A program made the translations under genes and the position numbers. From the NCBI GenBank assembly GCA_965662895.1, contig CBFIJH010000008.1, positions 1 through 64,000 of the forward strand: 64,000 bases of DNA, in the 5' to 3' direction. Below the pieces are notes generated by a model. The model worked only from the letters and a program-made list of their open reading frames with translations. It was not told the DNA's origin and made no database searches. The first letter of the stretch is position 1; every line of letters starts with the position of its first letter. This DNA is from Candidatus Poseidoniaceae archaeon. GTDB taxonomy: Archaea; Thermoplasmatota; Poseidoniia; Poseidoniales; Poseidoniaceae. Below are positions 1 through 64,000 of this stretch, in pieces.

Positions 1-351
1 GTTGCCCATCAGGGTGAATGGTTGTTCAGGAACTTTGGCGGTTACGATCTCAAGAACATGGATGCGATGGGAGCCATTGCCAACGAAGCCATCGATGCCT
101 TGCAGGAAGGGAAGACAGTCCTTATTCACTGCCTCCATGGTCAAGACCGCACCGGAATCATTGGTGCTGCGCTCCTTTATGCTGGACACGAGAGAGACAT
201 GGATCACTACCTCGATAGCATCTTGATTCGAGCACGTCCCGTTCGAGCAGAGTACTGGTTTGGACTGGGCGGTAGGATGAACAATGAATACCAGCGTACG
301 GCTCGCCTCTTGTCACTGCATCTCAAATCAACTCGCCAACTTAGCAGGTAA
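1..351 (+). CDS. Protein tyrosine/dual-specificity phosphatase-like protein (5'-truncated by window edge)
   Basis: Frame open from base 1; CX5R P-loop motif VLIHCLHGQDRTG. Confidence 0.75.
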   Translation, partial: VAHQGEWLFRNFGGYDLKNMDAMGAIANEAIDALQEGKTVLIHCLHGQDRTGIIGAALLYAGHERDMDHYLDSILIRARPVRAEYWFGLGGRMNNEYQRTARLLSLHLKSTRQLSR

Positions 352-355
352 CATT

Positions 356-369
356 GGCGGACGTACCAG
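356..369. repeat. Direct-repeat copy of tRNA-Arg 3' end (putative att site)
   Basis: GGCGGACGTACCAG is identical at 356-369 and 2334-2347; on the minus strand the distal copy reads CTGGTACGTCCGCCA (355-369), ending in CCA. Confidence 0.75.
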
Positions 370-442
370 TCTCCAGACAATCGAGGTTTCGGGGGAGATT
401 TTCTAGGGCAGTTCTAATATACACTGATTTTGACGTTTTCAC

Positions 443-2275
443 ATGGCAGATGTGGGCTCGCCTCTTTCCTATTATCTCCGATCAATGGGAACCTATATTG
501 GATATTGGAATATTCTTGCAATATTCAGTATTTTATCAGGGATTTTTTTATTATTTCTTGCTTACTTAATCCTCAAAGCAAATCCTCAAAAAGCAAAGAA
601 TCGTTTCATGGCTCTCATGCTTGTTACTGAAGCAATTCGATGTTTCACTGCCATGCTGTTTTGGTTGTATGCATGGCCTGAAGAAGCCCTCAATTTCTTG
701 AAGCCTGCCCGTGTTGCATACTATACCATGTCACTCCAACTTTTCATACTCTACATGGTTGCAGCAACGTTCTACAGTGAGAAAAAATGGGCGAAGCAAA
801 TATCTGGATTTTTTAAATTGCATGGATTGTACGCCCTTCCGGTTTTCTGCTTGAGTGTTATTCTTATTGCAAGTCACTTTTTGGGGGGAACCGGTGTTGC
901 AATTGGTGACATCAGTTGGATTTACTGTGAAAGCGTTGGACCAGGCCAGGGTACTACATACTCTGGAGAGCCGTTACCATTCGAGCCGGGATGCTCTGAA
1001 GAATTTGAATCAGTTTATCCTATGACATTTACAAATGTAGTCATAGGGCCACTAAGCCAAGTTCTGCTCTTCGTCCCACTACTCGGCGCTGTTGTGGCAA
1101 CTGTCGCCCTCACACGTTCGAAGAACAGAATTCACAATGCCAAAGATTCAAACCTTCTAGGTGAAGTCAAAGCAGTTCGATTAGGGTTTATCGGCAAGAC
1201 CGTTTTACAAATCACAACAACATTGATTCTATTTTCGATGATTTCAATTATTGGCGGACCTCCTACTCTAGAAATAAATCCGTTTAATCCAAATATTGAG
1301 ATAACGAAAGCATTGTATGTCTTACCACCATTGATGCCCACTGCAGTCGTTTTGGCCGCTTTATTTGAGGGAATAATCTTTACATACGCAGTTATCAAAA
1401 ATGACATGTTCGGAATCGATGAACGTCTGCGAAAGACATTCTCGACGACAATTTTTGCAGGTTCAGGTGCTGTTCTCTTTTTAATGAGCACTGAACTCAT
1501 GGAGTCAGTGTTTAATCAGGGTTGGATTGGAGGTGTATTCATTGGATTGACTTTTATCTTGATGAGAAAACCAATTTTATCAACACTTGGGGTTTTCTCA
1601 ACAAAACTCATCCCCGAATCTCATACTCAAGAAGAGTTAGGTTACCTTGAGATGTATTCGCTTGCGATGAAGGATAGCAGAATCACCGTGAATGAACGCT
1701 CAATGCTAAATTTGCAGGCGACTGCCTATGGAATAGATGTGGATAGAAAGAACTATCTTGAACACTGGTATGATGAATTACAAAGACTTGGCAAAGGTAA
1801 TACCGACTTGGCCAAAAGGTATGGTAAAAGTGGAATAAATATGATGAGCGTTTTTGCAACGACTGGTGAAGCTCCAATCGACGAAAGAGAAATCAAAAAA
1901 GCATTTGAATCAATGGACACCAACAACGACAATCTCATTTCTCCTGAAGAGTTTTCAGCAGCTCCGGAGGTGTTAAAATTGCCTCCAGAGTCACGTTCCA
2001 AATTGTTCAAAGAAATAGACTTGAATGATGATGGCTTGATTCAATACGATGAATTCAAGATTCAGGCACAGATTACTGAATCCGAGGTTCTTGATATGAG
2101 TAAAGAAGATGCTTACTTGGAAGCATATAAAGTGGCAATGGATGACATGATCATAACTGATGATGAGCGAAAGATGCTGAACATACAAGCCAAAACGCTA
2201 GGTATCTCGGATGAAAGAGTTTCAGAATTGGAACGAGATTTCGACTTACAATTCGGACTTCGCGAAACTGAATAA
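443..2275 (+). CDS. Multi-pass membrane protein with two EF-hands and two TerB-like helical repeats
   Basis: About 9-10 hydrophobic segments; EF-hand loops DTNNDNLISPEE and DLNDDGLIQYDE; repeated YLExYxxAMxDxxITxxERxMLNxQAxxxGI motif. Confidence 0.75.
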   Translation: MADVGSPLSYYLRSMGTYIGYWNILAIFSILSGIFLLFLAYLILKANPQKAKNRFMALMLVTEAIRCFTAMLFWLYAWPEEALNFLKPARVAYYTMSLQLFILYMVAATFYSEKKWAKQISGFFKLHGLYALPVFCLSVILIASHFLGGTGVAIGDISWIYCESVGPGQGTTYSGEPLPFEPGCSEEFESVYPMTFTNVVIGPLSQVLLFVPLLGAVVATVALTRSKNRIHNAKDSNLLGEVKAVRLGFIGKTVLQITTTLILFSMISIIGGPPTLEINPFNPNIEITKALYVLPPLMPTAVVLAALFEGIIFTYAVIKNDMFGIDERLRKTFSTTIFAGSGAVLFLMSTELMESVFNQGWIGGVFIGLTFILMRKPILSTLGVFSTKLIPESHTQEELGYLEMYSLAMKDSRITVNERSMLNLQATAYGIDVDRKNYLEHWYDELQRLGKGNTDLAKRYGKSGINMMSVFATTGEAPIDEREIKKAFESMDTNNDNLISPEEFSAAPEVLKLPPESRSKLFKEIDLNDDGLIQYDEFKIQAQITESEVLDMSKEDAYLEAYKVAMDDMIITDDERKMLNIQAKTLGISDERVSELERDFDLQFGLRETE

Positions 2276-2335
2276 TCCTAGCCAATCTTGTTTCGAGCAG
2301 CAAAGGTTCCTCATTCGTTATGCTGGGTCATAAGG

Positions 2336-2409
2336 CGGACGTACCAGGATTCGAACCCGGGTTTTCGGCTTAGAAGGCCAAAGTGATATCCAGACTACAC
2401 TATACGTCC
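2336..2409 (-). tRNA. tRNA-Arg (TCT)
   Basis: Reverse complement GGACGTA...TTGGC-CTTCTAA-GCCGA...GGTTCGAATCC...TACGTCCG folds as a cloverleaf; anticodon TCT; no intron. Confidence 0.95.
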
Positions 2410-2452
2410 TTGTTGGATGCGGAGGCTCACTCTTCAAGAAGGTTACAATCGA

Positions 2453-3013
2453 TTAGAGCGGTCGAGCACACTTCACACATCGACGAGGCTTACGCACCGT
2501 TCGACGTTTCCATTCAAAACCACAATGGCTGCATGTCCATGATTGGACTGTTTGGTTTCCAAGTACGGCATCACGCATTTTCTGTAGTAGTGGAGATTCT
2601 TTCAGTGAAGGAGCAGGAGCGATTTGAGAAACCAACTTGTCGTGTTGTTTGGAATGGATTGTCAAACCTGCTGCATGGAGGAGTTCGTGGACAAATGTGT
2701 GCTTGTACAATGCATCATCTTGCAACAATGCAGGATGCAGTCCAATAGTGATTGGACCCGGATCAAGTCGAAGTTTTCTCCTGCGAACCAATTCATTGCT
2801 TCCTTCATCAAAGCGGGTCATGCCCAAACGATCGTCGCTGACTTCGAGCCATTCCAAAGAGAAACGGTCAGCGACCCATGGGCGAAAAACTGCATCAAGG
2901 ACACCTGAAAGCGTTTGAATCACCTCTTCGACGGAACCTTCTGGAATGTATGGTTCTTGGTCCGGTTCAGGGGTATCAGCGAGAAGTCCCGATGTCTTTC
3001 CCGCCATGCCCAA
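2453..3013 (-). CDS. SprT-like zinc metalloprotease with C-terminal Zn ribbon
   Basis: HELLH zincin motif followed by a third His; WTCSHC...CVKC. Confidence 0.75.
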   Translation of the reverse strand: MGMAGKTSGLLADTPEPDQEPYIPEGSVEEVIQTLSGVLDAVFRPWVADRFSLEWLEVSDDRLGMTRFDEGSNELVRRRKLRLDPGPITIGLHPALLQDDALYKHTFVHELLHAAGLTIHSKQHDKLVSQIAPAPSLKESPLLQKMRDAVLGNQTVQSWTCSHCGFEWKRRTVRKPRRCVKCARPL

Positions 3014-3098
3014 GCCTCGTGCATCTTCTTCATAGGTGTTGGTTTGGGAATGCTTATCATCGGCATGACGGTCGCCAAGGTTGCGTAAGCACCCAAAC

Positions 3099-3171
3099 GG
3101 GCGTGTAGATCAGTTGGAAGATCGCTACCTTGGCATGGTAGAGGCCCCGAGTTCAAATCTCGGCACGTCCA
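3099..3171 (+). tRNA. tRNA-Ala (GGC)
   Basis: GGGCGTG/CACGTCC acceptor stem with G3:U70; anticodon arm CTACC-TTGGCAT-GGTAG; GTTCAAATC T-loop. Confidence 0.95.
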
Positions 3172-3244
3172 CTCCTCTTCTTTTGATTACCATCAACGGA
3201 GTGGATCGTGCTGCCAAAACCGTTGAGTTACTCATCACTTCGGT

Positions 3245-4171
3245 TTATGGCTCGGCACGTCCACCAGCGAATTTACCGTTTAGAGGCTTGAATTGGACGA
3301 TTTGAGAACACCACGCAATCAGTAAGAAGCCACCAACGAAGACGTTGAACGAAATCAACTCAGAAACGAGCCAAACTCCAACATATGAAATCGAGATTGC
3401 CAGAGCAAGCATTGTGATGAACAGTGGAGCTTTTCTTAATCTTGGATCGATGAATGGGTAGACATAGTACCCTCCACCGAAGACGGCGAATGGGAAAGCA
3501 AATGCAGCATAGGCCAAACCTATGAGGATTCCAAACAGCATGTACGCAAATTCAAGTTGAGGCGAGGTAAGCAAGATTTCAACGACGAGGAAGATTGTGC
3601 AGAAGTTGTGCATCATTTGGTTGTGGAACCAAAATTGCCGTTTGTGATGTTCCTCATCGCTGAAGTTCCCTGGCAAGATGACGTATCGGACAACTGTTGA
3701 CGTCAGGAAAGATGCTCCCAAAGCAGTCACGAAAACGCCGGCTAGAAATTGAGCCAACCATGGTGCAATTATCCTATCAGAAAATGCAAAGAACGAACCA
3801 ACGGTTGCGAGTGAGAAGTAAGCGACGTTGAGAATGAGCGTCCAGCTGCTGAACGTAACGAATCTCTGGATACCAAGCGGGTGGATAAGAACATCTTCTT
3901 TCTTGTCATGTAACCGAACAATCATATGACCAGTTTTCATTCTCAACATGAAGAGTATTGCACGCACACCCAACGACAAACAAGCGATGTGCCACACAGC
4001 CATCAGTAGGTCTGAAGGGCCTTGTGTGAGTGAATTTCCTGTCTCGGCAAGAAGGGAGGGAACATCCCAACTGAAAATCAAAATAAGCGAAATGAAGGAA
4101 ATAGAAAACAAGACACCCAGGCTTCGAAGAACATCGTCTTTCGGATGATATCCGTCAAAGGAATCCATCAC
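3245..4171 (-). CDS. Integral membrane protein, FAR-17a/AIG1 (Pr6Pr)-like
   Basis: About 8 TM segments; FVTFSSWT, QMMHN and GYYVYPFID motifs resemble the family's Thr/His and YPF motifs. Confidence 0.5.
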   Translation of the reverse strand: MMDSFDGYHPKDDVLRSLGVLFSISFISLILIFSWDVPSLLAETGNSLTQGPSDLLMAVWHIACLSLGVRAILFMLRMKTGHMIVRLHDKKEDVLIHPLGIQRFVTFSSWTLILNVAYFSLATVGSFFAFSDRIIAPWLAQFLAGVFVTALGASFLTSTVVRYVILPGNFSDEEHHKRQFWFHNQMMHNFCTIFLVVEILLTSPQLEFAYMLFGILIGLAYAAFAFPFAVFGGGYYVYPFIDPRLRKAPLFITMLALAISISYVGVWLVSELISFNVFVGGFLLIAWCSQIVQFKPLNGKFAGGRAEP

Positions 4172-4174
4172 AAT

Positions 4175-6523
4175 TCAACCGTTTGAGTTTTGTTCAGAAT
4201 CCTTGTTCTCAATCTTCTGGTTGGTTCCGAACATCGAATCCATCCACTTCGGCGACCACCAGTTCCACTTGCCCATAAGACGCATGGTGGAGGGTACGAC
4301 GAGCGCCCGAACAATGGTAGCATCGAGGAAGATAGCTAAGGCCAAACCAAGACCAATTTGTTTGAGGATGACGACAGATGAGAGCCCGAATGCCATGAAC
4401 ACGACGACCATGATCGCTGCAGCACCTGTAATGAGACGTCCAGTCTTTTGCAATCCATTCGCAACAGCTTGCGTGTTATCTCCTGTGACTTCCCACTCTT
4501 CATGAATTCGAGAGAGCATCAGGACTTCATAGTCCATGGACAATCCAAAGACGATACAGAAAATAATCACAGGATTGGTCGTTTCGATTGGTTGTGCTGT
4601 AAAATTGAGCAGGCTTTCTCCATAGCCCCATTGGAATACAAAGACAAGCATACCGAATGTGGCAGAAATCGATAGAATGTTCATGATTATGGCCTTGATG
4701 GGGATGATGACACTACGTACCTGAATGAAGATGAGAATGACTGTCGAAATGAAGATGAATGCCAATGCAATCGGAAGATTTTCTACGATTGCATCCTGAA
4801 CATCTAGCGAGTATGCAGCAAAGCCAGCAACGAGCAATTGACCATCATCACCAATGGAAAGATCACTGAGGAATTCACCTCTATCTTCTCGAACATCTGC
4901 AACAAAGCCACGGCCATCTTCACCAGTAATTGGTCCATTCAACGAGAAAATGATGTAGGTGACACCATCGGATATGAACTGTTCTCTGAGGTAATCGCGT
5001 GTCGCTCTCTGCTCTTCATCGAGATACTCATCCGGCGTTTGCCAGTACGCTACGACCGATGATTCGTTCATGCTTGAATCAGGTAATGCATAACCAAAGG
5101 CTGTGATGACCCGTTGGTCATCGATTTGTTCGAGCATCCATTTGTGGGTCGCTCTGAGGTTCTCCTCAGCAAGGGGGTCTTCGCCATCGAAGTCAAGAAC
5201 AACCATGGCGACGTTGACGGCACCTTCGGGCCATTTCTCATCCATGTGTTCGAAACCAACTCGTGTCTCATCGTCCGGAGGAAGAGCATCGCGTGATGCA
5301 ATCGAGAAATCTGCGTAAAGGAACGGTAAACCTGCTCCAAGGAGAATGACCAGCGTTGGGACAAGAACTGCCCATGGCTTTTCCATGACTGTTGTTGCAA
5401 TCTTTGCCCAAACGCCCGTTCCATCATCGTTCTCAGTGCTAAACGAATACGGGATTTTTCCAAAGAAAACACGATGACCTAAAATCGCCATGAGGGCCGG
5501 AAGAACGACAACTGAAAAGATCATAGCAACCGATACTGCAAGTGTACCACCGATGCCGAGACTGGGCAGTCCAGTGTTCTCAAAGAACAGCATGCCCATG
5601 AGGCCGATGGCAACGGTTACACCACTGAAGAACACTGCTTTTCCTGCAGTGGCAACCGTCATTGCCGTTGACGTTCGAATATCTCGCCCTCTGTTCAGTT
5701 CCTCGCGGAATCGGTTAACAAGGAACAATGAGTAATCAACAGACACACCTATTCCGATAAGCGTGATGATGTTGATTGCATATTGTGTAACATCCATTGT
5801 GTTCGATAGCCAAATGGTTAGACCCATCGCAGAAAGAACGGTAAGAACAGCTACTCCAAATGGAAGCAGTGCAGAAATGATGGTTCCGAATACAATACCC
5901 AGAATGATGACGGTAAGAGGCCCTGATATCAACTCAGCCTTGACAAGATCTTCTTGGATGCGAGAATCAAAGGTGACATCGATGGCAATTTCGCCTGTTC
6001 GCCATGACTCAAAGTCGTCATCGATTTCAATGGATTCTTTGTTTTCAGCGAACAGTAATTTGGCTTCTTTTCTGTCTTGATTGATGGTCACTCGATTCTT
6101 TGCCCAGAAACCATCCTCGCCTTGGTAGGCGTACTCGTCACGTTCATCGCCTGTAAGGTCCCACGAATACTGAATGGTTACCTCATCCATGGCAGCGAAA
6201 TCGGAAAGCGCGTCTTCAACCGCCGTTCTCCATGCTTCTGATGCGTCATCCAGTGTTGCATGATGAACGAGGAAGATAAAACTCTGCGACCCTTCATCCT
6301 CGGCGGTGAAAGCACTGTCTCGTAATTCAGCGGCTTCGATGGATTCAAGATCACCCTCACCCCAGGACTCGGCCCAATTTGCCCCCATCCCAATGAGCGA
6401 TGCCATTCCAAGACATGCGATGAGACCAACAGCGAGAACCATCTTGCGACGGTCGTATGTGAACTCACCAAGTTTGTAGAAAAGACGATCTTCTAGCAAC
6501 TTAGGATCAGTAATGGATTCCAT
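4175..6523 (-). CDS. MMPL/RND family transporter
   Basis: Two MMPL repeats: GIGVSVDYSLFLVNRFREE and FGLSMDYEVLMLSRIHEE; C-terminal GKWNWWSP. Confidence 0.92.
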   Translation of the reverse strand: MESITDPKLLEDRLFYKLGEFTYDRRKMVLAVGLIACLGMASLIGMGANWAESWGEGDLESIEAAELRDSAFTAEDEGSQSFIFLVHHATLDDASEAWRTAVEDALSDFAAMDEVTIQYSWDLTGDERDEYAYQGEDGFWAKNRVTINQDRKEAKLLFAENKESIEIDDDFESWRTGEIAIDVTFDSRIQEDLVKAELISGPLTVIILGIVFGTIISALLPFGVAVLTVLSAMGLTIWLSNTMDVTQYAINIITLIGIGVSVDYSLFLVNRFREELNRGRDIRTSTAMTVATAGKAVFFSGVTVAIGLMGMLFFENTGLPSLGIGGTLAVSVAMIFSVVVLPALMAILGHRVFFGKIPYSFSTENDDGTGVWAKIATTVMEKPWAVLVPTLVILLGAGLPFLYADFSIASRDALPPDDETRVGFEHMDEKWPEGAVNVAMVVLDFDGEDPLAEENLRATHKWMLEQIDDQRVITAFGYALPDSSMNESSVVAYWQTPDEYLDEEQRATRDYLREQFISDGVTYIIFSLNGPITGEDGRGFVADVREDRGEFLSDLSIGDDGQLLVAGFAAYSLDVQDAIVENLPIALAFIFISTVILIFIQVRSVIIPIKAIIMNILSISATFGMLVFVFQWGYGESLLNFTAQPIETTNPVIIFCIVFGLSMDYEVLMLSRIHEEWEVTGDNTQAVANGLQKTGRLITGAAAIMVVVFMAFGLSSVVILKQIGLGLALAIFLDATIVRALVVPSTMRLMGKWNWWSPKWMDSMFGTNQKIENKDSEQNSNG

Positions 6524-6571
6524 GTCAACGCGTTGCAAATTTGGTTTATCAACTCATGTATTGGATATCCC

Positions 6572-7174
6572 TTACTTTCCACCAGTAGCCCGGCTTGTTG
6601 GACCTGGCAGAGGAAGGGTTTCTGCACGGTTTTGCACCTTCTTGATGATGAACTGTTCCTCACCGTCGTTATCTGTTGGTTCTGATGAAGCATCGACTTC
6701 CAATCCAAAGTCGAGCAAAGATGTTTGGTCTTGGGGTAGACCCATCTCATCGTTTCCTTCGAACAACTCGGCATCGACAGCATGTGCATAAGCCACTTCA
6801 TCAAGCGCCTCAACTGCAATAAACATCTGACGAGGAAGCCCCCCGCTCAGAGGAACAACGTGGACCATCTCGGCTGGAAGACGACCGTCAAAATTCGAGT
6901 AGTAGGCCATCGACTCATCCTGCATCACGAAATCAATTTGATACCAACGGTCATCGTTTTGCTTTGGACGCAAGCGTATGTGGACCATCAACCCAACCTC
7001 CTCAGCATCATCGACTATTCCAGCTTGTTCAATCATGGATTCAAAGACGGGTCCGAGGAAGGTTTTTCCTTCATTTTTAAGCTCTTTTGCATGACGACCG
7101 TACGTGTAAAGAATACGGTTTTCGGCAAAGTCTTGGCGGCAAACAACAACGGTGGTGTCGGCGTCTTCTCTCAT
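6572..7174 (-). CDS. Hypothetical acidic protein
   Basis: 200-aa ORF co-oriented with the MMPL gene; contains PIP-like QTSLLDF. Confidence 0.65.
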   Translation of the reverse strand: MREDADTTVVVCRQDFAENRILYTYGRHAKELKNEGKTFLGPVFESMIEQAGIVDDAEEVGLMVHIRLRPKQNDDRWYQIDFVMQDESMAYYSNFDGRLPAEMVHVVPLSGGLPRQMFIAVEALDEVAYAHAVDAELFEGNDEMGLPQDQTSLLDFGLEVDASSEPTDNDGEEQFIIKKVQNRAETLPLPGPTSRATGGK

Positions 7175-7269
7175 GCAAGTGTAGAGGGAAGTCGAGAGTA
7201 CTTAATCATACTCAGATTGTGAGAATTCACTCACTCAATACAAGCGTTCATGAATGAATTCTCTCAGCA

Positions 7270-7797
7270 GTGCACATGGAGCAAGCAATCCTCGGCGGCG
7301 GCTGTTTTTGGTGCGTTGAAGGAGCCTACAAGCGAATCAAGGGGGTTCAATCGGCTCTACCTGGCTACGCAGGAGGGCCGCGCCTGAACCCCACCTACGA
7401 GGAAGTCTGCAGCGGTGCAACAGGTCATGCTGAAATCGTCATCATCGATTACGACCCGGACATCATTTCATTCGAAACCATCCTCGAGGTGTTCTTTACC
7501 GTTCATGATCCAACGCAACTGAATCGTCAAGGGAATGATGTTGGAACACAGTATAGAAGTTGCATCATGCCAACGAACGATCAACAGAAAGAAACCGCTT
7601 TGTCCGTCATCGAATCCTTCGCATCCACATTTGACAAACCCATTGTGACAACCATCGAGGAAGCCAAGAACCTGACCATTGCCGAAGCCTACCATCACGA
7701 CTATTATGCGAGGAATCCAAATCAAGGCTATTGTGCCATGGTGGTTGGTCCAAAACTTGCCAAGGTACGCAAAAAGTTGGCACATTTGTACCAATGA
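7270..7797 (+). CDS. msrA: Peptide-methionine (S)-S-oxide reductase
   Basis: GGGCFWC, YEEVCSGATGHAE, RQGNDVGTQYRS, AEAYHHDY. Confidence 0.96.
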   Translation: MHMEQAILGGGCFWCVEGAYKRIKGVQSALPGYAGGPRLNPTYEEVCSGATGHAEIVIIDYDPDIISFETILEVFFTVHDPTQLNRQGNDVGTQYRSCIMPTNDQQKETALSVIESFASTFDKPIVTTIEEAKNLTIAEAYHHDYYARNPNQGYCAMVVGPKLAKVRKKLAHLYQ

Positions 7798-7850
7798 ACC
7801 TCAAGTGACACCTGCGCGAAGTTGAAGGAGTGAGTTCCTGTCGATGAATC

Positions 7851-9482
7851 ATGGTCAATGGAATCTTTCAACCACCTGCACCGCACAACGAGCCAATAAA
7901 GGGATACGTTCGAGGGTCACCAGAACGTATAGAACTTGAAGCAGAACTTGCTCGACAGATGGCAGAAGTGTTGGAAATTCCGTGCATCATCAACGGTGAA
8001 GAGGTCTGGACCGACAACGTCGTTGAGCAAGTCATGCCGCACAACCACGGTCACGTTCTTGCACGGGTCCACCTCGCTGGTGAAAAAGAAGTCAAAGATG
8101 CCATACAAGCATCCCTTGATGCCCACAAAGCATGGTCCACCATGCCATGGGAAGCACGTGGTGCGATTTTCCTCAAAGCAGCCACCATGCTTGCAGGTAA
8201 TCGACGTCAAGAGATCAACGCATCAACCATGTTGAATCAATCCAAGACCTGTCACCAAGCAGAAATCGATTCCGCCTGTGAACTCATTGATTTTTGGCGC
8301 TTCAACGTCGACTATGCTCGACAAATCTACGAAGATCTTCAACCACCGATCAGCCCTGAAGGTGTGTGGAATCAGAGCGAAATTCGACCTCTGGAAGGCT
8401 TCGTTTTCTCGGTAACACCATTCAACTTCACCAGTATCGCAGGAAATCTTCCATCCTGCGCAGCCATCATGGGCAATACCGGTGTTTGGAAGCCAAGCCG
8501 CAACTCCTATCTCTCGAATTACAGAGTTATGAAACTCATGATGGACGCTGGCTTACCTCCTGGCGTCATCAATTTCGTCCCCGGCCCCGCATCCGTTGTC
8601 GGTGACATCTGCATGTCCCACCCCGACCTTGCTGGCATCCACTTTACCGGTTCAACAGCTGTCTTCCGCAAGCTGTGGCGAGATGTTGCCAACAATTTGG
8701 AAAACCTTCGCAGTTACCCACGTATCGTTGGCGAAACTGGTGGAAAGGACTTCATCGTCGCTCATCCAAAATGCGACGAAGAGGCATTGATTGTAGCGCT
8801 TCTACGGGGAGCTTTTGAGTTCCAAGGACAGAAATGTTCTGCTGCAAGTCGTGCCTACATCCCGAGTTCAGTCTGGTCTCGCATCGAGGCAAAATACGTC
8901 GAAGAAGTCGGGAAAATTACCATAGGTGATGTCGCAGATTTCGCCAACTTCATGGGCGCAGTCATCGACAAGAAGTCCTTCGATAACATCGCAGGATACA
9001 TCGACAGGGCGCATGCTGATGAAGGATGCACAATCGTAACAGGTGGCTCCTACGATGATTCAACTGGCTATTTTGTTGAACCAACAACCATAGTTTGCTC
9101 GGATCCAATGTATGAGTCCATGCAAGAGGAAATTTTCGGCCCTGTACTCTCCATTCATGTTTATGATGATTCCAAGTTCGATGACGTTCTCAAACTGTGC
9201 GACTCCACATCGGAATATGCGCTCACAGGTTCGATTTTTGCTGCTGACCGCGTGGATATTGAAACTGCCAAGGATGCGCTTCGATTTAGTGCAGGAAACT
9301 TCTACATCAATGACAAACCAACGGGAGCGGTTGTCGGCCAACAACCGTTTGGAGGAGCACGTGGAAGTGGTACAAACGACAAAGCAGGAAGTCCACTTAA
9401 CTTGCTTCGATGGGTTTCCCCTCGCTCCATCAAGGAGACCTTCACGCCTCCACGAAGTTGGGGCTACGGCTTTCTCGAGTGA
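7851..9482 (+). CDS. pruA: 1-pyrroline-5-carboxylate (glutamate gamma-semialdehyde) dehydrogenase
   Basis: ALDH motifs PFNF, FTGST, GETGGKD, FQGQKCSAAS, EEIFGP, GQQPFGG. Confidence 0.93.
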   Translation: MVNGIFQPPAPHNEPIKGYVRGSPERIELEAELARQMAEVLEIPCIINGEEVWTDNVVEQVMPHNHGHVLARVHLAGEKEVKDAIQASLDAHKAWSTMPWEARGAIFLKAATMLAGNRRQEINASTMLNQSKTCHQAEIDSACELIDFWRFNVDYARQIYEDLQPPISPEGVWNQSEIRPLEGFVFSVTPFNFTSIAGNLPSCAAIMGNTGVWKPSRNSYLSNYRVMKLMMDAGLPPGVINFVPGPASVVGDICMSHPDLAGIHFTGSTAVFRKLWRDVANNLENLRSYPRIVGETGGKDFIVAHPKCDEEALIVALLRGAFEFQGQKCSAASRAYIPSSVWSRIEAKYVEEVGKITIGDVADFANFMGAVIDKKSFDNIAGYIDRAHADEGCTIVTGGSYDDSTGYFVEPTTIVCSDPMYESMQEEIFGPVLSIHVYDDSKFDDVLKLCDSTSEYALTGSIFAADRVDIETAKDALRFSAGNFYINDKPTGAVVGQQPFGGARGSGTNDKAGSPLNLLRWVSPRSIKETFTPPRSWGYGFLE

Positions 9483-9817
9483 TGGGGCCATCGACCCTTT
9501 GCCTCGAGTGCATTTTGCACCTTAGGCGTCAGCAATTCACCGCGTCGGTTTTTTGCAATGAGCGAAAGCAAATACCATCCGATGGAGAGAATAGGTGTGG
9601 CGACAAGCAAGGTCAAGGAAAACCATACAACAAGGTTGCCATCGGTTGCAAACCACGACCATATACCTGTACCCAGCATCGTGATGATCAAAAAGATTCG
9701 AGATGCCTCACTGGGTGTCGACATTCCGCGATGATCGATTCGAGGAGCAAACAGTTTGTTGACGAGGCTCATTATTCGAATTAACATTCTCACCTTTTTG
9801 AAGAACTGTTTCATCAT
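9464..9817 (-). CDS. Small hypothetical 2-TM membrane protein (start uncertain)
   Basis: Two hydrophobic helices; fills the gap after pruA. Confidence 0.6.
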   Translation of the reverse strand: MMKQFFKKVRMLIRIMSLVNKLFAPRIDHRGMSTPSEASRIFLIITMLGTGIWSWFATDGNLVVWFSLTLLVATPILSIGWYLLSLIAKNRRGELLTPKVQNALEAKGRWPHHSRKP

Positions 9818-9853
9818 TGGCGAAGCCTTAACTCATGAAACGGTGAGGGGCAA

Positions 9854-9921
9854 TCCCGCAATGATGAGTGCTCAAAGCCGACTGCTGTTTCCGTGAAGAC
9901 TGATGGGCGAACTGAGCGGGA
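9854..9921 (+). ncRNA. Box C/D methylation-guide sRNA (putative)
   Basis: Intergenic; terminal stem TCCCGC/GCGGGA; C box ATGATGA 9861-9867; D'-like CCGA 9878-9881; C'-like GTGAAGA 9893-9899; D box CTGA 9912-9915. Confidence 0.75.
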
Positions 9922-9964
9922 CTCCTCCCTATGATTCATGTAGGACCAGTTTCGTTGGTAATGC

Positions 9965-11335
9965 ATGCAGGGGTCGGTTGCATCATCAACGTCTCACCTG
10001 CAATCGCAATCGAGTTGGAGCAGCATCGGAAGGATGCTAAGCATCGTCATTCTCTTGTGGGTTCTTGCTCAATTTGTTGTATTGATTGCAGCGGGATTCC
10101 TCGATGGCGATTTGGATGGTGACTTCGGACCGATTGATGGTGCCTTGATTATCGCAGGTTCGCTTTGTTCTGCCCCGTTGATCGTCCTGCTTTTGTTCAT
10201 GCGTCGTCCTCGACTGGAACACCTGATTATAGCTGAACCAAATGTTGAAGGACTGCACATTCATTCTCTCCCGAACTCAAAAATCCTTCAAACTCCGATT
10301 CCAACACGTATACGTCAATTCATTGTTCGTTCACGACACCCACTCACCGTACCCGTTGCAAAGCACCTATGGATGCTGTTCTTGGGAGGCGTGCTCATCT
10401 CCTCAATTGCATTTGCTCCTCTCCTGATCGACTCCTCCAATGTTGGATTTCTACTTCTCGCTCTGTTCGTGGCAATTCCGGCTTGGCTCGTAGGCTTCTC
10501 AACCCCAGTTTTTGCATGGTGGAGTTTCTCATCCTCACGGTTTCATCTATCAACCACTCGGCAACAGGGTGAAGCCATGCTTATTGCAGGGATGTTGTCG
10601 ACGTTTCCTGCCATTATCATCAATTCCTTCATCACACCAGGAGCGGTGTTGTTTCTCTCCGGTGGAAATGCGTCAGCAACCATGGTCGAAAACATCACAA
10701 TCATCGTTTCAGCACCCGTCGGAGAAGAGATTTGCAAAGCATTGGCTGTCTTCTCTCTTGCAGGACTCATTGACTCCAAGAAGCGCGGGTTTCAGGTTGG
10801 GTTCACAGTAGGCCTCGGATTTGCTCTCCTTGAAAATCTGCAATACATTCTCTTCAGTTTGTTCGCAGGTGAATTCGTCGCACTTTCCTATGGATTAACC
10901 TCCGTAGTGAGAGGCATTGGTTCCATTCCAGGACACGCTATGTGGACAGCATGCAGTGGTTATGCGATAGGAAGCATGCTTGAACAACGTAAACGAATGC
11001 CACAGATTCCAGATGTGAACCAATGGAATCTTGTGAACCCACTTGGAGGGGGGAAACCTCCATCACAAGGAGTGTTCGATCGATATTCGCAAAAGTCGAT
11101 GTTTTCAAAATCTTCTGACTTGGAACTGCCAACCTCACTACCAATCATGCTCTGCATAGCAATTTTTGGACACGCCTTCTGGAATGGGAGTTCAGTCCTG
11201 ATGGCCTACCTCTCCCAACAGGTCGATCCCGTACTCGGGCTCTTTGCTGAATTGATTTGGATTGGTATCCTAATCACGCTTCTTTGGACCGTTGGTCGTT
11301 TCGTCATTGCTGCTGCAATGGAAGAAACGATTTGA
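9965..11335 (+). CDS. PrsW-family intramembrane metalloprotease
   Basis: APVGEEICK, GLGFALLENLQY, GHAMWT, GHAFWN motifs; multi-TM. Confidence 0.88.
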   Translation: MQGSVASSTSHLQSQSSWSSIGRMLSIVILLWVLAQFVVLIAAGFLDGDLDGDFGPIDGALIIAGSLCSAPLIVLLLFMRRPRLEHLIIAEPNVEGLHIHSLPNSKILQTPIPTRIRQFIVRSRHPLTVPVAKHLWMLFLGGVLISSIAFAPLLIDSSNVGFLLLALFVAIPAWLVGFSTPVFAWWSFSSSRFHLSTTRQQGEAMLIAGMLSTFPAIIINSFITPGAVLFLSGGNASATMVENITIIVSAPVGEEICKALAVFSLAGLIDSKKRGFQVGFTVGLGFALLENLQYILFSLFAGEFVALSYGLTSVVRGIGSIPGHAMWTACSGYAIGSMLEQRKRMPQIPDVNQWNLVNPLGGGKPPSQGVFDRYSQKSMFSKSSDLELPTSLPIMLCIAIFGHAFWNGSSVLMAYLSQQVDPVLGLFAELIWIGILITLLWTVGRFVIAAAMEETI

Positions 11336-11411
11336 TTTCAAAATCCATCCTTCGCAAACGTTCGTAACGCAAAGAACAAAACCAATCACTTGGGCTTGGG
11401 GTTGAGGGCTT

Positions 11412-12176
11412 GTGATGGATTTCACCTCAGGTGGTTTCGTTTCTGGGAACATCATCGTCACGTCGTTGCTCATCATTGGCCTCGTTTCTGCCTCGTTACG
11501 AGCGCGTATTCTCGATCGAAATGGAATCATTGCTGCGGCTTTCCTCGGCTTTTTTGTTGGCATCTTAGGTCATTGGACGTGGCTGCTATTGCTTCTTTGC
11601 TTCCTGCTTAGTAGTCATCTTGCTACAAAATGGAGATTCGAAGAAAAAACAGCGCGCGGCCTCAATGAATCCTCAGACGGGCATCGAGGATGGATCAATG
11701 TGGCTGCCAACGGTGGAATGCCTGCGCTTGTTGCCTTGCTCGCATTTGTTTTGGAGGATTGGGAAAATGGATTGTGGATGTTCGCAGCAGCCGTTGCTGT
11801 TGCAACCTCAGACACGTGGGCGAGCGAGATTGGTTGCCTCGACAATCGTGTTCGAATGATTACGACGCTCAAGCCATGCGAGGCAGGAGTAAACGGAGGA
11901 TTTTCCCCCAACGGTCAAATTGCTGCAGCATTGGGAGGTATTCTCATCGGTTTGAGTGCCCTGGTTGCTGGCCTTATCATGTTCTCATTGGGATTCGTCG
12001 AAGGATTTCAGCTTGCTGCTGTTGTTGCAGGGCTTGGATTCCTCGGTTGCCAAATTGACAGCCTGCTAGGTGCACTTCTCGAAAACAGGGGATTTTTGAC
12101 GAAAGGCTCTGTAAACGCCCTCTCAATCATCGCCGGTGTAGCGATCATGTGGGTCTACTTGGGCTCACCGATGTAA
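11412..12176 (+). CDS. DUF92/TMEM19 family membrane protein
   Basis: RGWINVAANGG, DTWASEIG, GVNGGFSPNG, DSLLGALLE. Confidence 0.9.
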   Translation: MMDFTSGGFVSGNIIVTSLLIIGLVSASLRARILDRNGIIAAAFLGFFVGILGHWTWLLLLLCFLLSSHLATKWRFEEKTARGLNESSDGHRGWINVAANGGMPALVALLAFVLEDWENGLWMFAAAVAVATSDTWASEIGCLDNRVRMITTLKPCEAGVNGGFSPNGQIAAALGGILIGLSALVAGLIMFSLGFVEGFQLAAVVAGLGFLGCQIDSLLGALLENRGFLTKGSVNALSIIAGVAIMWVYLGSPM

Positions 12177-12217
12177 ATCGCCGCCGAGTTCATGAACTGG
12201 TTCACACTCAGCGTGAC

Positions 12218-14566
12218 ATGCGCCATCGCCACGTCATAGCCGTGTTGCTGATGGGGTTGTTTTTCTCCGGAATTGCCCTGACAACTGTTCAGGGAATTGA
12301 AAATGTCTCTTATGAAGCAGGTTATGTCGATTGGGAAATGGATTTCGAACAACGCCTCTATGTTGAGGGAGAGGATCCTGAAACGTCGGTACTGCAACGG
12401 GAACGTCCCGATGCTACGCTTGGATCAGTCGATGTTGCCCCGAATACTGGGCTTGTCCCTATTTTCACATTAACATCTGAACCAATTGTTAACTCAATGA
12501 TTGGAACCATCAATATGACCACATATTTCTCAGCATATCTGGCCCCTCAAGCTGGTTTTTCTCAACCTACACAATGTGTCAATCCATCGTTTCCATTTAC
12601 ACCAGGAGAAGATTCTACAACCATGGTAATGACCGTTGGCATCTCAGGTCAGCAAGTTTACGAATCGACGGTGACGCACACCCTTGACACAATTGCATCA
12701 AATAACCCGCAGAATTTTTCTGGTGAACTTGTCATGATGGACATCGATTTGCAAGCAGGTGACACGTTTTCAATTTCGTTGAGTGCAGAACATCTCTGCG
12801 AGGGAACAAATGCTCGAGTGCAATGGGGCGGATTTGAGACCAATGCTGGTGGAATTATCATGACAGGAAAAGTCTACGAGCCATCAGCAAGCATTCGCGT
12901 CGATTCATCACGTCGAGCACACATTGAATTCTTGCCAACACTTCCTTGGGGAATCGACGATGTTCTGTTTGATGGGGATGGTGAGCCAGCCGTCTCCTGG
13001 GTTCTTCGTGGACCGCTTGATGATGACGTGAAGACCAATCGAGATCGAGACATGGTCATGGAAAGTTCGGTTGGTCGTGTTCGAATGGAGCGAAGTCTCG
13101 GGGACAACCAAACTGCTTGGACATGGACCGGAGCCGAAATCCTGCAACGAGGAACGTCAAATCTCGAAATTTGTGTGAAAACAACAGGTGGGAATCCAAA
13201 TCGGGATTGCCATGCTTTTGGAATCATTCGGTTTGAAGTTGAACCCGAATCGGATGGGTTTGCTCGTTCAGGAATATGGCTTACTCTGTCAACGATTGTA
13301 TGTTTCATAGGCTTTGCAATCAAAGGATTCAATGCAGATGAACCGCTTCCACTCCCAATTCTTATCTCGCTAATTGTGATGATGTTGTTGATGCTTCCAG
13401 TTGGCTTTTCTCAATCAAATCTCGACACAGATGCACAACTTAACGACAATGCTTTGTTGGTCAATGCGGAATTAAAATCCAGTGGTGCAGAATTTACGAC
13501 GTTGTCCGATTTAATGGGTGACGCCAATGTTCTTGCCATCGGGGCAATCGCACCCGGTTCTGAATCCGCACAAGATCAGGCCAATGAACTTGAGTTGTTG
13601 CTCGGGCAACGCGACGATGTCGCCGTGGTGCAGATTGTCATTGGAGACGATTCAATGCTCAGCGATGTTGAAGCATATCGATCATCCATCAACAGCAGTT
13701 GGCCGATTGTATTGGATTACAATCAAGAATTCGTTGCAACTTCTCCCACTGGGAACGCAGATTCTCTTATTCTTGTCGACAAGAGTATGCATGTAACATG
13801 GAGTCAATCACCGACTGGTGGAGCGAAAGCCATGAACGACGCAATTGAAGGCATTCAAGGAGGTGGGCCCACGAGTTTGGGAACGTACTTCTCCGTGGTT
13901 TTCCCAACCGGCCTGTTCCTTCTTTTCCTCGCCTTACCTCGTCAAGGTTGGACAAAACCCGACGAGCCCCTCCCCCCCGGTGCGCTTTGGGCGAGCATCG
14001 TCCTCGCAGGCGGAGTGGGTGCCTTGCTTGTGCACCTCCCTCCGCTTCTTTTCAGCGTGCTCCCTCTCAGCACATCACTCATACACATTCTCTCCACAGT
14101 AATGTATCTCTGGTTCGTCTGGATGTGTGCGATGACACTTAAGCAAGGTGCGCCGTTTGAGGCAGATATTTTGGGCTCATTGATTCATGGAAGATCAACC
14201 AAATCGTTTCAAGCATGGCGACCAAAAGAAGACATGCAGCGTGATGTCTTCCTCGGCATTTTCATTGGATGGTTATCGTGGATGGCCGATCCTGGTCTCA
14301 TCGCACAAGGCGTTGGAGCGGCTATGCTCAGTGGAGGCATGAGCATCCTGTTTGGGGTTCTCCTTCTCCTTGCGAATGTGCTCATTGCAGGTATCGCAAT
14401 TCTTTTGCTTCGATTTATTGCATCATGGGGAGGACCAATCTCCAACATCTTCGGACGTGTTGGTTCAGACACATTTGCTCGTTTCATGGGACTTGTTCTT
14501 CTTCCAATCAGCCTATGGGCAACCATCAATGGTGTTTTGTCCCTGCTCTCGATAGGTGTCTTCTAG
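12218..14566 (+). CDS. Large membrane protein with extracellular domain, Cys-less redoxin-like domain and C-terminal multi-TM domain
   Basis: N-terminal signal/TM; TLSDLMG...WPIVLD...LILVDK resembles the AhpC/TlpA fold; about 6-7 C-terminal TMs; start moved to ATG 12218. Confidence 0.6.
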   Translation: MRHRHVIAVLLMGLFFSGIALTTVQGIENVSYEAGYVDWEMDFEQRLYVEGEDPETSVLQRERPDATLGSVDVAPNTGLVPIFTLTSEPIVNSMIGTINMTTYFSAYLAPQAGFSQPTQCVNPSFPFTPGEDSTTMVMTVGISGQQVYESTVTHTLDTIASNNPQNFSGELVMMDIDLQAGDTFSISLSAEHLCEGTNARVQWGGFETNAGGIIMTGKVYEPSASIRVDSSRRAHIEFLPTLPWGIDDVLFDGDGEPAVSWVLRGPLDDDVKTNRDRDMVMESSVGRVRMERSLGDNQTAWTWTGAEILQRGTSNLEICVKTTGGNPNRDCHAFGIIRFEVEPESDGFARSGIWLTLSTIVCFIGFAIKGFNADEPLPLPILISLIVMMLLMLPVGFSQSNLDTDAQLNDNALLVNAELKSSGAEFTTLSDLMGDANVLAIGAIAPGSESAQDQANELELLLGQRDDVAVVQIVIGDDSMLSDVEAYRSSINSSWPIVLDYNQEFVATSPTGNADSLILVDKSMHVTWSQSPTGGAKAMNDAIEGIQGGGPTSLGTYFSVVFPTGLFLLFLALPRQGWTKPDEPLPPGALWASIVLAGGVGALLVHLPPLLFSVLPLSTSLIHILSTVMYLWFVWMCAMTLKQGAPFEADILGSLIHGRSTKSFQAWRPKEDMQRDVFLGIFIGWLSWMADPGLIAQGVGAAMLSGGMSILFGVLLLLANVLIAGIAILLLRFIASWGGPISNIFGRVGSDTFARFMGLVLLPISLWATINGVLSLLSIGVF

Positions 14567-14583
14567 AGAATCCTTGATGAGGG

Positions 14584-15507
14584 TTGATGGAATTCACACA
14601 GGATATGTATCCTTACCTACCCACATGGTCAAACACGAGAATCAACCTCCTCCAACGTTGTCCGAGGGCGTTTGTCTTGCGTTACGGTTTAGCCAAACTC
14701 ACTGCGCACCATCCTCAAGGCAAAATGCTCGGACAAGCATTTGCAATTCAATCGCCTTGGATCATCATGCATCAAGTCGTACGTCATCTTGTCCTCGATT
14801 ATATAGAAGATTATGTCAATGGAACAATCTGGTCGCCTGATCTGATTCGAATACGCTTCAAACAGGATTACAGGAAAGCAATCCAAGCTCGAAATCAACA
14901 AATCGAACAATTTCAGCAGAACGATGTTGATCAAGCGATTTTTCAACCTGCCCAACCTGAACATCATTTGATTGAGATGGGCGTGAATTCCTGCATCAAT
15001 TTCGTCCAGAATCCAAATCTTCGCACACTTCTGGCAAACGGTTCAATTGAACGACTGGAACCAACGAATTCCATTGTCATGCAGAAGGTTCGTCTGTATT
15101 GTTCTCCTGATTTTGTTCATCATGGAACTTCTGGAAAGACCCTCATCAAATTGCACCTCTATGGGAATCTTTCTCGACTTGAACGAATTCATCAAGCATC
15201 ATTGCTTCAGCATTATGGCGATCATGATTCAACTGTGATGCAATTTTCATTGGCTCAACGGAAATGGTATGTTCATAAATCAAAACCCAATGGAATCCAA
15301 CGAAAACAGGCAATGGATATGGTCCATGAAGACGTCATGATCATGCACAATACATTTGCAAGTGTCAAGAAAAACAACGACTTGACGAAAATTCCACTCG
15401 CTGACTCTTATCGCGCTTGCATGAACTGCAATGTCCGATTCATCTGCCCAGCAAAGGATGGGTATGAGCAAGCAAAGGCTGAGCAAAGGGTATTGATGTG
15501 CCAATGA
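14584..15507 (+). CDS. PD-(D/E)XK (RecB/Cas4-like) family protein, catalytic motif degenerate
   Basis: N-terminal WSNTRINLLQRCPRAF and C-terminal CMNCNVRFICP (Fe-S staple pattern); no clear DxK motif. Confidence 0.6.
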   Translation: MMEFTQDMYPYLPTWSNTRINLLQRCPRAFVLRYGLAKLTAHHPQGKMLGQAFAIQSPWIIMHQVVRHLVLDYIEDYVNGTIWSPDLIRIRFKQDYRKAIQARNQQIEQFQQNDVDQAIFQPAQPEHHLIEMGVNSCINFVQNPNLRTLLANGSIERLEPTNSIVMQKVRLYCSPDFVHHGTSGKTLIKLHLYGNLSRLERIHQASLLQHYGDHDSTVMQFSLAQRKWYVHKSKPNGIQRKQAMDMVHEDVMIMHNTFASVKKNNDLTKIPLADSYRACMNCNVRFICPAKDGYEQAKAEQRVLMCQ

Positions 15508-15526
15508 CGGGATTTTTTGTGCTACG

Positions 15527-15534
15527 TTTATATA
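15527..15534 (+). promoter_or_regulatory. Archaeal TATA box candidate
   Basis: TTTATATA in an AT-rich intergenic gap upstream of ORF 15665. Confidence 0.5.
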
Positions 15535-15585
15535 TTCTGGATGATAAATAATAGCTACCAATGGGCGATCCTATGCAATAATCCA

Positions 15586-15655
15586 CTCTGATATCCGGTA
15601 AAAAATGGACTACCTTTGGCGGAGACGCTTGACGTCTCTGCGCCGGTATCAGGGG
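15586..15655 (+). promoter_or_regulatory. Structured 5' leader RNA (putative cis-regulator)
   Basis: Outer stem 15586-15598/15643-15654; inner hairpin GCGGAGACG-CTTGA-CGTCTCTGC 15619-15641. Confidence 0.45.
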
Positions 15656-15664
15656 TAACGTATT

Positions 15665-16063
15665 ATGAGTAGTAATAAAAACAAAGGACGCAAAACTAGG
15701 AAGAATCGTCGGAACAGACATCTCAGGTATATCAGAGTGCCAATCCTCGATAAGGAAGGCAAGAAGATCGGAGAAAGAGAAGCACAGGTTCCTTCGAGCT
15801 ACAAGGGCAAACAAGAACACACGCATCGTAAAGATGCAACAGTGATCAACAGCCCTGCGAAGGAACACACACCATGCTGTGATTCTCCTGAATCCATCGA
15901 TAAAAAAAATCAATCGATGCTCAGAGAAATTCAAACGTGGCGAGTTCAACGAGAGTGGAACAAACGCACTGGTCGATTTGAGGCTGTCATTCCAGCAGGT
16001 TTCCAAAGGAAGTATCGGAAACACATGGCGCATTTCCTCCAATTTTTGGAAACTCTAAAGTAA
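15665..16063 (+). CDS. Hypothetical basic (Lys/Arg-rich) protein
   Basis: 132-aa ORF with its own TATA candidate, SD-like AGGGGT and a downstream hairpin. Confidence 0.65.
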   Translation: MSSNKNKGRKTRKNRRNRHLRYIRVPILDKEGKKIGEREAQVPSSYKGKQEHTHRKDATVINSPAKEHTPCCDSPESIDKKNQSMLREIQTWRVQREWNKRTGRFEAVIPAGFQRKYRKHMAHFLQFLETLK

Positions 16064-16085
16064 TCCAAATTTGCAAAAAAGGCAT

Positions 16086-16107
16086 TCCGAAAGCCTTGGA
16101 TTTCGGA
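16086..16107 (+). terminator. Hairpin downstream of ORF 15665 (possible terminator/stability element)
   Basis: TCCGAAA-N8-TTTCGGA perfect 7-bp inverted repeat. Confidence 0.3.
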
Positions 16108-16163
16108 CCATTGAGCGTAAGCTATAGGCGATACTCTAAGGGCTGGTTTTGTGAGGGGGGCCC

Positions 16164-16628
16164 ATGGAAAAGGGTGTACAACGCCAATATGCTCCAACAT
16201 CCATTTGTTTTGGCTGTGGTCCCGCAAATCACAAGGGGCTACAAATTAACTCATTTCGAAAAGGAAATGGATTGGAACTCAAGTTTACACCTTCAGAGGA
16301 GCATCAAGCTTTTCCTGGAATGGTCAACGGTGGCATCATTGGCACCTTGCTTGACTGCCACGGAAATTGGGCGGCTGCGATCGCTCTCATGGATGAACAT
16401 GGACTTGATGAGCCACCGTGTACCGTCACAGCATCCTATTCTGTATCGCTTCGACGTCCGACCCCCATTGGGGAAGAATTGCACGTCGAGGCTTATCCGG
16501 AAGAGATTGGTGAAGACCGTGTACAGGTGCGAATGGAATTAAGCGCTGGTGGAAAGGTATGTGCCACCGGTAAAGGATTGTTTGTGGCTGTTAAGGAAGG
16601 CCATCCTGCTTATCATCGGTGGAATTGA
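16164..16628 (+). CDS. PaaI/hotdog-fold thioesterase
   Basis: CFGCGPAN, HQAFPGMVNGGIIGTLLDC, VTA...RRPTP. Confidence 0.88.
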   Translation: MEKGVQRQYAPTSICFGCGPANHKGLQINSFRKGNGLELKFTPSEEHQAFPGMVNGGIIGTLLDCHGNWAAAIALMDEHGLDEPPCTVTASYSVSLRRPTPIGEELHVEAYPEEIGEDRVQVRMELSAGGKVCATGKGLFVAVKEGHPAYHRWN

Positions 16629-16637
16629 GGAACAACT

Positions 16638-17180
16638 ATGGCGAAAGCTTCTCTTGAACAACAAAACATCCTATGTCGGCTGCAAGAACAGGTTCTCACT
16701 GAAATGAGCACAATGAGTATTTGGGGCGAAGAGAAGATTCGACAAATCAGTGAGATTCCGCTCGCAGTATTGAGGAAAAGCGCAACGCAACGTCACGGTG
16801 TGACACGATTTCGGCGAGGAAGCAATGCTTTCGAGTTGAACACGAAAGATGTTGAAACAATCGACCTTCACCCCGGTTTACTCAACGAGAATTGGGAGGA
16901 CTATGCGCTGTTCGTGTTGTATCATGAATATCTTCACGCGTTAGGGAACCGCTTCCACAATGCTGATTTCCGTCATTTGGAAGACCAGTGGCCATATTCA
17001 GGATCGGAACGTGGTCGAGAATTCACACAATACCTTCGTCACAAGACAGCCACATGGTTTTGGGTTTGCAGGACATGCGACAAAACGTACCCTCGGAAAC
17101 GCAAAGCAAACCGCCGCTTTCGTTGCCGAACCTGTTCGACAATACTCATCGATGTTGAGAACATGCAGGAAGCAAACTAA
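16638..17180 (+). CDS. SprT-like zinc metalloprotease with Zn ribbon (paralog of 2453-3013)
   Basis: HEYLHALG..FH motif; WVCRTC...CRTC. Confidence 0.75.
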   Translation: MAKASLEQQNILCRLQEQVLTEMSTMSIWGEEKIRQISEIPLAVLRKSATQRHGVTRFRRGSNAFELNTKDVETIDLHPGLLNENWEDYALFVLYHEYLHALGNRFHNADFRHLEDQWPYSGSERGREFTQYLRHKTATWFWVCRTCDKTYPRKRKANRRFRCRTCSTILIDVENMQEAN

Positions 17181-17216
17181 ACAAGTCATCATATCTCGGA
17201 CCAACTGGGTCAATCC

Positions 17217-19244
17217 ATGCAATCAAGACGAAGGTGCATCGTCATCCTGCTTTTGATTTGCATGATGCTTTTTCCCGTAAGTGCAAGCCTCAATGATGAT
17301 GAATCCGGAGGAACACTGTATTTTTCCTGCAATTCCGATGATGATTGTCAATTGACGCCTGTTCCAACTGGAGAGGAAGTTATCTCAGGTTCGGTACAAG
17401 CCAACCCATTGATGACAGAGTCCATTGCGATTGAATTTGTGATGATTCCTTCACAAACCGAACTCGCCGTCTTGCCGGAAACGATTGACGAATTGCTCAT
17501 CGATTTGCGGGTTCAAGGCGATGTTGTTCGCCTCTACACACCGGAAATCGAAGTGAAACTCATTATCGGAACGAGTGTTACAACACTCAATTCTGAACAA
17601 TCGGGTTTTCCATCATCGAGTGGAGAAACTGGACATCGTTGGACGGATGAACCTTTGAACCTTGATGAGGGAAGGCTTCTGTGGCCGGGTGATGTTGTCC
17701 GAGCACGTATTGTGTTCACAGTTGATCGCCCCTCAACATGGGAACTCCATCTACGAGGTGCTTCGTTTCTTGATTTGAACATCGAATGGTCGGAAAACGT
17801 TGCAGCGAAAGATGTTGACGAACCGACAAGCTCGTTGCAACCCAAATCAACGTTGCTTGAAGAAGTCCACTATGGCGCCCTTGTCGGCGATGATTCAGAT
17901 TGTTGGTCGTTCAATGTTGAAGCCAACGAAATCATGCGAATCCTTGTGCAATGGGAAGAGGTACCACTCGAACTTCAGCAAAGTAATGGTGTCCATCGAC
18001 TGCGAACATCTGGTGGCCTACAGGTCGCTGCGCCTGAAATCATCACGAAATCTGAAGGTGATGAATCAACAACGAGTTATCGGTGGAGGGCACTCGATCC
18101 TGGTGATTACGTGTTTTGCTTGAACGGTCAAGCGGACAAGTTCCAACCTTACATCTGGAGTGGCGTTTACGCAGTTGAAACTTCTGGCCCCACTTCATCA
18201 TCCGAATTTGGAGGTAAAGTCGAATATTCATCGCAGTTTTTTGATTTCTCATCGGGAGAAGAAACCGAACTTCAATCTCAAAACGGTGTCCTTATCTTTC
18301 CTGCAATTGGCATCATCCTCTTCTTCGCAGCGCAATTCTACCGAACTTCGACCTCTCAACGCTTGCGCAGGTTCGTCTTTGTGCCATCAATCGTCCTTCT
18401 GTTCTTGAGCGGGGTCGTAAGTCCACTATGGACAATGGCAGACGAGATGCAATCCGATTCAGAGTGGACTTTGGACCAGCTTTTGGAGCAACGCATCCAG
18501 CAACTCTGGGATGTTTCAAGCCCTGCAACGCCGGAAGCAACGATGATTGATCACGTTGGAGCAACCTTTGGAATTCGCGATGGAGAGACGCTGAACCTGT
18601 GGCTTGAAATTGATTCTGCATATCAGAGAGAGGATGGAAAGTGGCAACTGCAAGCCAACGGTATGGATGAGATTCAACTTGACCAACTCATTTTCAATCA
18701 AATTGCAGAAGCCGAAAATGGCCGCCTTGTGGGTGGTTTGGACGAACAAATCGTTCAATTTTCGATCGTAGCCATGCGAGCATTACTCCTTGACTTGATG
18801 ATGTTGGAAGCGCTCCTCGTTGTTGATGACAAACCTACGAACTCCATTCATCACATCAACACCGCGATGATTGATACCTCATCGTACGGTTCGATTTCCT
18901 CGCCATCTTGGGCAACTCGGCCTGCAGGTATTGATGATGGTTCTTGGCGACTGTTGCAATCGGCACTCTACCCAGAGCAGGTAACCATCACATTGTGCGA
19001 TTGCGCATTGGACCTCCTCGATTTGCAGGTTGATTATTCGACTGAATTCGATGAAAGGGATACGCCAACGTTTCCTGCTTTACGTGAAGCAACGGGAATT
19101 ATCCCAGCAGCAGGAGTTGTGTCGCTCGTCGCTTTCCTTTTCGGGACGGCAGTCGTTTTGAACGAAGAGAGCCGAAGGAGAAAGGCTCGCAAGTTGGGTG
19201 AGTCGTATGCAACAACGGGTTCAATTTGGACATCACTCTTCTGA
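17217..19244 (+). CDS. Hypothetical secreted/membrane-anchored protein
   Basis: Signal peptide, acidic beta-rich ectodomains, two internal TMs and one C-terminal TM with basic tail. Confidence 0.7.
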   Translation: MQSRRRCIVILLLICMMLFPVSASLNDDESGGTLYFSCNSDDDCQLTPVPTGEEVISGSVQANPLMTESIAIEFVMIPSQTELAVLPETIDELLIDLRVQGDVVRLYTPEIEVKLIIGTSVTTLNSEQSGFPSSSGETGHRWTDEPLNLDEGRLLWPGDVVRARIVFTVDRPSTWELHLRGASFLDLNIEWSENVAAKDVDEPTSSLQPKSTLLEEVHYGALVGDDSDCWSFNVEANEIMRILVQWEEVPLELQQSNGVHRLRTSGGLQVAAPEIITKSEGDESTTSYRWRALDPGDYVFCLNGQADKFQPYIWSGVYAVETSGPTSSSEFGGKVEYSSQFFDFSSGEETELQSQNGVLIFPAIGIILFFAAQFYRTSTSQRLRRFVFVPSIVLLFLSGVVSPLWTMADEMQSDSEWTLDQLLEQRIQQLWDVSSPATPEATMIDHVGATFGIRDGETLNLWLEIDSAYQREDGKWQLQANGMDEIQLDQLIFNQIAEAENGRLVGGLDEQIVQFSIVAMRALLLDLMMLEALLVVDDKPTNSIHHINTAMIDTSSYGSISSPSWATRPAGIDDGSWRLLQSALYPEQVTITLCDCALDLLDLQVDYSTEFDERDTPTFPALREATGIIPAAGVVSLVAFLFGTAVVLNEESRRRKARKLGESYATTGSIWTSLF

Positions 19245-19739
19245 GGAAGACTTCTTTGCCAATTTGGATATAGTTTTTGCATCCTCATCGCTGATCCCTA
19301 AAGCGCTTTGGAATCGCTTCAAGTCCGCCAACTCATCTTCTGTGATGATGCCATCCTCCCACGCATCTTCGTACGCTTTGGTTAGAAATTCCTTGTATGC
19401 ATCAGGATTCAAAAGGACATCTCGAATGAGACCATGATCGACGGAACTACCTGATGATGAAGAAGAACTCAGTTCCATCATTGCTGCAGAGCGTCGCATT
19501 TCTTTCACAGCCATGTCTTTCAGTCCGTGGCCTGCCCACACTGCGCCTGCAGCTACAACTGCAGCAGCAAACCACCGCATCAGATCTGGATCGACCAATT
19601 CTCCTGGTGTAATCAGATGAAAAAGACCGAGTACAGCCATTGCTGCACCACACATAACTTCGAACCAGTCGTTCAAATCTGGTTCATCTGAAAACACTGA
19701 CAGGCGTTGTTCTACGAGGAGTTCGGTCTGTTCGTCCAT
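19233..19739 (-). CDS. 2-TM membrane protein with C-terminal TerB-like helical motif
   Basis: Two TMs; AYEDAWEDGIITEDELADLKRFQSALGISDE. Confidence 0.7.
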   Translation of the reverse strand: MDEQTELLVEQRLSVFSDEPDLNDWFEVMCGAAMAVLGLFHLITPGELVDPDLMRWFAAAVVAAGAVWAGHGLKDMAVKEMRRSAAMMELSSSSSSGSSVDHGLIRDVLLNPDAYKEFLTKAYEDAWEDGIITEDELADLKRFQSALGISDEDAKTISKLAKKSSSEE

Positions 19740-19826
19740 GAACTTCGTATATTGAGGAGGGTCTTAGCGATGTCGGCAGGCAAGTTGAAGCGCATTCCTT
19801 TTCAGCCGTTGGCGTAACCTACGGTT

Positions 19827-22403
19827 ATGGGCGAGGAAGAAAGGTCGATTCAGAACCTTGTTCTGCCCGAGCAAGCCCTCGATTTTTTTTCAAGTCAGTG
19901 GAACATCACGCACCTTCATCCACCCCAGCATGAGGCGATGAAACCTCTGTTTGAAGGAAACAACATATTGCTTGCAATTCCAACTGCATCTGGCAAGTCG
20001 CTTGTTGCTTACATTGCAATTTTACATCAACTTCTTAACCAAAATCCTGGTTCGAGAGCTGTATACATTGTTCCACTCAAGGCACTCGCAAGCGAAAAAT
20101 TCGACGAGTTGAAAGAAATCGGACAACATCTCGGTCTCAACATCGGCCTGGGTATCGGCGATGCGACCTCTGAAGCGAAAAACATCGATGATTGCGACAT
20201 TCTCATTTGTACCTCGGAGAAATTGGATTCACTCATGCGTACTCGTTCTGAGTTGATGAGCAACGTATCGGTTGTTGTTGCCGATGAATTCCACCTCCTC
20301 CATGATGCCTCTCGGGGCCCAACGCTCGAAATCAACTTGACACGGTTGCGAACACTTCGGCCCAGTGCTCAATTAATTGCGCTATCGGCGACAGTGGGGA
20401 ATTGCGATGTTCTTGCGAAATGGCTGGATGCAACCCTCGTTCAATCCGATTGGCGGCCTGTTGACCTTGAGTATGCAACATTGCACGATCGCCATCTTGA
20501 ACCAAGGAAGATTCAGTCTTCATCACTGGATTCCACACAGCCGATTCTATCTCCACCAAGACATCTCGAGGGACCTTTGAGTCACCCTTCTTGGATTGTC
20601 GTCCAAGATGCGATCGAACAGGGCGGTCAAGTCTTGGTTTTTGTCGGCACACGACGAAGTGCACAATCCGAGGCAAAAAAACTGTCAAAACGTGTCCAAA
20701 AACGATTTGCAAACGAGCAGCCTGAACGGTTGATTGAACTTCAACAACTTGCAGAATCGCTTGAAGGTCGAAACCAAACAAGCATGGGGGAACTTCTCGC
20801 TCAATGTGTGCGTGGCGGTGTTGCATTCCATCATGCTGGTTTAACCCACAAGCAACGACAAACCATTGAAACGGGATTCAAAAGCGGAACCATACTTGCA
20901 CTGTGTGCAACACCAACCCTCGCTGCTGGCGTGAATCTTCCTGCCCGCCGGGTTTTGGTCCGCGACATCAAACGTTGGGACGATGGAATGAGTCGACCCC
21001 TTCCAGTTATGGAAGTGCACCAAATGTTGGGTCGAGCAGGGCGGCCGCGTTACGACCCAGTCGGTGAGGCCTGGGTTCTATGCAAAGGTACGGACGGCTG
21101 GCAAGTCGCAGACGAGGTGAGTGAGCGCTACTTTTTCGGTCCAATCGAAGACATTTCCTCAAAACTTTCTGCTGAACCGGCTATGCGGATGCATCTCTTG
21201 TCATGCATTGCGACGGGAGGTTTGCTTCATCGAGATGCGATAGGTTCGTTCTTTGATGCGACCTTCCTTGGCACAACCATGCCCCGAACCCAACTTCAAG
21301 AACGATTGGATTCGATGTTGGATTGGCTGGTTGAGGAACGCTTTTTGCGGCGACTTGGGGTGGATGAGTCGTATGAATTACGCCGACAAGACCGTGCAAT
21401 TGACGATGAGGAAACCTGGGATGACAACATACCAGTATGGGTGAACATTGCTCAAGAATCTAGTGGAGTTTCCTTGAAGGACGAACGAAAACAAATCGTC
21501 AAGTCATCCTCACACAACAAACCATCACTTGGCTTTGTTTCCGCCACATCCTTGAACAACGTGGGCGGTTGGAATGAAACGCTCGGTGAACCACCCTCGA
21601 TGAAGTATGAGGCAACACTGATGGGCGAACGTGTTTCGCAACTCTACCTTGATCCATTGTCAGCCTCCATTTTGCGTACGGGTATGCGGCGCGCAGTCCG
21701 ACGGATGGTTCGTCAAGATGGACCAGTGAGTGATTTTGGTTTGACCCATCTTGCTTGCAGCACACCTGATTTTGCTTCATTGTGGGCAAAGACAGCCGAC
21801 CTTACACTCGGTTCTGATTTGCAACTCAAAGCAGCAGCTGTGGAGGATGAACTTCTGTATGAGATTCCTTACGAAGAACGACATCTGGGCCTCGTTAAAT
21901 CTGCATGGTGCCTCGAACATTGGTTTGAGGAGGAAACGATGAGAGAGATTGAAAAGCAACTTGACGTTTCACCAGGAGACGTTCATCATCGCGTTGATTT
22001 GATGGATTGGTTGTTGTACGCAAGTCGTGAAATTTTATTGACAGACGACGTCTTTGCAGATGAACACATGCCAATTCTTGCTCAACTCTCTTCCAATCTC
22101 GATACGCTTCGACAACGTGTTCGGCACGGTTGCAAACCAGATTTGTTGAAACTGGTCAAGATTCGTCACGTTGGTCGTCAGCGTGCACGTTCTCTTGCTT
22201 CAATTGGAATTCGAACCCCAAAAGATGTGCTAGCGATGACGCGCAAAGATCAACAAACAATAGCATCGTGGAGAGGCTGGGGTCCAAAACTTGTTTCCAA
22301 CATTATGAACGAAGTCAAGAACGTGGTTCAGCGAGAGAAAGGCAACGTCCCGAAAAAGAAACGAAGCGATGATATGCCACTCGATGGCGAGGATTGGGCG
22401 TAG
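19827..22403 (+). CDS. hel308: Ski2-like ATP-dependent DNA helicase Hel308/Hjm
   Basis: PTASGKS, DEFH, LSAT, FHHAGL, TPTLAAGVNLPA, QMLGRAGRP, C-terminal HhH with RAR motif. Confidence 0.92.
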   Translation: MGEEERSIQNLVLPEQALDFFSSQWNITHLHPPQHEAMKPLFEGNNILLAIPTASGKSLVAYIAILHQLLNQNPGSRAVYIVPLKALASEKFDELKEIGQHLGLNIGLGIGDATSEAKNIDDCDILICTSEKLDSLMRTRSELMSNVSVVVADEFHLLHDASRGPTLEINLTRLRTLRPSAQLIALSATVGNCDVLAKWLDATLVQSDWRPVDLEYATLHDRHLEPRKIQSSSLDSTQPILSPPRHLEGPLSHPSWIVVQDAIEQGGQVLVFVGTRRSAQSEAKKLSKRVQKRFANEQPERLIELQQLAESLEGRNQTSMGELLAQCVRGGVAFHHAGLTHKQRQTIETGFKSGTILALCATPTLAAGVNLPARRVLVRDIKRWDDGMSRPLPVMEVHQMLGRAGRPRYDPVGEAWVLCKGTDGWQVADEVSERYFFGPIEDISSKLSAEPAMRMHLLSCIATGGLLHRDAIGSFFDATFLGTTMPRTQLQERLDSMLDWLVEERFLRRLGVDESYELRRQDRAIDDEETWDDNIPVWVNIAQESSGVSLKDERKQIVKSSSHNKPSLGFVSATSLNNVGGWNETLGEPPSMKYEATLMGERVSQLYLDPLSASILRTGMRRAVRRMVRQDGPVSDFGLTHLACSTPDFASLWAKTADLTLGSDLQLKAAAVEDELLYEIPYEERHLGLVKSAWCLEHWFEEETMREIEKQLDVSPGDVHHRVDLMDWLLYASREILLTDDVFADEHMPILAQLSSNLDTLRQRVRHGCKPDLLKLVKIRHVGRQRARSLASIGIRTPKDVLAMTRKDQQTIASWRGWGPKLVSNIMNEVKNVVQREKGNVPKKKRSDDMPLDGEDWA

Positions 22404-22418
22404 ACTTGATGAGCCCCG

Positions 22419-22967
22419 ATGAATCAGGTCAATGCAATGTGGGAGACGTTTCCTTGCTGGTCATGGGAGAGTTCAGAACCACTTGATTTGAAATCCTTCG
22501 TCCAAGCCTTTCAGGACATTGTTCCAAACCAGCGCTGGGTGTTCTGCCGCTCTGATGTCGCACAAACGCCACGACAATTGTGGACGGCAGCAACCGTCAG
22601 CAATCGAAATTCAGAAAGGAAAACAGCCCAAGCAAGAACCCTTGATGCTGAATTTCTCCGTGTCTTAGCAGGAACGCACAATGTTTCTGAAGCATTCAAG
22701 CGTGCAGGCCTGCAAAACAAGGCAACTTCGGGATGGTTGCTCCATATTCCCGAACAAGAAACACCATTGGATTCAGACTCAATAGAAGTCGAAGCCAACA
22801 AACTCCTCAATGATCTTGGACTTACGAGGACATCCGAATCTCTGGAAATCAATCTCCAAGGGGCGAAGAACCTCGGGATTTCGCTTGATGAAAACATCGA
22901 AGCAAGTCGTATTGAAGCATCCTTGATTGGTCATATCCTCTTAGCGGATGTGAGCAATTCTCAGTAG
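22419..22967 (+). CDS. cgi121: KEOPS subunit Cgi121-like
   Basis: ARTLDAEFLRVLAGTHNVSEAFKRAG motif; located downstream of hel308 as is common in Euryarchaeota. Confidence 0.75.
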   Translation: MNQVNAMWETFPCWSWESSEPLDLKSFVQAFQDIVPNQRWVFCRSDVAQTPRQLWTAATVSNRNSERKTAQARTLDAEFLRVLAGTHNVSEAFKRAGLQNKATSGWLLHIPEQETPLDSDSIEVEANKLLNDLGLTRTSESLEINLQGAKNLGISLDENIEASRIEASLIGHILLADVSNSQ

Positions 22968-22969
22968 AA

Positions 22970-23305
22970 TCAACCCGAATTCCGTGATTTCACCCAAGCG
23001 TAAAAGGAATGCATGATTGGACTGAGCTGTTTTCCATAATCAGAAATCGCGTATTCATACGTTTTCGATTCATCGCTTGTTTTGGTACGCTCGACGAGAT
23101 CAAAGTCAATCAGCTCACTCAGTCGGCGAGAAACCGTCGTTGAGGATGCATCGACTCGATCTTTGATTTCAGAGAAGCGCAGTGACCGGTTTTTTTGATC
23201 CAGGACCATCAGAATGTGCAACGATTTGGACTTCGTCAACAATTCAAGAAGCGCATCGACTTGCCCATAAAGAGGGTCGCAGTTCGGATTGGAATCCCCG
23301 GTCAC
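22970..23305 (-). CDS. HxlR/DUF24 family winged-helix transcriptional regulator (GTG start inferred)
   Basis: LRFSEIK...STTVSRRLSELI...YEYAISDYGKQLSPI; N-terminal Cys. Confidence 0.85.
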   Translation of the reverse strand: MTGDSNPNCDPLYGQVDALLELLTKSKSLHILMVLDQKNRSLRFSEIKDRVDASSTTVSRRLSELIDFDLVERTKTSDESKTYEYAISDYGKQLSPIMHSFYAWVKSRNSG

Positions 23306-23341
23306 GAACCAGTTTACGAAATAGGATGTTCTTAATTCAAA

Positions 23342-23359
23342 GGTTACAGTATTGATACC
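23342..23359. promoter_or_regulatory. Imperfect palindrome, candidate HxlR-family operator
   Basis: GGTTAC-N6-GATACC in the divergent hxlR/tldD intergenic region. Confidence 0.35.
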
Positions 23360-23457
23360 AAATAGTTCCATCTTTGGTACAGATTATTTCTTCTAGAAAC
23401 ATATCGTATATTTTTGTTCATCAAAGAGTTCAAACACTACCTACCTTATGCAAAGGC

Positions 23458-24897
23458 ATGGTCATCCAATCTCACAATGCACCGGACCACGGTCGGTCGA
23501 CCAAATACCTCAACCGCACTCGAATGAACAATGCCCTTGACCAGGCCATGGACTTCGGTGCAACCTATGCAGAAATCCGTTTGATGGCCGAGACAACCTC
23601 CTCCGTTCGACTGAAGGATGGCCAGTTGGAACATGCAATTCCTGGCCAGGAGATTGGAGCAACCTTGCGTATCCTTGCCGATGGGGCATGGGGTGTTCAT
23701 TCCACCACAGACATTTCCAACATTCCAAATGAAATTGAATCCACAGTCAAACTTGCTCGGGCTGTTGCTGCTCGACGACCAAGCGGTTCGAAACCGATTC
23801 AACTCGCTGAGATCCCTGTTCTTCAAGACGAAATTCACTGGCGCCCGAAGAAGGATGTCCGAAACACGGATCTTCAGACAAAATTGGACATGCTTCAAAC
23901 CATCCATGCGTCTGCAGATGATGACGACCGAATTATCTCAGTTGCATGTGGCTGGTCCGATGAACACCTTCACACTGAATTGTTAACAACAGAAGGTATG
24001 GATCGGACCTGGTCCTTCCAACGCTCGATGGTCAACGGTATGGTTACGGCTCGAGATGGTGGCGATCCTGTGTCCTATAGAATGCGCCATGGAGGCGAAG
24101 GCGGACTCGAGTTAATCGAAGCCTGCGACCTTGGCGGTCTCGGTGAACATGCACGAATCTCTGCACTACGATTACTGAAAGCAGGACGTGCTCCAAGCGG
24201 AAAACTTCCTCTCATTGCTGACCGCGATTTGACGGGTGTCTACATCCACGAAGCACTTGGACATCCTTGCGAAGCAGATCTCGTTGCTGCTGGTGATTCC
24301 TGTCTCGATGGAAAACTTGGCCAGAAGATTGGCAACGATATCGTAACCGTCGTCGATGACCCTACCATGCGAGGAGGTTATGGCGCTTACCCAATCGATG
24401 ACGAAGGCCTCGACGTGCGTGAAAAGACACTCATAAAGAACGGTATCCTTACGGATTACCTCAATCATCGAGAAACCGCACACCACTTTGGTATCGAGCC
24501 AAACGCGGGAGCGCGTGCCCAGGACGGTTTGCATCACCCACTTGTCCGAATGTCGAACACCATGATCATGGGTGGCTCTTACACAGATATCGATGAACTT
24601 GCAGAAGACATCCAGTACGGTGTTTACGCTTGTGGTTCACGTGGTGGACAAGTCGATACGGGCCGAGGTTCGTTCCAATTCGCTGCACAGGAAGCATATC
24701 TTATCGAGAATGGAGAAATTACAACACCACTTCGCGATGTGAGTGTGAGTGGCCTCACCTTGCAAATCCTCAACGATGTTGATGGATTGACCAAGGATGC
24801 AAAACTTGCAAGCCCTGGCTTTTGTGGAAAAGGCCAAACTGTTCCGGTCGGTGACGGTGGCCCAATCATGCGTATTCGTGAAGCATTGGTGGGATGA
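23458..24897 (+). CDS. tldD: TldD metalloprotease
   Basis: HEALGHPCEAD, DDPT..GGYG.Y..DDEG, VRMSNT, CGKGQ.VPVGDGGP. Confidence 0.93.
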   Translation: MVIQSHNAPDHGRSTKYLNRTRMNNALDQAMDFGATYAEIRLMAETTSSVRLKDGQLEHAIPGQEIGATLRILADGAWGVHSTTDISNIPNEIESTVKLARAVAARRPSGSKPIQLAEIPVLQDEIHWRPKKDVRNTDLQTKLDMLQTIHASADDDDRIISVACGWSDEHLHTELLTTEGMDRTWSFQRSMVNGMVTARDGGDPVSYRMRHGGEGGLELIEACDLGGLGEHARISALRLLKAGRAPSGKLPLIADRDLTGVYIHEALGHPCEADLVAAGDSCLDGKLGQKIGNDIVTVVDDPTMRGGYGAYPIDDEGLDVREKTLIKNGILTDYLNHRETAHHFGIEPNAGARAQDGLHHPLVRMSNTMIMGGSYTDIDELAEDIQYGVYACGSRGGQVDTGRGSFQFAAQEAYLIENGEITTPLRDVSVSGLTLQILNDVDGLTKDAKLASPGFCGKGQTVPVGDGGPIMRIREALVG

Positions 24898-24900
24898 AGA

Positions 24901-26304
24901 ATGATTCCAGGCGATGCTCTCGATCGGCTTCTCGAGGGATGTCAATCCATAGCAAAGCAGTGCAACAGTCAAGGCATTCAAGAGTGGGAAATCGTTGCAT
25001 CGCAAGGCTATGGACGTTCCTTGGATATTGAAGCAGGTCGAATTTCTCTCGCATCTGGGGGAGGCGAGGGAGGATTTGGTGTTCGCGTCGTACAGGACGG
25101 TCGTTATGGCTATGCGCATCTCGTCGATCCAAGCGGCGCAGAACATGCTGTTTCTGAAGCCCTTTCCATTGCGAAAGCAAGCCCAAAAATCGAAGGTTTT
25201 TGTCTCCCAAATGCATCGGATGCGGAACCGGTGGAAGGTCTGCGTGATGATGCAATTCTCAACCTCACTGCAGAAGATTTGCTCTTACAAGGCGATGACA
25301 TCATCTCTGAAGTTGCTTCACTCGACGAGCGAGCCGTTGTCATTGGAGGCGGGGTCGGTATTGGTGCTGAAGCGAATGTTATGCTCACCAGTGAAGGTGT
25401 TGAAGCCACTGGAATCACCACATCCCACGGTCTTGGTGTTCAAGTTTCAATCGAGGAAAATGGGCAAATGACAAGCTCCTGGGAGAGTTGTTCATCTCGC
25501 AAATTAATGGAAGGTATACCGCCTTGTGTGCCGGTGGCTGTCGAGTGGGCTCAGAAAACACGAGATCCCATTTCTGTTGAAACACAACCCGTTGATGCAC
25601 CTGTTTTGATGACGCCGCAGGGAATTAGCTCACTGTTTTCAAACATCATTCGACCTTCGATTTTGGGAGAAAGAATGGTTCGAAAGGAATCGTATTGGTC
25701 GGAGAAAATGAACGATATCGTCCTTGACCCCCATCTTTCTATGCTCGATAATCGAAGGATGGAAGGTGGCTTTGCATCATCCTCTCGAGATGGAGAAGGG
25801 GTGCCAACGTCATGCCACACCATCGTAGAAAACGGTGTGCTCAGGAAGATGATTTGGTCAACACGAGATGCTGCAAAGAATGTCGCTGAAGGCCGCATCG
25901 ACGAGGCAATGACAACGGGTTCGGCATCTCGAGGAAGCCACATGTCCCCTCCAACAACCGGATGCGGTGATGTACAACTTCGCACATCCAAGAAACCTCA
26001 ATCGAGAGATGAATTAGTTGAAACAATGGATGAAGGCTACATCGTCCACAGTGTGATGGGCGCACACACAGCAAACCCGACCAGTGGCGATTTTTCGGTG
26101 ACGACGAGCACCATCCTCCGTGTTGAGGACGGAGAGATTACGGGGGCTCTGAAGCAAGCCGGCGTCTCTGGAAATCTGTTCAAGGCAATCGCAAAAAATG
26201 TTCACCTTGGTATGCAATCAACATCTGGTGGCGTCTCAAGCACTGGCAGCAACCACCTTTCTGACATCCTTTTCACACAAGGTATGCGAATCAATCCTGC
26301 CTGA
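24901..26304 (+). CDS. pmbA: TldE/PmbA family protein
   Basis: Follows tldD; DGEGVP, MGAHTANPTSGDFS; lacks HExxxH. Confidence 0.88.
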   Translation: MIPGDALDRLLEGCQSIAKQCNSQGIQEWEIVASQGYGRSLDIEAGRISLASGGGEGGFGVRVVQDGRYGYAHLVDPSGAEHAVSEALSIAKASPKIEGFCLPNASDAEPVEGLRDDAILNLTAEDLLLQGDDIISEVASLDERAVVIGGGVGIGAEANVMLTSEGVEATGITTSHGLGVQVSIEENGQMTSSWESCSSRKLMEGIPPCVPVAVEWAQKTRDPISVETQPVDAPVLMTPQGISSLFSNIIRPSILGERMVRKESYWSEKMNDIVLDPHLSMLDNRRMEGGFASSSRDGEGVPTSCHTIVENGVLRKMIWSTRDAAKNVAEGRIDEAMTTGSASRGSHMSPPTTGCGDVQLRTSKKPQSRDELVETMDEGYIVHSVMGAHTANPTSGDFSVTTSTILRVEDGEITGALKQAGVSGNLFKAIAKNVHLGMQSTSGGVSSTGSNHLSDILFTQGMRINPA

Positions 26305-26458
26305 GGTCAAGAGGGTATTGTTTATCACCCCTCGTCATTCTTGTACAGACCCATGGAGGTCATGGGAGTGTATCGTCTTCACCAATCCGCACAAAAGCCC
26401 GTCGCCTGTTCTCCGCGCAGGCTCAATCGAATCAAAACGCCTGGCGGAGGTGAAACGC

Positions 26459-28159
26459 ATGAGCGATGATGGCGACCGTTACAACGATCACATTTCCGCA
26501 GTGTTGCAGGAATGCCCCGGTGCCGACCGTGAGGCTGTGAAATCAGCTTTCCAAAAGTACGAGGAAGAATTCTTCATTCCTCCACAAGATGCAATACGCT
26601 CCATTGTTCGAAGATTTAAGAGTGAGGATGATGCAACAACCTCTTCAAAACCGAGTTCTGGTCAATCAAATCGAACAACAAAGAAAGTCAACCGATTATC
26701 CGAACTTAAAGCAGACGATCGTGACATTGAAATCGAAGTTGAAATTGTTTCTCACAATGTACGCGAGCAAATGATTCGAGGTGAATCAAAATCCATTGCA
26801 TTTGGCTTGCTCGAGGACGACCCTTGGCAGGAGGGAAACGAAGAACGGACAAGATGGGAGTACAAAGACTGGGGCAACAACAGCAACATGACACCGGGTT
26901 CCGTGGTTCGTATTGAGGGAGCATCGGTCAATGAATATCAAGGTCGAATGTCCTTGAACATCAACCAATCATCCCGAATAGCAGTCCTACGAGAAGGAAC
27001 GCGTCCTGTCGTTGAACCCGGCGAACCAATCGACATTTCAGCTCTTCCAGGAGACGGATATGTGTGCGTTGTCGGGCGATTAATGTCCTCCCGAGCAGAC
27101 CAGATACACCGACGTGATGGAAGCGGAAGTATCGATGTAGTTCGCGGCAGAATTGCTGATGAATCGGGAGCAATTGGATTCCTTTCTTGGGAACCCTTTG
27201 ATTACGAAATTGGCTCATTGCTAAAAATCGATGGTGCGCAAGTCAAAACATTCCGAGATACTCCGGAATTGAATTTTGGAAGAACCACAAAAATTGAACC
27301 TTACCATGATTCAAATTTCGCCAATGTAGATGCACTGAAAGAAGGACTGGTGTCAACCATTAGCACATTGCGAGATGGTTCAAAGGACGTAGAAATCGTG
27401 GTGAACATTACATCTTGGGAGAAAAGAACCTTCACAAAAGATGGTGAAGAACGCTACCTTTGGTCTGGACAGATTGCAGATCCTACAGGGCAATGCCGTG
27501 TAAGCGCCTGGACGGATTTACCCATTGATGATTCAGCACTACCTTTGACGGTTCGAATTACGGATGCTCGCGTTCGAGCATGGCAGGGGATTCCAGACAT
27601 CACCATCGACCGTGATGATCAGTTAACCATTCTCGAAGAAACGCCATGGGAGGGAGAACTCGACCTTGAGAATCTCAAGATTGAAGTTGGATTACGAGAG
27701 TTGGTCAACGGCCCCAGTCGCGTTGGAATCGCAACGAGAGGAACGATTGTTTCCGTCCGCGAGGATTCAGGGATTATCATGCGTTGCCCTGAATGCCGAC
27801 GCGTCTTGCGAGAAGGACAATGTTTTGACCATGGTGTGGTCAATGGAAACGAAGATGTTCGCCTTCGATTGGTTCTCGATGAAGATGCAGCAACATGCGC
27901 ACTACTGGTGTCAAAAGACGCTGCATTGGCGCTTCTCGAAACGGATTATGCAGCCATGAGCGATGAAATACAAGCCAATGGATCGATGGCGTATGTCCAA
28001 AACATTCGTGACAAACTACTCGGGTGTCAACTCGACGTCACAGGCCGAATCATCAACGATGGCCAGGGGGCCATGATTTTGTGCGATGGAGCCACTTTTG
28101 TGGAATCTGACCCCGGTTTGATAGCGACTGAATTACGTGCACAATGGGGGTTGCAGTGA
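26459..28159 (+). CDS. Replication protein A large subunit (multiple OB folds + Zn finger)
   Basis: OB motifs IADESGAIGFLSW and IADPTGQCRVSAW; CPECRRVL...CFDHG; SD GGAGGTGA before ATG 26459. Confidence 0.85.
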   Translation: MSDDGDRYNDHISAVLQECPGADREAVKSAFQKYEEEFFIPPQDAIRSIVRRFKSEDDATTSSKPSSGQSNRTTKKVNRLSELKADDRDIEIEVEIVSHNVREQMIRGESKSIAFGLLEDDPWQEGNEERTRWEYKDWGNNSNMTPGSVVRIEGASVNEYQGRMSLNINQSSRIAVLREGTRPVVEPGEPIDISALPGDGYVCVVGRLMSSRADQIHRRDGSGSIDVVRGRIADESGAIGFLSWEPFDYEIGSLLKIDGAQVKTFRDTPELNFGRTTKIEPYHDSNFANVDALKEGLVSTISTLRDGSKDVEIVVNITSWEKRTFTKDGEERYLWSGQIADPTGQCRVSAWTDLPIDDSALPLTVRITDARVRAWQGIPDITIDRDDQLTILEETPWEGELDLENLKIEVGLRELVNGPSRVGIATRGTIVSVREDSGIIMRCPECRRVLREGQCFDHGVVNGNEDVRLRLVLDEDAATCALLVSKDAALALLETDYAAMSDEIQANGSMAYVQNIRDKLLGCQLDVTGRIINDGQGAMILCDGATFVESDPGLIATELRAQWGLQ

Positions 28160-29085
28160 TGACCCCCTCGCGACAAATCCAACGTCAACCTTCATGGGTT
28201 ATGCTTGCCTCTGAGTTCGGGGAATCAACACTTCACGAGAAAGGTTCTGGCGAATTTGACCCGACGTTCGTGATTACAAAACTCGGAGCAAAAGTCAATC
28301 GAGTCGTAGTTTCCGGTCTTGTCGAACGTCTCGAATTACGTGAAACAAGCAACGGTTCACAAATGTACCAAGGTCAAGTTCGAGACCCATCAGGCCTTCA
28401 TTACTTCTCAGTCGGGGAATACGCATCGGAATCCATGCGTGAGTTCGTGGTCCAACTTCTCGAGAAAGTTGATTCAGGAGAACCAATCCTTCTCAGCATG
28501 ACAGCAAAAGCACGATGGTATCAAACGGATGAAGGTGCAGTATACACCTCTCTGCGCCCCGAAGAAGCGGCTGTTGTAACTCGTGAACGGTACGCCTCTT
28601 GGCTTGTGCGTGCGTGTGCAGCAACGCTTGATCGTCTCGACCAACATCAAAAATCATTGAATTGTGAGCCAACCAAAGAAAGTATGCTTGCAGCAGGGAT
28701 TCGAGAAGAAATGACGGATGGCCTTCTTGCTGCAAATGCCCATTATGGCCAAATCGATACAGAGGGATTCCGCCTCAACGTTATGCAAGCACTCGACATC
28801 GCTGAAGGTAAAATGGCTGCAGCTACAACTGCACCTCCGGTTCTCAACCTCACCGAATCACAGACGGATGAAGAAGCAAGCGAAGGTGGCGACGATCTGC
28901 AAGCTGTAATCCTCGAATGCATTCAAGCAATGGACAATGGAGAAGGCGTCGATTTCGAATCCTTGGTTCGGAATTTGTCGGCTCGCGGATTCACACGCGA
29001 GCAATCTGAAACACAGCTCGACACCATGAGTGATGAGGGATTGTTGCATGAACCCCGGTTTGGATGGTTCAAGATTGTTGAATGA
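28159..29085 (+). CDS. RPA-associated/RPA32-like protein (OB fold + C-terminal winged helix)
   Basis: TKLGAKVNRVVVSG, RDPSG, SLRPE; C-terminal EGLLHEPRFG; TGATG overlap with upstream gene. Confidence 0.85.
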   Translation: MTPSRQIQRQPSWVMLASEFGESTLHEKGSGEFDPTFVITKLGAKVNRVVVSGLVERLELRETSNGSQMYQGQVRDPSGLHYFSVGEYASESMREFVVQLLEKVDSGEPILLSMTAKARWYQTDEGAVYTSLRPEEAAVVTRERYASWLVRACAATLDRLDQHQKSLNCEPTKESMLAAGIREEMTDGLLAANAHYGQIDTEGFRLNVMQALDIAEGKMAAATTAPPVLNLTESQTDEEASEGGDDLQAVILECIQAMDNGEGVDFESLVRNLSARGFTREQSETQLDTMSDEGLLHEPRFGWFKIVE

Positions 29086-29143
29086 ACATATTGTTCCATT
29101 ACATTCAAATCTTGCCTTCACCCTCAAGTAGTCAGGGGTCAAC

Positions 29144-29497
29144 ATGGCAGGCATGGATTTCTTCATTCGACCGGCAACAGGAACTGGTTCTGCAGATTGG
29201 ATTCGTATTCCAAATGCAGACATTGACGTGAAGATTGCCAGGCGGTTAACACGGACGATTATTCGTGGGGGAGAAGGTGACAATCTGCATGATGAAGGTG
29301 CTGAATCAACCATTTACACCGTTCGTGGTATTCTCTCCATCGATGATTACAAGAAAATTCTGAAGATGTTTCGAACCGGCCAACCATTCATTCATGACCC
29401 ATTTGAAGAGCGGGATGTCAAGGTCATCTTTGCTACGCTTGAATATGAGGGATCAACTGAAAAATTCACCTTCGAACTGATTGAAGATGTGATCTGA
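29144..29497 (+). CDS. Small soluble protein resembling phage tail-tube/DNA-circularisation N-terminal domain
   Basis: Pattern RRLTRTIIRGGEGDNLHDEG...YTVRG...DDY...IHDPF...FTFELIE; no signal peptide. Confidence 0.5.
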   Translation: MAGMDFFIRPATGTGSADWIRIPNADIDVKIARRLTRTIIRGGEGDNLHDEGAESTIYTVRGILSIDDYKKILKMFRTGQPFIHDPFEERDVKVIFATLEYEGSTEKFTFELIEDVI

Positions 29498-29508
29498 GGT
29501 GAATAAAC

Positions 29509-30084
29509 ATGAGAAAACTCGACGAAAAGCGTGAAGTTCTCTACGTCATTCGCGCCATGGACGTCCTCATGTCGTCCGGTATTGGTCTCGAAGCAACCGT
29601 GCACAGCATTTCACAAGGCGGGTACGGAATAATTTCAGAAGATTTCAGTTCCATGATGGATAAAGTCCGGAAAGGCGGTCGACCACTCGCAAAAGAAATC
29701 AAGGCTCTCATGGGAAAGGTCGAAACCGAAGGATATCGGCGTCTTCTCAACATCATGCACATGAACATTACACAGAATACGGATATTATTGAAACGCTCA
29801 AAAAACAAGGTTCGCGAATGGAAGAAGAACGAACGGAAGATGTGAAGAAATACATCGAGGATTTGAGTGGCGTCCCGGAATCATTGCTCTCCATCGGAAT
29901 GATTGGACCAATTATTCTCGCTGTCCTTGGACTCTTTCCACAATTGGTTGGCGATATGGGAGCACTTTTCAGTATGCCTGAACAATCGACAATTGATGTC
30001 GTAGTTAACATCGGATTATTCCTCACGCTTTTTGCAATGGTTATGATCGGCCTCAAGACGCATACGAAAGACCCAGGATTGTGA
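29509..30084 (+). CDS. TadB/TadC (T2SS F-domain) membrane platform protein
   Basis: LMSSGIGLEA...GYGIISEDF F-domain followed by two TMs; SD GAGGTGA. Confidence 0.8.
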   Translation: MRKLDEKREVLYVIRAMDVLMSSGIGLEATVHSISQGGYGIISEDFSSMMDKVRKGGRPLAKEIKALMGKVETEGYRRLLNIMHMNITQNTDIIETLKKQGSRMEEERTEDVKKYIEDLSGVPESLLSIGMIGPIILAVLGLFPQLVGDMGALFSMPEQSTIDVVVNIGLFLTLFAMVMIGLKTHTKDPGL

Positions 30085-30085
30085 T

Positions 30086-30820
30086 TTGATGCTTTTCCGT
30101 TTCCTTGAGTCGTTTAGCAATCAACCGATGATGCTGATGCTCGGAGTTCTTGGACTCGGCATGATTGGGGGAGGGATTCCTCCGATTCGAGAGCGAATTC
30201 GTCGACGAAAAATCGAGAATGCTCTTCCTTCTTTCTTGGAAGGTCTCTCTGATGAGGTAGGAGCAGGTCTCGGAATTCAAGAAGCGATGCAACATCAGGC
30301 AAAATCTGCGCCTGCTCCACTCGGACCCCTTCTTGAGGAGACGCTGAAGGAGAGCCATTCAAGTTCATTTGACGCTGCACTCTCAAGTTTTGCAACAAAA
30401 TCCCGCTCATCTCAAGTTCAACGCGTCATGCATTTGCTCGAAACTGCAATCGAACAGAATGCTCCATTGCAAGACATATTGATGAATCTCTCCATGGATT
30501 ACGAGCGTTTGAACGATCTGATGAACAAAAGAGAATCCGAACTTCAAGGTCGTGGTCTTCTCATCGTTCTGTTTGTTTGCATTGGACTACCAGGGCTCAT
30601 TGGATTCCTCGTCGGTCTGTTTACACCTGCTTCGTCAGGTTTTCAAATCGAAGGTTTTCTCTCAACATTCAGCTTGTTCTTCGCCGTTGCAAGCGCCATC
30701 GGTGTAGCCGTCTCTGGACGTATGCTTGGCCGCATGCGAGATACCATGTGGTTTGTTCCTGGATGGATGGCAATGTCGATGTTCATTTTCCTCGGTGCTA
30801 CGAAATTAATTGGAGGCTAA
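30086..30820 (+). CDS. TadC/FlaJ-like (T2SS F-domain) membrane platform protein
   Basis: RRKIENALPSFLEGLSDEVGAGLGIQEA...LGPLL; C-terminal TMs. Confidence 0.85.
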   Translation: MMLFRFLESFSNQPMMLMLGVLGLGMIGGGIPPIRERIRRRKIENALPSFLEGLSDEVGAGLGIQEAMQHQAKSAPAPLGPLLEETLKESHSSSFDAALSSFATKSRSSQVQRVMHLLETAIEQNAPLQDILMNLSMDYERLNDLMNKRESELQGRGLLIVLFVCIGLPGLIGFLVGLFTPASSGFQIEGFLSTFSLFFAVASAIGVAVSGRMLGRMRDTMWFVPGWMAMSMFIFLGATKLIGG

Positions 30821-30823
30821 AGT

Positions 30824-32068
30824 ATGTCAGAACAAATTCTTGAACAATATGGGAATGTTACAATCTACACGGAATCAAACCACCCTTCTCCAATTTATCA
30901 TGTCGAAGGAAACGTTGCACCGAACCCGCATGGCAATCTTGCCGTTTTGTTCGAAGATGATAATCTGGAAGAAGTCATGTACAACGGTGGGACGCAATGT
31001 GTGAAAGTCGCTCACCGAAAGCACGGAATGTGCCGTACCAACGTTTGGATCAACGATGAAGAAGGCCTGCAAATTGCCAAAAACATCGCCGCGTTCACAA
31101 ATGTCCCTCTTGGAGATGGACCAGGAATGGTACCAATTTTTGATGGAAGGCTACCGGATGGATCACGTGTGAACGGAACCATACCTCCGGTTTCGCCGGA
31201 CGGACCTACACTTACAATTCGTAAATTCAAAGAAGATCCTTTGACGATGATCGACTTGGTGAAATTCGGAACCGTCAATTCTCGTCTTGCGGCGATGATG
31301 TGGGTTTGGATTGAAGGGCTTGATAGCAGGCCAGCCAACTTTGTCATTGCTGGCGGGACAGGTTCAGGTAAGACAACGACGCTGAATTGTCTTGGAATGT
31401 ACATTCCATGGCATCGCCGTCTTTTGACGGTGGAGGATACGGCAGAATTGCAAGTGTATCACGACCATTGGTTGCGGATGGAAACCCGCCGAGAACGCCC
31501 AGATGGAACACCGGAAGTCGACATGAACGATTGTCTAAAGTCAAGCCTACGTATGCGCCCAGACCGCATCATCGTCGGGGAAGTACGCGGTCCAGAGGCT
31601 GCAACGCTGCTCACTGCCATGAACACTGGACACGATGGGTCGTTCGGCAGCCTACACGCAAACACTGCTCAGGAAACCGTAACCAGAATGATCAATCCGC
31701 CAATGAATGTACCACCAATTATGCTTACTGGTCTTGACCTCATCATCATCCAGGCTCGATTGCATGTCAATGGAAAGACGGCTCGTAAGATTACTGAAGT
31801 TGCTGAAATTGCAGGAATGGAAGGCTCAAAACCTCGCTTGAATACAATCTGGAAGTACAACGCAGCGACCGATCAGATCGAAGAGACTGGAATTCCTTCA
31901 AATCTTCGCGAGGTCATCTGTAGAGCCGCTGGTGTTACCCCGGACGTTTTCGAAAAGCATGTTCAACAGCGTCAACAAATCATTGAAGATTTGATTGCTC
32001 GAGACATCACCGATATCCAATCCGTAACAACAGTCATTCAGAACTTCTACGCTCAAAGTCATCATTGA
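30824..32068 (+). CDS. TadA/CpaF/VirB11-family secretion ATPase
   Basis: Walker A GGTGSGKTT, VEDTAEL, LRMRPDRIIVGEVRG, GHDGSFGSLHA. Confidence 0.93.
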   Translation: MSEQILEQYGNVTIYTESNHPSPIYHVEGNVAPNPHGNLAVLFEDDNLEEVMYNGGTQCVKVAHRKHGMCRTNVWINDEEGLQIAKNIAAFTNVPLGDGPGMVPIFDGRLPDGSRVNGTIPPVSPDGPTLTIRKFKEDPLTMIDLVKFGTVNSRLAAMMWVWIEGLDSRPANFVIAGGTGSGKTTTLNCLGMYIPWHRRLLTVEDTAELQVYHDHWLRMETRRERPDGTPEVDMNDCLKSSLRMRPDRIIVGEVRGPEAATLLTAMNTGHDGSFGSLHANTAQETVTRMINPPMNVPPIMLTGLDLIIIQARLHVNGKTARKITEVAEIAGMEGSKPRLNTIWKYNAATDQIEETGIPSNLREVICRAAGVTPDVFEKHVQQRQQIIEDLIARDITDIQSVTTVIQNFYAQSHH

Positions 32069-33810
32069 TCGTCTTGCAACTGAAGCCTCGAGAGTAAGGC
32101 ATCAACACGATCGATTTTTCCTCGAACTTCACCAACACGCTCTGCAGCATCTGCGACGGATTCTGCAACCTGCATCTCAGGCTCATCAAGATCGACTTCT
32201 TGCGGTTTGAAAGTTGATGCAAGAGCTTTGAGTTCTGCAACGATTGCATCAACCTGTTCATCACTCACCAAAATTCCTGGTGCAAGACGTGGTATCTGAC
32301 TTGGTGTTAGATATCCCAATTCTGTACCTACAATTCCTGCACATGCAAGGACTCGAGGACGAAGTTCAGAAGTGTTGACAAGATAACCTTTTGATTCGAG
32401 GAATCGTATGATAAGACTCTGTTGTGCTTCTGAAAATTCTCCTTCACTCGACTCGAGAACGGTTTCGACAAGCGACTCAAAGGATGGCAGGTTTCTCTCC
32501 AAACGTTCGATGGTTCGACGAACCTCATCCGGCAGATGGACTGCACCATGATAGAGAATACGGAGCATTCGATTTCTTCGAGCAGTCGCTGGATCTTGCA
32601 ATTCCTCAGCTTCGCTGATTTCAAGATGGAGATCAAACAAAGCATGCAGCCTTCCAGAGACTGCAGGGCTTCTCAAATCCAATCCGAGACCTCGCGCTTC
32701 CTCCTCAAATTCCATTCGTGCTTGTACCAAATTCCCCTGCCGTCCAGCAACAATTTCAGATATTCGTTCCCGCAACTGAGGGCGCATCTGTTCAAACAAT
32801 CGAATCGCCTCTCGTTCAGACCACGAGCCGGGTTTGCTTGAGAGTGCATTTTTTTCTTGTTCGTATCGATACGATGTTTCCATAATTATCGTCCGAATTG
32901 CATCTTGTACGCGCAGTAGGTCCACCGAAAACCCGTGGTTTGAAAGACTCATGATAAACGAATTCATATCGTCCATATCGGTTGTGCTACCAACCAACAA
33001 GTAGTCTCTTGCAGCAGCTTCAATCTCTGGACGACGGGAGGAGATTTCCAACAATGCAGCCTCTTCTTCAAGGGTCGGTTCTTCTGTTGCAAGTTCCTGC
33101 AGCATTGGAGGAACCGGTTGTTCGACTTCAACGATGTGTGCTTGAAGGCTTTCTTCTATAGATACTGCCATATCGGAGAGAGAACGATCAAAACGTTCTG
33201 ATTTTTCGATTAATTCGGATTCTTCTTCGAACGTCCATCCTTCAGGATGTTCGGAAACAAAAGCATCCACTGTTTCTTCAATGGAAGACTGCTCAGGAGT
33301 TGTTTCTTCATCTGACTCTCCTTTGACAGGTATCTTTACTGAACCTCCACCTCGTTTTAGAGAACGTTTGATGACACCCCAATTCTTGTATTGGGCTGAA
33401 AGAACACCGGCGACGCGTATGAGCAGCGTTTGGCGATTACCCGAACGAGGCAACTCCAAGGCTTTGCATAATGCATGCAATTCCTCCTTCGTCATCTTGT
33501 CAAGATTTTCCTCTTTAAGTTGCTTTGGATCGTGGTTGAGATGCAAATACAAACGCTGTCGACGGGTTCGTAATGAACCTGTTTTCTTAATTCCAAAAAC
33601 CCCGAGAAGGTCCCCGAGGTCGCTGTTAAGGATACTTTTCAACCCATCCAAAGTTAAATCCCATTCTGGCAAAATCAAGTCACGAATTAATTGTGCTCGT
33701 AGAAATTCAACAGAGCCATTTTTTGCGAGACCATAGGCTGAAGCAATCTCTTTGAGATCCTCGAGGCGTGCCTGATAAAGTTCAGACAGAAGACTCGAAC
33801 GATTGCTCAT
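32062..33810 (-). CDS. Protein with three N-terminal SAP-like DNA-binding motifs and an acidic helical C-terminal region
   Basis: LEDLKEIASAYGLAKNGSVEFLRAQL; NSDLGDLLGVFGIKKTGSLRTRRQRL; MTKEELHALCKALELPRSGNRQTLLIRV. Confidence 0.72.
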   Translation of the reverse strand: MSNRSSLLSELYQARLEDLKEIASAYGLAKNGSVEFLRAQLIRDLILPEWDLTLDGLKSILNSDLGDLLGVFGIKKTGSLRTRRQRLYLHLNHDPKQLKEENLDKMTKEELHALCKALELPRSGNRQTLLIRVAGVLSAQYKNWGVIKRSLKRGGGSVKIPVKGESDEETTPEQSSIEETVDAFVSEHPEGWTFEEESELIEKSERFDRSLSDMAVSIEESLQAHIVEVEQPVPPMLQELATEEPTLEEEAALLEISSRRPEIEAAARDYLLVGSTTDMDDMNSFIMSLSNHGFSVDLLRVQDAIRTIIMETSYRYEQEKNALSSKPGSWSEREAIRLFEQMRPQLRERISEIVAGRQGNLVQARMEFEEEARGLGLDLRSPAVSGRLHALFDLHLEISEAEELQDPATARRNRMLRILYHGAVHLPDEVRRTIERLERNLPSFESLVETVLESSEGEFSEAQQSLIIRFLESKGYLVNTSELRPRVLACAGIVGTELGYLTPSQIPRLAPGILVSDEQVDAIVAELKALASTFKPQEVDLDEPEMQVAESVADAAERVGEVRGKIDRVDALLSRLQLQDDQ

Positions 33811-33982
33811 CACGTTCACCTGAGTTTGGTTATTTCCTTACAGTATATGTGGTTTCGCTGTCAAATCAGTACCAAGAGCCCGATTTTTCGTCCGATTTTA
33901 CCGGACGGGATACATGTTTTCTGTGAGTAAATTTGGCTAAACCTTGAAACACGTTCGACACTCAGGGTGAGTTGGTGAGTGA

Positions 33983-34600
33983 ATGGTTAGTGCTGAGAAG
34001 ACCGCGAGAACTATGCTCAAACAAGCCAGCGAACTTGGTACCACGCTTCGCGAAATAGTTCGCAGAGATCTAGCCGATGAGACACGGCGATTCAACGACA
34101 CCCTCAATCAACGTATTCAACTTGCTAGCGAAGCGATCGTCCAAGCGGTCAAGGCCAAAGAAGCAATAGCAGCCGGCGCATCTTCAATCAGCACGAAATT
34201 AGAAAAGGCACACCGTCGATATTCAAAGAACAACAACATCGAGGAGTTTCGTGGAGTTCTTCAATCCACACTCTCCGAAGTCCAACAATTGCGAGAGCAG
34301 CATGAATCCGTAGCGAATTCACTCCGTGAAGCCCAGACGCCAAGCCGCTCCGCTGTTGAGATTGTTGAGCGCTTTGCGATTGAATTGCAAAAAGCGGCTG
34401 GCGGTTGGGAAGCGACTGGAAGAGAGATTGATGAAATCATTGCCAACCTTTGCGATCCAAATCCCGATGTTGCCCTTATTGAATTGGAAAAGTACCTTAC
34501 AGAGAACGGTTTTGAAATCGTTCTTGTTGGAGAAAACCGGAGCGAAGAAGCCCTTTCTGAAGCACGAAGGCAACTTGGTTATTCTGATTCATCGGAGTGA
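33983..34600 (+). CDS. Hypothetical alpha-helical/coiled-coil protein
   Basis: 205-aa ORF with SD GGTGA; amphipathic helical composition. Confidence 0.7.
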   Translation: MVSAEKTARTMLKQASELGTTLREIVRRDLADETRRFNDTLNQRIQLASEAIVQAVKAKEAIAAGASSISTKLEKAHRRYSKNNNIEEFRGVLQSTLSEVQQLREQHESVANSLREAQTPSRSAVEIVERFAIELQKAAGGWEATGREIDEIIANLCDPNPDVALIELEKYLTENGFEIVLVGENRSEEALSEARRQLGYSDSSE

Positions 34601-35664
34601 AGTCGCATCATTGCAGGTCGTTCCTCATGGAATTCATCTGGCATGTCGCGAATTCTGCGATTGGTTGCTCCATGCTCTGAGGTGAGTGTTGTGAGCATGT
34701 TGCCCCATTCTTGAAGGAGGTTGACCATTGCAACACGATGCTTTTCAATTGGACCAATTTGTTCAGCTGAAGCGCTGACTTTTCCATCTACGCTCAATGT
34801 TTCAATCTTCATTTCGACCCGGGTTGCTGCATCTTTGACGTTCTTTTCGGTATCGATCATAGCCGTCATTGTCCAATCATCGTTGCTTCGTTTCGCTTCT
34901 CGCAAAATTGTTCCAACACCTCGCTGTTCAACATGAATGCCAGTAATATCGACGAGTTCAGCAGGTATACTTTCAAGCAAAGAGGATTCAATACGGTAAG
35001 CAAATTCTGCGGAAGGGTCGAGGATATGCTCAATCCTCTTCTTTGGAAAGCCAACCCGTCCTACGAGAAGCGTGAAGCCATTCAATGGAGGTGGCACAAA
35101 GTGAGATCGTTCGGGTGAGCCCTTCTGCAACCCAAGTGTGTGCCTTCGTGTTTTACTTGAGAGGAGGTTGTATTGTGAACGTTTCACAACATAACCGTCA
35201 ATCTCTCCTTCCGTCCTCAATGCTTCAAGTTGTTCGATCTCCTCACGAGATTCAAAATCGACATCGATAAGATTGACCTCATCATTTCTGAGGAGAACTA
35301 TATCCTGCCGTAAGCGAAGCATCTGCCGTTGTAAGAGAGGGTGATGACAGACAATACGAGCATTCTTGATGAGATATTCAGGTTTATCCTCACTGACAAG
35401 AACCCAGGTTGGTTCACGGCGAGACAGTAAACCAACGATGGCAATGTTCTCGTTCTGATGTTCAATCCAATTTTGAGGGCTCATTGCGACCAAGTCACCT
35501 ACGCCCTCAGCGAGAAGAACAAGTGAATCCTCAATCGTCGGAGTTTGGCGTAAAAGAGCATTAAACGTCTTACTGCGTTGCTCTAGGACCTTCTCAATCT
35601 GTTGTCGTACACCGTCGCCATGAGAAGATGTTGAAAGGAACACTAAGCGTTCATCGTCCATCAA
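34579..35664 (-). CDS. Divergent HemC (porphobilinogen deaminase)-like protein, probably inactive
   Basis: Colinear HemC-like segments (GDLVAMS, RREPTWVLVS, QRQMLRLRQDI, GEIDGYVV, FVPPPLNG) but cofactor-binding Cys and key Arg/Asp not seen. Confidence 0.6.
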   Translation of the reverse strand: MMDDERLVFLSTSSHGDGVRQQIEKVLEQRSKTFNALLRQTPTIEDSLVLLAEGVGDLVAMSPQNWIEHQNENIAIVGLLSRREPTWVLVSEDKPEYLIKNARIVCHHPLLQRQMLRLRQDIVLLRNDEVNLIDVDFESREEIEQLEALRTEGEIDGYVVKRSQYNLLSSKTRRHTLGLQKGSPERSHFVPPPLNGFTLLVGRVGFPKKRIEHILDPSAEFAYRIESSLLESIPAELVDITGIHVEQRGVGTILREAKRSNDDWTMTAMIDTEKNVKDAATRVEMKIETLSVDGKVSASAEQIGPIEKHRVAMVNLLQEWGNMLTTLTSEHGATNRRIRDMPDEFHEERPAMMRLHSDESE

Positions 35665-35730
35665 ATCACCTCGGCCAAGGCCCCCTCAGCAATCTATGGG
35701 CGTAGACCACTCGTTAAGAAGGACACCCTC

Positions 35731-36726
35731 GTGGGTTATAACGTGCAAGCGATTCCTGAAGCGCAACTTCTACGTCTTGAAGACCTTCGAGAAAAGGTAA
35801 ATCAAGCGCTTGAAGCGCTAATTCAACGTGAAGTGGACAAAGGCGCAGGCGAAGTTGCCCAACTCTCCGGCGAAATGTTGTTGTCGGGGGGAAAACGACT
35901 CCGTCCTCTGCTCGGCATTTTTTGTTACGAAGTTGCTGGAGGAAGAGATCTCGATGAAATCATGGACCTTGCTTTAGCCTTCGAGTTGATTCACACTGCG
36001 ACACTGATCCACGATGACATCAACGATGCGGCAAAACTACGAAGAGGTGTTACAACCTTGCACGAACGCATTGGCCAACCGAAAGCCATCATCGCAGGAG
36101 ATTGGCTTTTTGTCCAAGGATATGGTCTAAGTGGAAGATACACAAAAGATTGCATCGATTTGATTCGAGAGGCATGTGCAAACATTGCTGTCTCTGAATT
36201 CAAACAACTCGATCATGTCCTTGACTTGTCGACGTCTCCAGAAGATTATCTCGAAATCGTCAAGGGAAAAACGGCAGGTCCTTTCGCTGCTGTGTGTGAA
36301 AGCGCAGCCATCATCGCAGGAGCCTCGAGCGAGCAGTCCAAGGCCTTGGGTCGTTTTGGAATGGAGTTGGGAATCGCCTTCCAACTGATGGATGATTTGC
36401 TTGACCTCCGTGGTGACGAACGCATGGGTAAACCGCGAGGAAAAGATGTTATCGAAGGGAAAATGACACTCCCTCTCATTCATGCACTCACCCTGCTCCA
36501 CGGTGGCCGGAGGCGTCATCTTGCAGAAATTCTGAACAATTTTAATGACAACCTTTGGGATGAATTGATGGGGCTCCTCGAAACCTCGGACTCGATTCAA
36601 TATGCTGAATCGTTGATGCTGATTCACCTCGAGCGTGCAACCCATGAACTTGAGCAATTCCCATCATCCATGGCAAAATCTTTGCTTTTGAAAGTTGTAG
36701 AAAACGTCCACAGCCGTCACCTCTGA
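35731..36726 (+). CDS. trans-Polyprenyl diphosphate synthase
   Basis: GGKRLRP, LIHDDIND, RRG, GKTA, FQLMDDLLD. Confidence 0.92.
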   Translation: MGYNVQAIPEAQLLRLEDLREKVNQALEALIQREVDKGAGEVAQLSGEMLLSGGKRLRPLLGIFCYEVAGGRDLDEIMDLALAFELIHTATLIHDDINDAAKLRRGVTTLHERIGQPKAIIAGDWLFVQGYGLSGRYTKDCIDLIREACANIAVSEFKQLDHVLDLSTSPEDYLEIVKGKTAGPFAAVCESAAIIAGASSEQSKALGRFGMELGIAFQLMDDLLDLRGDERMGKPRGKDVIEGKMTLPLIHALTLLHGGRRRHLAEILNNFNDNLWDELMGLLETSDSIQYAESLMLIHLERATHELEQFPSSMAKSLLLKVVENVHSRHL

Positions 36727-36735
36727 GGTGTATGA

Positions 36736-37872
36736 ATGGAAATTGAGCATCGAGAAGTCATCATCGTCGGAGCCGGGCCTGCTGGGACAACCTGTGCTCA
36801 GCGATTAGCAGAAGACGATATCGATGTCTTGATTCTCGAACGAAGAGCAATCGTTGGCAATCCTGCTCAATGCGGAGAGTGCATTCCGAATTGGGGGGAA
36901 GTTGTCGGAACCTTCCATGGCATCGATGACCATGAGTGGTTGATTGAATCCTTCAATTTCCCAGATCGAGTTCAACTCCATCGACTTGACCATATGAGAG
37001 TCTTCCTGCCGAGCGGGAAATCCTACAACTTTGACCTGGACGCCTTCGCAGGGCACCGTTTGCAATTCGATGGCTATCTTGCTGAAAAGGCAATTACTGC
37101 TGGTGCTGAAATACGAATGTCCGAACCTGTCACCAACATCAAACGAAGGACAAAATCGGATTCCCTCCTTATCGTAACCGAAAAGAATCGTTATACATGC
37201 GATTTATTGATTGATGCAAGCGGTTCACTGGCTCATGTTGCTCGATTTCTTCAAGGAAAGGACAAGGATTTCCGGCCAGCGGACCAAGTCCCTACGGCCT
37301 ACGCACAGGTTCGTGGGAATGTACCAGAAACGTTCGATGTATTCCTTGGCAGTGTTGCTCCAAAAGGCTATGCATGGATTATTCCGAAAGGCCCAGACAC
37401 AGCAAATGTAGGCCTCGGAGTTCGTGCAGGAGCGCTCAAAGGTTCGATCAAAGAGCACCTCAAGACGTTCTGTGAGGACCTCGGATTCGAGATACTCTCA
37501 ATCGGAGGTGGATGGATTCCAATGGGTGGACCAATCAAAACGATGGTCGACAAGAATGTGATCGCCGTTGGAGATGCTGCAGGCTTGGTCATGCCCTCAA
37601 ATGGAGGAGGTATTTCGCAAGCGATGATTTCTGGCTGCTTTGCAGCAGAAGCATATCTCGATCACAAGCGAGATGGGACGCCGTTGGAAGCTTATCAGGA
37701 ACGTATCAAATCCTGCTTTGGAAGGGCGTTGAAAAACTCTCTCCGCTCGAAAAATATGGGATATCTGATGTTCCAGAACGATTTCATCACAGAGATTCTC
37801 CTGCGAATACTCGGTCCAATTGGTGGGATCAAAAGAGCGATGGAATGCGACAAACCGCTCTGGGTATTGTAA
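36736..37872 (+). CDS. Geranylgeranyl reductase-family flavoprotein
   Basis: GAGPAG, CGE, PKGYAWIIPKG, VGDAAG..MPSNGGGI. Confidence 0.88.
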   Translation: MEIEHREVIIVGAGPAGTTCAQRLAEDDIDVLILERRAIVGNPAQCGECIPNWGEVVGTFHGIDDHEWLIESFNFPDRVQLHRLDHMRVFLPSGKSYNFDLDAFAGHRLQFDGYLAEKAITAGAEIRMSEPVTNIKRRTKSDSLLIVTEKNRYTCDLLIDASGSLAHVARFLQGKDKDFRPADQVPTAYAQVRGNVPETFDVFLGSVAPKGYAWIIPKGPDTANVGLGVRAGALKGSIKEHLKTFCEDLGFEILSIGGGWIPMGGPIKTMVDKNVIAVGDAAGLVMPSNGGGISQAMISGCFAAEAYLDHKRDGTPLEAYQERIKSCFGRALKNSLRSKNMGYLMFQNDFITEILLRILGPIGGIKRAMECDKPLWVL

Positions 37873-37932
37873 ACCATAGTTGTCTTCGGATTCCATCGGT
37901 GTGTTCAAGTCTTAGCAATGCCAGCACATTAC

Positions 37933-38424
37933 ATGGCGACAATGCGCAGGGATGACGAAGCGGTCAGCCCTGTTATCGCTACTGTCCTGCTTCTTGCCAT
38001 CACCGTAATGCTCTCAGGAATGGTTTTCATTTTGATGCAAGGCGCCTTGAATACAGCAGAAAAAGCACCGCCACAAATGACGGTGAGTGTACGTTCTCTC
38101 GACAATGGATACCATGTTGTCCGAATCACAAGTTTGGACCAAACCCTCGACCCTGCTCGAGTCTCGTTTAGCCTTCAGGAACCGGGTGGAGATTCCAACA
38201 CCTCGTTTGCGGGCTATGTCAATGACGCAGAGGTATACTCAGTGGTTGGTTCGAACATCTCGTTCCATGACCGCGATGCGAGTTACTCAATTTCAGCAGG
38301 TGATTACTTTGTCATCCATTCGGAGGAAATCGGCACGGATGAGGGCGTCTGGGACTTCGTCTTACTCGAGGAATCCATACAATACGTGCTGGTTCGAGTT
38401 GAATTGCCTCCAATGAACTCATGA
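37933..38424 (+). CDS. Archaeal type IV pilin-like protein (class III signal peptide)
   Basis: RRDDEA|VSPVIATVLLLAITVMLSGMVF. Confidence 0.88.
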   Translation: MATMRRDDEAVSPVIATVLLLAITVMLSGMVFILMQGALNTAEKAPPQMTVSVRSLDNGYHVVRITSLDQTLDPARVSFSLQEPGGDSNTSFAGYVNDAEVYSVVGSNISFHDRDASYSISAGDYFVIHSEEIGTDEGVWDFVLLEESIQYVLVRVELPPMNS

Positions 38425-39168
38425 GTTGTCGTCAACGTCGTTGAGGGCTCGAATAAAGTTCAACTGAGCATTCTTTTCTCGAAATGCTTGCTGAATGACG
38501 GAAAACAACTCCTCTGCTGAAGTTGAACAGAGGGCCTGTTGTCGTTCTACTTGTTTGTCAAGTACCGCATTGGCGACTTGCCACAACGAAGGGACATCGT
38601 ATGGAAGAAATTCTTCCTCAAGGATGAGCAACATTTGTTCGAGTTCCACTTCCTCGTTCCTGAACATGGCATTCACATCAACGATATGTTGAGCCCAATC
38701 ATGAAGGAACTCGGCCCAATCTTCCGCTGGTAACTCGCCTTCCAAATCATCAAGCAATCGGATCGTGGCTCGGAGATACAACTTCCCCTCTGGTTCATGA
38801 TCAATGTATTGTTCGACCAAATCATCAACGCTTGGGTAAATATCACCAAACGGCATGGAAGGTAGTGCAGATTGAATGACATCAATGATTTCAAAACGTT
38901 GGGCGCCATTTGCAGTGAACATGATGTTCGTTCCTTGTTCTTTCATATCTTCAACGGTGCAAAGAACACCAAAAGAACCAGGTTGTGACCACCCGTCGAT
39001 GACATCGGATTCTGGGTCGTGTGCGATGTACCCAAACGGACGCTCATCAATGGTGCAATCATCGAGCATTTGTTTGTATCTTGGTTCAAAAACACGCAGA
39101 GGTTCACGCACCATTGGAAAGATTCCAGACGGTAAAACGAACAAAGGGACTGTCTGAAACTCGGCCAT
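38419..39168 (-). CDS. LON peptidase substrate-binding (N-terminal) domain protein
   Basis: VPLFVL...IFP....PLRVFEPRYKQMLDDC; GAQRFEI. Confidence 0.85.
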   Translation of the reverse strand: MAEFQTVPLFVLPSGIFPMVREPLRVFEPRYKQMLDDCTIDERPFGYIAHDPESDVIDGWSQPGSFGVLCTVEDMKEQGTNIMFTANGAQRFEIIDVIQSALPSMPFGDIYPSVDDLVEQYIDHEPEGKLYLRATIRLLDDLEGELPAEDWAEFLHDWAQHIVDVNAMFRNEEVELEQMLLILEEEFLPYDVPSLWQVANAVLDKQVERQQALCSTSAEELFSVIQQAFREKNAQLNFIRALNDVDDNS

Positions 39169-39206
39169 GTACTGAATTTGACATAGTCCTCTTCAAGGAT
39201 TGTGTT

Positions 39207-40205
39207 TCAACCACCAATGTAGGACATCTCAACCTTGACTTTTCTCGTTTGTTCGGAACGCTTCTCAGAATATCGATCGGTGCGATTTTGCCAAATGGAT
39301 TGAATTGCTTGCTTAATCTGGTCGCTTGATGCGTCCATACGTAGAATGCTTCGGATATCATGCCCATTGTTCGAAAAGAGGCACGTGTAAATACGCCCAT
39401 TTGCGGAGAGTCTAGCCCGGGAGCAGTCGCCACAAAACGGATTCGTGATTGATTCGATGAATCCAATCTGCCAATTCTTCGAGGTCGCGTACACTCTCGC
39501 CACATCACTCGGATGCGAAGGTTGTTGAGCAGTAAGCGGGCCGAATGCCTGAGCAAGGAGATGTCTCATTTCTGTTCCAGATACAACATGCTCAAGGTTC
39601 CAATCATTTGTTGAACCAACGTCCATATATTCGATAAATCGGACTGGGATCTTCCTTGGGCCGAATGCCTCGGCCATTGAGAGAAGTTGGTGTTCATTTT
39701 CTCCTTTTTTGACAACGGCATTGACTTTGACGGGAAGACCGATTGCTTGCACAGCATCGATTGCCCTGAGAACATGCGACGGGGAAGCTTCTGTGTCCCC
39801 CATACGTTGGTAGGTTTCCTCGTCCAAGGCATCAATTGAAATTGTTACGCGGCTTAGTCCAGCCTCGTACAAATTTTTCAAGTGCTTTTCAAGAAGAATC
39901 CCATTCGTCGTTATTGCAATGTCCAATTCATCTGAGCGTGCTCGTAACTGGCGAATGAGCGCATCGAGGTCCTTTCGCAGAAGGGGTTCGCCTCCAGTCA
40001 AACGAACTTTACGTAAGCCGAATGGTAACAACGCTTCAACCACACGAACAATTTCTTCAAATGTCAAAATATCCGATTTCGGAAGGAAGTCATGCTCGTC
40101 AAAATGCTCTCTTGGCATACAGTAGCGACAACGCATGTTGCAGCGATCTGTAACGGAAATTCTCAGGTCAAGTAGGGGGCGCTTGTATGCGTCGACCATG
40201 ACCAT
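39207..40205 (-). CDS. moaA: GTP 3',8-cyclase
   Basis: LRISVTDRCNMRCRYCMP, LTGGEPLLR, FCGDCSRARL, C-terminal MSYIGG. Confidence 0.95.
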   Translation of the reverse strand: MVMVDAYKRPLLDLRISVTDRCNMRCRYCMPREHFDEHDFLPKSDILTFEEIVRVVEALLPFGLRKVRLTGGEPLLRKDLDALIRQLRARSDELDIAITTNGILLEKHLKNLYEAGLSRVTISIDALDEETYQRMGDTEASPSHVLRAIDAVQAIGLPVKVNAVVKKGENEHQLLSMAEAFGPRKIPVRFIEYMDVGSTNDWNLEHVVSGTEMRHLLAQAFGPLTAQQPSHPSDVARVYATSKNWQIGFIESITNPFCGDCSRARLSANGRIYTCLFSNNGHDIRSILRMDASSDQIKQAIQSIWQNRTDRYSEKRSEQTRKVKVEMSYIGG

Positions 40206-40275
40206 GAATTCCCCAATGCGCCCCGGACTGTGAATGTTTGCAAGCCTTCATCAGATATGGTCTTCTCGAGAGGAC

Positions 40276-41625
40276 ATGGGCAAGGGTTGGGTGAAACGAT
40301 GGGGGCCTCGAGGCAAGGGCCACCGGCCAAGCCACATTCCTGCTCTCGAAATAGAGCCCACATCCATAGTGGAGGCACCATGGAGGCTGCCTCCATCAAA
40401 AAGCCATCTCATTCGGATGTTGCTTCTTTGCGCCCTTAGTAAGAAGAAACATACTTTGCAAGGAATCACAGAGATTGGTGAAGACGCAGAGAGTATGATG
40501 CGTTGTCTGTCCCAACTCGGAGTTGAATTCAACCAGGTGCAATCTGGTCTTGAAGTCACAGGAGTTGGCGTTGAAGGACTCCATCGGTCACCGAGTGTTC
40601 TCCATGCAGGAAACTCGGGTACAGCGTTACGTTTTCTCATTGCATTGACCTCTCGATTGAACTTCGTTAGCATGGTTGATGGAGATGCAAGTTTGAGGAG
40701 GAGGAATCACTCGGATTTACTGTACGCGCTTTCTCCACTGCAAGTCCAGTTTTCGTACGGTGTTGAGCAGGAACGCCTACCCATTCTCGTTCACGGTCCT
40801 TGGATTGGTAACAACATCTCTGTCAACGTCAAACACTCATCCCAACCCTACTCGAGTTTACTTCTAGCAACATCAGGATGCTTTGAACCATCCACCATCA
40901 AAACCGAAGGAGAGGCTGTCAGTCGTCGTCATGCCGCACTTACAATCGAACTGATGTCGGTTTGTGGCGCAGAATTGGAAATTGATGAAGAAACGACAAC
41001 CATCCAGCCTTGGGTGTCAAACCCTCCAAAGAAATGGGATGTTCCTTCAGATGGATCGATGATGGCTTTTCCGATACTTGCATGTGTTCTCAAGAAGCAA
41101 TCCATTGAAATCGAAAACCCAGTTGAACACAACGATGCATTGGGCCACGAAATCCTGCTGGATGTTCTCAAACACTTCGGAGTCGAGAAAAGTAATGCGA
41201 CACTCAACTTCGTTGGCGGAGCCACTACTGTTGATATCGATCTTCGAGATGCAAACGACCTGCTACCTCCACTTGCGGCGATTCTCGCACTCTCAGGTGG
41301 CGGAAGGTTGCGTGGTGCCTCGCATGCGAAGCACAAAGAAAGCAATCGAATTAAATCGACTGCATCAATGCTCAAAGGGTTCGGATTGCAATGCAACATT
41401 GAAGATGATGGTCTTTCTATAGAAGGAAACCAAACGCTGAAAAAACCACAATCTCTTATCGATACCTACGGCGATCATCGCATTCAAATGACAGCAGTAC
41501 TCCTTGCCTTAGAGACTGGAGGGACGGTCGAAGGTCCCCGATTGCATCGAGTAGCAGACCCTGAATTCTTACAACGGTTTTCATCCATGCCGCCCGAAGT
41601 GCTTGTCAAGGGAGTTCAGAGATAA
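40276..41625 (+). CDS. aroA: 3-phosphoshikimate 1-carboxyvinyltransferase (EPSP synthase)
   Basis: PPSKS, GNSGTALRF, SSQ, KESNRI, DHRIQM. Confidence 0.85.
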   Translation: MGKGWVKRWGPRGKGHRPSHIPALEIEPTSIVEAPWRLPPSKSHLIRMLLLCALSKKKHTLQGITEIGEDAESMMRCLSQLGVEFNQVQSGLEVTGVGVEGLHRSPSVLHAGNSGTALRFLIALTSRLNFVSMVDGDASLRRRNHSDLLYALSPLQVQFSYGVEQERLPILVHGPWIGNNISVNVKHSSQPYSSLLLATSGCFEPSTIKTEGEAVSRRHAALTIELMSVCGAELEIDEETTTIQPWVSNPPKKWDVPSDGSMMAFPILACVLKKQSIEIENPVEHNDALGHEILLDVLKHFGVEKSNATLNFVGGATTVDIDLRDANDLLPPLAAILALSGGGRLRGASHAKHKESNRIKSTASMLKGFGLQCNIEDDGLSIEGNQTLKKPQSLIDTYGDHRIQMTAVLLALETGGTVEGPRLHRVADPEFLQRFSSMPPEVLVKGVQR

Positions 41626-43563
41626 CCGCAGTGCAGTAGGCCGACCATGAACACATGCCCACGGGTTCGGTACATTTCTCATATCCTCAAGCAAACGGCG
41701 CATTTGTGCGATTGTGAGTCGGTCATTTGCCTTGACCGAACCGCGGCATGCGTTAAGAAATGCGAGGTGATCCTTGCGTCGTTCAATGGTTTCGAGAGGC
41801 GCTCCATCCTCAGAAATGTCTTGCAGTAAATCGAGAAGGAACGGTTCGACTTCATCCCCATCCAAAAGGCGAGGGGCTTGTTCAACATTCCATTTTCCAT
41901 CGCCTTGCTTTGCGAGTACGAAGCCCAATTCTTCAAACCGGTGAAGAGAAGACTCAAGTCGAGCCTCCTGAGCAATTGTCAATTGAACTTTTGAGGGGAT
42001 TAAACGCGGTTGAGGCGTCCAAAGACGCTCATCGTTGCGCAAACGTTCGTAACGTATTCGTTCATGGAGGGCATGTTGATCGATGAGCAACAATTCTTCC
42101 CCAGCCTGAGCGAGGATGTATGAGTCTGCAAACTGGGACAAAGGCTCCATCTTCGGAAGGTCATTTTTTATTGACGCCAAGGGAGCTTCATCGGTTGGTG
42201 AAACTGTAACCCCACATCCAGCATGACGATGCAATTCCCGCTCTGCAGATGAAAGTGCAGGGGCTACAGGGGATTTGTCCAAACCAGGTAAGGATTGTTG
42301 TGCTGAGGCTGCAACGGATTGCGGCCGTGCCTTCTCGGTTTGCTGAGGGTTTTGTTCGGCGACATCACCAACCAAATTGAGTTGTGTCCCTGCAGCAAGT
42401 GCCCATGGCGGTGCACCAGATTGTCTTGGAAGTGTAGGAGTGGCCTCTCTCGCAACAAGTAACTCTTGTATCGGCTGATTTTTTTCAGATTGCGCCAAGC
42501 CTTCCAACTCCTGAAGTTCTCCGCTTGAATCTGGTTGCGTCGGTGACGTTGCAAGTGTGTGGGCAATGGCGCGTTCGAGTCGTTCGAGGACCCTCCACGA
42601 GTGTCGCAGTCGCACCTCTCTTTTGGTCGGGTGTACATTTACATCGACTTCGTTGGCAGGAACATGCAAATGGAGGACTGCGACTGGATGCCGTCCTTGC
42701 ATAAGCCGAGTTCGATACCCTCGACGAATCGCCTGATGAAATGGCGTGGATGCCACAGGCCGATCGTTCACAAACACGTGCACTTCATCGCCTTTGCCAC
42801 GGGAAATATCGGGGGCACTGATGTAACCGGTCCATTGTTCATCTCCAGGAACTTCAGCATCCGATGCTGGTGGAATCAGTTGAAGCAGGTTCGAGGACTG
42901 ACCGCCCAGAACATCATAAAGCCGATCTTCGATTGTTCCACTGGATGGAAGGTTCAATGTTGAACGTCCATCAATGGTGCATCGGAACGCAACATGTGGA
43001 TGAGCAATTGCATGAGCGACGACGACCTCTACAATGCGTGCATGCTCGGTTGCTGGTCGACGTTGGAATCCCAAACGTACGGGTGTGTTTTGAAACAAAT
43101 GTTCGACGGTTACAATGGTTCCATGTGCCATTCCAGCCGGTTCGACTGGCTCTTGGACTCCGTCATTCATCCGGATGCTGCGCCCCTCGCTCCCTTCTAT
43201 ACGAGATGCTACGGTTAATTGAGAAACAATACCGATGCTTGCAAGAGCTTCACCACGGAATCCAAGTGTGTGAATTTCGTTCAAGTCTTCTGGTTGCTTC
43301 AATTTTGAGGTTGCATGTCGAGAGAGGGCGAGTTCGAGGTCGTGCTCATGAATTCCAGTACCGTTGTCTTGAACCCGTATAAGATCAAAACCCCCTCGCT
43401 CAATCTCAACATGAATGGAAGTCGACTCAGCATCGAGAGCATTTTCAAGCAATTCTTTGACGACTTGTGCTGGGCGTTCGACAACTTCACCAGCCGCAAT
43501 GTGCCCTATCGTCAGGTCATCGAGTTGTTGAATTCTGTTCGGTTCACTCAATTGACTCACCAC
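41581..43563 (-). CDS. mutL: DNA mismatch repair endonuclease MutL
   Basis: IAAGEVVERP..VVKELLENALDA, GFRGEAL, DVNVHPTKREV, DQHALHERIRYE, CVHGRP. Confidence 0.96.
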   Translation of the reverse strand: MVSQLSEPNRIQQLDDLTIGHIAAGEVVERPAQVVKELLENALDAESTSIHVEIERGGFDLIRVQDNGTGIHEHDLELALSRHATSKLKQPEDLNEIHTLGFRGEALASIGIVSQLTVASRIEGSEGRSIRMNDGVQEPVEPAGMAHGTIVTVEHLFQNTPVRLGFQRRPATEHARIVEVVVAHAIAHPHVAFRCTIDGRSTLNLPSSGTIEDRLYDVLGGQSSNLLQLIPPASDAEVPGDEQWTGYISAPDISRGKGDEVHVFVNDRPVASTPFHQAIRRGYRTRLMQGRHPVAVLHLHVPANEVDVNVHPTKREVRLRHSWRVLERLERAIAHTLATSPTQPDSSGELQELEGLAQSEKNQPIQELLVAREATPTLPRQSGAPPWALAAGTQLNLVGDVAEQNPQQTEKARPQSVAASAQQSLPGLDKSPVAPALSSAERELHRHAGCGVTVSPTDEAPLASIKNDLPKMEPLSQFADSYILAQAGEELLLIDQHALHERIRYERLRNDERLWTPQPRLIPSKVQLTIAQEARLESSLHRFEELGFVLAKQGDGKWNVEQAPRLLDGDEVEPFLLDLLQDISEDGAPLETIERRKDHLAFLNACRGSVKANDRLTIAQMRRLLEDMRNVPNPWACVHGRPTALRLSLNSLDKHFGRHG

Positions 43564-46189
43564 CCAGTTGTTGGTGCAACCGTTCGATCAATGCAAAAGC
43601 CTCTCTCGGTGAAAGATCATCAATCTGAAGATTTGACAACGTTTGGAGAGCATTTCGTTGGGCTTGTGAAAGAACGGGTTCCTTTGGTTCATTGGTTTGC
43701 ATTGCAGCAGCAGCAAAGTATCCAAGTAGTGAAGATTGACCTTGCTCTCGAGTTGTTGGTGCTCCTTTACGTCCTGCTTTCGCACCCTGAGCCTGCTGCT
43801 CGAGGAAGGCAAGGAGGTCCGTGGCGCGTTCAACCACATTCCGAGGTAAGCCCGCCAATGCAGCGACTTGAACACCATATGAATCATCACAAGGGCCATC
43901 GGCAACGGTGTGTAAGAAACGAAGCGTTCCATCCTTTTGTGCAACTTGGACATGAACATTCGCAAACCCCTTGACCTCCGACTCAAGTCCAACCAATTGA
44001 TGATAATGTGTTGCAAACAGGCTACGTGCTCCAATTCTATTGCAAACATCTTCGGTAACCGCCCAGGCAATCGAAAGACCATCGAAAGTAGAAGTGCCTC
44101 GTCCAATTTCATCAAGAAGAAGGAGTGACCTTGGGGTTGCTCGCCTCAAGATGTGTGCGACTTCAATCATTTCCATCATGAACGTCGAGCGCCCACGTCT
44201 GAGATCATCACTTGCCCCAACTCGTGTAAAGATGCGATCGATCAACCCGATTCTTGCTTTTTCTGCTGGTACAAAACAGCCTGCTTGTGCGAGAATACTG
44301 ACCAATGCAACCGTTCGGAGATAAGTCGATTTTCCACCCATGTTTGGCCCTGTAATCAGAAGGAAATGCCGTTTTTCATCCATTCCAACGTCATTGGGAA
44401 CGAAGCCTTGTTCGACTTCGAGAACGGGGTGCCGGGCTTGGCTCAGGATCATTTTTCGACCATCGGTCAACGTAGGCTTTGTCCATGAGCGTTGCCGGGC
44501 GGTTGATGCAAAACATTGCAAGACATCGATAGCAGCAACCTTCGACGCAATATTTGCAAGAAGATTTGCGTGCCTACGAACTCGGTCACGCAATGAGGTG
44601 AACAATGCATATTCAAGGCTCTTGGATTTGCTCTCTGCAGTAAGCAAAAGATCGTCACGTTGACGAAGTTCATCGGTCACGTAACGGTTGCCGTTGGTCA
44701 TCTGTTGTTTTCGTATCCATTCGACAGGGACTTTGTCTTCATGCGTCGAAGTCACCTCTATGAACCAACCAATTTGGCGGTTCGTTCGAACCTTCAGACT
44801 CGGAATATTGAGCTTAGTTCGCAAGGTCGTTTCAAGATTCGAAAACCATCCGTGTCCTTCGTTTGAAGCTTCTCGAAAACCGTCAAGTTCTGCATCAACA
44901 CCAGTTCGAATCAAGCCGCCCTCCTTCAGGCCGAGTGGTGCATCTTCCAACAGAGTCCTATGAATGTCCTCTGCCACATCGCTCAAAGCGTCAAGATTGT
45001 CAACCAAATGGCCCAACAAACCATCCTCTGTTTCTTTGCAAAGACGTTGAATGGCTGGAAGTCGCTCGATTGCATGTGCAGTCGCAAGCAAATCACGCGC
45101 ATTGGACCGGTTGTACTTCAACTGAGTTGCAAGCCGTTCCAAATCCAACATACCTTTCAGACTTTCACGAAGAAGGTCCAATCGTTTTGAGGAGCGCATC
45201 AATGCCCCAACTGAGGCAGAGCGTGCTTCAATCGCATCAACATTCGAGAGTGGGCGTAATAACCACGATTTGAGGCATCGACGCCCCATAGCAGTCCTAC
45301 ATTTGTTCATTGCCCAGAGAAGTGAGCCTTCGTACTCTCCTGCAAGAGTTTGGGTGATTTCCAAATTTCGTAAGGTCGTTTGGTCCAGGACCATACCATC
45401 ATTGTTGTCTTGAATTTCAACATCTCGAATGGCAATGGCATCGTGCCGGTGTACAGAAGCAAGATAATCCGCAGCCAGTGCGGTTGCTTTCAAGGCTTCA
45501 GGGGATGTTCCAAGGTCGATGTGACCGAGATCGTTCACTTCCAACATCGCTTTAAGTCGTTGATGCGCTCTTTTGGTTTGTATTGGATGCTGAGTAACAA
45601 CCACAGAATCAAGCATACTGAGGAGATGAAGAACTTCGTCTCGCTCAGCATCCTTGGGAGTGAGTACCAACTCACTTGGGCTCCATCGCATAATTTCATC
45701 GCACAGGGATGCCCACCTTCCATCACCCTGGAAACGCACAGCCCATGCCTGACCCGTAGATGCATCAATCATTGCGACAGCTACATTCTCCTGATCGACC
45801 AACAGACTGCAGAGCAATGCAGATGCGTCACTACCAATCAAGGATTCCTCGTAGAGGGAACCCGGCGTGTAGATTCGAGTGACAACACGTTCGAGAATTT
45901 TCGCACCCTCTCGCAATTCTTCCTCTTGTTCAGCAACAGTCACCTTGTAGCCTGCTCGCAGCATGAGGCGCAAATTCTCCTCGAGTTGGTGCCAAGGAAA
46001 ACCCGCCATCGGAATCGGTTTCTCGGCTTTTTTATCTCGAGACGTCAATGCTAATCCGAGAACGTTTGAGCCAACTTCGGCATCATCATGGAACAGTTCG
46101 TAGAAATCTCCCATTCGGAAAAAGAGGATGGTCCCAGGATTGGCTTCTTTGAGCTCATGGAATTGGTCCATCATGCTTCGTTTTGCCAT
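43544..46189 (-). CDS. mutS: DNA mismatch repair protein MutS (MutS1)
   Basis: FRMGDFYELF, TGPNMGGKST, STFMMEM, DEIGRGTST, FATHYH. Confidence 0.96.
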   Translation of the reverse strand: MAKRSMMDQFHELKEANPGTILFFRMGDFYELFHDDAEVGSNVLGLALTSRDKKAEKPIPMAGFPWHQLEENLRLMLRAGYKVTVAEQEEELREGAKILERVVTRIYTPGSLYEESLIGSDASALLCSLLVDQENVAVAMIDASTGQAWAVRFQGDGRWASLCDEIMRWSPSELVLTPKDAERDEVLHLLSMLDSVVVTQHPIQTKRAHQRLKAMLEVNDLGHIDLGTSPEALKATALAADYLASVHRHDAIAIRDVEIQDNNDGMVLDQTTLRNLEITQTLAGEYEGSLLWAMNKCRTAMGRRCLKSWLLRPLSNVDAIEARSASVGALMRSSKRLDLLRESLKGMLDLERLATQLKYNRSNARDLLATAHAIERLPAIQRLCKETEDGLLGHLVDNLDALSDVAEDIHRTLLEDAPLGLKEGGLIRTGVDAELDGFREASNEGHGWFSNLETTLRTKLNIPSLKVRTNRQIGWFIEVTSTHEDKVPVEWIRKQQMTNGNRYVTDELRQRDDLLLTAESKSKSLEYALFTSLRDRVRRHANLLANIASKVAAIDVLQCFASTARQRSWTKPTLTDGRKMILSQARHPVLEVEQGFVPNDVGMDEKRHFLLITGPNMGGKSTYLRTVALVSILAQAGCFVPAEKARIGLIDRIFTRVGASDDLRRGRSTFMMEMIEVAHILRRATPRSLLLLDEIGRGTSTFDGLSIAWAVTEDVCNRIGARSLFATHYHQLVGLESEVKGFANVHVQVAQKDGTLRFLHTVADGPCDDSYGVQVAALAGLPRNVVERATDLLAFLEQQAQGAKAGRKGAPTTREQGQSSLLGYFAAAAMQTNEPKEPVLSQAQRNALQTLSNLQIDDLSPREAFALIERLHQQLGGESIE

Positions 46190-46264
46190 TGAAACCCCAA
46201 CCACGCATTATGCAGGGTCGACCCTAATGACGAGAGGTGATTAAGGTTCGGAGAAGTCGGTGTC

Positions 46265-47506
46265 TTAGGCCCGTTTCATATGCATCGCTTTCTCAGCCAT
46301 AAGATAGCCTTGTGTGAACATCATAATCAACCCAACAACGATGAATGAAAAATTGAGCAGCCCTCTTCCAGAGGAGAGAGAACCTTCGATGGTCAAATCA
46401 AGAGAGAGACGATCAGCTTCTCCGTTTGCGTTGAATCCATGCATGTGGAGTGTATTGCCATCAATCGAAGCCGCAGTGGCTTGCAAGGGTAGAGGATAGC
46501 CGAGATTTTTCAAGGATGTTTCCGCGGTATCAACATCGACGCGCAGGATGGATTCACTTCCCCGCTGGCCAAACAGCCAGGAGCGATCATGCTCAGCTTC
46601 GTAAACCATCGTCGTTGAGGAATAATCGAGAACTTGGACTGAATTGGTCGAGACGATGTAAAACTCTTCGTTGGTTGCTGCGACAGCACCTCCATCAACT
46701 GTGCGACTCAATGAATGAATTTCGCTTCCATTACCCATCATTTGGCGAAGAAATTGAGGCGCAGTTGTTGCATCTCCATCCCAGTAATAATGTGCGAGAA
46801 CAACCTGAGATGACAGCAAGGCAGGACTTTGCGAGGACGATGTTTGCACGGAATACGTTCCAACCGCGAGGAACGTCGAATCCGCCAGGTAGATTACATC
46901 GTCCCAGATAACCGAATCTTGAATGGGGGCGCAAACTGTTACAATCGATTGGCCACTCCAACCTCGCAGACCAGAGCCACCATCCTCAGAGGTGATGAGC
47001 AGTCGATTTCTAATCATCGAAGATGTATCGGTTGCCAAACCGTTGATTCCGAATTCTGAACCGTACGTGTCATCCAACCGCATTTCAGATACTGCACCTT
47101 GGACATAGGTGGAGATGGTGTTTAATGAAGTTGAGAAGGTGACGACGCCTTCGTCATCAGCGGAAAAGAAAGTGATGTTGTCAATCGCTGGGTCGTTTGG
47201 TTCCAAGATGTGATCAATGTCGTCGCGCTCCATTTGCTGATACATCTCGATGCCATTTGGTGTTTTCAAAACAGCACTATGCGCCTCCTCCCACTCGACA
47301 TCATTGTGGTAGTAAATTTCAACCAGAAATTCCCCTTCTTCGAAAGCCAAATCCTCGACAGGGTCAGTACCAAGCACCATTCCCTCAAGCGAACTTGTGC
47401 CTCCAAGGAGAAAGCCCCCAATGATAACGAAGACAAAAAACAAGCCAACTGCGAGCCATTGGTGTTCAGATTCTTCCTCGAGCAACTTCCTCCAGCCACT
47501 CGCCAT
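46265..47506 (-). CDS. Hypothetical membrane-anchored protein with probable beta-rich ectodomain
   Basis: N- and C-terminal TMs flanking an acidic beta-strand-rich region. Confidence 0.7.
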   Translation of the reverse strand: MASGWRKLLEEESEHQWLAVGLFFVFVIIGGFLLGGTSSLEGMVLGTDPVEDLAFEEGEFLVEIYYHNDVEWEEAHSAVLKTPNGIEMYQQMERDDIDHILEPNDPAIDNITFFSADDEGVVTFSTSLNTISTYVQGAVSEMRLDDTYGSEFGINGLATDTSSMIRNRLLITSEDGGSGLRGWSGQSIVTVCAPIQDSVIWDDVIYLADSTFLAVGTYSVQTSSSQSPALLSSQVVLAHYYWDGDATTAPQFLRQMMGNGSEIHSLSRTVDGGAVAATNEEFYIVSTNSVQVLDYSSTTMVYEAEHDRSWLFGQRGSESILRVDVDTAETSLKNLGYPLPLQATAASIDGNTLHMHGFNANGEADRLSLDLTIEGSLSSGRGLLNFSFIVVGLIMMFTQGYLMAEKAMHMKRA

Positions 47507-47642
47507 GAAGTTCTGTAACAATTGAATGATTAAGTTCCTTCCCATCGATTCCAAGCAAATTTGCCTAACAATGGCTTAGCGGAAAGGCATCGGAGGGATG
47601 ATAAAGGGAGCATCTGTCGGAGTGTTGCTTGGAGGATTGAAT

Positions 47643-48182
47643 ATGGCACGTAAGCCCGCATCCATGTATCGTCGACTCAAGGGACCAGCTTATACCCGAC
47701 GCAAGTATATCGGCGGTGTTCCAAACAACCGAATTCTTGCATACCACTCCGGAAACCGACGCGCTGCAGAAACAGGCGGATTCCCGGTTGTCCTTGAACT
47801 CCGAGCGGACAACGACTGTCAAATCCGACACACCGCTCTTGAAGCTGCCCGTGTCATTTCGAACTCTACAATTCGTGACGCCGCTGGTGCACAAGGATAT
47901 GCGCTCCGTGTCCACACCTACCCACACCACGTTCTCAGAGAAAACAAACAAGCAACAGGCGCTGGTGCTGACCGTGTATCTCAAGGAATGCGCTGTGCAT
48001 TCGGAAAAAACGTAGGAACCGCAGCACGTGTTCGTCGAGGACAGCGAGTGATCTCAATTCATTGCAACGCAGAGAATTACCTAAGTGCAAAAGATGCACT
48101 TCGCAAAGCAGGTATGAAGTTCCCAACACCAACGACAACCCGTGTTGTACGTGGTAAAGAACACCTCAAGGGACTTGTTTGA
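47643..48182 (+). CDS. rpl10e: 50S ribosomal protein L10e/uL16
   Basis: MARKPASMYR, QIRHTALEAAR, RENKQATGAGADRVSQGMRCAFGK. Confidence 0.97.
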   Translation: MARKPASMYRRLKGPAYTRRKYIGGVPNNRILAYHSGNRRAAETGGFPVVLELRADNDCQIRHTALEAARVISNSTIRDAAGAQGYALRVHTYPHHVLRENKQATGAGADRVSQGMRCAFGKNVGTAARVRRGQRVISIHCNAENYLSAKDALRKAGMKFPTPTTTRVVRGKEHLKGLV

Positions 48183-48267
48183 CCAAGCCGTTCGTATCCA
48201 TCTCCGGATGGTTCGACCATGCGAATGCTCATTGATGATGAAGTTCTGGAAGATTTGAGGTGAGTAC

Positions 48268-50049
48268 ATGCGGGTTGCTGTTCTGAAAGAAGACAATTGT
48301 CAGCCTAAGAAATGCAACGACGAATGTTTTCACTATTGTCCACCAGTTCGTAACGGCCAAGAATGCATTGTCATGGATGACAAGACGGGGAAACCCCACA
48401 TTTCTGAATCATTGTGCATCGGTTGTGGAATTTGCATCAACAAATGCCCACATGACGCCTTAATCATTGAACAACTTCCTAGTGAACTTGAAACCGATAT
48501 GATTCATCGATACAGTCTCAACGGTTTTCGATTGTTTCGTCTACCGACCCCAACCAAAGAGTCTGTGGTCGGAATTCTTGGCCCTAATGGAATGGGCAAA
48601 TCGACCGCTTTCAACGCCTTAGCTGGGCGAATGACACCAAACCTCGGCGATTGGTTGGACCAGAAGCCAGATTGGAACAACGTCATCGATGCTCTACCGA
48701 AAGGTGAGCTTCGAGACTTCTTCATTTCCGTTCGAGATGGAGGAATCAAGGTGGCACTCAAACCTCAGAACGTTGATCGTTTACCAAAACGTGTTCAAGG
48801 AACCGTCGAGGGACTTCTTCGAAAAGTCGATGAACGAAACATGTTCGATGAAATGACCAGTGCGTTGGGCATCGCTCATCTTCTCGATCGAACCGTTCAA
48901 CAGTTGTCCGGTGGTGAATTGCAACGTATGGCAATATGTGCCACTATCTTGAGAGATGCTGACGTGTATTTCTTCGACGAACCGTCTTCATATCTCGATA
49001 TCCATGAACGTATGAGAATCGTACGGATTATCCAAGAATTGGCTGAATCCAAACGCGTTATCGTCATCGAGCACGACCTCGCAGTGCTTGACGTTCTTGC
49101 AGATTTGGTCCACATCGTGTACGGAAAAAAAGGAGCCTTCGGAATCTTTACTCCGGCTCGGTCAACCCGTACAGCCATCAATGCATACCTTGATGGCTTT
49201 CTGGTGGAAGAAAACGTACGAATTCGGGACAAACCAATTCGATTCCTCAAGCATCATGAACGAACGGCAGAAAAGGGAGGCATCGTTGTTCAATGGGGTG
49301 ACCTCGGAAAAAAACTCGGAAACTTCGAACTTTCTACAGGAGAGGGGTCAGTCCATCGCTCAGAGGTTGTCGGTGTTGTTGGACCCAACGGTACGGGCAA
49401 ATCGACGATGATCAAAATTCTTGCAGGTGAACATGAGTACGACAATGGTTGGGTAACAAACGAAGCAAGCGTTTCCTACAAACCGCAACACATTGACGTG
49501 GACATGGATTGTACCGTACAGATGTGGCTTGATAGTGAACTTGGTATGCGTTGGAGAAGTGGTGAGTTTAATGTCAACGTCATCCGAGCCTTGGGCGTTG
49601 ACGAATTACTGCCAAAGCGCGTAAAAAAATTGTCGGGTGGAGAACGGCAAGCCGTCTCCATTGCGGTATGTCTTGGAAGAGAAGCCGATCTCTATCTGCT
49701 CGATGAGCCGTCAGCCCACCTTGATGCAAATGCCAGGATGGAAGCTGCGAAGGCAATACGCAGAACGATGGAGGCAAATGAAAAATCAGCTTTCGTCATC
49801 GATCACGATGTTTATTTTATCGATATTGTAAGCGACTCCTTGCTGGTCTTTGAAGGTCAAGGTGGTGTGCACGGCAAAGCCATGGGCCCCTATTCTTTAC
49901 GGGATGGAATGAATCGATTCTTGAACGACGTCAATGTAACATTCCGTCGTGATCATGATTCGAAACGACCAAGGATTAACAAATCTGAAAGTCGAAAAGA
50001 CAGGGAACAACGCCAAGTCGGAGATTTTTACTCCTTTGACAGCAGATAG
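48268..50049 (+). CDS. rli1: Ribosome recycling ATPase ABCE1/Rli1
   Basis: Fe-S motifs CQPKKC..EC..YCP and CIGCGICINKCP; two ABC domains; TFRRD...RPRINK. Confidence 0.96.
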   Translation: MRVAVLKEDNCQPKKCNDECFHYCPPVRNGQECIVMDDKTGKPHISESLCIGCGICINKCPHDALIIEQLPSELETDMIHRYSLNGFRLFRLPTPTKESVVGILGPNGMGKSTAFNALAGRMTPNLGDWLDQKPDWNNVIDALPKGELRDFFISVRDGGIKVALKPQNVDRLPKRVQGTVEGLLRKVDERNMFDEMTSALGIAHLLDRTVQQLSGGELQRMAICATILRDADVYFFDEPSSYLDIHERMRIVRIIQELAESKRVIVIEHDLAVLDVLADLVHIVYGKKGAFGIFTPARSTRTAINAYLDGFLVEENVRIRDKPIRFLKHHERTAEKGGIVVQWGDLGKKLGNFELSTGEGSVHRSEVVGVVGPNGTGKSTMIKILAGEHEYDNGWVTNEASVSYKPQHIDVDMDCTVQMWLDSELGMRWRSGEFNVNVIRALGVDELLPKRVKKLSGGERQAVSIAVCLGREADLYLLDEPSAHLDANARMEAAKAIRRTMEANEKSAFVIDHDVYFIDIVSDSLLVFEGQGGVHGKAMGPYSLRDGMNRFLNDVNVTFRRDHDSKRPRINKSESRKDREQRQVGDFYSFDSR

Positions 50050-50090
50050 AACGTCAAGACGTCTAAAGACCACGAACATGTAGGGTTGCT

Positions 50091-51860
50091 ATGCCAGTCG
50101 GAGTTCCACCCAAAGGAGGGCCACTTGGTCGGAGTCGCTCAAGACTCTCTGCTTCTGGATTAACGACGTATCTTCGATGTCCACGGCAGTGGTACCTGAC
50201 TCGAAAGGTTGGTCTTTCATCCCCATCATCCATAGGACAAGTCACTGGATTGGTCATTGAGGATGCGCTTTGCCGAGTGCTGATGCATCGACCGGGAGCC
50301 ATGGAATCATTGGATGAACTTCGAAGATGGGCTCATGAATTGTGCGAAATAGAGGCTCAGAAGGCATGGGAAGAAGGAGAAGAGGCATGGTCCAATCGAT
50401 TGTGGAAGCGAGGCGATTCAGATTGGGCAACGGTTGAAGTCGATGATTACAATCGAAAGATTCGGAACGGTGTAGATTTATTCTTAGAAGAGGTTGAAGC
50501 ATGTTTCAAACAAAACGGAGGACCATATCTCGAACATTTCCGATCAGGGAGATCTCCATTCAAGATTCCTGCACCTGCATGGGGAGAAATCCCAAAATTT
50601 CCAGTTCCAGAGAAGGTTCGTTCATTGGAAGCAAGGGATTGGTCCATCGAACATTCGTTTGTTTGGCAAACGAATGGAGAACCCATCCATTGGAACGAGG
50701 CATGGGAGGTTGCCCGACCATGGTTCAAGGACCCACGTGTTCACCAACCACAACGAATGTTTCATCCCGATGGATGGGCTGCTGGCGAATTGGACTTGGT
50801 CATTCGATGGGACGGTACGATTCGGCTTGTTGACATCAAATCAGGACACTCCGGTTCTTCGTTCGCTGAAAGCCTCCAACATCAACTCCGGTTTTACGCA
50901 TGGTTATGGTCAAGAACAAACGAATCGGGAACGATTCAGAATATGGAAGGATGGTACCTCTCAAGCCGTGAGCGAATCGATTACAGTGCTCCGAGTGAAA
51001 AAGAACTTGCATCAATGGATCAAGAATTTCTTGACATTCATCAACAAATGAATTCAATGGGGAATGGAGCATCATTGCTACCGGGGAAGCCATCAGATGT
51101 ACAAGCCGATCATCTCCATGCATGTTCAGGGGAAGCTGCTGGTTGCAGTTGGTGCGCTGTTTCTGAAGAGAATCTCGAGCATGCTGGACCGATGAACGAA
51201 GAAACCCGAAAGATGATGTTGGAAGGTGTTGAGCCTCAGTCCCCGTGTTTGCCGTTTTCCCAAATTCCATCACGAGTGGACGTTTCGGGGGAACTCATTG
51301 CCCAATGGGGACCGCTTCCGAACCACTTCAATGAACCTGTTCTTGGTGCGATGCTGAAGGCCGGTGAAACAACCATAGCCATCGAAGAGGCAGAACCTGG
51401 CGCGTTTCCGAATCTTCATGCGTCCAAAAGTACGGACGTTGTCGTGCGAAATGCTTTACCAGGCGTATGGAGAGACCAACCACGCTTGTACGTCGATTCA
51501 GCGTCAGAAATTGTCCCAAAGGAGGAGGCAAATCAACCCAGCACACGACTGGGTCTTTTACGCACACGTGCCAATGCGGAAGGGATTGTTCTCTCCATTC
51601 GTCAACAACGTGGAAACCGTCTTGATGGTCGACCATGGTCCATGCTCGCATTTCACCTCTGGGATGGTCACCATGTTGTCGAGGTTGTTGCTTTTGGCTC
51701 TGCCATAAGTGAACGTCTCCTCAATCTACAACCGGGCAAGAGGATACGACTGATTGGTGCAGAATTGGGATGGCGTGCAGGTTTGGTTCAACTGCGAATC
51801 GATGTTCGTAAAACCAGGATCGAATTGCCAGGCCTTTCGTTTTCATCCAAGACTATTTGA
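50091..51860 (+). CDS. PD-(D/E)XK (RecB/Cas4-like) nuclease fused to two C-terminal OB folds
   Basis: LSASGLTTYLRCPRQW, GELDL..LVDIKSG, QLRFYAW, Cys cluster CSGEAAGCSWC; OB-like LWDGHHVVEVVAFG. Confidence 0.8.
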   Translation: MPVGVPPKGGPLGRSRSRLSASGLTTYLRCPRQWYLTRKVGLSSPSSIGQVTGLVIEDALCRVLMHRPGAMESLDELRRWAHELCEIEAQKAWEEGEEAWSNRLWKRGDSDWATVEVDDYNRKIRNGVDLFLEEVEACFKQNGGPYLEHFRSGRSPFKIPAPAWGEIPKFPVPEKVRSLEARDWSIEHSFVWQTNGEPIHWNEAWEVARPWFKDPRVHQPQRMFHPDGWAAGELDLVIRWDGTIRLVDIKSGHSGSSFAESLQHQLRFYAWLWSRTNESGTIQNMEGWYLSSRERIDYSAPSEKELASMDQEFLDIHQQMNSMGNGASLLPGKPSDVQADHLHACSGEAAGCSWCAVSEENLEHAGPMNEETRKMMLEGVEPQSPCLPFSQIPSRVDVSGELIAQWGPLPNHFNEPVLGAMLKAGETTIAIEEAEPGAFPNLHASKSTDVVVRNALPGVWRDQPRLYVDSASEIVPKEEANQPSTRLGLLRTRANAEGIVLSIRQQRGNRLDGRPWSMLAFHLWDGHHVVEVVAFGSAISERLLNLQPGKRIRLIGAELGWRAGLVQLRIDVRKTRIELPGLSFSSKTI

Positions 51861-51884
51861 GGGGTCGATACCAGTGGTGATTCT

Positions 51885-53705
51885 ATGCCTGTCCGATTAC
51901 CAAATCCTGACCTAGATTTTGTTGGCCAATACAACAGATTATCGGCAAGCCAAGTGAATACCTGGAAGGCTTGCCCCCGACTTTGGTACTACGAAAAAGT
52001 GCGACGGTTCGTCATGCCTCAGATTCCAATTCTCTATGTGGGTCGTGCTGTTGAAGAGGCCATCTGCAAGACGCTCAAAGAATCGCCTGCCCTGCTTGTT
52101 GCAAATGCTCCAGCCGATATCTATGCACCAACTCCACTTGATGAAACTGGACGCCCAGATCGAGAATTTAGGAACAAATGGCCTGCTGAACAATTGCTGA
52201 CTCTTCCAGAATCAAAATGGCCAAGGAACGAACAGGACCTGCACGGGTGGGCAAATCGACGCGTACTCACACATCTTGCGGTTAGTCTTGAAGCGATGCG
52301 TTTGGAATGGTCGAAACACGATCGGAAATCGGGTGATTGGGAGACTGATGTCGATATCGAACGATGTGAAATGATGGCAACAAATGGAATCCAAATGCAC
52401 ATGCATGAAGTCGTCGCATGTTTTGAAACAATCAGTGAGAAGGAACTTGATGCATGGAGAGCTGGTCATCGCTATCAGTGGCCAGCACCGGATGGCCGAG
52501 GCTATTCGTTGGATTCGCACCCACTTTCTCAAGCAGGCCCAATAACGTTGATTGAAGCATGGGAAATTGCTCGGCCGTGGTTTGTTGACCCTGATGCCAA
52601 GCCTTTCATGATGAATGCAGTTCACCCCGAACACTGGTTTCAAGGGGAGTATGACCTTGTTTATCGATGGGGTTTCAAAAACAAAATTGTCGATATCAAA
52701 GCCTCACTTGGGAATTCGGACCGATCCGGTGATTATGTCGAGCAATTGCGCATGTATGCCTATCTTTGGTGGGTGACGAATGAAGGCGAACCAGTCGATG
52801 GCCTCGAAATATGGTACTTGGCTGCAAATGCGATCAAGGACGTTGAGATTCCACCAGAAGATGAATTGAAACTTCTTGGAACCGAATTGAAATCGCTTTG
52901 GTCTGTGTTACGGGAAGAAACTCCGACCATCGATCGATGTCCGCCCAACCCTGCACCAATGCGCTCGTTCGGCCCGGGAGGTGTGCCGTCGAAGAAACCG
53001 CCCACCAAAAGTCGCTGTGAACGGTGCGATTGGTCGCATATTTGTCCGAATGGTGAATTCACAGAGAAGCATCCAAACGGCGGATCTTTTCACTTGCCGG
53101 GTACGGTTGCTGAAACCGAGGCAACACCTCTTGCCTCAATACAAACCCGACACACGGTGACGGGGCAAGTCCATGCTATCGTCAATGGTCGGCAGCCAAA
53201 AGTGACCATTTCAGAAGGAAATTCTGCCTTCGCAGACGTGCAAATCAAGGCATCCGAATACAAAGATGGAGGGCCAACGGTTCCCGAGGACTTGAAAAAA
53301 GGAGACTTTGTTTGTGTTGAAAACGCATTTTTTCAGGTCAATTACAAAGGTGCGCTCATACTGAAGGTTGATCCATTTGCTCGAATTGTTCGATTGAACG
53401 AAGGTGATGAGAACATCTCTCTTCACACCCCGCGTGCACGGTGGAATGTCACCGGAACGGTTGTCTATAGAACAGAGAAGAGAGGTGTTTCTGCTCGGGG
53501 CGATTGGTGCCGAAAAGGCTTGATGTTAATGGATGAATTCGGTTCCATGAAAATTGAAGGGTGGCAAGCAGATTGGGGCGCGCAATACGACATGCTGAAA
53601 CCCGGAGACAAGGTATTCATCACCAACATTGGTATCGATGGATGGGCAGCGTCGACGCGAGGCGAAATCTATCGCACTTCACGTCTCCATATTCTCCATG
53701 ACTAG
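51885..53705 (+). CDS. PD-(D/E)XK (RecB/Cas4-like) nuclease fused to two C-terminal OB folds (paralog of upstream gene)
   Basis: LSASQVNTWKACPRLW, GEYDL..IVDIKAS, QLRMYAY, CERCDWSHICP; OB-like LMDEFGSMKIEGW. Confidence 0.8.
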   Translation: MPVRLPNPDLDFVGQYNRLSASQVNTWKACPRLWYYEKVRRFVMPQIPILYVGRAVEEAICKTLKESPALLVANAPADIYAPTPLDETGRPDREFRNKWPAEQLLTLPESKWPRNEQDLHGWANRRVLTHLAVSLEAMRLEWSKHDRKSGDWETDVDIERCEMMATNGIQMHMHEVVACFETISEKELDAWRAGHRYQWPAPDGRGYSLDSHPLSQAGPITLIEAWEIARPWFVDPDAKPFMMNAVHPEHWFQGEYDLVYRWGFKNKIVDIKASLGNSDRSGDYVEQLRMYAYLWWVTNEGEPVDGLEIWYLAANAIKDVEIPPEDELKLLGTELKSLWSVLREETPTIDRCPPNPAPMRSFGPGGVPSKKPPTKSRCERCDWSHICPNGEFTEKHPNGGSFHLPGTVAETEATPLASIQTRHTVTGQVHAIVNGRQPKVTISEGNSAFADVQIKASEYKDGGPTVPEDLKKGDFVCVENAFFQVNYKGALILKVDPFARIVRLNEGDENISLHTPRARWNVTGTVVYRTEKRGVSARGDWCRKGLMLMDEFGSMKIEGWQADWGAQYDMLKPGDKVFITNIGIDGWAASTRGEIYRTSRLHILHD

Positions 53706-53902
53706 CCTCCCGATGAGACTGTCGTAACCAAGAGACGAATATCTGAATGCAGAACTGTGCTATGAGGAAGTATTCGTTCTTCAAAACTGACTACAACCGT
53801 CGACGGAAGTATTCCTGCAAGTTCGAGTGCAGTTCGAATCGTTTGAGGAGGTTCCATGTCGATGCTGCAATTATGATCCCGTCCGTGAAAGGTCACCTGC
53901 AT
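53702..53902 (-). CDS. Ubiquitin-like ThiS/MoaD/SAMP protein
   Basis: 66 aa, beta-grasp pattern, C-terminal SSGG. Confidence 0.85.
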   Translation of the reverse strand: MQVTFHGRDHNCSIDMEPPQTIRTALELAGILPSTVVVSFEERILPHSTVLHSDIRLLVTTVSSGG

Positions 53903-53956
53903 AACATGGACTGTGAAGCATCACGCTTATGACGGTGGCGCACAGGCGACAAACAA

Positions 53957-54039
53957 GCCGAGATCGCATAGCCCGGTATTGCGGTGGATTCGAAATCCAC
54001 TGTCCCTTGGACGCGGGGGTTCAAATCCCTCTCTCGGCG
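53957..54039 (+). tRNA. tRNA-Ser (CGA)
   Basis: GCCGAGA/TCTCGGC acceptor stem; GTGGA-TTCGAAA-TCCAC anticodon arm; long variable arm GTCC-CTT-GGAC; G discriminator. Confidence 0.95.
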
Positions 54040-54040
54040 C

Positions 54041-54793
54041 CTAAATGTAGAACGCATCAGGCTCTTCCATTAGTTCACGAACATGGTCAGTTGTTGCTGA
54101 AGGTGCCAACTCACTTAGTTTTGAGAGAAGTGCTGAGGTTGTATTTACAGGTAATTGAAGTTTCAAATCCCACCCTTTGTTGATAAATTCCAATAGCCGA
54201 ATTGATGCATGAACATCGCCACTCGCACCGACTGTTGTGGCCATTGCACACACTGATTTGATTCCAAACATTGGTGCGAGTGATGCCATAAGTGCAGACA
54301 TTCCAATTGCACCGCCCATGGGTTGATCTCGACGAACATCAACACCTCGTTCTTCCAAATCAACTCGATGGGAGGAAGATGTTGCAACTACAAACGCTTC
54401 CTTGACCTCAGGAGTTGACATTAGACCGGCAAGAACAATCAGTTCGTTCATGTTGGATGTTGAAAATTGCTTCAATAACTCTGTCGTAAAATCATACTGC
54501 GAATTGGATTCCGATGGTTGCCCACGACCGGTTATGGTGAGGATGTTCGCTCCGCTTTGTGCTTCAATTCGATGTGCAACAAGATGAGGAGGTGCGAGTA
54601 AACCATCCTCATCCAAACGCGCCAAAGGCGTAAGTCCAGGATGGATGAATCGAGCTTCAAGAGTTGCTTGGTTCGCTTCGTTCAACAATTCAATCGCATT
54701 TTTTCCAACATCACCAACGCCAGGAAGGGCGAACAGAACCAAATCGACATTCTCGAGTGCTTCTTTTCCAATGGCATCAACAAGGAGTGTCAT
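54041..54793 (-). CDS. PAC2-family proteasome assembly chaperone
   Basis: ALPGVGDVGK motif; conserved position after nop10. Confidence 0.85.
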   Translation of the reverse strand: MTLLVDAIGKEALENVDLVLFALPGVGDVGKNAIELLNEANQATLEARFIHPGLTPLARLDEDGLLAPPHLVAHRIEAQSGANILTITGRGQPSESNSQYDFTTELLKQFSTSNMNELIVLAGLMSTPEVKEAFVVATSSSHRVDLEERGVDVRRDQPMGGAIGMSALMASLAPMFGIKSVCAMATTVGASGDVHASIRLLEFINKGWDLKLQLPVNTTSALLSKLSELAPSATTDHVRELMEEPDAFYI

Positions 54794-54853
54794 GTATCCT
54801 TTACGCTCTCTTGAAGGGGTATAATGTTTGATGAAGAATGAACCAGAATAGTC

Positions 54854-55105
54854 TCATTCTTCTTCTTGTTTTTGTGAACCAATCCGCATTTCTTCAATCG
54901 ATGGAAGTGTTGGAATCGTTTGGGCCCAATCCGGAGACTCAACGTTGTTGAGTTGCCGTCGAACGTTCGATCTATGGTCTTCGGGCGACCATTTCAATGG
55001 GGCGGCAGCTTGTGCTTTCCCGCCACACTGAGGACAGGTTGTTTCCAAACACCATGCTCCGCAATCGATGCATTGTTGCAGAAGTTGTCGCGGCATTTGG
55101 CTCAC
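54854..55105 (-). CDS. nop10: H/ACA RNP protein Nop10
   Basis: CIDCG..CL...CPQCGG....APLKWSPED; conserved gene order. Confidence 0.9.
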   Translation of the reverse strand: MSQMPRQLLQQCIDCGAWCLETTCPQCGGKAQAAAPLKWSPEDHRSNVRRQLNNVESPDWAQTIPTLPSIEEMRIGSQKQEEE

Positions 55106-55890
55106 TCCCTGTAGGAATCGGCGGTACCACCTGCACCTTCGATAACCGAAACGACTGCTTCAATCGAGGATGTCCAGGTATCCTCTGCAGTCTTGAAATC
55201 TGGTGCTCGCATTTCAATCCGATATTCAGGGGCACCATTGTAGTAGCAGCGAACTTCGATTTCATCTTCTTCAGAGGAAATCTTCTCCGCAGCAAGAAGT
55301 GCATCACGAATGGTTTCAACGCCGTTGTTGGTCTCAACCTTAAGCGTTAAAATTCCTCGAATTTCAACAAATGGAGGGATGATGTTCTCAACAGATAAGT
55401 CGATGAAAGGTTGGATCCAATCGCCTTCAAAACCCGCATCAATGATTGAACCTTCCTGCATGGCTGCTTCTTCGAAAGCACCGTACAACGTCTCGAAAAC
55501 TTCTGTCAACTCTTGTTGAAGTTCGGACGCAAAATCGGCTTCCCATTTTTGTGATTCTGAAAGCACTTTGAACAATTGAAGAGCTCGTTGTTCATTTTTC
55601 CACTGTTGGAGTCGATCTCTACGTCGCTCTTCAGAGACGGACTTTAGCGAGAGTTTGAGTGAACTCCCGTCTCTTCGGCTTGGCATGACTTTGCAAACAA
55701 GTCGTTGCCCTTCTCGTACAAATCGTCGAATGTTCTTGATCCAACCGCTGGCAATTTCTCCAATGAAGATGAACCCATCAACGCCTTCGTACTCATCGAG
55801 AGATACATCCGCACCGTTTTGTTTGACACTGTGAACCGTGACAACAACAAGTTCTCCCTCTTCCGGGTAGACGAGGTCGGTTTTTGACAT
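55102..55890 (-). CDS. eif2a: Translation initiation factor 2 alpha subunit
   Basis: YPEEGELVV S1 domain, EIASGWIKNIR, GAPEYRI. Confidence 0.95.
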   Translation of the reverse strand: MSKTDLVYPEEGELVVVTVHSVKQNGADVSLDEYEGVDGFIFIGEIASGWIKNIRRFVREGQRLVCKVMPSRRDGSSLKLSLKSVSEERRRDRLQQWKNEQRALQLFKVLSESQKWEADFASELQQELTEVFETLYGAFEEAAMQEGSIIDAGFEGDWIQPFIDLSVENIIPPFVEIRGILTLKVETNNGVETIRDALLAAEKISSEEDEIEVRCYYNGAPEYRIEMRAPDFKTAEDTWTSSIEAVVSVIEGAGGTADSYRE

Positions 55891-55905
55891 GGAGGCTCAG
55901 CCTCC

Positions 55906-56076
55906 TCATTCCAACGTTTCAAGGACTGTGCAGCCAACGAGTTCGGCTTTACCACCAGATGGACTGGTCAACGTTGCACCACAGACATTGCAAGAAATGA
56001 CTGTCGTGGCTCTTGAGAAGAGGACTGTTTCGTTGCCGCAATCTTTGCATGAGACTTTCATAAATTCGCCAGACAT
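55906..56076 (-). CDS. rps27e: 30S ribosomal protein S27e
   Basis: FMKVSCKDCGNE.VLF...CNVCG.TL..PSGGKA. Confidence 0.95.
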   Translation of the reverse strand: MSGEFMKVSCKDCGNETVLFSRATTVISCNVCGATLTSPSGGKAELVGCTVLETLE

Positions 56077-56086
56077 TTTATTCACC

Positions 56087-56371
56087 TCATCGATCAACAA
56101 GTTCGAACTTCTTTGCTCGCTTGCATGGTGCGTAGTGAGCCTTTCCGGTCTCAGTGCAACGGTAGAGAATGTTCACGCGCTTTGTCGGCTTTTCACGGCC
56201 GTCTGGCTTAGGACGTGGGAAACCACGGTACCCACGCATGACCTTACGGAAACGTCGCTGACCCCAGCGGAGTTCAGAGGCGCGCTTCTTCTTGACGCGC
56301 TCGACTGTATGCAGCGTGTGCTTACCTGCTGATGGGCTGTAACGCATAATTTGACGTGGCATCTTGACCAT
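56087..56371 (-). CDS. rpl44e: 50S ribosomal protein L44e
   Basis: KMPRQIMRYSP, KHTLH, WGQRRF...GYRGFPRP, KPTKR. Confidence 0.95.
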   Translation of the reverse strand: MVKMPRQIMRYSPSAGKHTLHTVERVKKKRASELRWGQRRFRKVMRGYRGFPRPKPDGREKPTKRVNILYRCTETGKAHYAPCKRAKKFELVDR

Positions 56372-56503
56372 GGTCATCACCTGAACAATTTGCCGACCAT
56401 CGACGGGTATTTATTGCTGTCGTCGCATGACACGATGGAAAAGAGGCAAAGAAAAAGCATATTTGCAGCCATATTGATAAGTCGAGTGCAATGAAAGTCA
56501 ACT

Positions 56504-57307
56504 ATGGAATACGGACTCAAAGTAGCCCTTTTGCTTTGGGCGCCTTTGGGACTGGTGTTCCTGTCGCTTGGTCTTCAATTCAGGAAAAAGAAGACTTCGC
56601 AGAAAATCGGTAAGATGCTTGGTCTTCTCGGACTGATAACGTTTGGTCTTTCTTTTCTCACAGTTCCATCATCGCCTTCGGCTGCATCAAGCGCAATGTT
56701 CGTCAGCGTATTGCCATCGATTGGTTTGATGTTGTTGGGACTCTACTTGGCTTTGTTCTCTGGAGATATACCGGTTCGAAGATTCAGCCCGGCTATGCGT
56801 CCGTTCGGATTGTTGATGTTTCTTCTCGGATTTGCACTTCTCGAGTCGATGCATTGGCATGAAAACAGCATGCTACCATCGACAACATGGGATGGTGAAA
56901 CAAACAAATTCTGGCTCATTTTCCGGCCCACCTTCTTGTTGTCCATGAGCAGTTTTTTGCTTGCAGGAGGCTACTTCGTGAACCTTGTCGGAAAACGAAT
57001 CAGTCAAACCTCCCGAGTCCTGTATCTCACTGGAGGATTCTCCTTCATGCTCATGATCGTTAGTGTTCTCTATGATGGCACGAGCACAACCGCAGATGAG
57101 TTTCATAATTCAGTTTTGCTTGCAATAAGCGATATACTTGGATTCCTTTCTGGAATTGGCCTCAGTGTCCTTCTTTTCACCCTTACTATTTGGCAATTTG
57201 AACGAAAGCGTCCTCCGTTAACTCAACTCCCTCCACCATCACAAAGCCAGCTCGAAAAGGCATCTGAAATCATTCAACAAAACCTACGAGGTGATGAAGA
57301 TGAATAA
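56504..57307 (+). CDS. Hypothetical multi-pass membrane protein
   Basis: About 7 TM segments. Confidence 0.72.
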   Translation: MEYGLKVALLLWAPLGLVFLSLGLQFRKKKTSQKIGKMLGLLGLITFGLSFLTVPSSPSAASSAMFVSVLPSIGLMLLGLYLALFSGDIPVRRFSPAMRPFGLLMFLLGFALLESMHWHENSMLPSTTWDGETNKFWLIFRPTFLLSMSSFLLAGGYFVNLVGKRISQTSRVLYLTGGFSFMLMIVSVLYDGTSTTADEFHNSVLLAISDILGFLSGIGLSVLLFTLTIWQFERKRPPLTQLPPPSQSQLEKASEIIQQNLRGDEDE

Positions 57308-57743
57308 CCGCATAGGAATTAAGCAACTGGTTACTGCAGGATTGCTTTTCCTTCTTCCTGCAATGACCATCGTACTTCTTCAAAGCGATTCGACCTACGA
57401 TACTGAGCGCGGATTGACCCGTTTCTTCAACGCCTTCTTGACCTCGTACACGATCTTCTCCGTGTTTTTTGTCGTTAACATGTTTCAATACTCAAAAAGT
57501 CGCGAGGAGCCCACTGCACCATGGATATCGATGGTTTATGCCGCAGTTCTTGGAATCTTTGTAATCCTTTTGCTTACCTCTCAAGGAGGACTGTTGATGG
57601 AAGAGAATGGGTCGCAGCGTGCTCAAATCTTGTACAACATCATTCACTTCATCGTCACGAGTGTTGCGATTTTGACAGCGATTTCGATATTGGTCTTGCT
57701 CTCGTTTGTGAATCTTGACTCAAAAAACCAAGATGAATCATGA
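57291..57743 (+). CDS. Hypothetical 4-TM membrane protein
   Basis: Four hydrophobic segments; overlaps the upstream gene (start may be 57300). Confidence 0.7.
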   Translation: MMKMNNRIGIKQLVTAGLLFLLPAMTIVLLQSDSTYDTERGLTRFFNAFLTSYTIFSVFFVVNMFQYSKSREEPTAPWISMVYAAVLGIFVILLLTSQGGLLMEENGSQRAQILYNIIHFIVTSVAILTAISILVLLSFVNLDSKNQDES

Positions 57744-57816
57744 CCCTACTGAAACGAAACCGCCATCGTTGACTTCATAAGGAGGAGGTAGGTGGCGAAG
57801 ATATCGAGGTGAGCAT

Positions 57817-57996
57817 TTGTCAAAGGGTACACCATCCATGGGTCGTCGACAAAAGACAACACACATCCGCTGCAGACGCTGTGGACGCAACGCATATCAC
57901 AAGCAAAAGAGCGTTTGCGCTTCATGCGGATACGGCAAGACTGCACGAATGCGCACCTACAGCTGGAACAAAAAATCCCACCGACCTAAGGCTTGA
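57817..57996 (+). CDS. rpl37e: 50S ribosomal protein L37e (TTG start; absent from the ORF track)
   Basis: Manual translation (M)[49 protein letters not shown]...; SD GAGGTGA upstream. Confidence 0.95.
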
Positions 57997-58055
57997 GCCA
58001 CAACAAGGGGAAGGAATACAAAGGCGGCGCGACTGTCCGCAACAAAGGGACTCAC

Positions 58056-59597
58056 ATGTGCGGCATTATCGGTATCGTCGGAAGGGCTGGTTCGAACGTG
58101 AATCAGGCGCTTTACGACGGCCTTACTGTTCTCCAACATCGCGGCCAAGATGCAGCAGGCATCATGACAGAGAAGAATGAGAAATTCAACCTTCGTAAAG
58201 GAAATGGGTTGGTTTCGGACGTTTTTTACAAGCGACATATGCAAAAGTTGCTTGGCCACATTGGAATCGGCCATGTTCGATACCCTACAGCAGGATCTTC
58301 CTCGACGGCAGAAGCCCAGCCTTTCTACGTCAATTCTCCTTACGGTCTTGCTCTAGCGCACAATGGGAATCTAACCAACAGTTCAGAAATAGCCCGAGAA
58401 TTAGTTGTCAACCATCGGCGCCATGTCAACACAACGAGCGATTCAGAAGTACTCCTGAATCACCTTGCTGTTCAACTCGACATCCTGAGCGACCAAATGA
58501 GCATCGATGGCGAGCCGTTTCTTGATGTTGATTCATTCTTTGATGCCATAACAACCGTGAACGAAACGGTTCAGGGAGGTTATGCATGCGTCGGAATGGT
58601 CAATGGTTACGGACTGTTTGCATTCAGGGACCCTCACGGCATTCGCCCCCTCATCTATGGGAAGCGTGAATACGATGGAGGCACAGAATGGGTCGTTGCC
58701 AGTGAATCTGTAGCAATTACCGCTCTCGGATTTGAGATCGTTGCTGATGTACAGCCAGGTGAGGCGATTTTCATCTCCACCTCTGGCCATTTGTTTACCA
58801 AGCAATGTGCAGAAAAGAAGGCATTCACACCTTGCATTTTCGAACACGTCTACTTTGCCCGTCCTGATTCAACGATTGATGGGATTTCTGTTTATCAAGC
58901 TCGGCTCAATCAAGGCAAGCGACTTGCAGAGCGCTTGATCGAGGATTGGCCAGACCATGACATTGACGTTGTGATACCTGTCCCGGATTCAGGGCGAATA
59001 TCCGCAATCCAAATGGCGAATTCACTGAACCTTCCATATCGAGAAGGATTTGTAAAAAACCGATATGTTGGACGGACCTTCATCATGCCGGGGCAAGAAA
59101 TGCGAATGAAATCTGTTCGGCGAAAACTTAACGCCATTCCGAGAGAATTTGAGGGCAAGAATGTCCTGCTTGTTGATGATTCGATTGTTCGCGGGACCAC
59201 AAGTGCCCAGATTATCGAGATGGCTCGAGAAGTCGGTGCGAACAAAGTGTATTTTGCATCTGCAGCACCTCCCGTCCGTCATCCAAACGTGTACGGAATT
59301 GATATGCCAGCTGTTGATGAGTTTATTGCTAATGGAAAATCAATCGATGAAATCAATTCAACAATTGGTTCAGATCGTCTCTTTTACCAACGACTCGATG
59401 ACCTTGAGGAAGTGACTGGGCATGAGGATACCAACATCGATGGATTCGACAGTTCGTGCTTCAACGGAGAATACATTACAGGAAACATTGACCAAGCATA
59501 CCTCGAAAAACTTCGTTCTGAACGAAACGATGCATCAAAGCAAGAAAAATTAGCCGGGGATGAACAAGGCATCGATATGCACAATGATGAGGAATGA
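58056..59597 (+). CDS. purF: Amidophosphoribosyltransferase
   Basis: MCGIIG start, [39 protein letters not shown]. Confidence 0.97.
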
Positions 59598-59625
59598 ATC
59601 AATACGTTGTATTCTCGTCAGCAGT

Positions 59626-62600
59626 TCAATCCCATTTCAGCCAATGGACGCTTGAATTTGCAGTTCGATACCACCATTCCCCACTGTTTTGGGGCCATTC
59701 AACCCATTCATATCCATCATCATTGACCGCTCCAACTGCGTCAATTGGAGGTTGTCCATTTCCTGTTGGTTGGTGCTCAAACGCTTGCTGAGTGGTTTCA
59801 TCTCCACCACTCATAGCCAATTTTTCTTGGAGGAGTTTCGTTCGGTCCTCTGAATCGAGAGCACCTGCTAAACCGAAGTAGGCATCATTGTGGGCGATTT
59901 GATACAACTCTCGAGGTGTTGATGCAAGTAAATCGTCAATCAACGTGAAGAGTTTCTCTCGGGTCTGTTTTTTGATCTCATTGTTGGTGTATCGACCAGT
60001 CAAATCGCCTTTTAGTTGGTTCAATTCTTCAGCAAGTTCCTGCGGATTATCGAAATAGGCTTGAACAATGGATTGCAGATACGTCAATTCGTTTCGCTCC
60101 TCCTTCGTTAATTTCGAATTCTTTCGCAGCACCTGTACCCAACGGAACGCATCAGGAAGCAAGGCAGCTGCTGCATTGGTCTGAAGCAACGTGAACAATG
60201 CGAGCAAGACCGCACTAATTCCAAGAGTTGTCGTGACGGTATCTCCTCCAGAAAAGAAAGATTCCGTCTCAGAATTGGTTTCTTCGTCATTTTCAGATTC
60301 TTGAAGTTCACAGCCAAGAGCATCGACAACAGTCCCTTCAGGCGTTCCTGGACACTCGTCATTTTGGTTTTCAACACCATCGGAATCAGTATCCAACAAC
60401 AACAATTGAGCATCGCTGCAACCCACCCCATCGACACTCTGTCCTAATTCGGTCGATGGACACGCATCATCTGAGTCAAGGATTCCATCGCCATCTGTAT
60501 CATCGAAACAGCCATCTCCATTTTCGTCAAGTTCAGATGCGTTCACTTCAGGGCACTGATCATAGATGTCCTCGACACCGTCCCCATCAGAATCAAGCAA
60601 AATCAAACAACCTGTTTCGTCGACCATACCTGTCTCAGAGGTGTTGGGACAAGCATCCATTGAGTCATCAACACCATCGCCATCAGAATCTGCCGAACGG
60701 TTGCCATCGTTCGGGAAGGCATCGCTGTTGTCACCAACACCATCGCCATCCGAATCTGTCGTTTCCGTACCATCGCTCGGGAAGGCATCCGCATTATCTC
60801 CCACACCGTCGCCATCTGAATCCTCAGATTCGGTTGCATCGTTCGGGAACGCATCGGTATTGTCGCCGACGCCATCACCATCCGAATCAAATTGTTCAAA
60901 GGCATTCGTTGGGAAGGCATCTGCATTATCGCCAATACCATCACCATCGGTATCCTTGGATTCTGTTGCATCGTTGGGGAATTCATCGGCATTGTCGCCT
61001 ACACCATCGCCATCGGAATCCAATTGCTCAAAGGCATTTGAAGGGAAAGCGTCGGCATTATCTCCCACTCCATCCCCATCTGAATCGTCGGTTTCGGTCG
61101 CATCGTTTGGGAAAGCGTCGGCATTGTCACCAACACCGTCACCATCGCTGTCCATCCATTCGTTGGCGTTGTTCGGGAACGCATCGCCACTGTTGCTGTA
61201 GCCATCGCCGTCATCGTCAGGACAGCCGTTTACATCCTGAGTTGAGGTTCCAGCTGCCTCTTCGCAATCGTCGCTCGCATTTGGAATACCATCTCCATCC
61301 AAGTCATTTTGATCTATGAATTCGAAGGTGGAGGAGAGTTGGTGTTCAACGCCCTCATGATCAATGATGGAAACTGTAACAATTCCAGGATTTGCAACAG
61401 CGGGTGTTGTGAGCCGGATGGTTGAGTCATCGATGACGTCTGCTGTGACCGATCCATATTGACCAAACTTGACCGTTACCTCATTTGTGACACTCACGCC
61501 CGTTGATTTCGTCGCGTATCGGAGCACTCCGTTTGTTTCATCGGTGTAGGCAACATGGATTGTGCCCCCATCATCGATCAAAATCGAATTCGATTCTCCT
61601 GTACCGTCGCCCGCACTACCACCAGTTTCAAGGGTACTGACTTGCCAGTTCGACGAGGATGGATTCAGCGTGGCATACTTCAACTTCCATCCGCTCCAAG
61701 AGCGGTACACAATGTGCGGGTCGCCTGCAGCATCAATGGCAATGGAAGGCTCTCGACCAGTATGCCCTGATGCATCAACAATCGTGGTTGTCCAAGCTCC
61801 GTTTGGTATACCGACTGAATAGAGCAAGTCTTCGTTGTCCTCATGACTATCGAAGTGGGCGATGTGGAATTGGCCTTGGTGATCCACGGCCAACGATGTG
61901 TGGGAGCCAGGATAGCCGGTGCTGAATCCACCGGAGTCTACGCCGTAAGGAATCCAAGAGCCGCTTTTGTTCGTTGTAAATTTCAATTTTGATTGGCTTC
62001 GGTCGAGATAGGAGATGTATGCTTTGTCGTTCCTATCGATAAGGAGTGCAGAATCGCATCCCTTGTTGCTTCCTGAATCAACGGCATTGGTCGTCCATCC
62101 TGTTCCGTCAAACGAAGCAAGGTAAAGTCCACCACCGCAGTACTGGCCATTTGCAGTAAAGGAAATATGAGGGTGATTGTGTGAATCGAGAGCAATTCCC
62201 ACTGGACCAACTTTTGCGTTTGAGGATACTTGTGTTGAGTTCCAATTGCTGCCATCATAGCGCATGTACACCAACTTGTTTGTGTTTGTCGAATAAGCAG
62301 CATGAAGTTCATCGTTGTCATCAATCACCATGTCAGTTCCCCAACAATAACTCCCTTCGCAGTTTTTGATACCCGAGGGCGTCCATGACGTACCATCGTA
62401 GACACTGTGTGTGAAAGCATAGCCATCACCACTGGCATGAACGATGTGAACGTGACCATTTGAATCAACTGCAATCGCGTTTTCATGGCCTGCCTCGTTG
62501 CCAAAATCTGCAGTCGTTTTCGTCCATTGGTGATTGATCCCGTCGTATGTTACATTCGTATCGTCAAGGTCTGAAAAACCGCTACCAGTAATGGAGATTT

Positions 62601-62760
62601 CCTGTCCGCCAGTAATCCAACCAGAACTTGATGAAAGCGATGTTTGAAGAGGACTTGAGAAATGAGTATGCGTACTCAAATCATCCAATTCGTTGGAGTG
62701 GTTGACGAATGGAGACATGGTTACGGTAAGGAAAATAACGGCTACAAACCATACACGCAT
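59626..62760 (-). CDS. Secreted membrane-anchored protein: IPT/TIG domain with inserted beta-propeller, thrombospondin type-3 repeats, TM and cytoplasmic tail
   Basis: Signal MRVWFVAVIFL; repeated SIAxDxxGxxHIxY blades; DxDGDGxxDxxDxFP repeats; TM; Trp-rich C-terminus. Confidence 0.85.
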   Translation of the reverse strand: MRVWFVAVIFLTVTMSPFVNHSNELDDLSTHTHFSSPLQTSLSSSSGWITGGQEISITGSGFSDLDDTNVTYDGINHQWTKTTADFGNEAGHENAIAVDSNGHVHIVHASGDGYAFTHSVYDGTSWTPSGIKNCEGSYCWGTDMVIDDNDELHAAYSTNTNKLVYMRYDGSNWNSTQVSSNAKVGPVGIALDSHNHPHISFTANGQYCGGGLYLASFDGTGWTTNAVDSGSNKGCDSALLIDRNDKAYISYLDRSQSKLKFTTNKSGSWIPYGVDSGGFSTGYPGSHTSLAVDHQGQFHIAHFDSHEDNEDLLYSVGIPNGAWTTTIVDASGHTGREPSIAIDAAGDPHIVYRSWSGWKLKYATLNPSSSNWQVSTLETGGSAGDGTGESNSILIDDGGTIHVAYTDETNGVLRYATKSTGVSVTNEVTVKFGQYGSVTADVIDDSTIRLTTPAVANPGIVTVSIIDHEGVEHQLSSTFEFIDQNDLDGDGIPNASDDCEEAAGTSTQDVNGCPDDDGDGYSNSGDAFPNNANEWMDSDGDGVGDNADAFPNDATETDDSDGDGVGDNADAFPSNAFEQLDSDGDGVGDNADEFPNDATESKDTDGDGIGDNADAFPTNAFEQFDSDGDGVGDNTDAFPNDATESEDSDGDGVGDNADAFPSDGTETTDSDGDGVGDNSDAFPNDGNRSADSDGDGVDDSMDACPNTSETGMVDETGCLILLDSDGDGVEDIYDQCPEVNASELDENGDGCFDDTDGDGILDSDDACPSTELGQSVDGVGCSDAQLLLLDTDSDGVENQNDECPGTPEGTVVDALGCELQESENDEETNSETESFFSGGDTVTTTLGISAVLLALFTLLQTNAAAALLPDAFRWVQVLRKNSKLTKEERNELTYLQSIVQAYFDNPQELAEELNQLKGDLTGRYTNNEIKKQTREKLFTLIDDLLASTPRELYQIAHNDAYFGLAGALDSEDRTKLLQEKLAMSGGDETTQQAFEHQPTGNGQPPIDAVGAVNDDGYEWVEWPQNSGEWWYRTANSSVHWLKWD
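60691..61152 (-). repeat. Seven tandem 66-nt (22-aa) TSP3-like coding repeats
   Basis: Units DSDGDGVGDNADAFPxxxxExx; first five alternate NDATE/NAFEQ variants. Confidence 0.9.
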
Positions 62761-62867
62761 GTTAAATGCTCGGCAGCGGCTTAAAAAATGCTTTTGTATC
62801 AATTGTGGAACAAACCCATTGAACCATTGACACATGAGCATATAACTAACGAACACGTGTGACATTC

Positions 62868-64000
62868 ATGGTCGCAACACTTCCCCTGATTGAAGCCATT
62901 CATCAGAAGGCAAGTGTTACGGCCATTGCTTTGCATCCAACCTCTGGACACCTTTTGATTGGCAACAAAGACGGTTTGGTTCAGTGCATTGATGCACGAA
63001 GCGACATGAACAAAGTTCTCGCAAAAATACAAGTCCAATCGAAAATTATTGATGTGGCTTGGAGTACAAACAAGATTGTCATCCTCGATGAAACCAACGG
63101 ATTGCATGTTTATTCAATGGATGCAGATGAACTGTGGACCTCAGAATTTGAAGCAGGAGGCGCTCAATTGAATGTAGGTAAGCAAATTCTTGCACTCGAT
63201 GGAATTGGTACATTACGCCAGTACACTCTCGATGGCCAAGCGTATACGAATGTTCAGCGAGACGTTCGATCGTTCTCGGCGAGAAACGATTCGATTCAAC
63301 TCATCCTTGAAGACCAAACTGTCGCTACGACCGACGATCAACTGAATGTTCTCTTTCGACGGAAACAACGAGGCGAATTTGGCGAAGATATTGTCGCAGT
63401 AGGCGCCGGCCAGGGAAAGACATGGTTTGTTGCAAGAGAAGGACACGCTCTTGTTCCTGGCGAGGAAGAAGCTCTTGAAATCGAGATTTATGCAGACGAC
63501 CAATTGCTTCATCGTGATGAATTGAAAGGGCGGGTGAAAGCATCTGCATCGAACGCCTCATGTCACTACCTTGGGTTGGACAACGGTGATATCTTTGCAG
63601 TCGAAGGTCGAAATCTCCGTCAATTAACTTCCTTCAGTTATCCAATTCAATGCTTAGCTATTCATGAAAAAACTGTAATTGTTGGAACCTGGTTCTACAT
63701 CTATGGATTTGATATCGAAACAGATGAAGTCGTTTGGCAAATCGAGCATAAGGGCATGATTGAAGGTTTGCAAATTGATGATTCAGGACATCTTGCTTTC
63801 TTTGGAGAGGATCAGAATGACTGGACAGGAGCTGAACCCGTGGGCATTTGCGATCTGAACCAAAAACGGGTTGATGTTGATGCATCTTTCCTGCAAGGTT
63901 GGTTTGAAGAAGAAATCGTTGAGGTAGAAACCAATCCGGAAGTTGTCTATAGAAACGTTGATGATTTCACGAATTTACTCTCCGAAGAAGAACAAGAATC
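62868..64000 (+). CDS. WD40/PQQ-like beta-propeller protein (3'-truncated by window edge; absent from the ORF track)
   Basis: Manual translation MVATLPLIEAIHQKASVTAIALHPTSGHLLIGNKDGLVQC...; appears open to the window end. Confidence 0.7.
   Translation, partial: MVATLPLIEAIHQKASVTAIALHPTSGHLLIGNKDGLVQCIDARSDMNKVLAKIQVQSKIIDVAWSTNKIVILDETNGLHVYSMDADELWTSEFEAGGAQLNVGKQILALDGIGTLRQYTLDGQAYTNVQRDVRSFSARNDSIQLILEDQTVATTDDQLNVLFRRKQRGEFGEDIVAVGAGQGKTWFVAREGHALVPGEEEALEIEIYADDQLLHRDELKGRVKASASNASCHYLGLDNGDIFAVEGRNLRQLTSFSYPIQCLAIHEKTVIVGTWFYIYGFDIETDEVVWQIEHKGMIEGLQIDDSGHLAFFGEDQNDWTGAEPVGICDLNQKRVDVDASFLQGWFEEEIVEVETNPEVVYRNVDDFTNLLSEEEQE

Follow-up and report, generated by a model that had tools for sequence, protein, structure and literature searches.

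A Poseidoniales operon with the genes of a type IV pilus motor core is headed by a small protein of predicted tail-tube-like fold

We analyzed a 64,000-nucleotide stretch of a contig from a Candidatus Poseidoniaceae archaeon (hereafter the window) and found that a compact four-gene operon within it is best explained as encoding an Epd/Tad/CdiP-type inner-membrane core for type IV pilus assembly. The first gene encodes p117, a small soluble protein whose predicted structure resembles phage tail-tube and Hcp proteins. On balance, we lean towards p117 being an added fourth, cytoplasmic accessory subunit of this motor, with the pilins encoded elsewhere. Poseidoniales (marine Group II archaea) rank among the archaeal groups found most abundantly in surface ocean waters. 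To our knowledge they have no cultured member, and their surface machinery is therefore known from genomes only. The features discussed below are as follows.

29101-29110, + strand: promoter-like motif ACATTCAAAT, 43 nt 5' of the p117 start codon
29134-29139, + strand: Shine-Dalgarno-like AGGGGT upstream of the p117 start
29144-29497, + strand: p117, gene 1 of the operon; 117 aa, acidic, soluble, with a predicted tail-tube/tube-initiator/Hcp-like fold
29509-30084, + strand: TadB/EpdJ/CdiPFa-like half-size platform protein; 191 aa, cytoplasmic T2SSF domain and two C-terminal TM helices
30086-30820, + strand: TadC/EpdK/CdiPFb-like half-size platform protein; 244 aa, T2SSF domain and at least three TM helices
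30824-32068, + strand: compact PilB/TadA/FlaI-family assembly ATPase; 414 aa, without the first N-terminal domain
32062-33819, - strand: SAP-domain protein; 585 aa, convergent with the ATPase gene
37918-38424, + strand: stand-alone archaeal type IV pilin (Pilin_N); 168 aa, class III signal peptide ...DDEA/VSPVIATVLLLAITV...

The ORF list bears out the layout given in the initial annotation: four + strand ORFs at 29144-32068 are packed with gaps of 11, 1 and 3 nt, starting 58 nt downstream of the RPA genes (the RPA-associated gene ends at 29085) and ending in a 7-nt overlap of the ATPase stop by the SAP gene. It was also right that no pilin, prepilin peptidase or archaellin gene lies inside the operon. 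Ten Poseidoniaceae loci conserve the motif of the 58-nt gap, in the form ACAYTCAAGT and at this position, and Thalassarchaeaceae loci have related motifs of the ACCTTGAAG type; the hexamer TTCAAG is present upstream of 21 of the 346 genes of the genome, against 8.5 expected. This motif is probably the operon's own promoter. Longer versions of p117 were rejected: in the gene calls of 149-154 aa found in public collections, the added residues come from reading the last part of the RPA-associated gene in another frame, and a longer start in the window is interrupted by TAG at 29129-29131, with divergent relatives being 117 aa long.

The three genes that follow p117 encode the motor itself. Both platform proteins match PF00482 T2SSF above its cut-off, the 191-aa protein at 1.1e-7 and the 244-aa protein at 1.5e-9; a hydropathy script places TM segments at residues 125-143 and 164-182 of the former and finds three in the latter, which also has a weak UpsF match in NCBIfam (4.9e-5). 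The ATPase matches PF00437 T2SSE at 7.6e-42 and, in NCBIfam, FlaI (5.3e-77) and TadA (2.7e-61), neither of which reaches its curated cut-off. It carries Walker A (GGTGSGKT at 177), Asp box (204) and Walker B (243) motifs, as well as a His box whose two histidines, H270 and H278, do not vary among 21 sequences. Its matches among PDB sequences include afGspE (3.3e-63), CpaF (2.1e-62) and also FlaI. Because the alignments cover residues 132-498 of afGspE (2oap) and 69-376 of CpaF, and so start at 132 and 69, the usual first N-terminal domain is absent, in agreement with the compact form and unusually short N-terminus noticed earlier. The proposal of a novel machine does not extend to this core: TadB-TadC-ATPase occurs without p117 at 9 of the 13 loci fetched from other Thermoplasmatota, where the ATPase is 49-57% identical over its full length.

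A candidate substrate of the motor is encoded in the same window. The protein at 37918-38424, 5.85 kb downstream of the operon, matches PF07790 Pilin_N at 5.4e-9 (37.2 bits, cut-off 25.2). All five Poseidoniaceae genomes searched have a co-oriented ortholog (50-62% identity) 8.2-8.9 kb downstream of p117, and among 35 Thalassarchaeaceae genomes PF07790 proteins are present in 11, exactly those that bear the operon. Motif searches gave more pilin candidates at C1:219954-221393 and C4:47447-48487. A second pilus locus is found on C7 of the same genome. A prepilin peptidase was sought with PF01478: the genome, which is 92% complete, has no hit at E<=0.001 and only a weak candidate (E 0.69) at C9:14923-15102. 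It also encodes an archaellum, and archaella depend on an enzyme of this kind. The initial annotation had taken the missing pilin gene to mean a pilin-independent machine, an idea weakened by the nearby, syntenic and co-varying Pilin_N gene. Established motors are arranged likewise: the sources on Methanococcus maripaludis Epd describe a split platform and ATPase with remote pilins (PMC4371748, PMC10133366), and the account of Cuniculiplasma divulgatum CdiP places the platform genes CdiPFa and CdiPFb beside PilB-type ATPase genes, with the pilin genes far off (PMC12448462).

The four genes are co-inherited. Across 80 loci, the TadB-like gene follows p117 in 79, the TadC-like gene is syntenic in 76 and the ATPase gene comes after p117 in 73, the seven misses being loci that end before the ATPase gene. 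All 57 Poseidoniaceae genomes contain p117. In Thalassarchaeaceae, the order p117-TadB-TadC-ATPase is kept in 8/12 loci, and the ATPase ortholog is present in 11/35 genomes, all of which have p117, and in none of the 20 p117-negative genomes. This neighborhood survey thus finds p117 conserved beside Tad genes order-wide across Poseidoniales, as had been expected of its relatives. In one Thalassarchaeaceae clade (SH-aLRT 98), the operon was lost as one block and the RPA genes were spared, so that RPA directly abuts the SAP gene. Because the operon-less genomes form this one clade, the co-loss is a single event and could be mere deletion of adjacent DNA. Over the 47 loci in which p117 is less than 80% identical, its median identity is 75.9%, whereas the two RPA genes reach 64.2% and 58.8%; it is second only to the ATPase, whose median is 90% across genera. 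These values show that p117 is under strong purifying selection.

The gene convergent with the ATPase gene shows a matching distribution. The SAP protein, described as triple-SAP in the initial annotation, matches Pfam SAP and SAP_new25 with a single motif at residues 106-141, which also matches DEK (probability 0.96, E 0.35); its AF2 model is all-alpha, and its C-terminal half gave no fold match and no usable match in the Atlas. A central domain spanning residues about 240-450 (nt 32470-33102) is found in all 57 Poseidoniaceae genomes, in 11/37 Thalassarchaeaceae genomes, the same 11 that carry the operon, and in 0/306 other Thermoplasmatota genomes. The long form of the protein accordingly occurs in the 11 operon-bearing of 35 Thalassarchaeaceae genomes, and the other 24 have a short form of 321-394 aa, in which the central domain is gone by internal loss and the N- and C-terminal parts are kept. 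This co-distribution is the one new hint of a link to DNA and, because the central domain co-occurs with the operon, the SAP protein is a candidate associated component, as a lead only. The RPA genes give no such hint. RPA is the sole copy found in this genome and is present in 35/35 Thalassarchaeaceae genomes with or without the operon; it is therefore a housekeeping gene, and the suggested DNA uptake via RPA loses its footing.

p117 matches no Pfam, NCBIfam or PHROGs family, has no signal peptide and, by the hydropathy script, has no TM segment. Its AF2 model (pLDDT 85.7, pTM 0.75) is a beta-sandwich with one flanking helix (residues 66-78) and a long beta-hairpin (strands 20-37 and 48-63). 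Long hairpins of 18 residues per strand are typical of tube proteins. Foldseek returned 13 PDB matches at E<=1e-3, every one a tail protein, and 83 BFVD matches at the same threshold. With VIA-align, p117 superposes on 9g8s over 111 of its 117 residues (Z 10.0, rmsd 2.9 Å), and tail tube, tube initiator, Hcp or neck proteins make up 49 of the top 50 entries; tail-tube-type structures align over 108-117 residues at Z 9-10, which for a predicted model is modestly over the tool's stated background of 7-8. We conclude that p117 shares its predicted fold with phage tail-tube, tube-initiator and Hcp proteins.

Sequence comparisons gave no corresponding signal. In a language-model search, P2 GpU and DNA_circ_N were the nearest named clusters, at a weak 0.91. 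None of 23 family members matches any Pfam tail family at E<=10; for PF07157 DNA_circ_N in particular, p117 has no match at E<=0.1 and the 23 members have none at E<=10. Alignment with hhalign gave a probability of 0.05% (E 0.81) against 13 PF07157 proteins and 0.1% against the N-terminus of Mu N alone, and was negative against the Mu tube protein M; the DxG...helix...HxPF strings of p117 line up with PF07157 without statistical support. The best match of the p117 profile to PDB sequences has E 0.69, and a pattern search of viral contigs yielded 18 matches, none a relative. A 745-aa repeat protein with five matching stretches (P0165) was judged a motif-level or low-complexity match to the hairpin-tip string and excluded from the alignment. 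None of the remaining three operon proteins matches a tail-protein PHROG, and the setting of p117 consists of RPA, Tad-like and SAP genes, with no tail, baseplate, sheath or T6SS genes around. The tail-tube fold recognized by eye in the initial annotation is thus seen in the predicted model only and finds no backing in Pfam or hhalign, and its description as a domesticated tail tube is disfavored by the missing sequence link, the lack of a viral relative and the occurrence of p117 relatives outside the motor context.

The same structural data bear on two other views of what p117 does. It could be a regulator with a small beta-barrel, PilZ-like or other, that would bind the ATPase in monomeric or dimeric form, its tail-tube likeness reflecting only a common beta-sandwich. 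PilZ-domain structures do match the model (3kyf, Z 7.1; 2gjg, Z 8.1; 85 residues aligned in each), p117 carries an RxxxR motif (R33-R37), and the missing sequence-level link to tail proteins fits as well. However, tail-tube-type matches outnumber those to PilZ and cover more of the protein, the Foldseek matches in the PDB are exclusively tail proteins, and the model has the tube-typical hairpin; neither p117 nor its family members match PF07238 PilZ in Pfam, and no D/NxSxxG was seen by eye. We consider a regulator of this kind to be a slim prospect. That p117 is itself the polymerized or exported product, forming a pilin-independent tube or filament made by the motor, one option raised in the initial annotation, might be suggested by the polymerization of the tail-tube fold in phages and by the lack of a pilin within the operon. 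Yet type IV machines extract membrane-anchored pilins, whereas p117 has neither signal peptide nor TM segment, Pilin_N genes lie nearby and co-vary with the operon, and p117 paralogs persist in motor-less genomes, leaving such a product very improbable.

A rather unlikely possibility is that p117 is a conserved neighbor with its own function, for example as a small chaperone or binding protein in the cytoplasm, from a family spread across Thermoplasmatota, and that its place before the motor genes is inherited gene order. Members of the p117 family also occur away from any motor: the same genome has a paralog at C4:142442-142801, paralogs at 13 other Poseidoniaceae loci have varied contexts and no ATPase, three Thalassarchaeaceae genomes have a paralog and no ATPase ortholog, and eight distant Thermoplasmatota copies have no Tad neighbors, four of them lying directly 3' of large Sec-signal surface proteins (S8+CARDB, PKD, Big_13). 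All conserved motifs are common to operon, paralog and distant copies, and the loss of the block is a single event. The two membrane-protein neighbors of the C4 paralog were rejected as a second platform, having no Pfam family and being kept only in one genome of the same genus. Against a mere neighbor speak the 11-nt gap between p117 and tadB, the promoter-like motif upstream of p117 and not between the two genes, the retention of gene order across Poseidoniales even though the RPA genes of the two families are as little as about 46% identical, and a deletion that took p117 with the motor and left the adjacent RPA genes. The block might alternatively form a DNA-handling membrane machine for uptake or export, combining the motor, a p117 ring, the SAP protein and the RPA pair, with p117 as DNA conduit or adaptor. 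The order RPA-RPA-p117-TadB-TadC-ATPase-SAP is maintained across Poseidoniales, the SAP central domain follows the distribution of the operon and was lost internally where the operon is missing, and type IV pili including epdJKL are reported as needed for natural transformation of M. maripaludis in the source consulted (PMC10133366). We nevertheless find this distinctly unlikely: the single-copy RPA is retained irrespective of the operon, as expected of a housekeeping gene, other lineages have the motor core at a distance from RPA, a single gain and a single loss account for the SAP co-distribution, the ORF list and Pfam show no nuclease, ComEC-like channel or translocase in the block, and p117 lacks any signal peptide or TM segment.

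Under the favored reading of p117 as an accessory subunit of a pilus motor, a compact hexameric PilB/TadA-type ATPase would drive a platform split into two half-size T2SSF proteins, acting on pilins encoded elsewhere, such as the Pilin_N protein at 37918-38424. An old three-gene core would have gained p117 in Poseidoniales, where it most likely forms an oligomeric ring or adaptor docked on either the ATPase hexamer or the TadB-like protein's cytoplasmic domain. Its role may be analogous, though not by ancestry, to that of ArlH/FlaH, TadZ or PilZ: it could tune assembly or couple the motor to another partner, possibly the neighboring SAP protein. Motor-free paralogs, the motor core without p117 elsewhere and the single-event co-loss count against a motor role. 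A complex prediction for the ATPase and the TadB-like and TadC-like proteins with p117 as partner, using alignments for each, scored 0.00 (mark 0.32) and is no evidence either way. A bolder version, to which we give little credence, is that a ring of the predicted tail-tube fold is a structural part of the pilus motor and links it to a SAP protein that binds the chromosome; the motor would then also serve for DNA uptake or export next to RPA, with a phage-tail building block reused at its cytoplasmic face.

If p117 truly belongs to the motor, a tail-tube/Hcp-fold protein would for the first time be seen to work within a type IV filament machine, and the pilus and archaellum field would have a new accessory component for explaining how one ATPase is regulated. 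The matched distribution of the SAP central domain points to a concrete second partner candidate. Our literature search of openly accessible main articles found no paper that pairs a tail-tube-fold protein with the motor of a type IV pilus, and none on this Poseidoniales operon. If p117 is only a neighbor, the locus is an ordinary pilus core of the Epd/CdiP type, and our analysis mainly corrects its reading as a pilin-independent novel machine.

Several cytoplasmic accessory proteins of type IV filament motors are established, namely ArlH/FlaH, TadZ, PilM and PilZ, with KaiC-like, MinD-like, actin-like and PilZ-barrel folds, respectively. p117 would share their role as a soluble protein that is encoded with the ATPase and platform and docks on the cytoplasmic face of the motor, and its predicted fold is unrelated to theirs. 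In predicted structure, p117 resembles phiCD508 9g8s, diffocin 8v3w, monocin 8qhs, lambda gpV 7t2e, a Mu baseplate chain in 9ki1 and Hcp1 8z7k (Z 8-10, rmsd 2.6-3.6 Å), across all 117 residues and including the hairpin and the single helix. Unlike these proteins, it is a cellular gene product encoded beside a pilus motor, with no tail genes around and no sequence support for the relationship. The motor core corresponds to EpdJ/EpdK/EpdL and to TadB/TadC/TadA (CpaF) in having two half-size PilC paralogs and one ATPase per operon, away from the pilins, as outlined in the sources consulted (PMC4371748, PMC10133366), and its ATPase has CpaF as one of its best sequence matches in the PDB. In contrast to Epd and Tad, for which no tail-tube-fold subunit is described there, it includes p117 and an ATPase that lacks the first N-terminal domain and scores below the curated FlaI and TadA cut-offs. 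The CdiP system of C. divulgatum (Thermoplasmatales), from the same phylum, likewise has a two-gene platform next to the ATPase and remote pilins; compared by description, as far as the consulted account of it goes (PMC12448462), CdiP has two ATPases and no small tail-tube-fold protein, whereas the Poseidoniales operon has one compact ATPase and places p117 first.

The operon comprises four ORFs in the same orientation, separated by gaps of 11, 1 and 3 nt:

29144–29497, + strand: p117, 117 aa, an ORF without a family match
29509–30084, + strand: TadB-like platform protein, 191 aa (Pfam T2SSF, 1.1e-7), with two C-terminal TM helices
30086–30820, + strand: TadC-like platform protein, 244 aa (Pfam T2SSF, 1.5e-9), with at least three TM helices
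30824–32068, + strand: compact ATPase, 414 aa (Pfam T2SSE, 7.6e-42)

The ORF listing confirmed the tight packing described in the initial annotation, and the short N-terminus described there for the ATPase was borne out by alignment: the sequence matches afGspE residues 132–498, as well as CpaF, so the N-terminal domain that usually comes first is absent. The Walker A, Asp-box and Walker B motifs are present, and the His-box histidines are invariant. p117 itself has no match in Pfam, NCBIfam or PHROGs. Upstream lie an RPA gene (likely start 26453) and its 313-aa partner, ending at 29085; downstream, a convergent gene for a 585-aa SAP-domain protein overlaps the ATPase stop by 7 nt. Public gene calls give p117 149–154 aa, the extension (window 29033–29143) being an alternative frame of the RPA-partner end; because a TAG at 29129–29131 closes this frame in the window, the 117-aa form is the genuine one. 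The 58-nt gap 5′ of p117 holds a conserved ACAYTCAAGT (window 29101–29110), whose core TTCAAG is 2.5-fold enriched 5′ of genes in the source genome (21/346 versus 8.5 expected). There, the hexamers TTCAAG, TCAAGA and CTTGAA are enriched 2.3–2.5-fold at 26–70 nt 5′ of genes, and may represent a TATA-like promoter element of the lineage. The conserved motif and the enrichment of its core thus suggest that p117 probably heads its own transcript.

Conservation of p117 beside Tad genes, one of the points on which the initial annotation had staked its proposal, was evident across 80 loci from genome_contigs, every one from a Poseidoniales-type MAG: downstream of p117 come the TadB-like gene in 79/80, the TadC-like gene in 76/80 and the ATPase in 73/80, and all seven loci without the ATPase stop short of its position. 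Among 401 Thermoplasmatota genomes, the p117 family is present in 57/57 Poseidoniaceae, 15/37 Thalassarchaeaceae (one a weak 27-residue match) and eight genomes of other families. The order RPA-RPA-p117-TadB-TadC-ATPase with the convergent SAP gene is kept in 8 of 12 Thalassarchaeaceae loci, with identities of 38–50% for p117 and 72–75% for the ATPase. An ATPase ortholog (71–75% identity) occurs in 11 of 35 Thalassarchaeaceae genomes, all 11 with p117, and in none of 20 p117-negative ones. Six genomes without the operon have the RPA pair directly beside the SAP gene, so exactly the four operon genes are missing. In the RPA tree the operon-less genomes form a single clade (SH-aLRT 98) within operon-bearing ones, and the absence therefore traces to a single loss event rather than to many. 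Across the 47 loci whose p117 is less than 80% identical, median identity was 90% for the ATPase, 75.9% for p117, 67.2% and 66.8% for the TadC-like and TadB-like proteins, 64.2% and 58.8% for the RPA pair, and 54.8% for the SAP protein.

An AlphaFold2 model of p117, built from a 23-sequence alignment of the family (mean pLDDT 85.7, pTM 0.75), contains strands 4–9, 20–37, 48–63, 82–85, 90–93, 95–102 and 107–116 and a single helix, 66–78. Foldseek returned 13 PDB matches at E ≤ 1e-3, every one a phage or tailocin tail protein (diffocin 8v3w, monocin tube 8qhs, lambda gpV and baseplate chains of Mu, Milano and 7-7-1), and 83 BFVD matches at the same threshold, with names including DNA circulation N-terminal, DUF6046 and contractile-injection tube. 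VIA-align, which is independent of Foldseek, ranked phiCD508 9g8s best among 48,161 representative chains (Z 10.0, rmsd 2.9 Å, 111 residues), followed by diffocin, monocin, SPP1 tube and Hcp1 at Z 9.2–9.6. Among the VIA-align matches, 54 chains had Z of at least 8, and tube, initiator, Hcp or neck proteins made up 49 of the top 50. Because the tool's own note places the best background Z at 7–8, the margin of the predicted fold is modest; the matches are consistent and span the whole protein. At the sequence level, Pfam gave no tail-family match at E ≤ 10 for any of the 23 family members, hhalign of the alignment against 13 PF07157 proteins gave a probability of 0.05%, and in a language-model search the nearest named clusters were P2 GpU and DNA_circ_N, with a weak score of 0.91. 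The tail-tube-like fold claimed initially therefore stands for the predicted structure, and not for PF07157 membership; neither Pfam nor hhalign gives evidence that p117 and tail proteins share an ancestor. Searches of the openly accessible literature found no paper pairing a tail-tube-fold protein with a pilus motor.

The p117 family also occurs outside the operon:

G000:C4:142442–142801 (source genome, outside the window), − strand: p117 paralog, 119 aa, no ATPase nearby
L116:5223–9305, L115:6005–10458, L119:5982–9366 and L120:9075–12084 (other Thermoplasmatota): surface proteins upstream of distant copies (S8 protease with CARDB, PKD/NosD, Big_13)

The paralog follows two unannotated membrane proteins of 213 and 214 aa. 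At 13 other Poseidoniaceae loci (L135–L147), paralogs 73–91% identical to it lie in differing contexts, three adjoining Sec-signal proteins of >1000 aa, and three Thalassarchaeaceae genomes carry a paralog without the motor. Four of eight distant copies lie directly downstream of the large, C-terminally anchored Sec-signal surface proteins. All copies share the strings RRxxR, EGDDLxDEGxES, FRxGQP, DPFxE and IED, and no relatives were found in viral contigs. We therefore infer that, in the Poseidoniales ancestor, the motor recruited a member of an older cellular family, or that this member at least became fixed in front of it. Separately, five stretches of P0165, a 745-aa repeat protein of the representative library, match the hairpin-tip string GDDGDNVLEDGETWYYT. 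No part of p117 is more conserved than this string, yet the match is probably coincidental, at the level of a motif.

In the 11 Thalassarchaeaceae genomes with the operon, the SAP protein is long, at 547–619 aa; in the remaining 24 it is short (321–394 aa), retaining residues 10–190 and about 447–508 and missing the central part by internal loss:

32470–33102, − strand: SAP central domain, residues 240–450, distributed among genomes as the p117-headed operon is

This domain, for which a helical fold without structural match is predicted, occurs in 57/57 Poseidoniaceae, 11/37 Thalassarchaeaceae (the same 11 as the operon) and 0/306 other Thermoplasmatota genomes sampled, a co-distribution equivalent to a single gain and a single loss. 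RPA, found as a single copy in the source genome, is present in 35/35 Thalassarchaeaceae genomes regardless of the operon; its adjacency hence looks like inherited gene order. A DNA-handling machine including the SAP protein and RPA, to which the shared pattern of the central domain would lend itself, is accordingly improbable.

The other alternatives concern p117. That it is a neighbour whose function is unrelated to the motor would suit the motor-free paralogs; set against its constant place before the Tad genes, we regard this as unlikely, if the most serious competitor. The one non-tail entry among the top 50 structural matches, a PilZ protein (Z 8.1, 85 residues), raises a PilZ-like regulator, which the tail proteins filling the other places make a doubtful candidate, slightly more so than the DNA-handling machine. 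A tube-like fold could also suit an exported filament; a hydrophobic segment was not found in p117, and we give this reading almost no weight.

Of 13 loci retrieved from other Thermoplasmatota, nine have the TadB-TadC-ATPase core without p117, away from RPA, with full-length ATPase orthologs (49–57% identity), TadB-like proteins of ~190 aa and TadC-like proteins of ~250 aa; the p117 profile had no match at E ≤ 10 in these motor loci. Three of the remaining four carry fused tandem ATPases and one is unresolved. Tandem-fused compact TadA-like ATPases in one ORF of 862–900 aa, without adjoining platform genes, were seen at L153:3648–6236, L155:429–3131 and L156:4133–6745, and recall the two ATPases of CdiP. 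Candidate substrates lie at a distance from the operon:

37918–38424: type IV pilin (Pilin_N, 5.4e-9), in the window

Its ortholog lies 8.2–8.9 kb downstream of p117 in 5/5 Poseidoniaceae genomes searched, and among 35 Thalassarchaeaceae genomes, the 11 with Pilin_N proteins are those that carry the operon. Besides this operon, the source genome has a second pilus locus and one for an archaellum. A Peptidase_A24 prepilin/preflagellin peptidase was not found in this genome, which is 92% complete (weak candidate C9:14923–15102, best E 0.69), even though it encodes archaellins and the motors of an archaellum and two pili; the enzyme may have diverged or may lie in sequence that was not assembled. 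Many Group II genomes also contain open frames of ~4,500–4,700 aa with an N-terminal Pilin_N-type class III signal peptide, which look like giant pilin-anchored surface proteins:

G255:C1:187809, G017:C3:51115, G037:C1:1608047 and G097:C1:118507: example giant Pilin_N-type frames

On balance, we favour an Epd/CdiP-type pilus assembly core, in which the ATPase and split platform would assemble a pilus and p117 would be a cytoplasmic accessory particular to this lineage, probably docked on the ATPase or platform as an oligomeric ring or adaptor. The new kind of machine first proposed is not upheld, given the core without p117 and a layout already described. A split platform and ATPase with remote pilins is described for the Epd pilus (PMC4371748, PMC10133366) and for the CdiP pilus of a Thermoplasmatales archaeon (PMC12448462), and the Poseidoniales operon resembles this layout.
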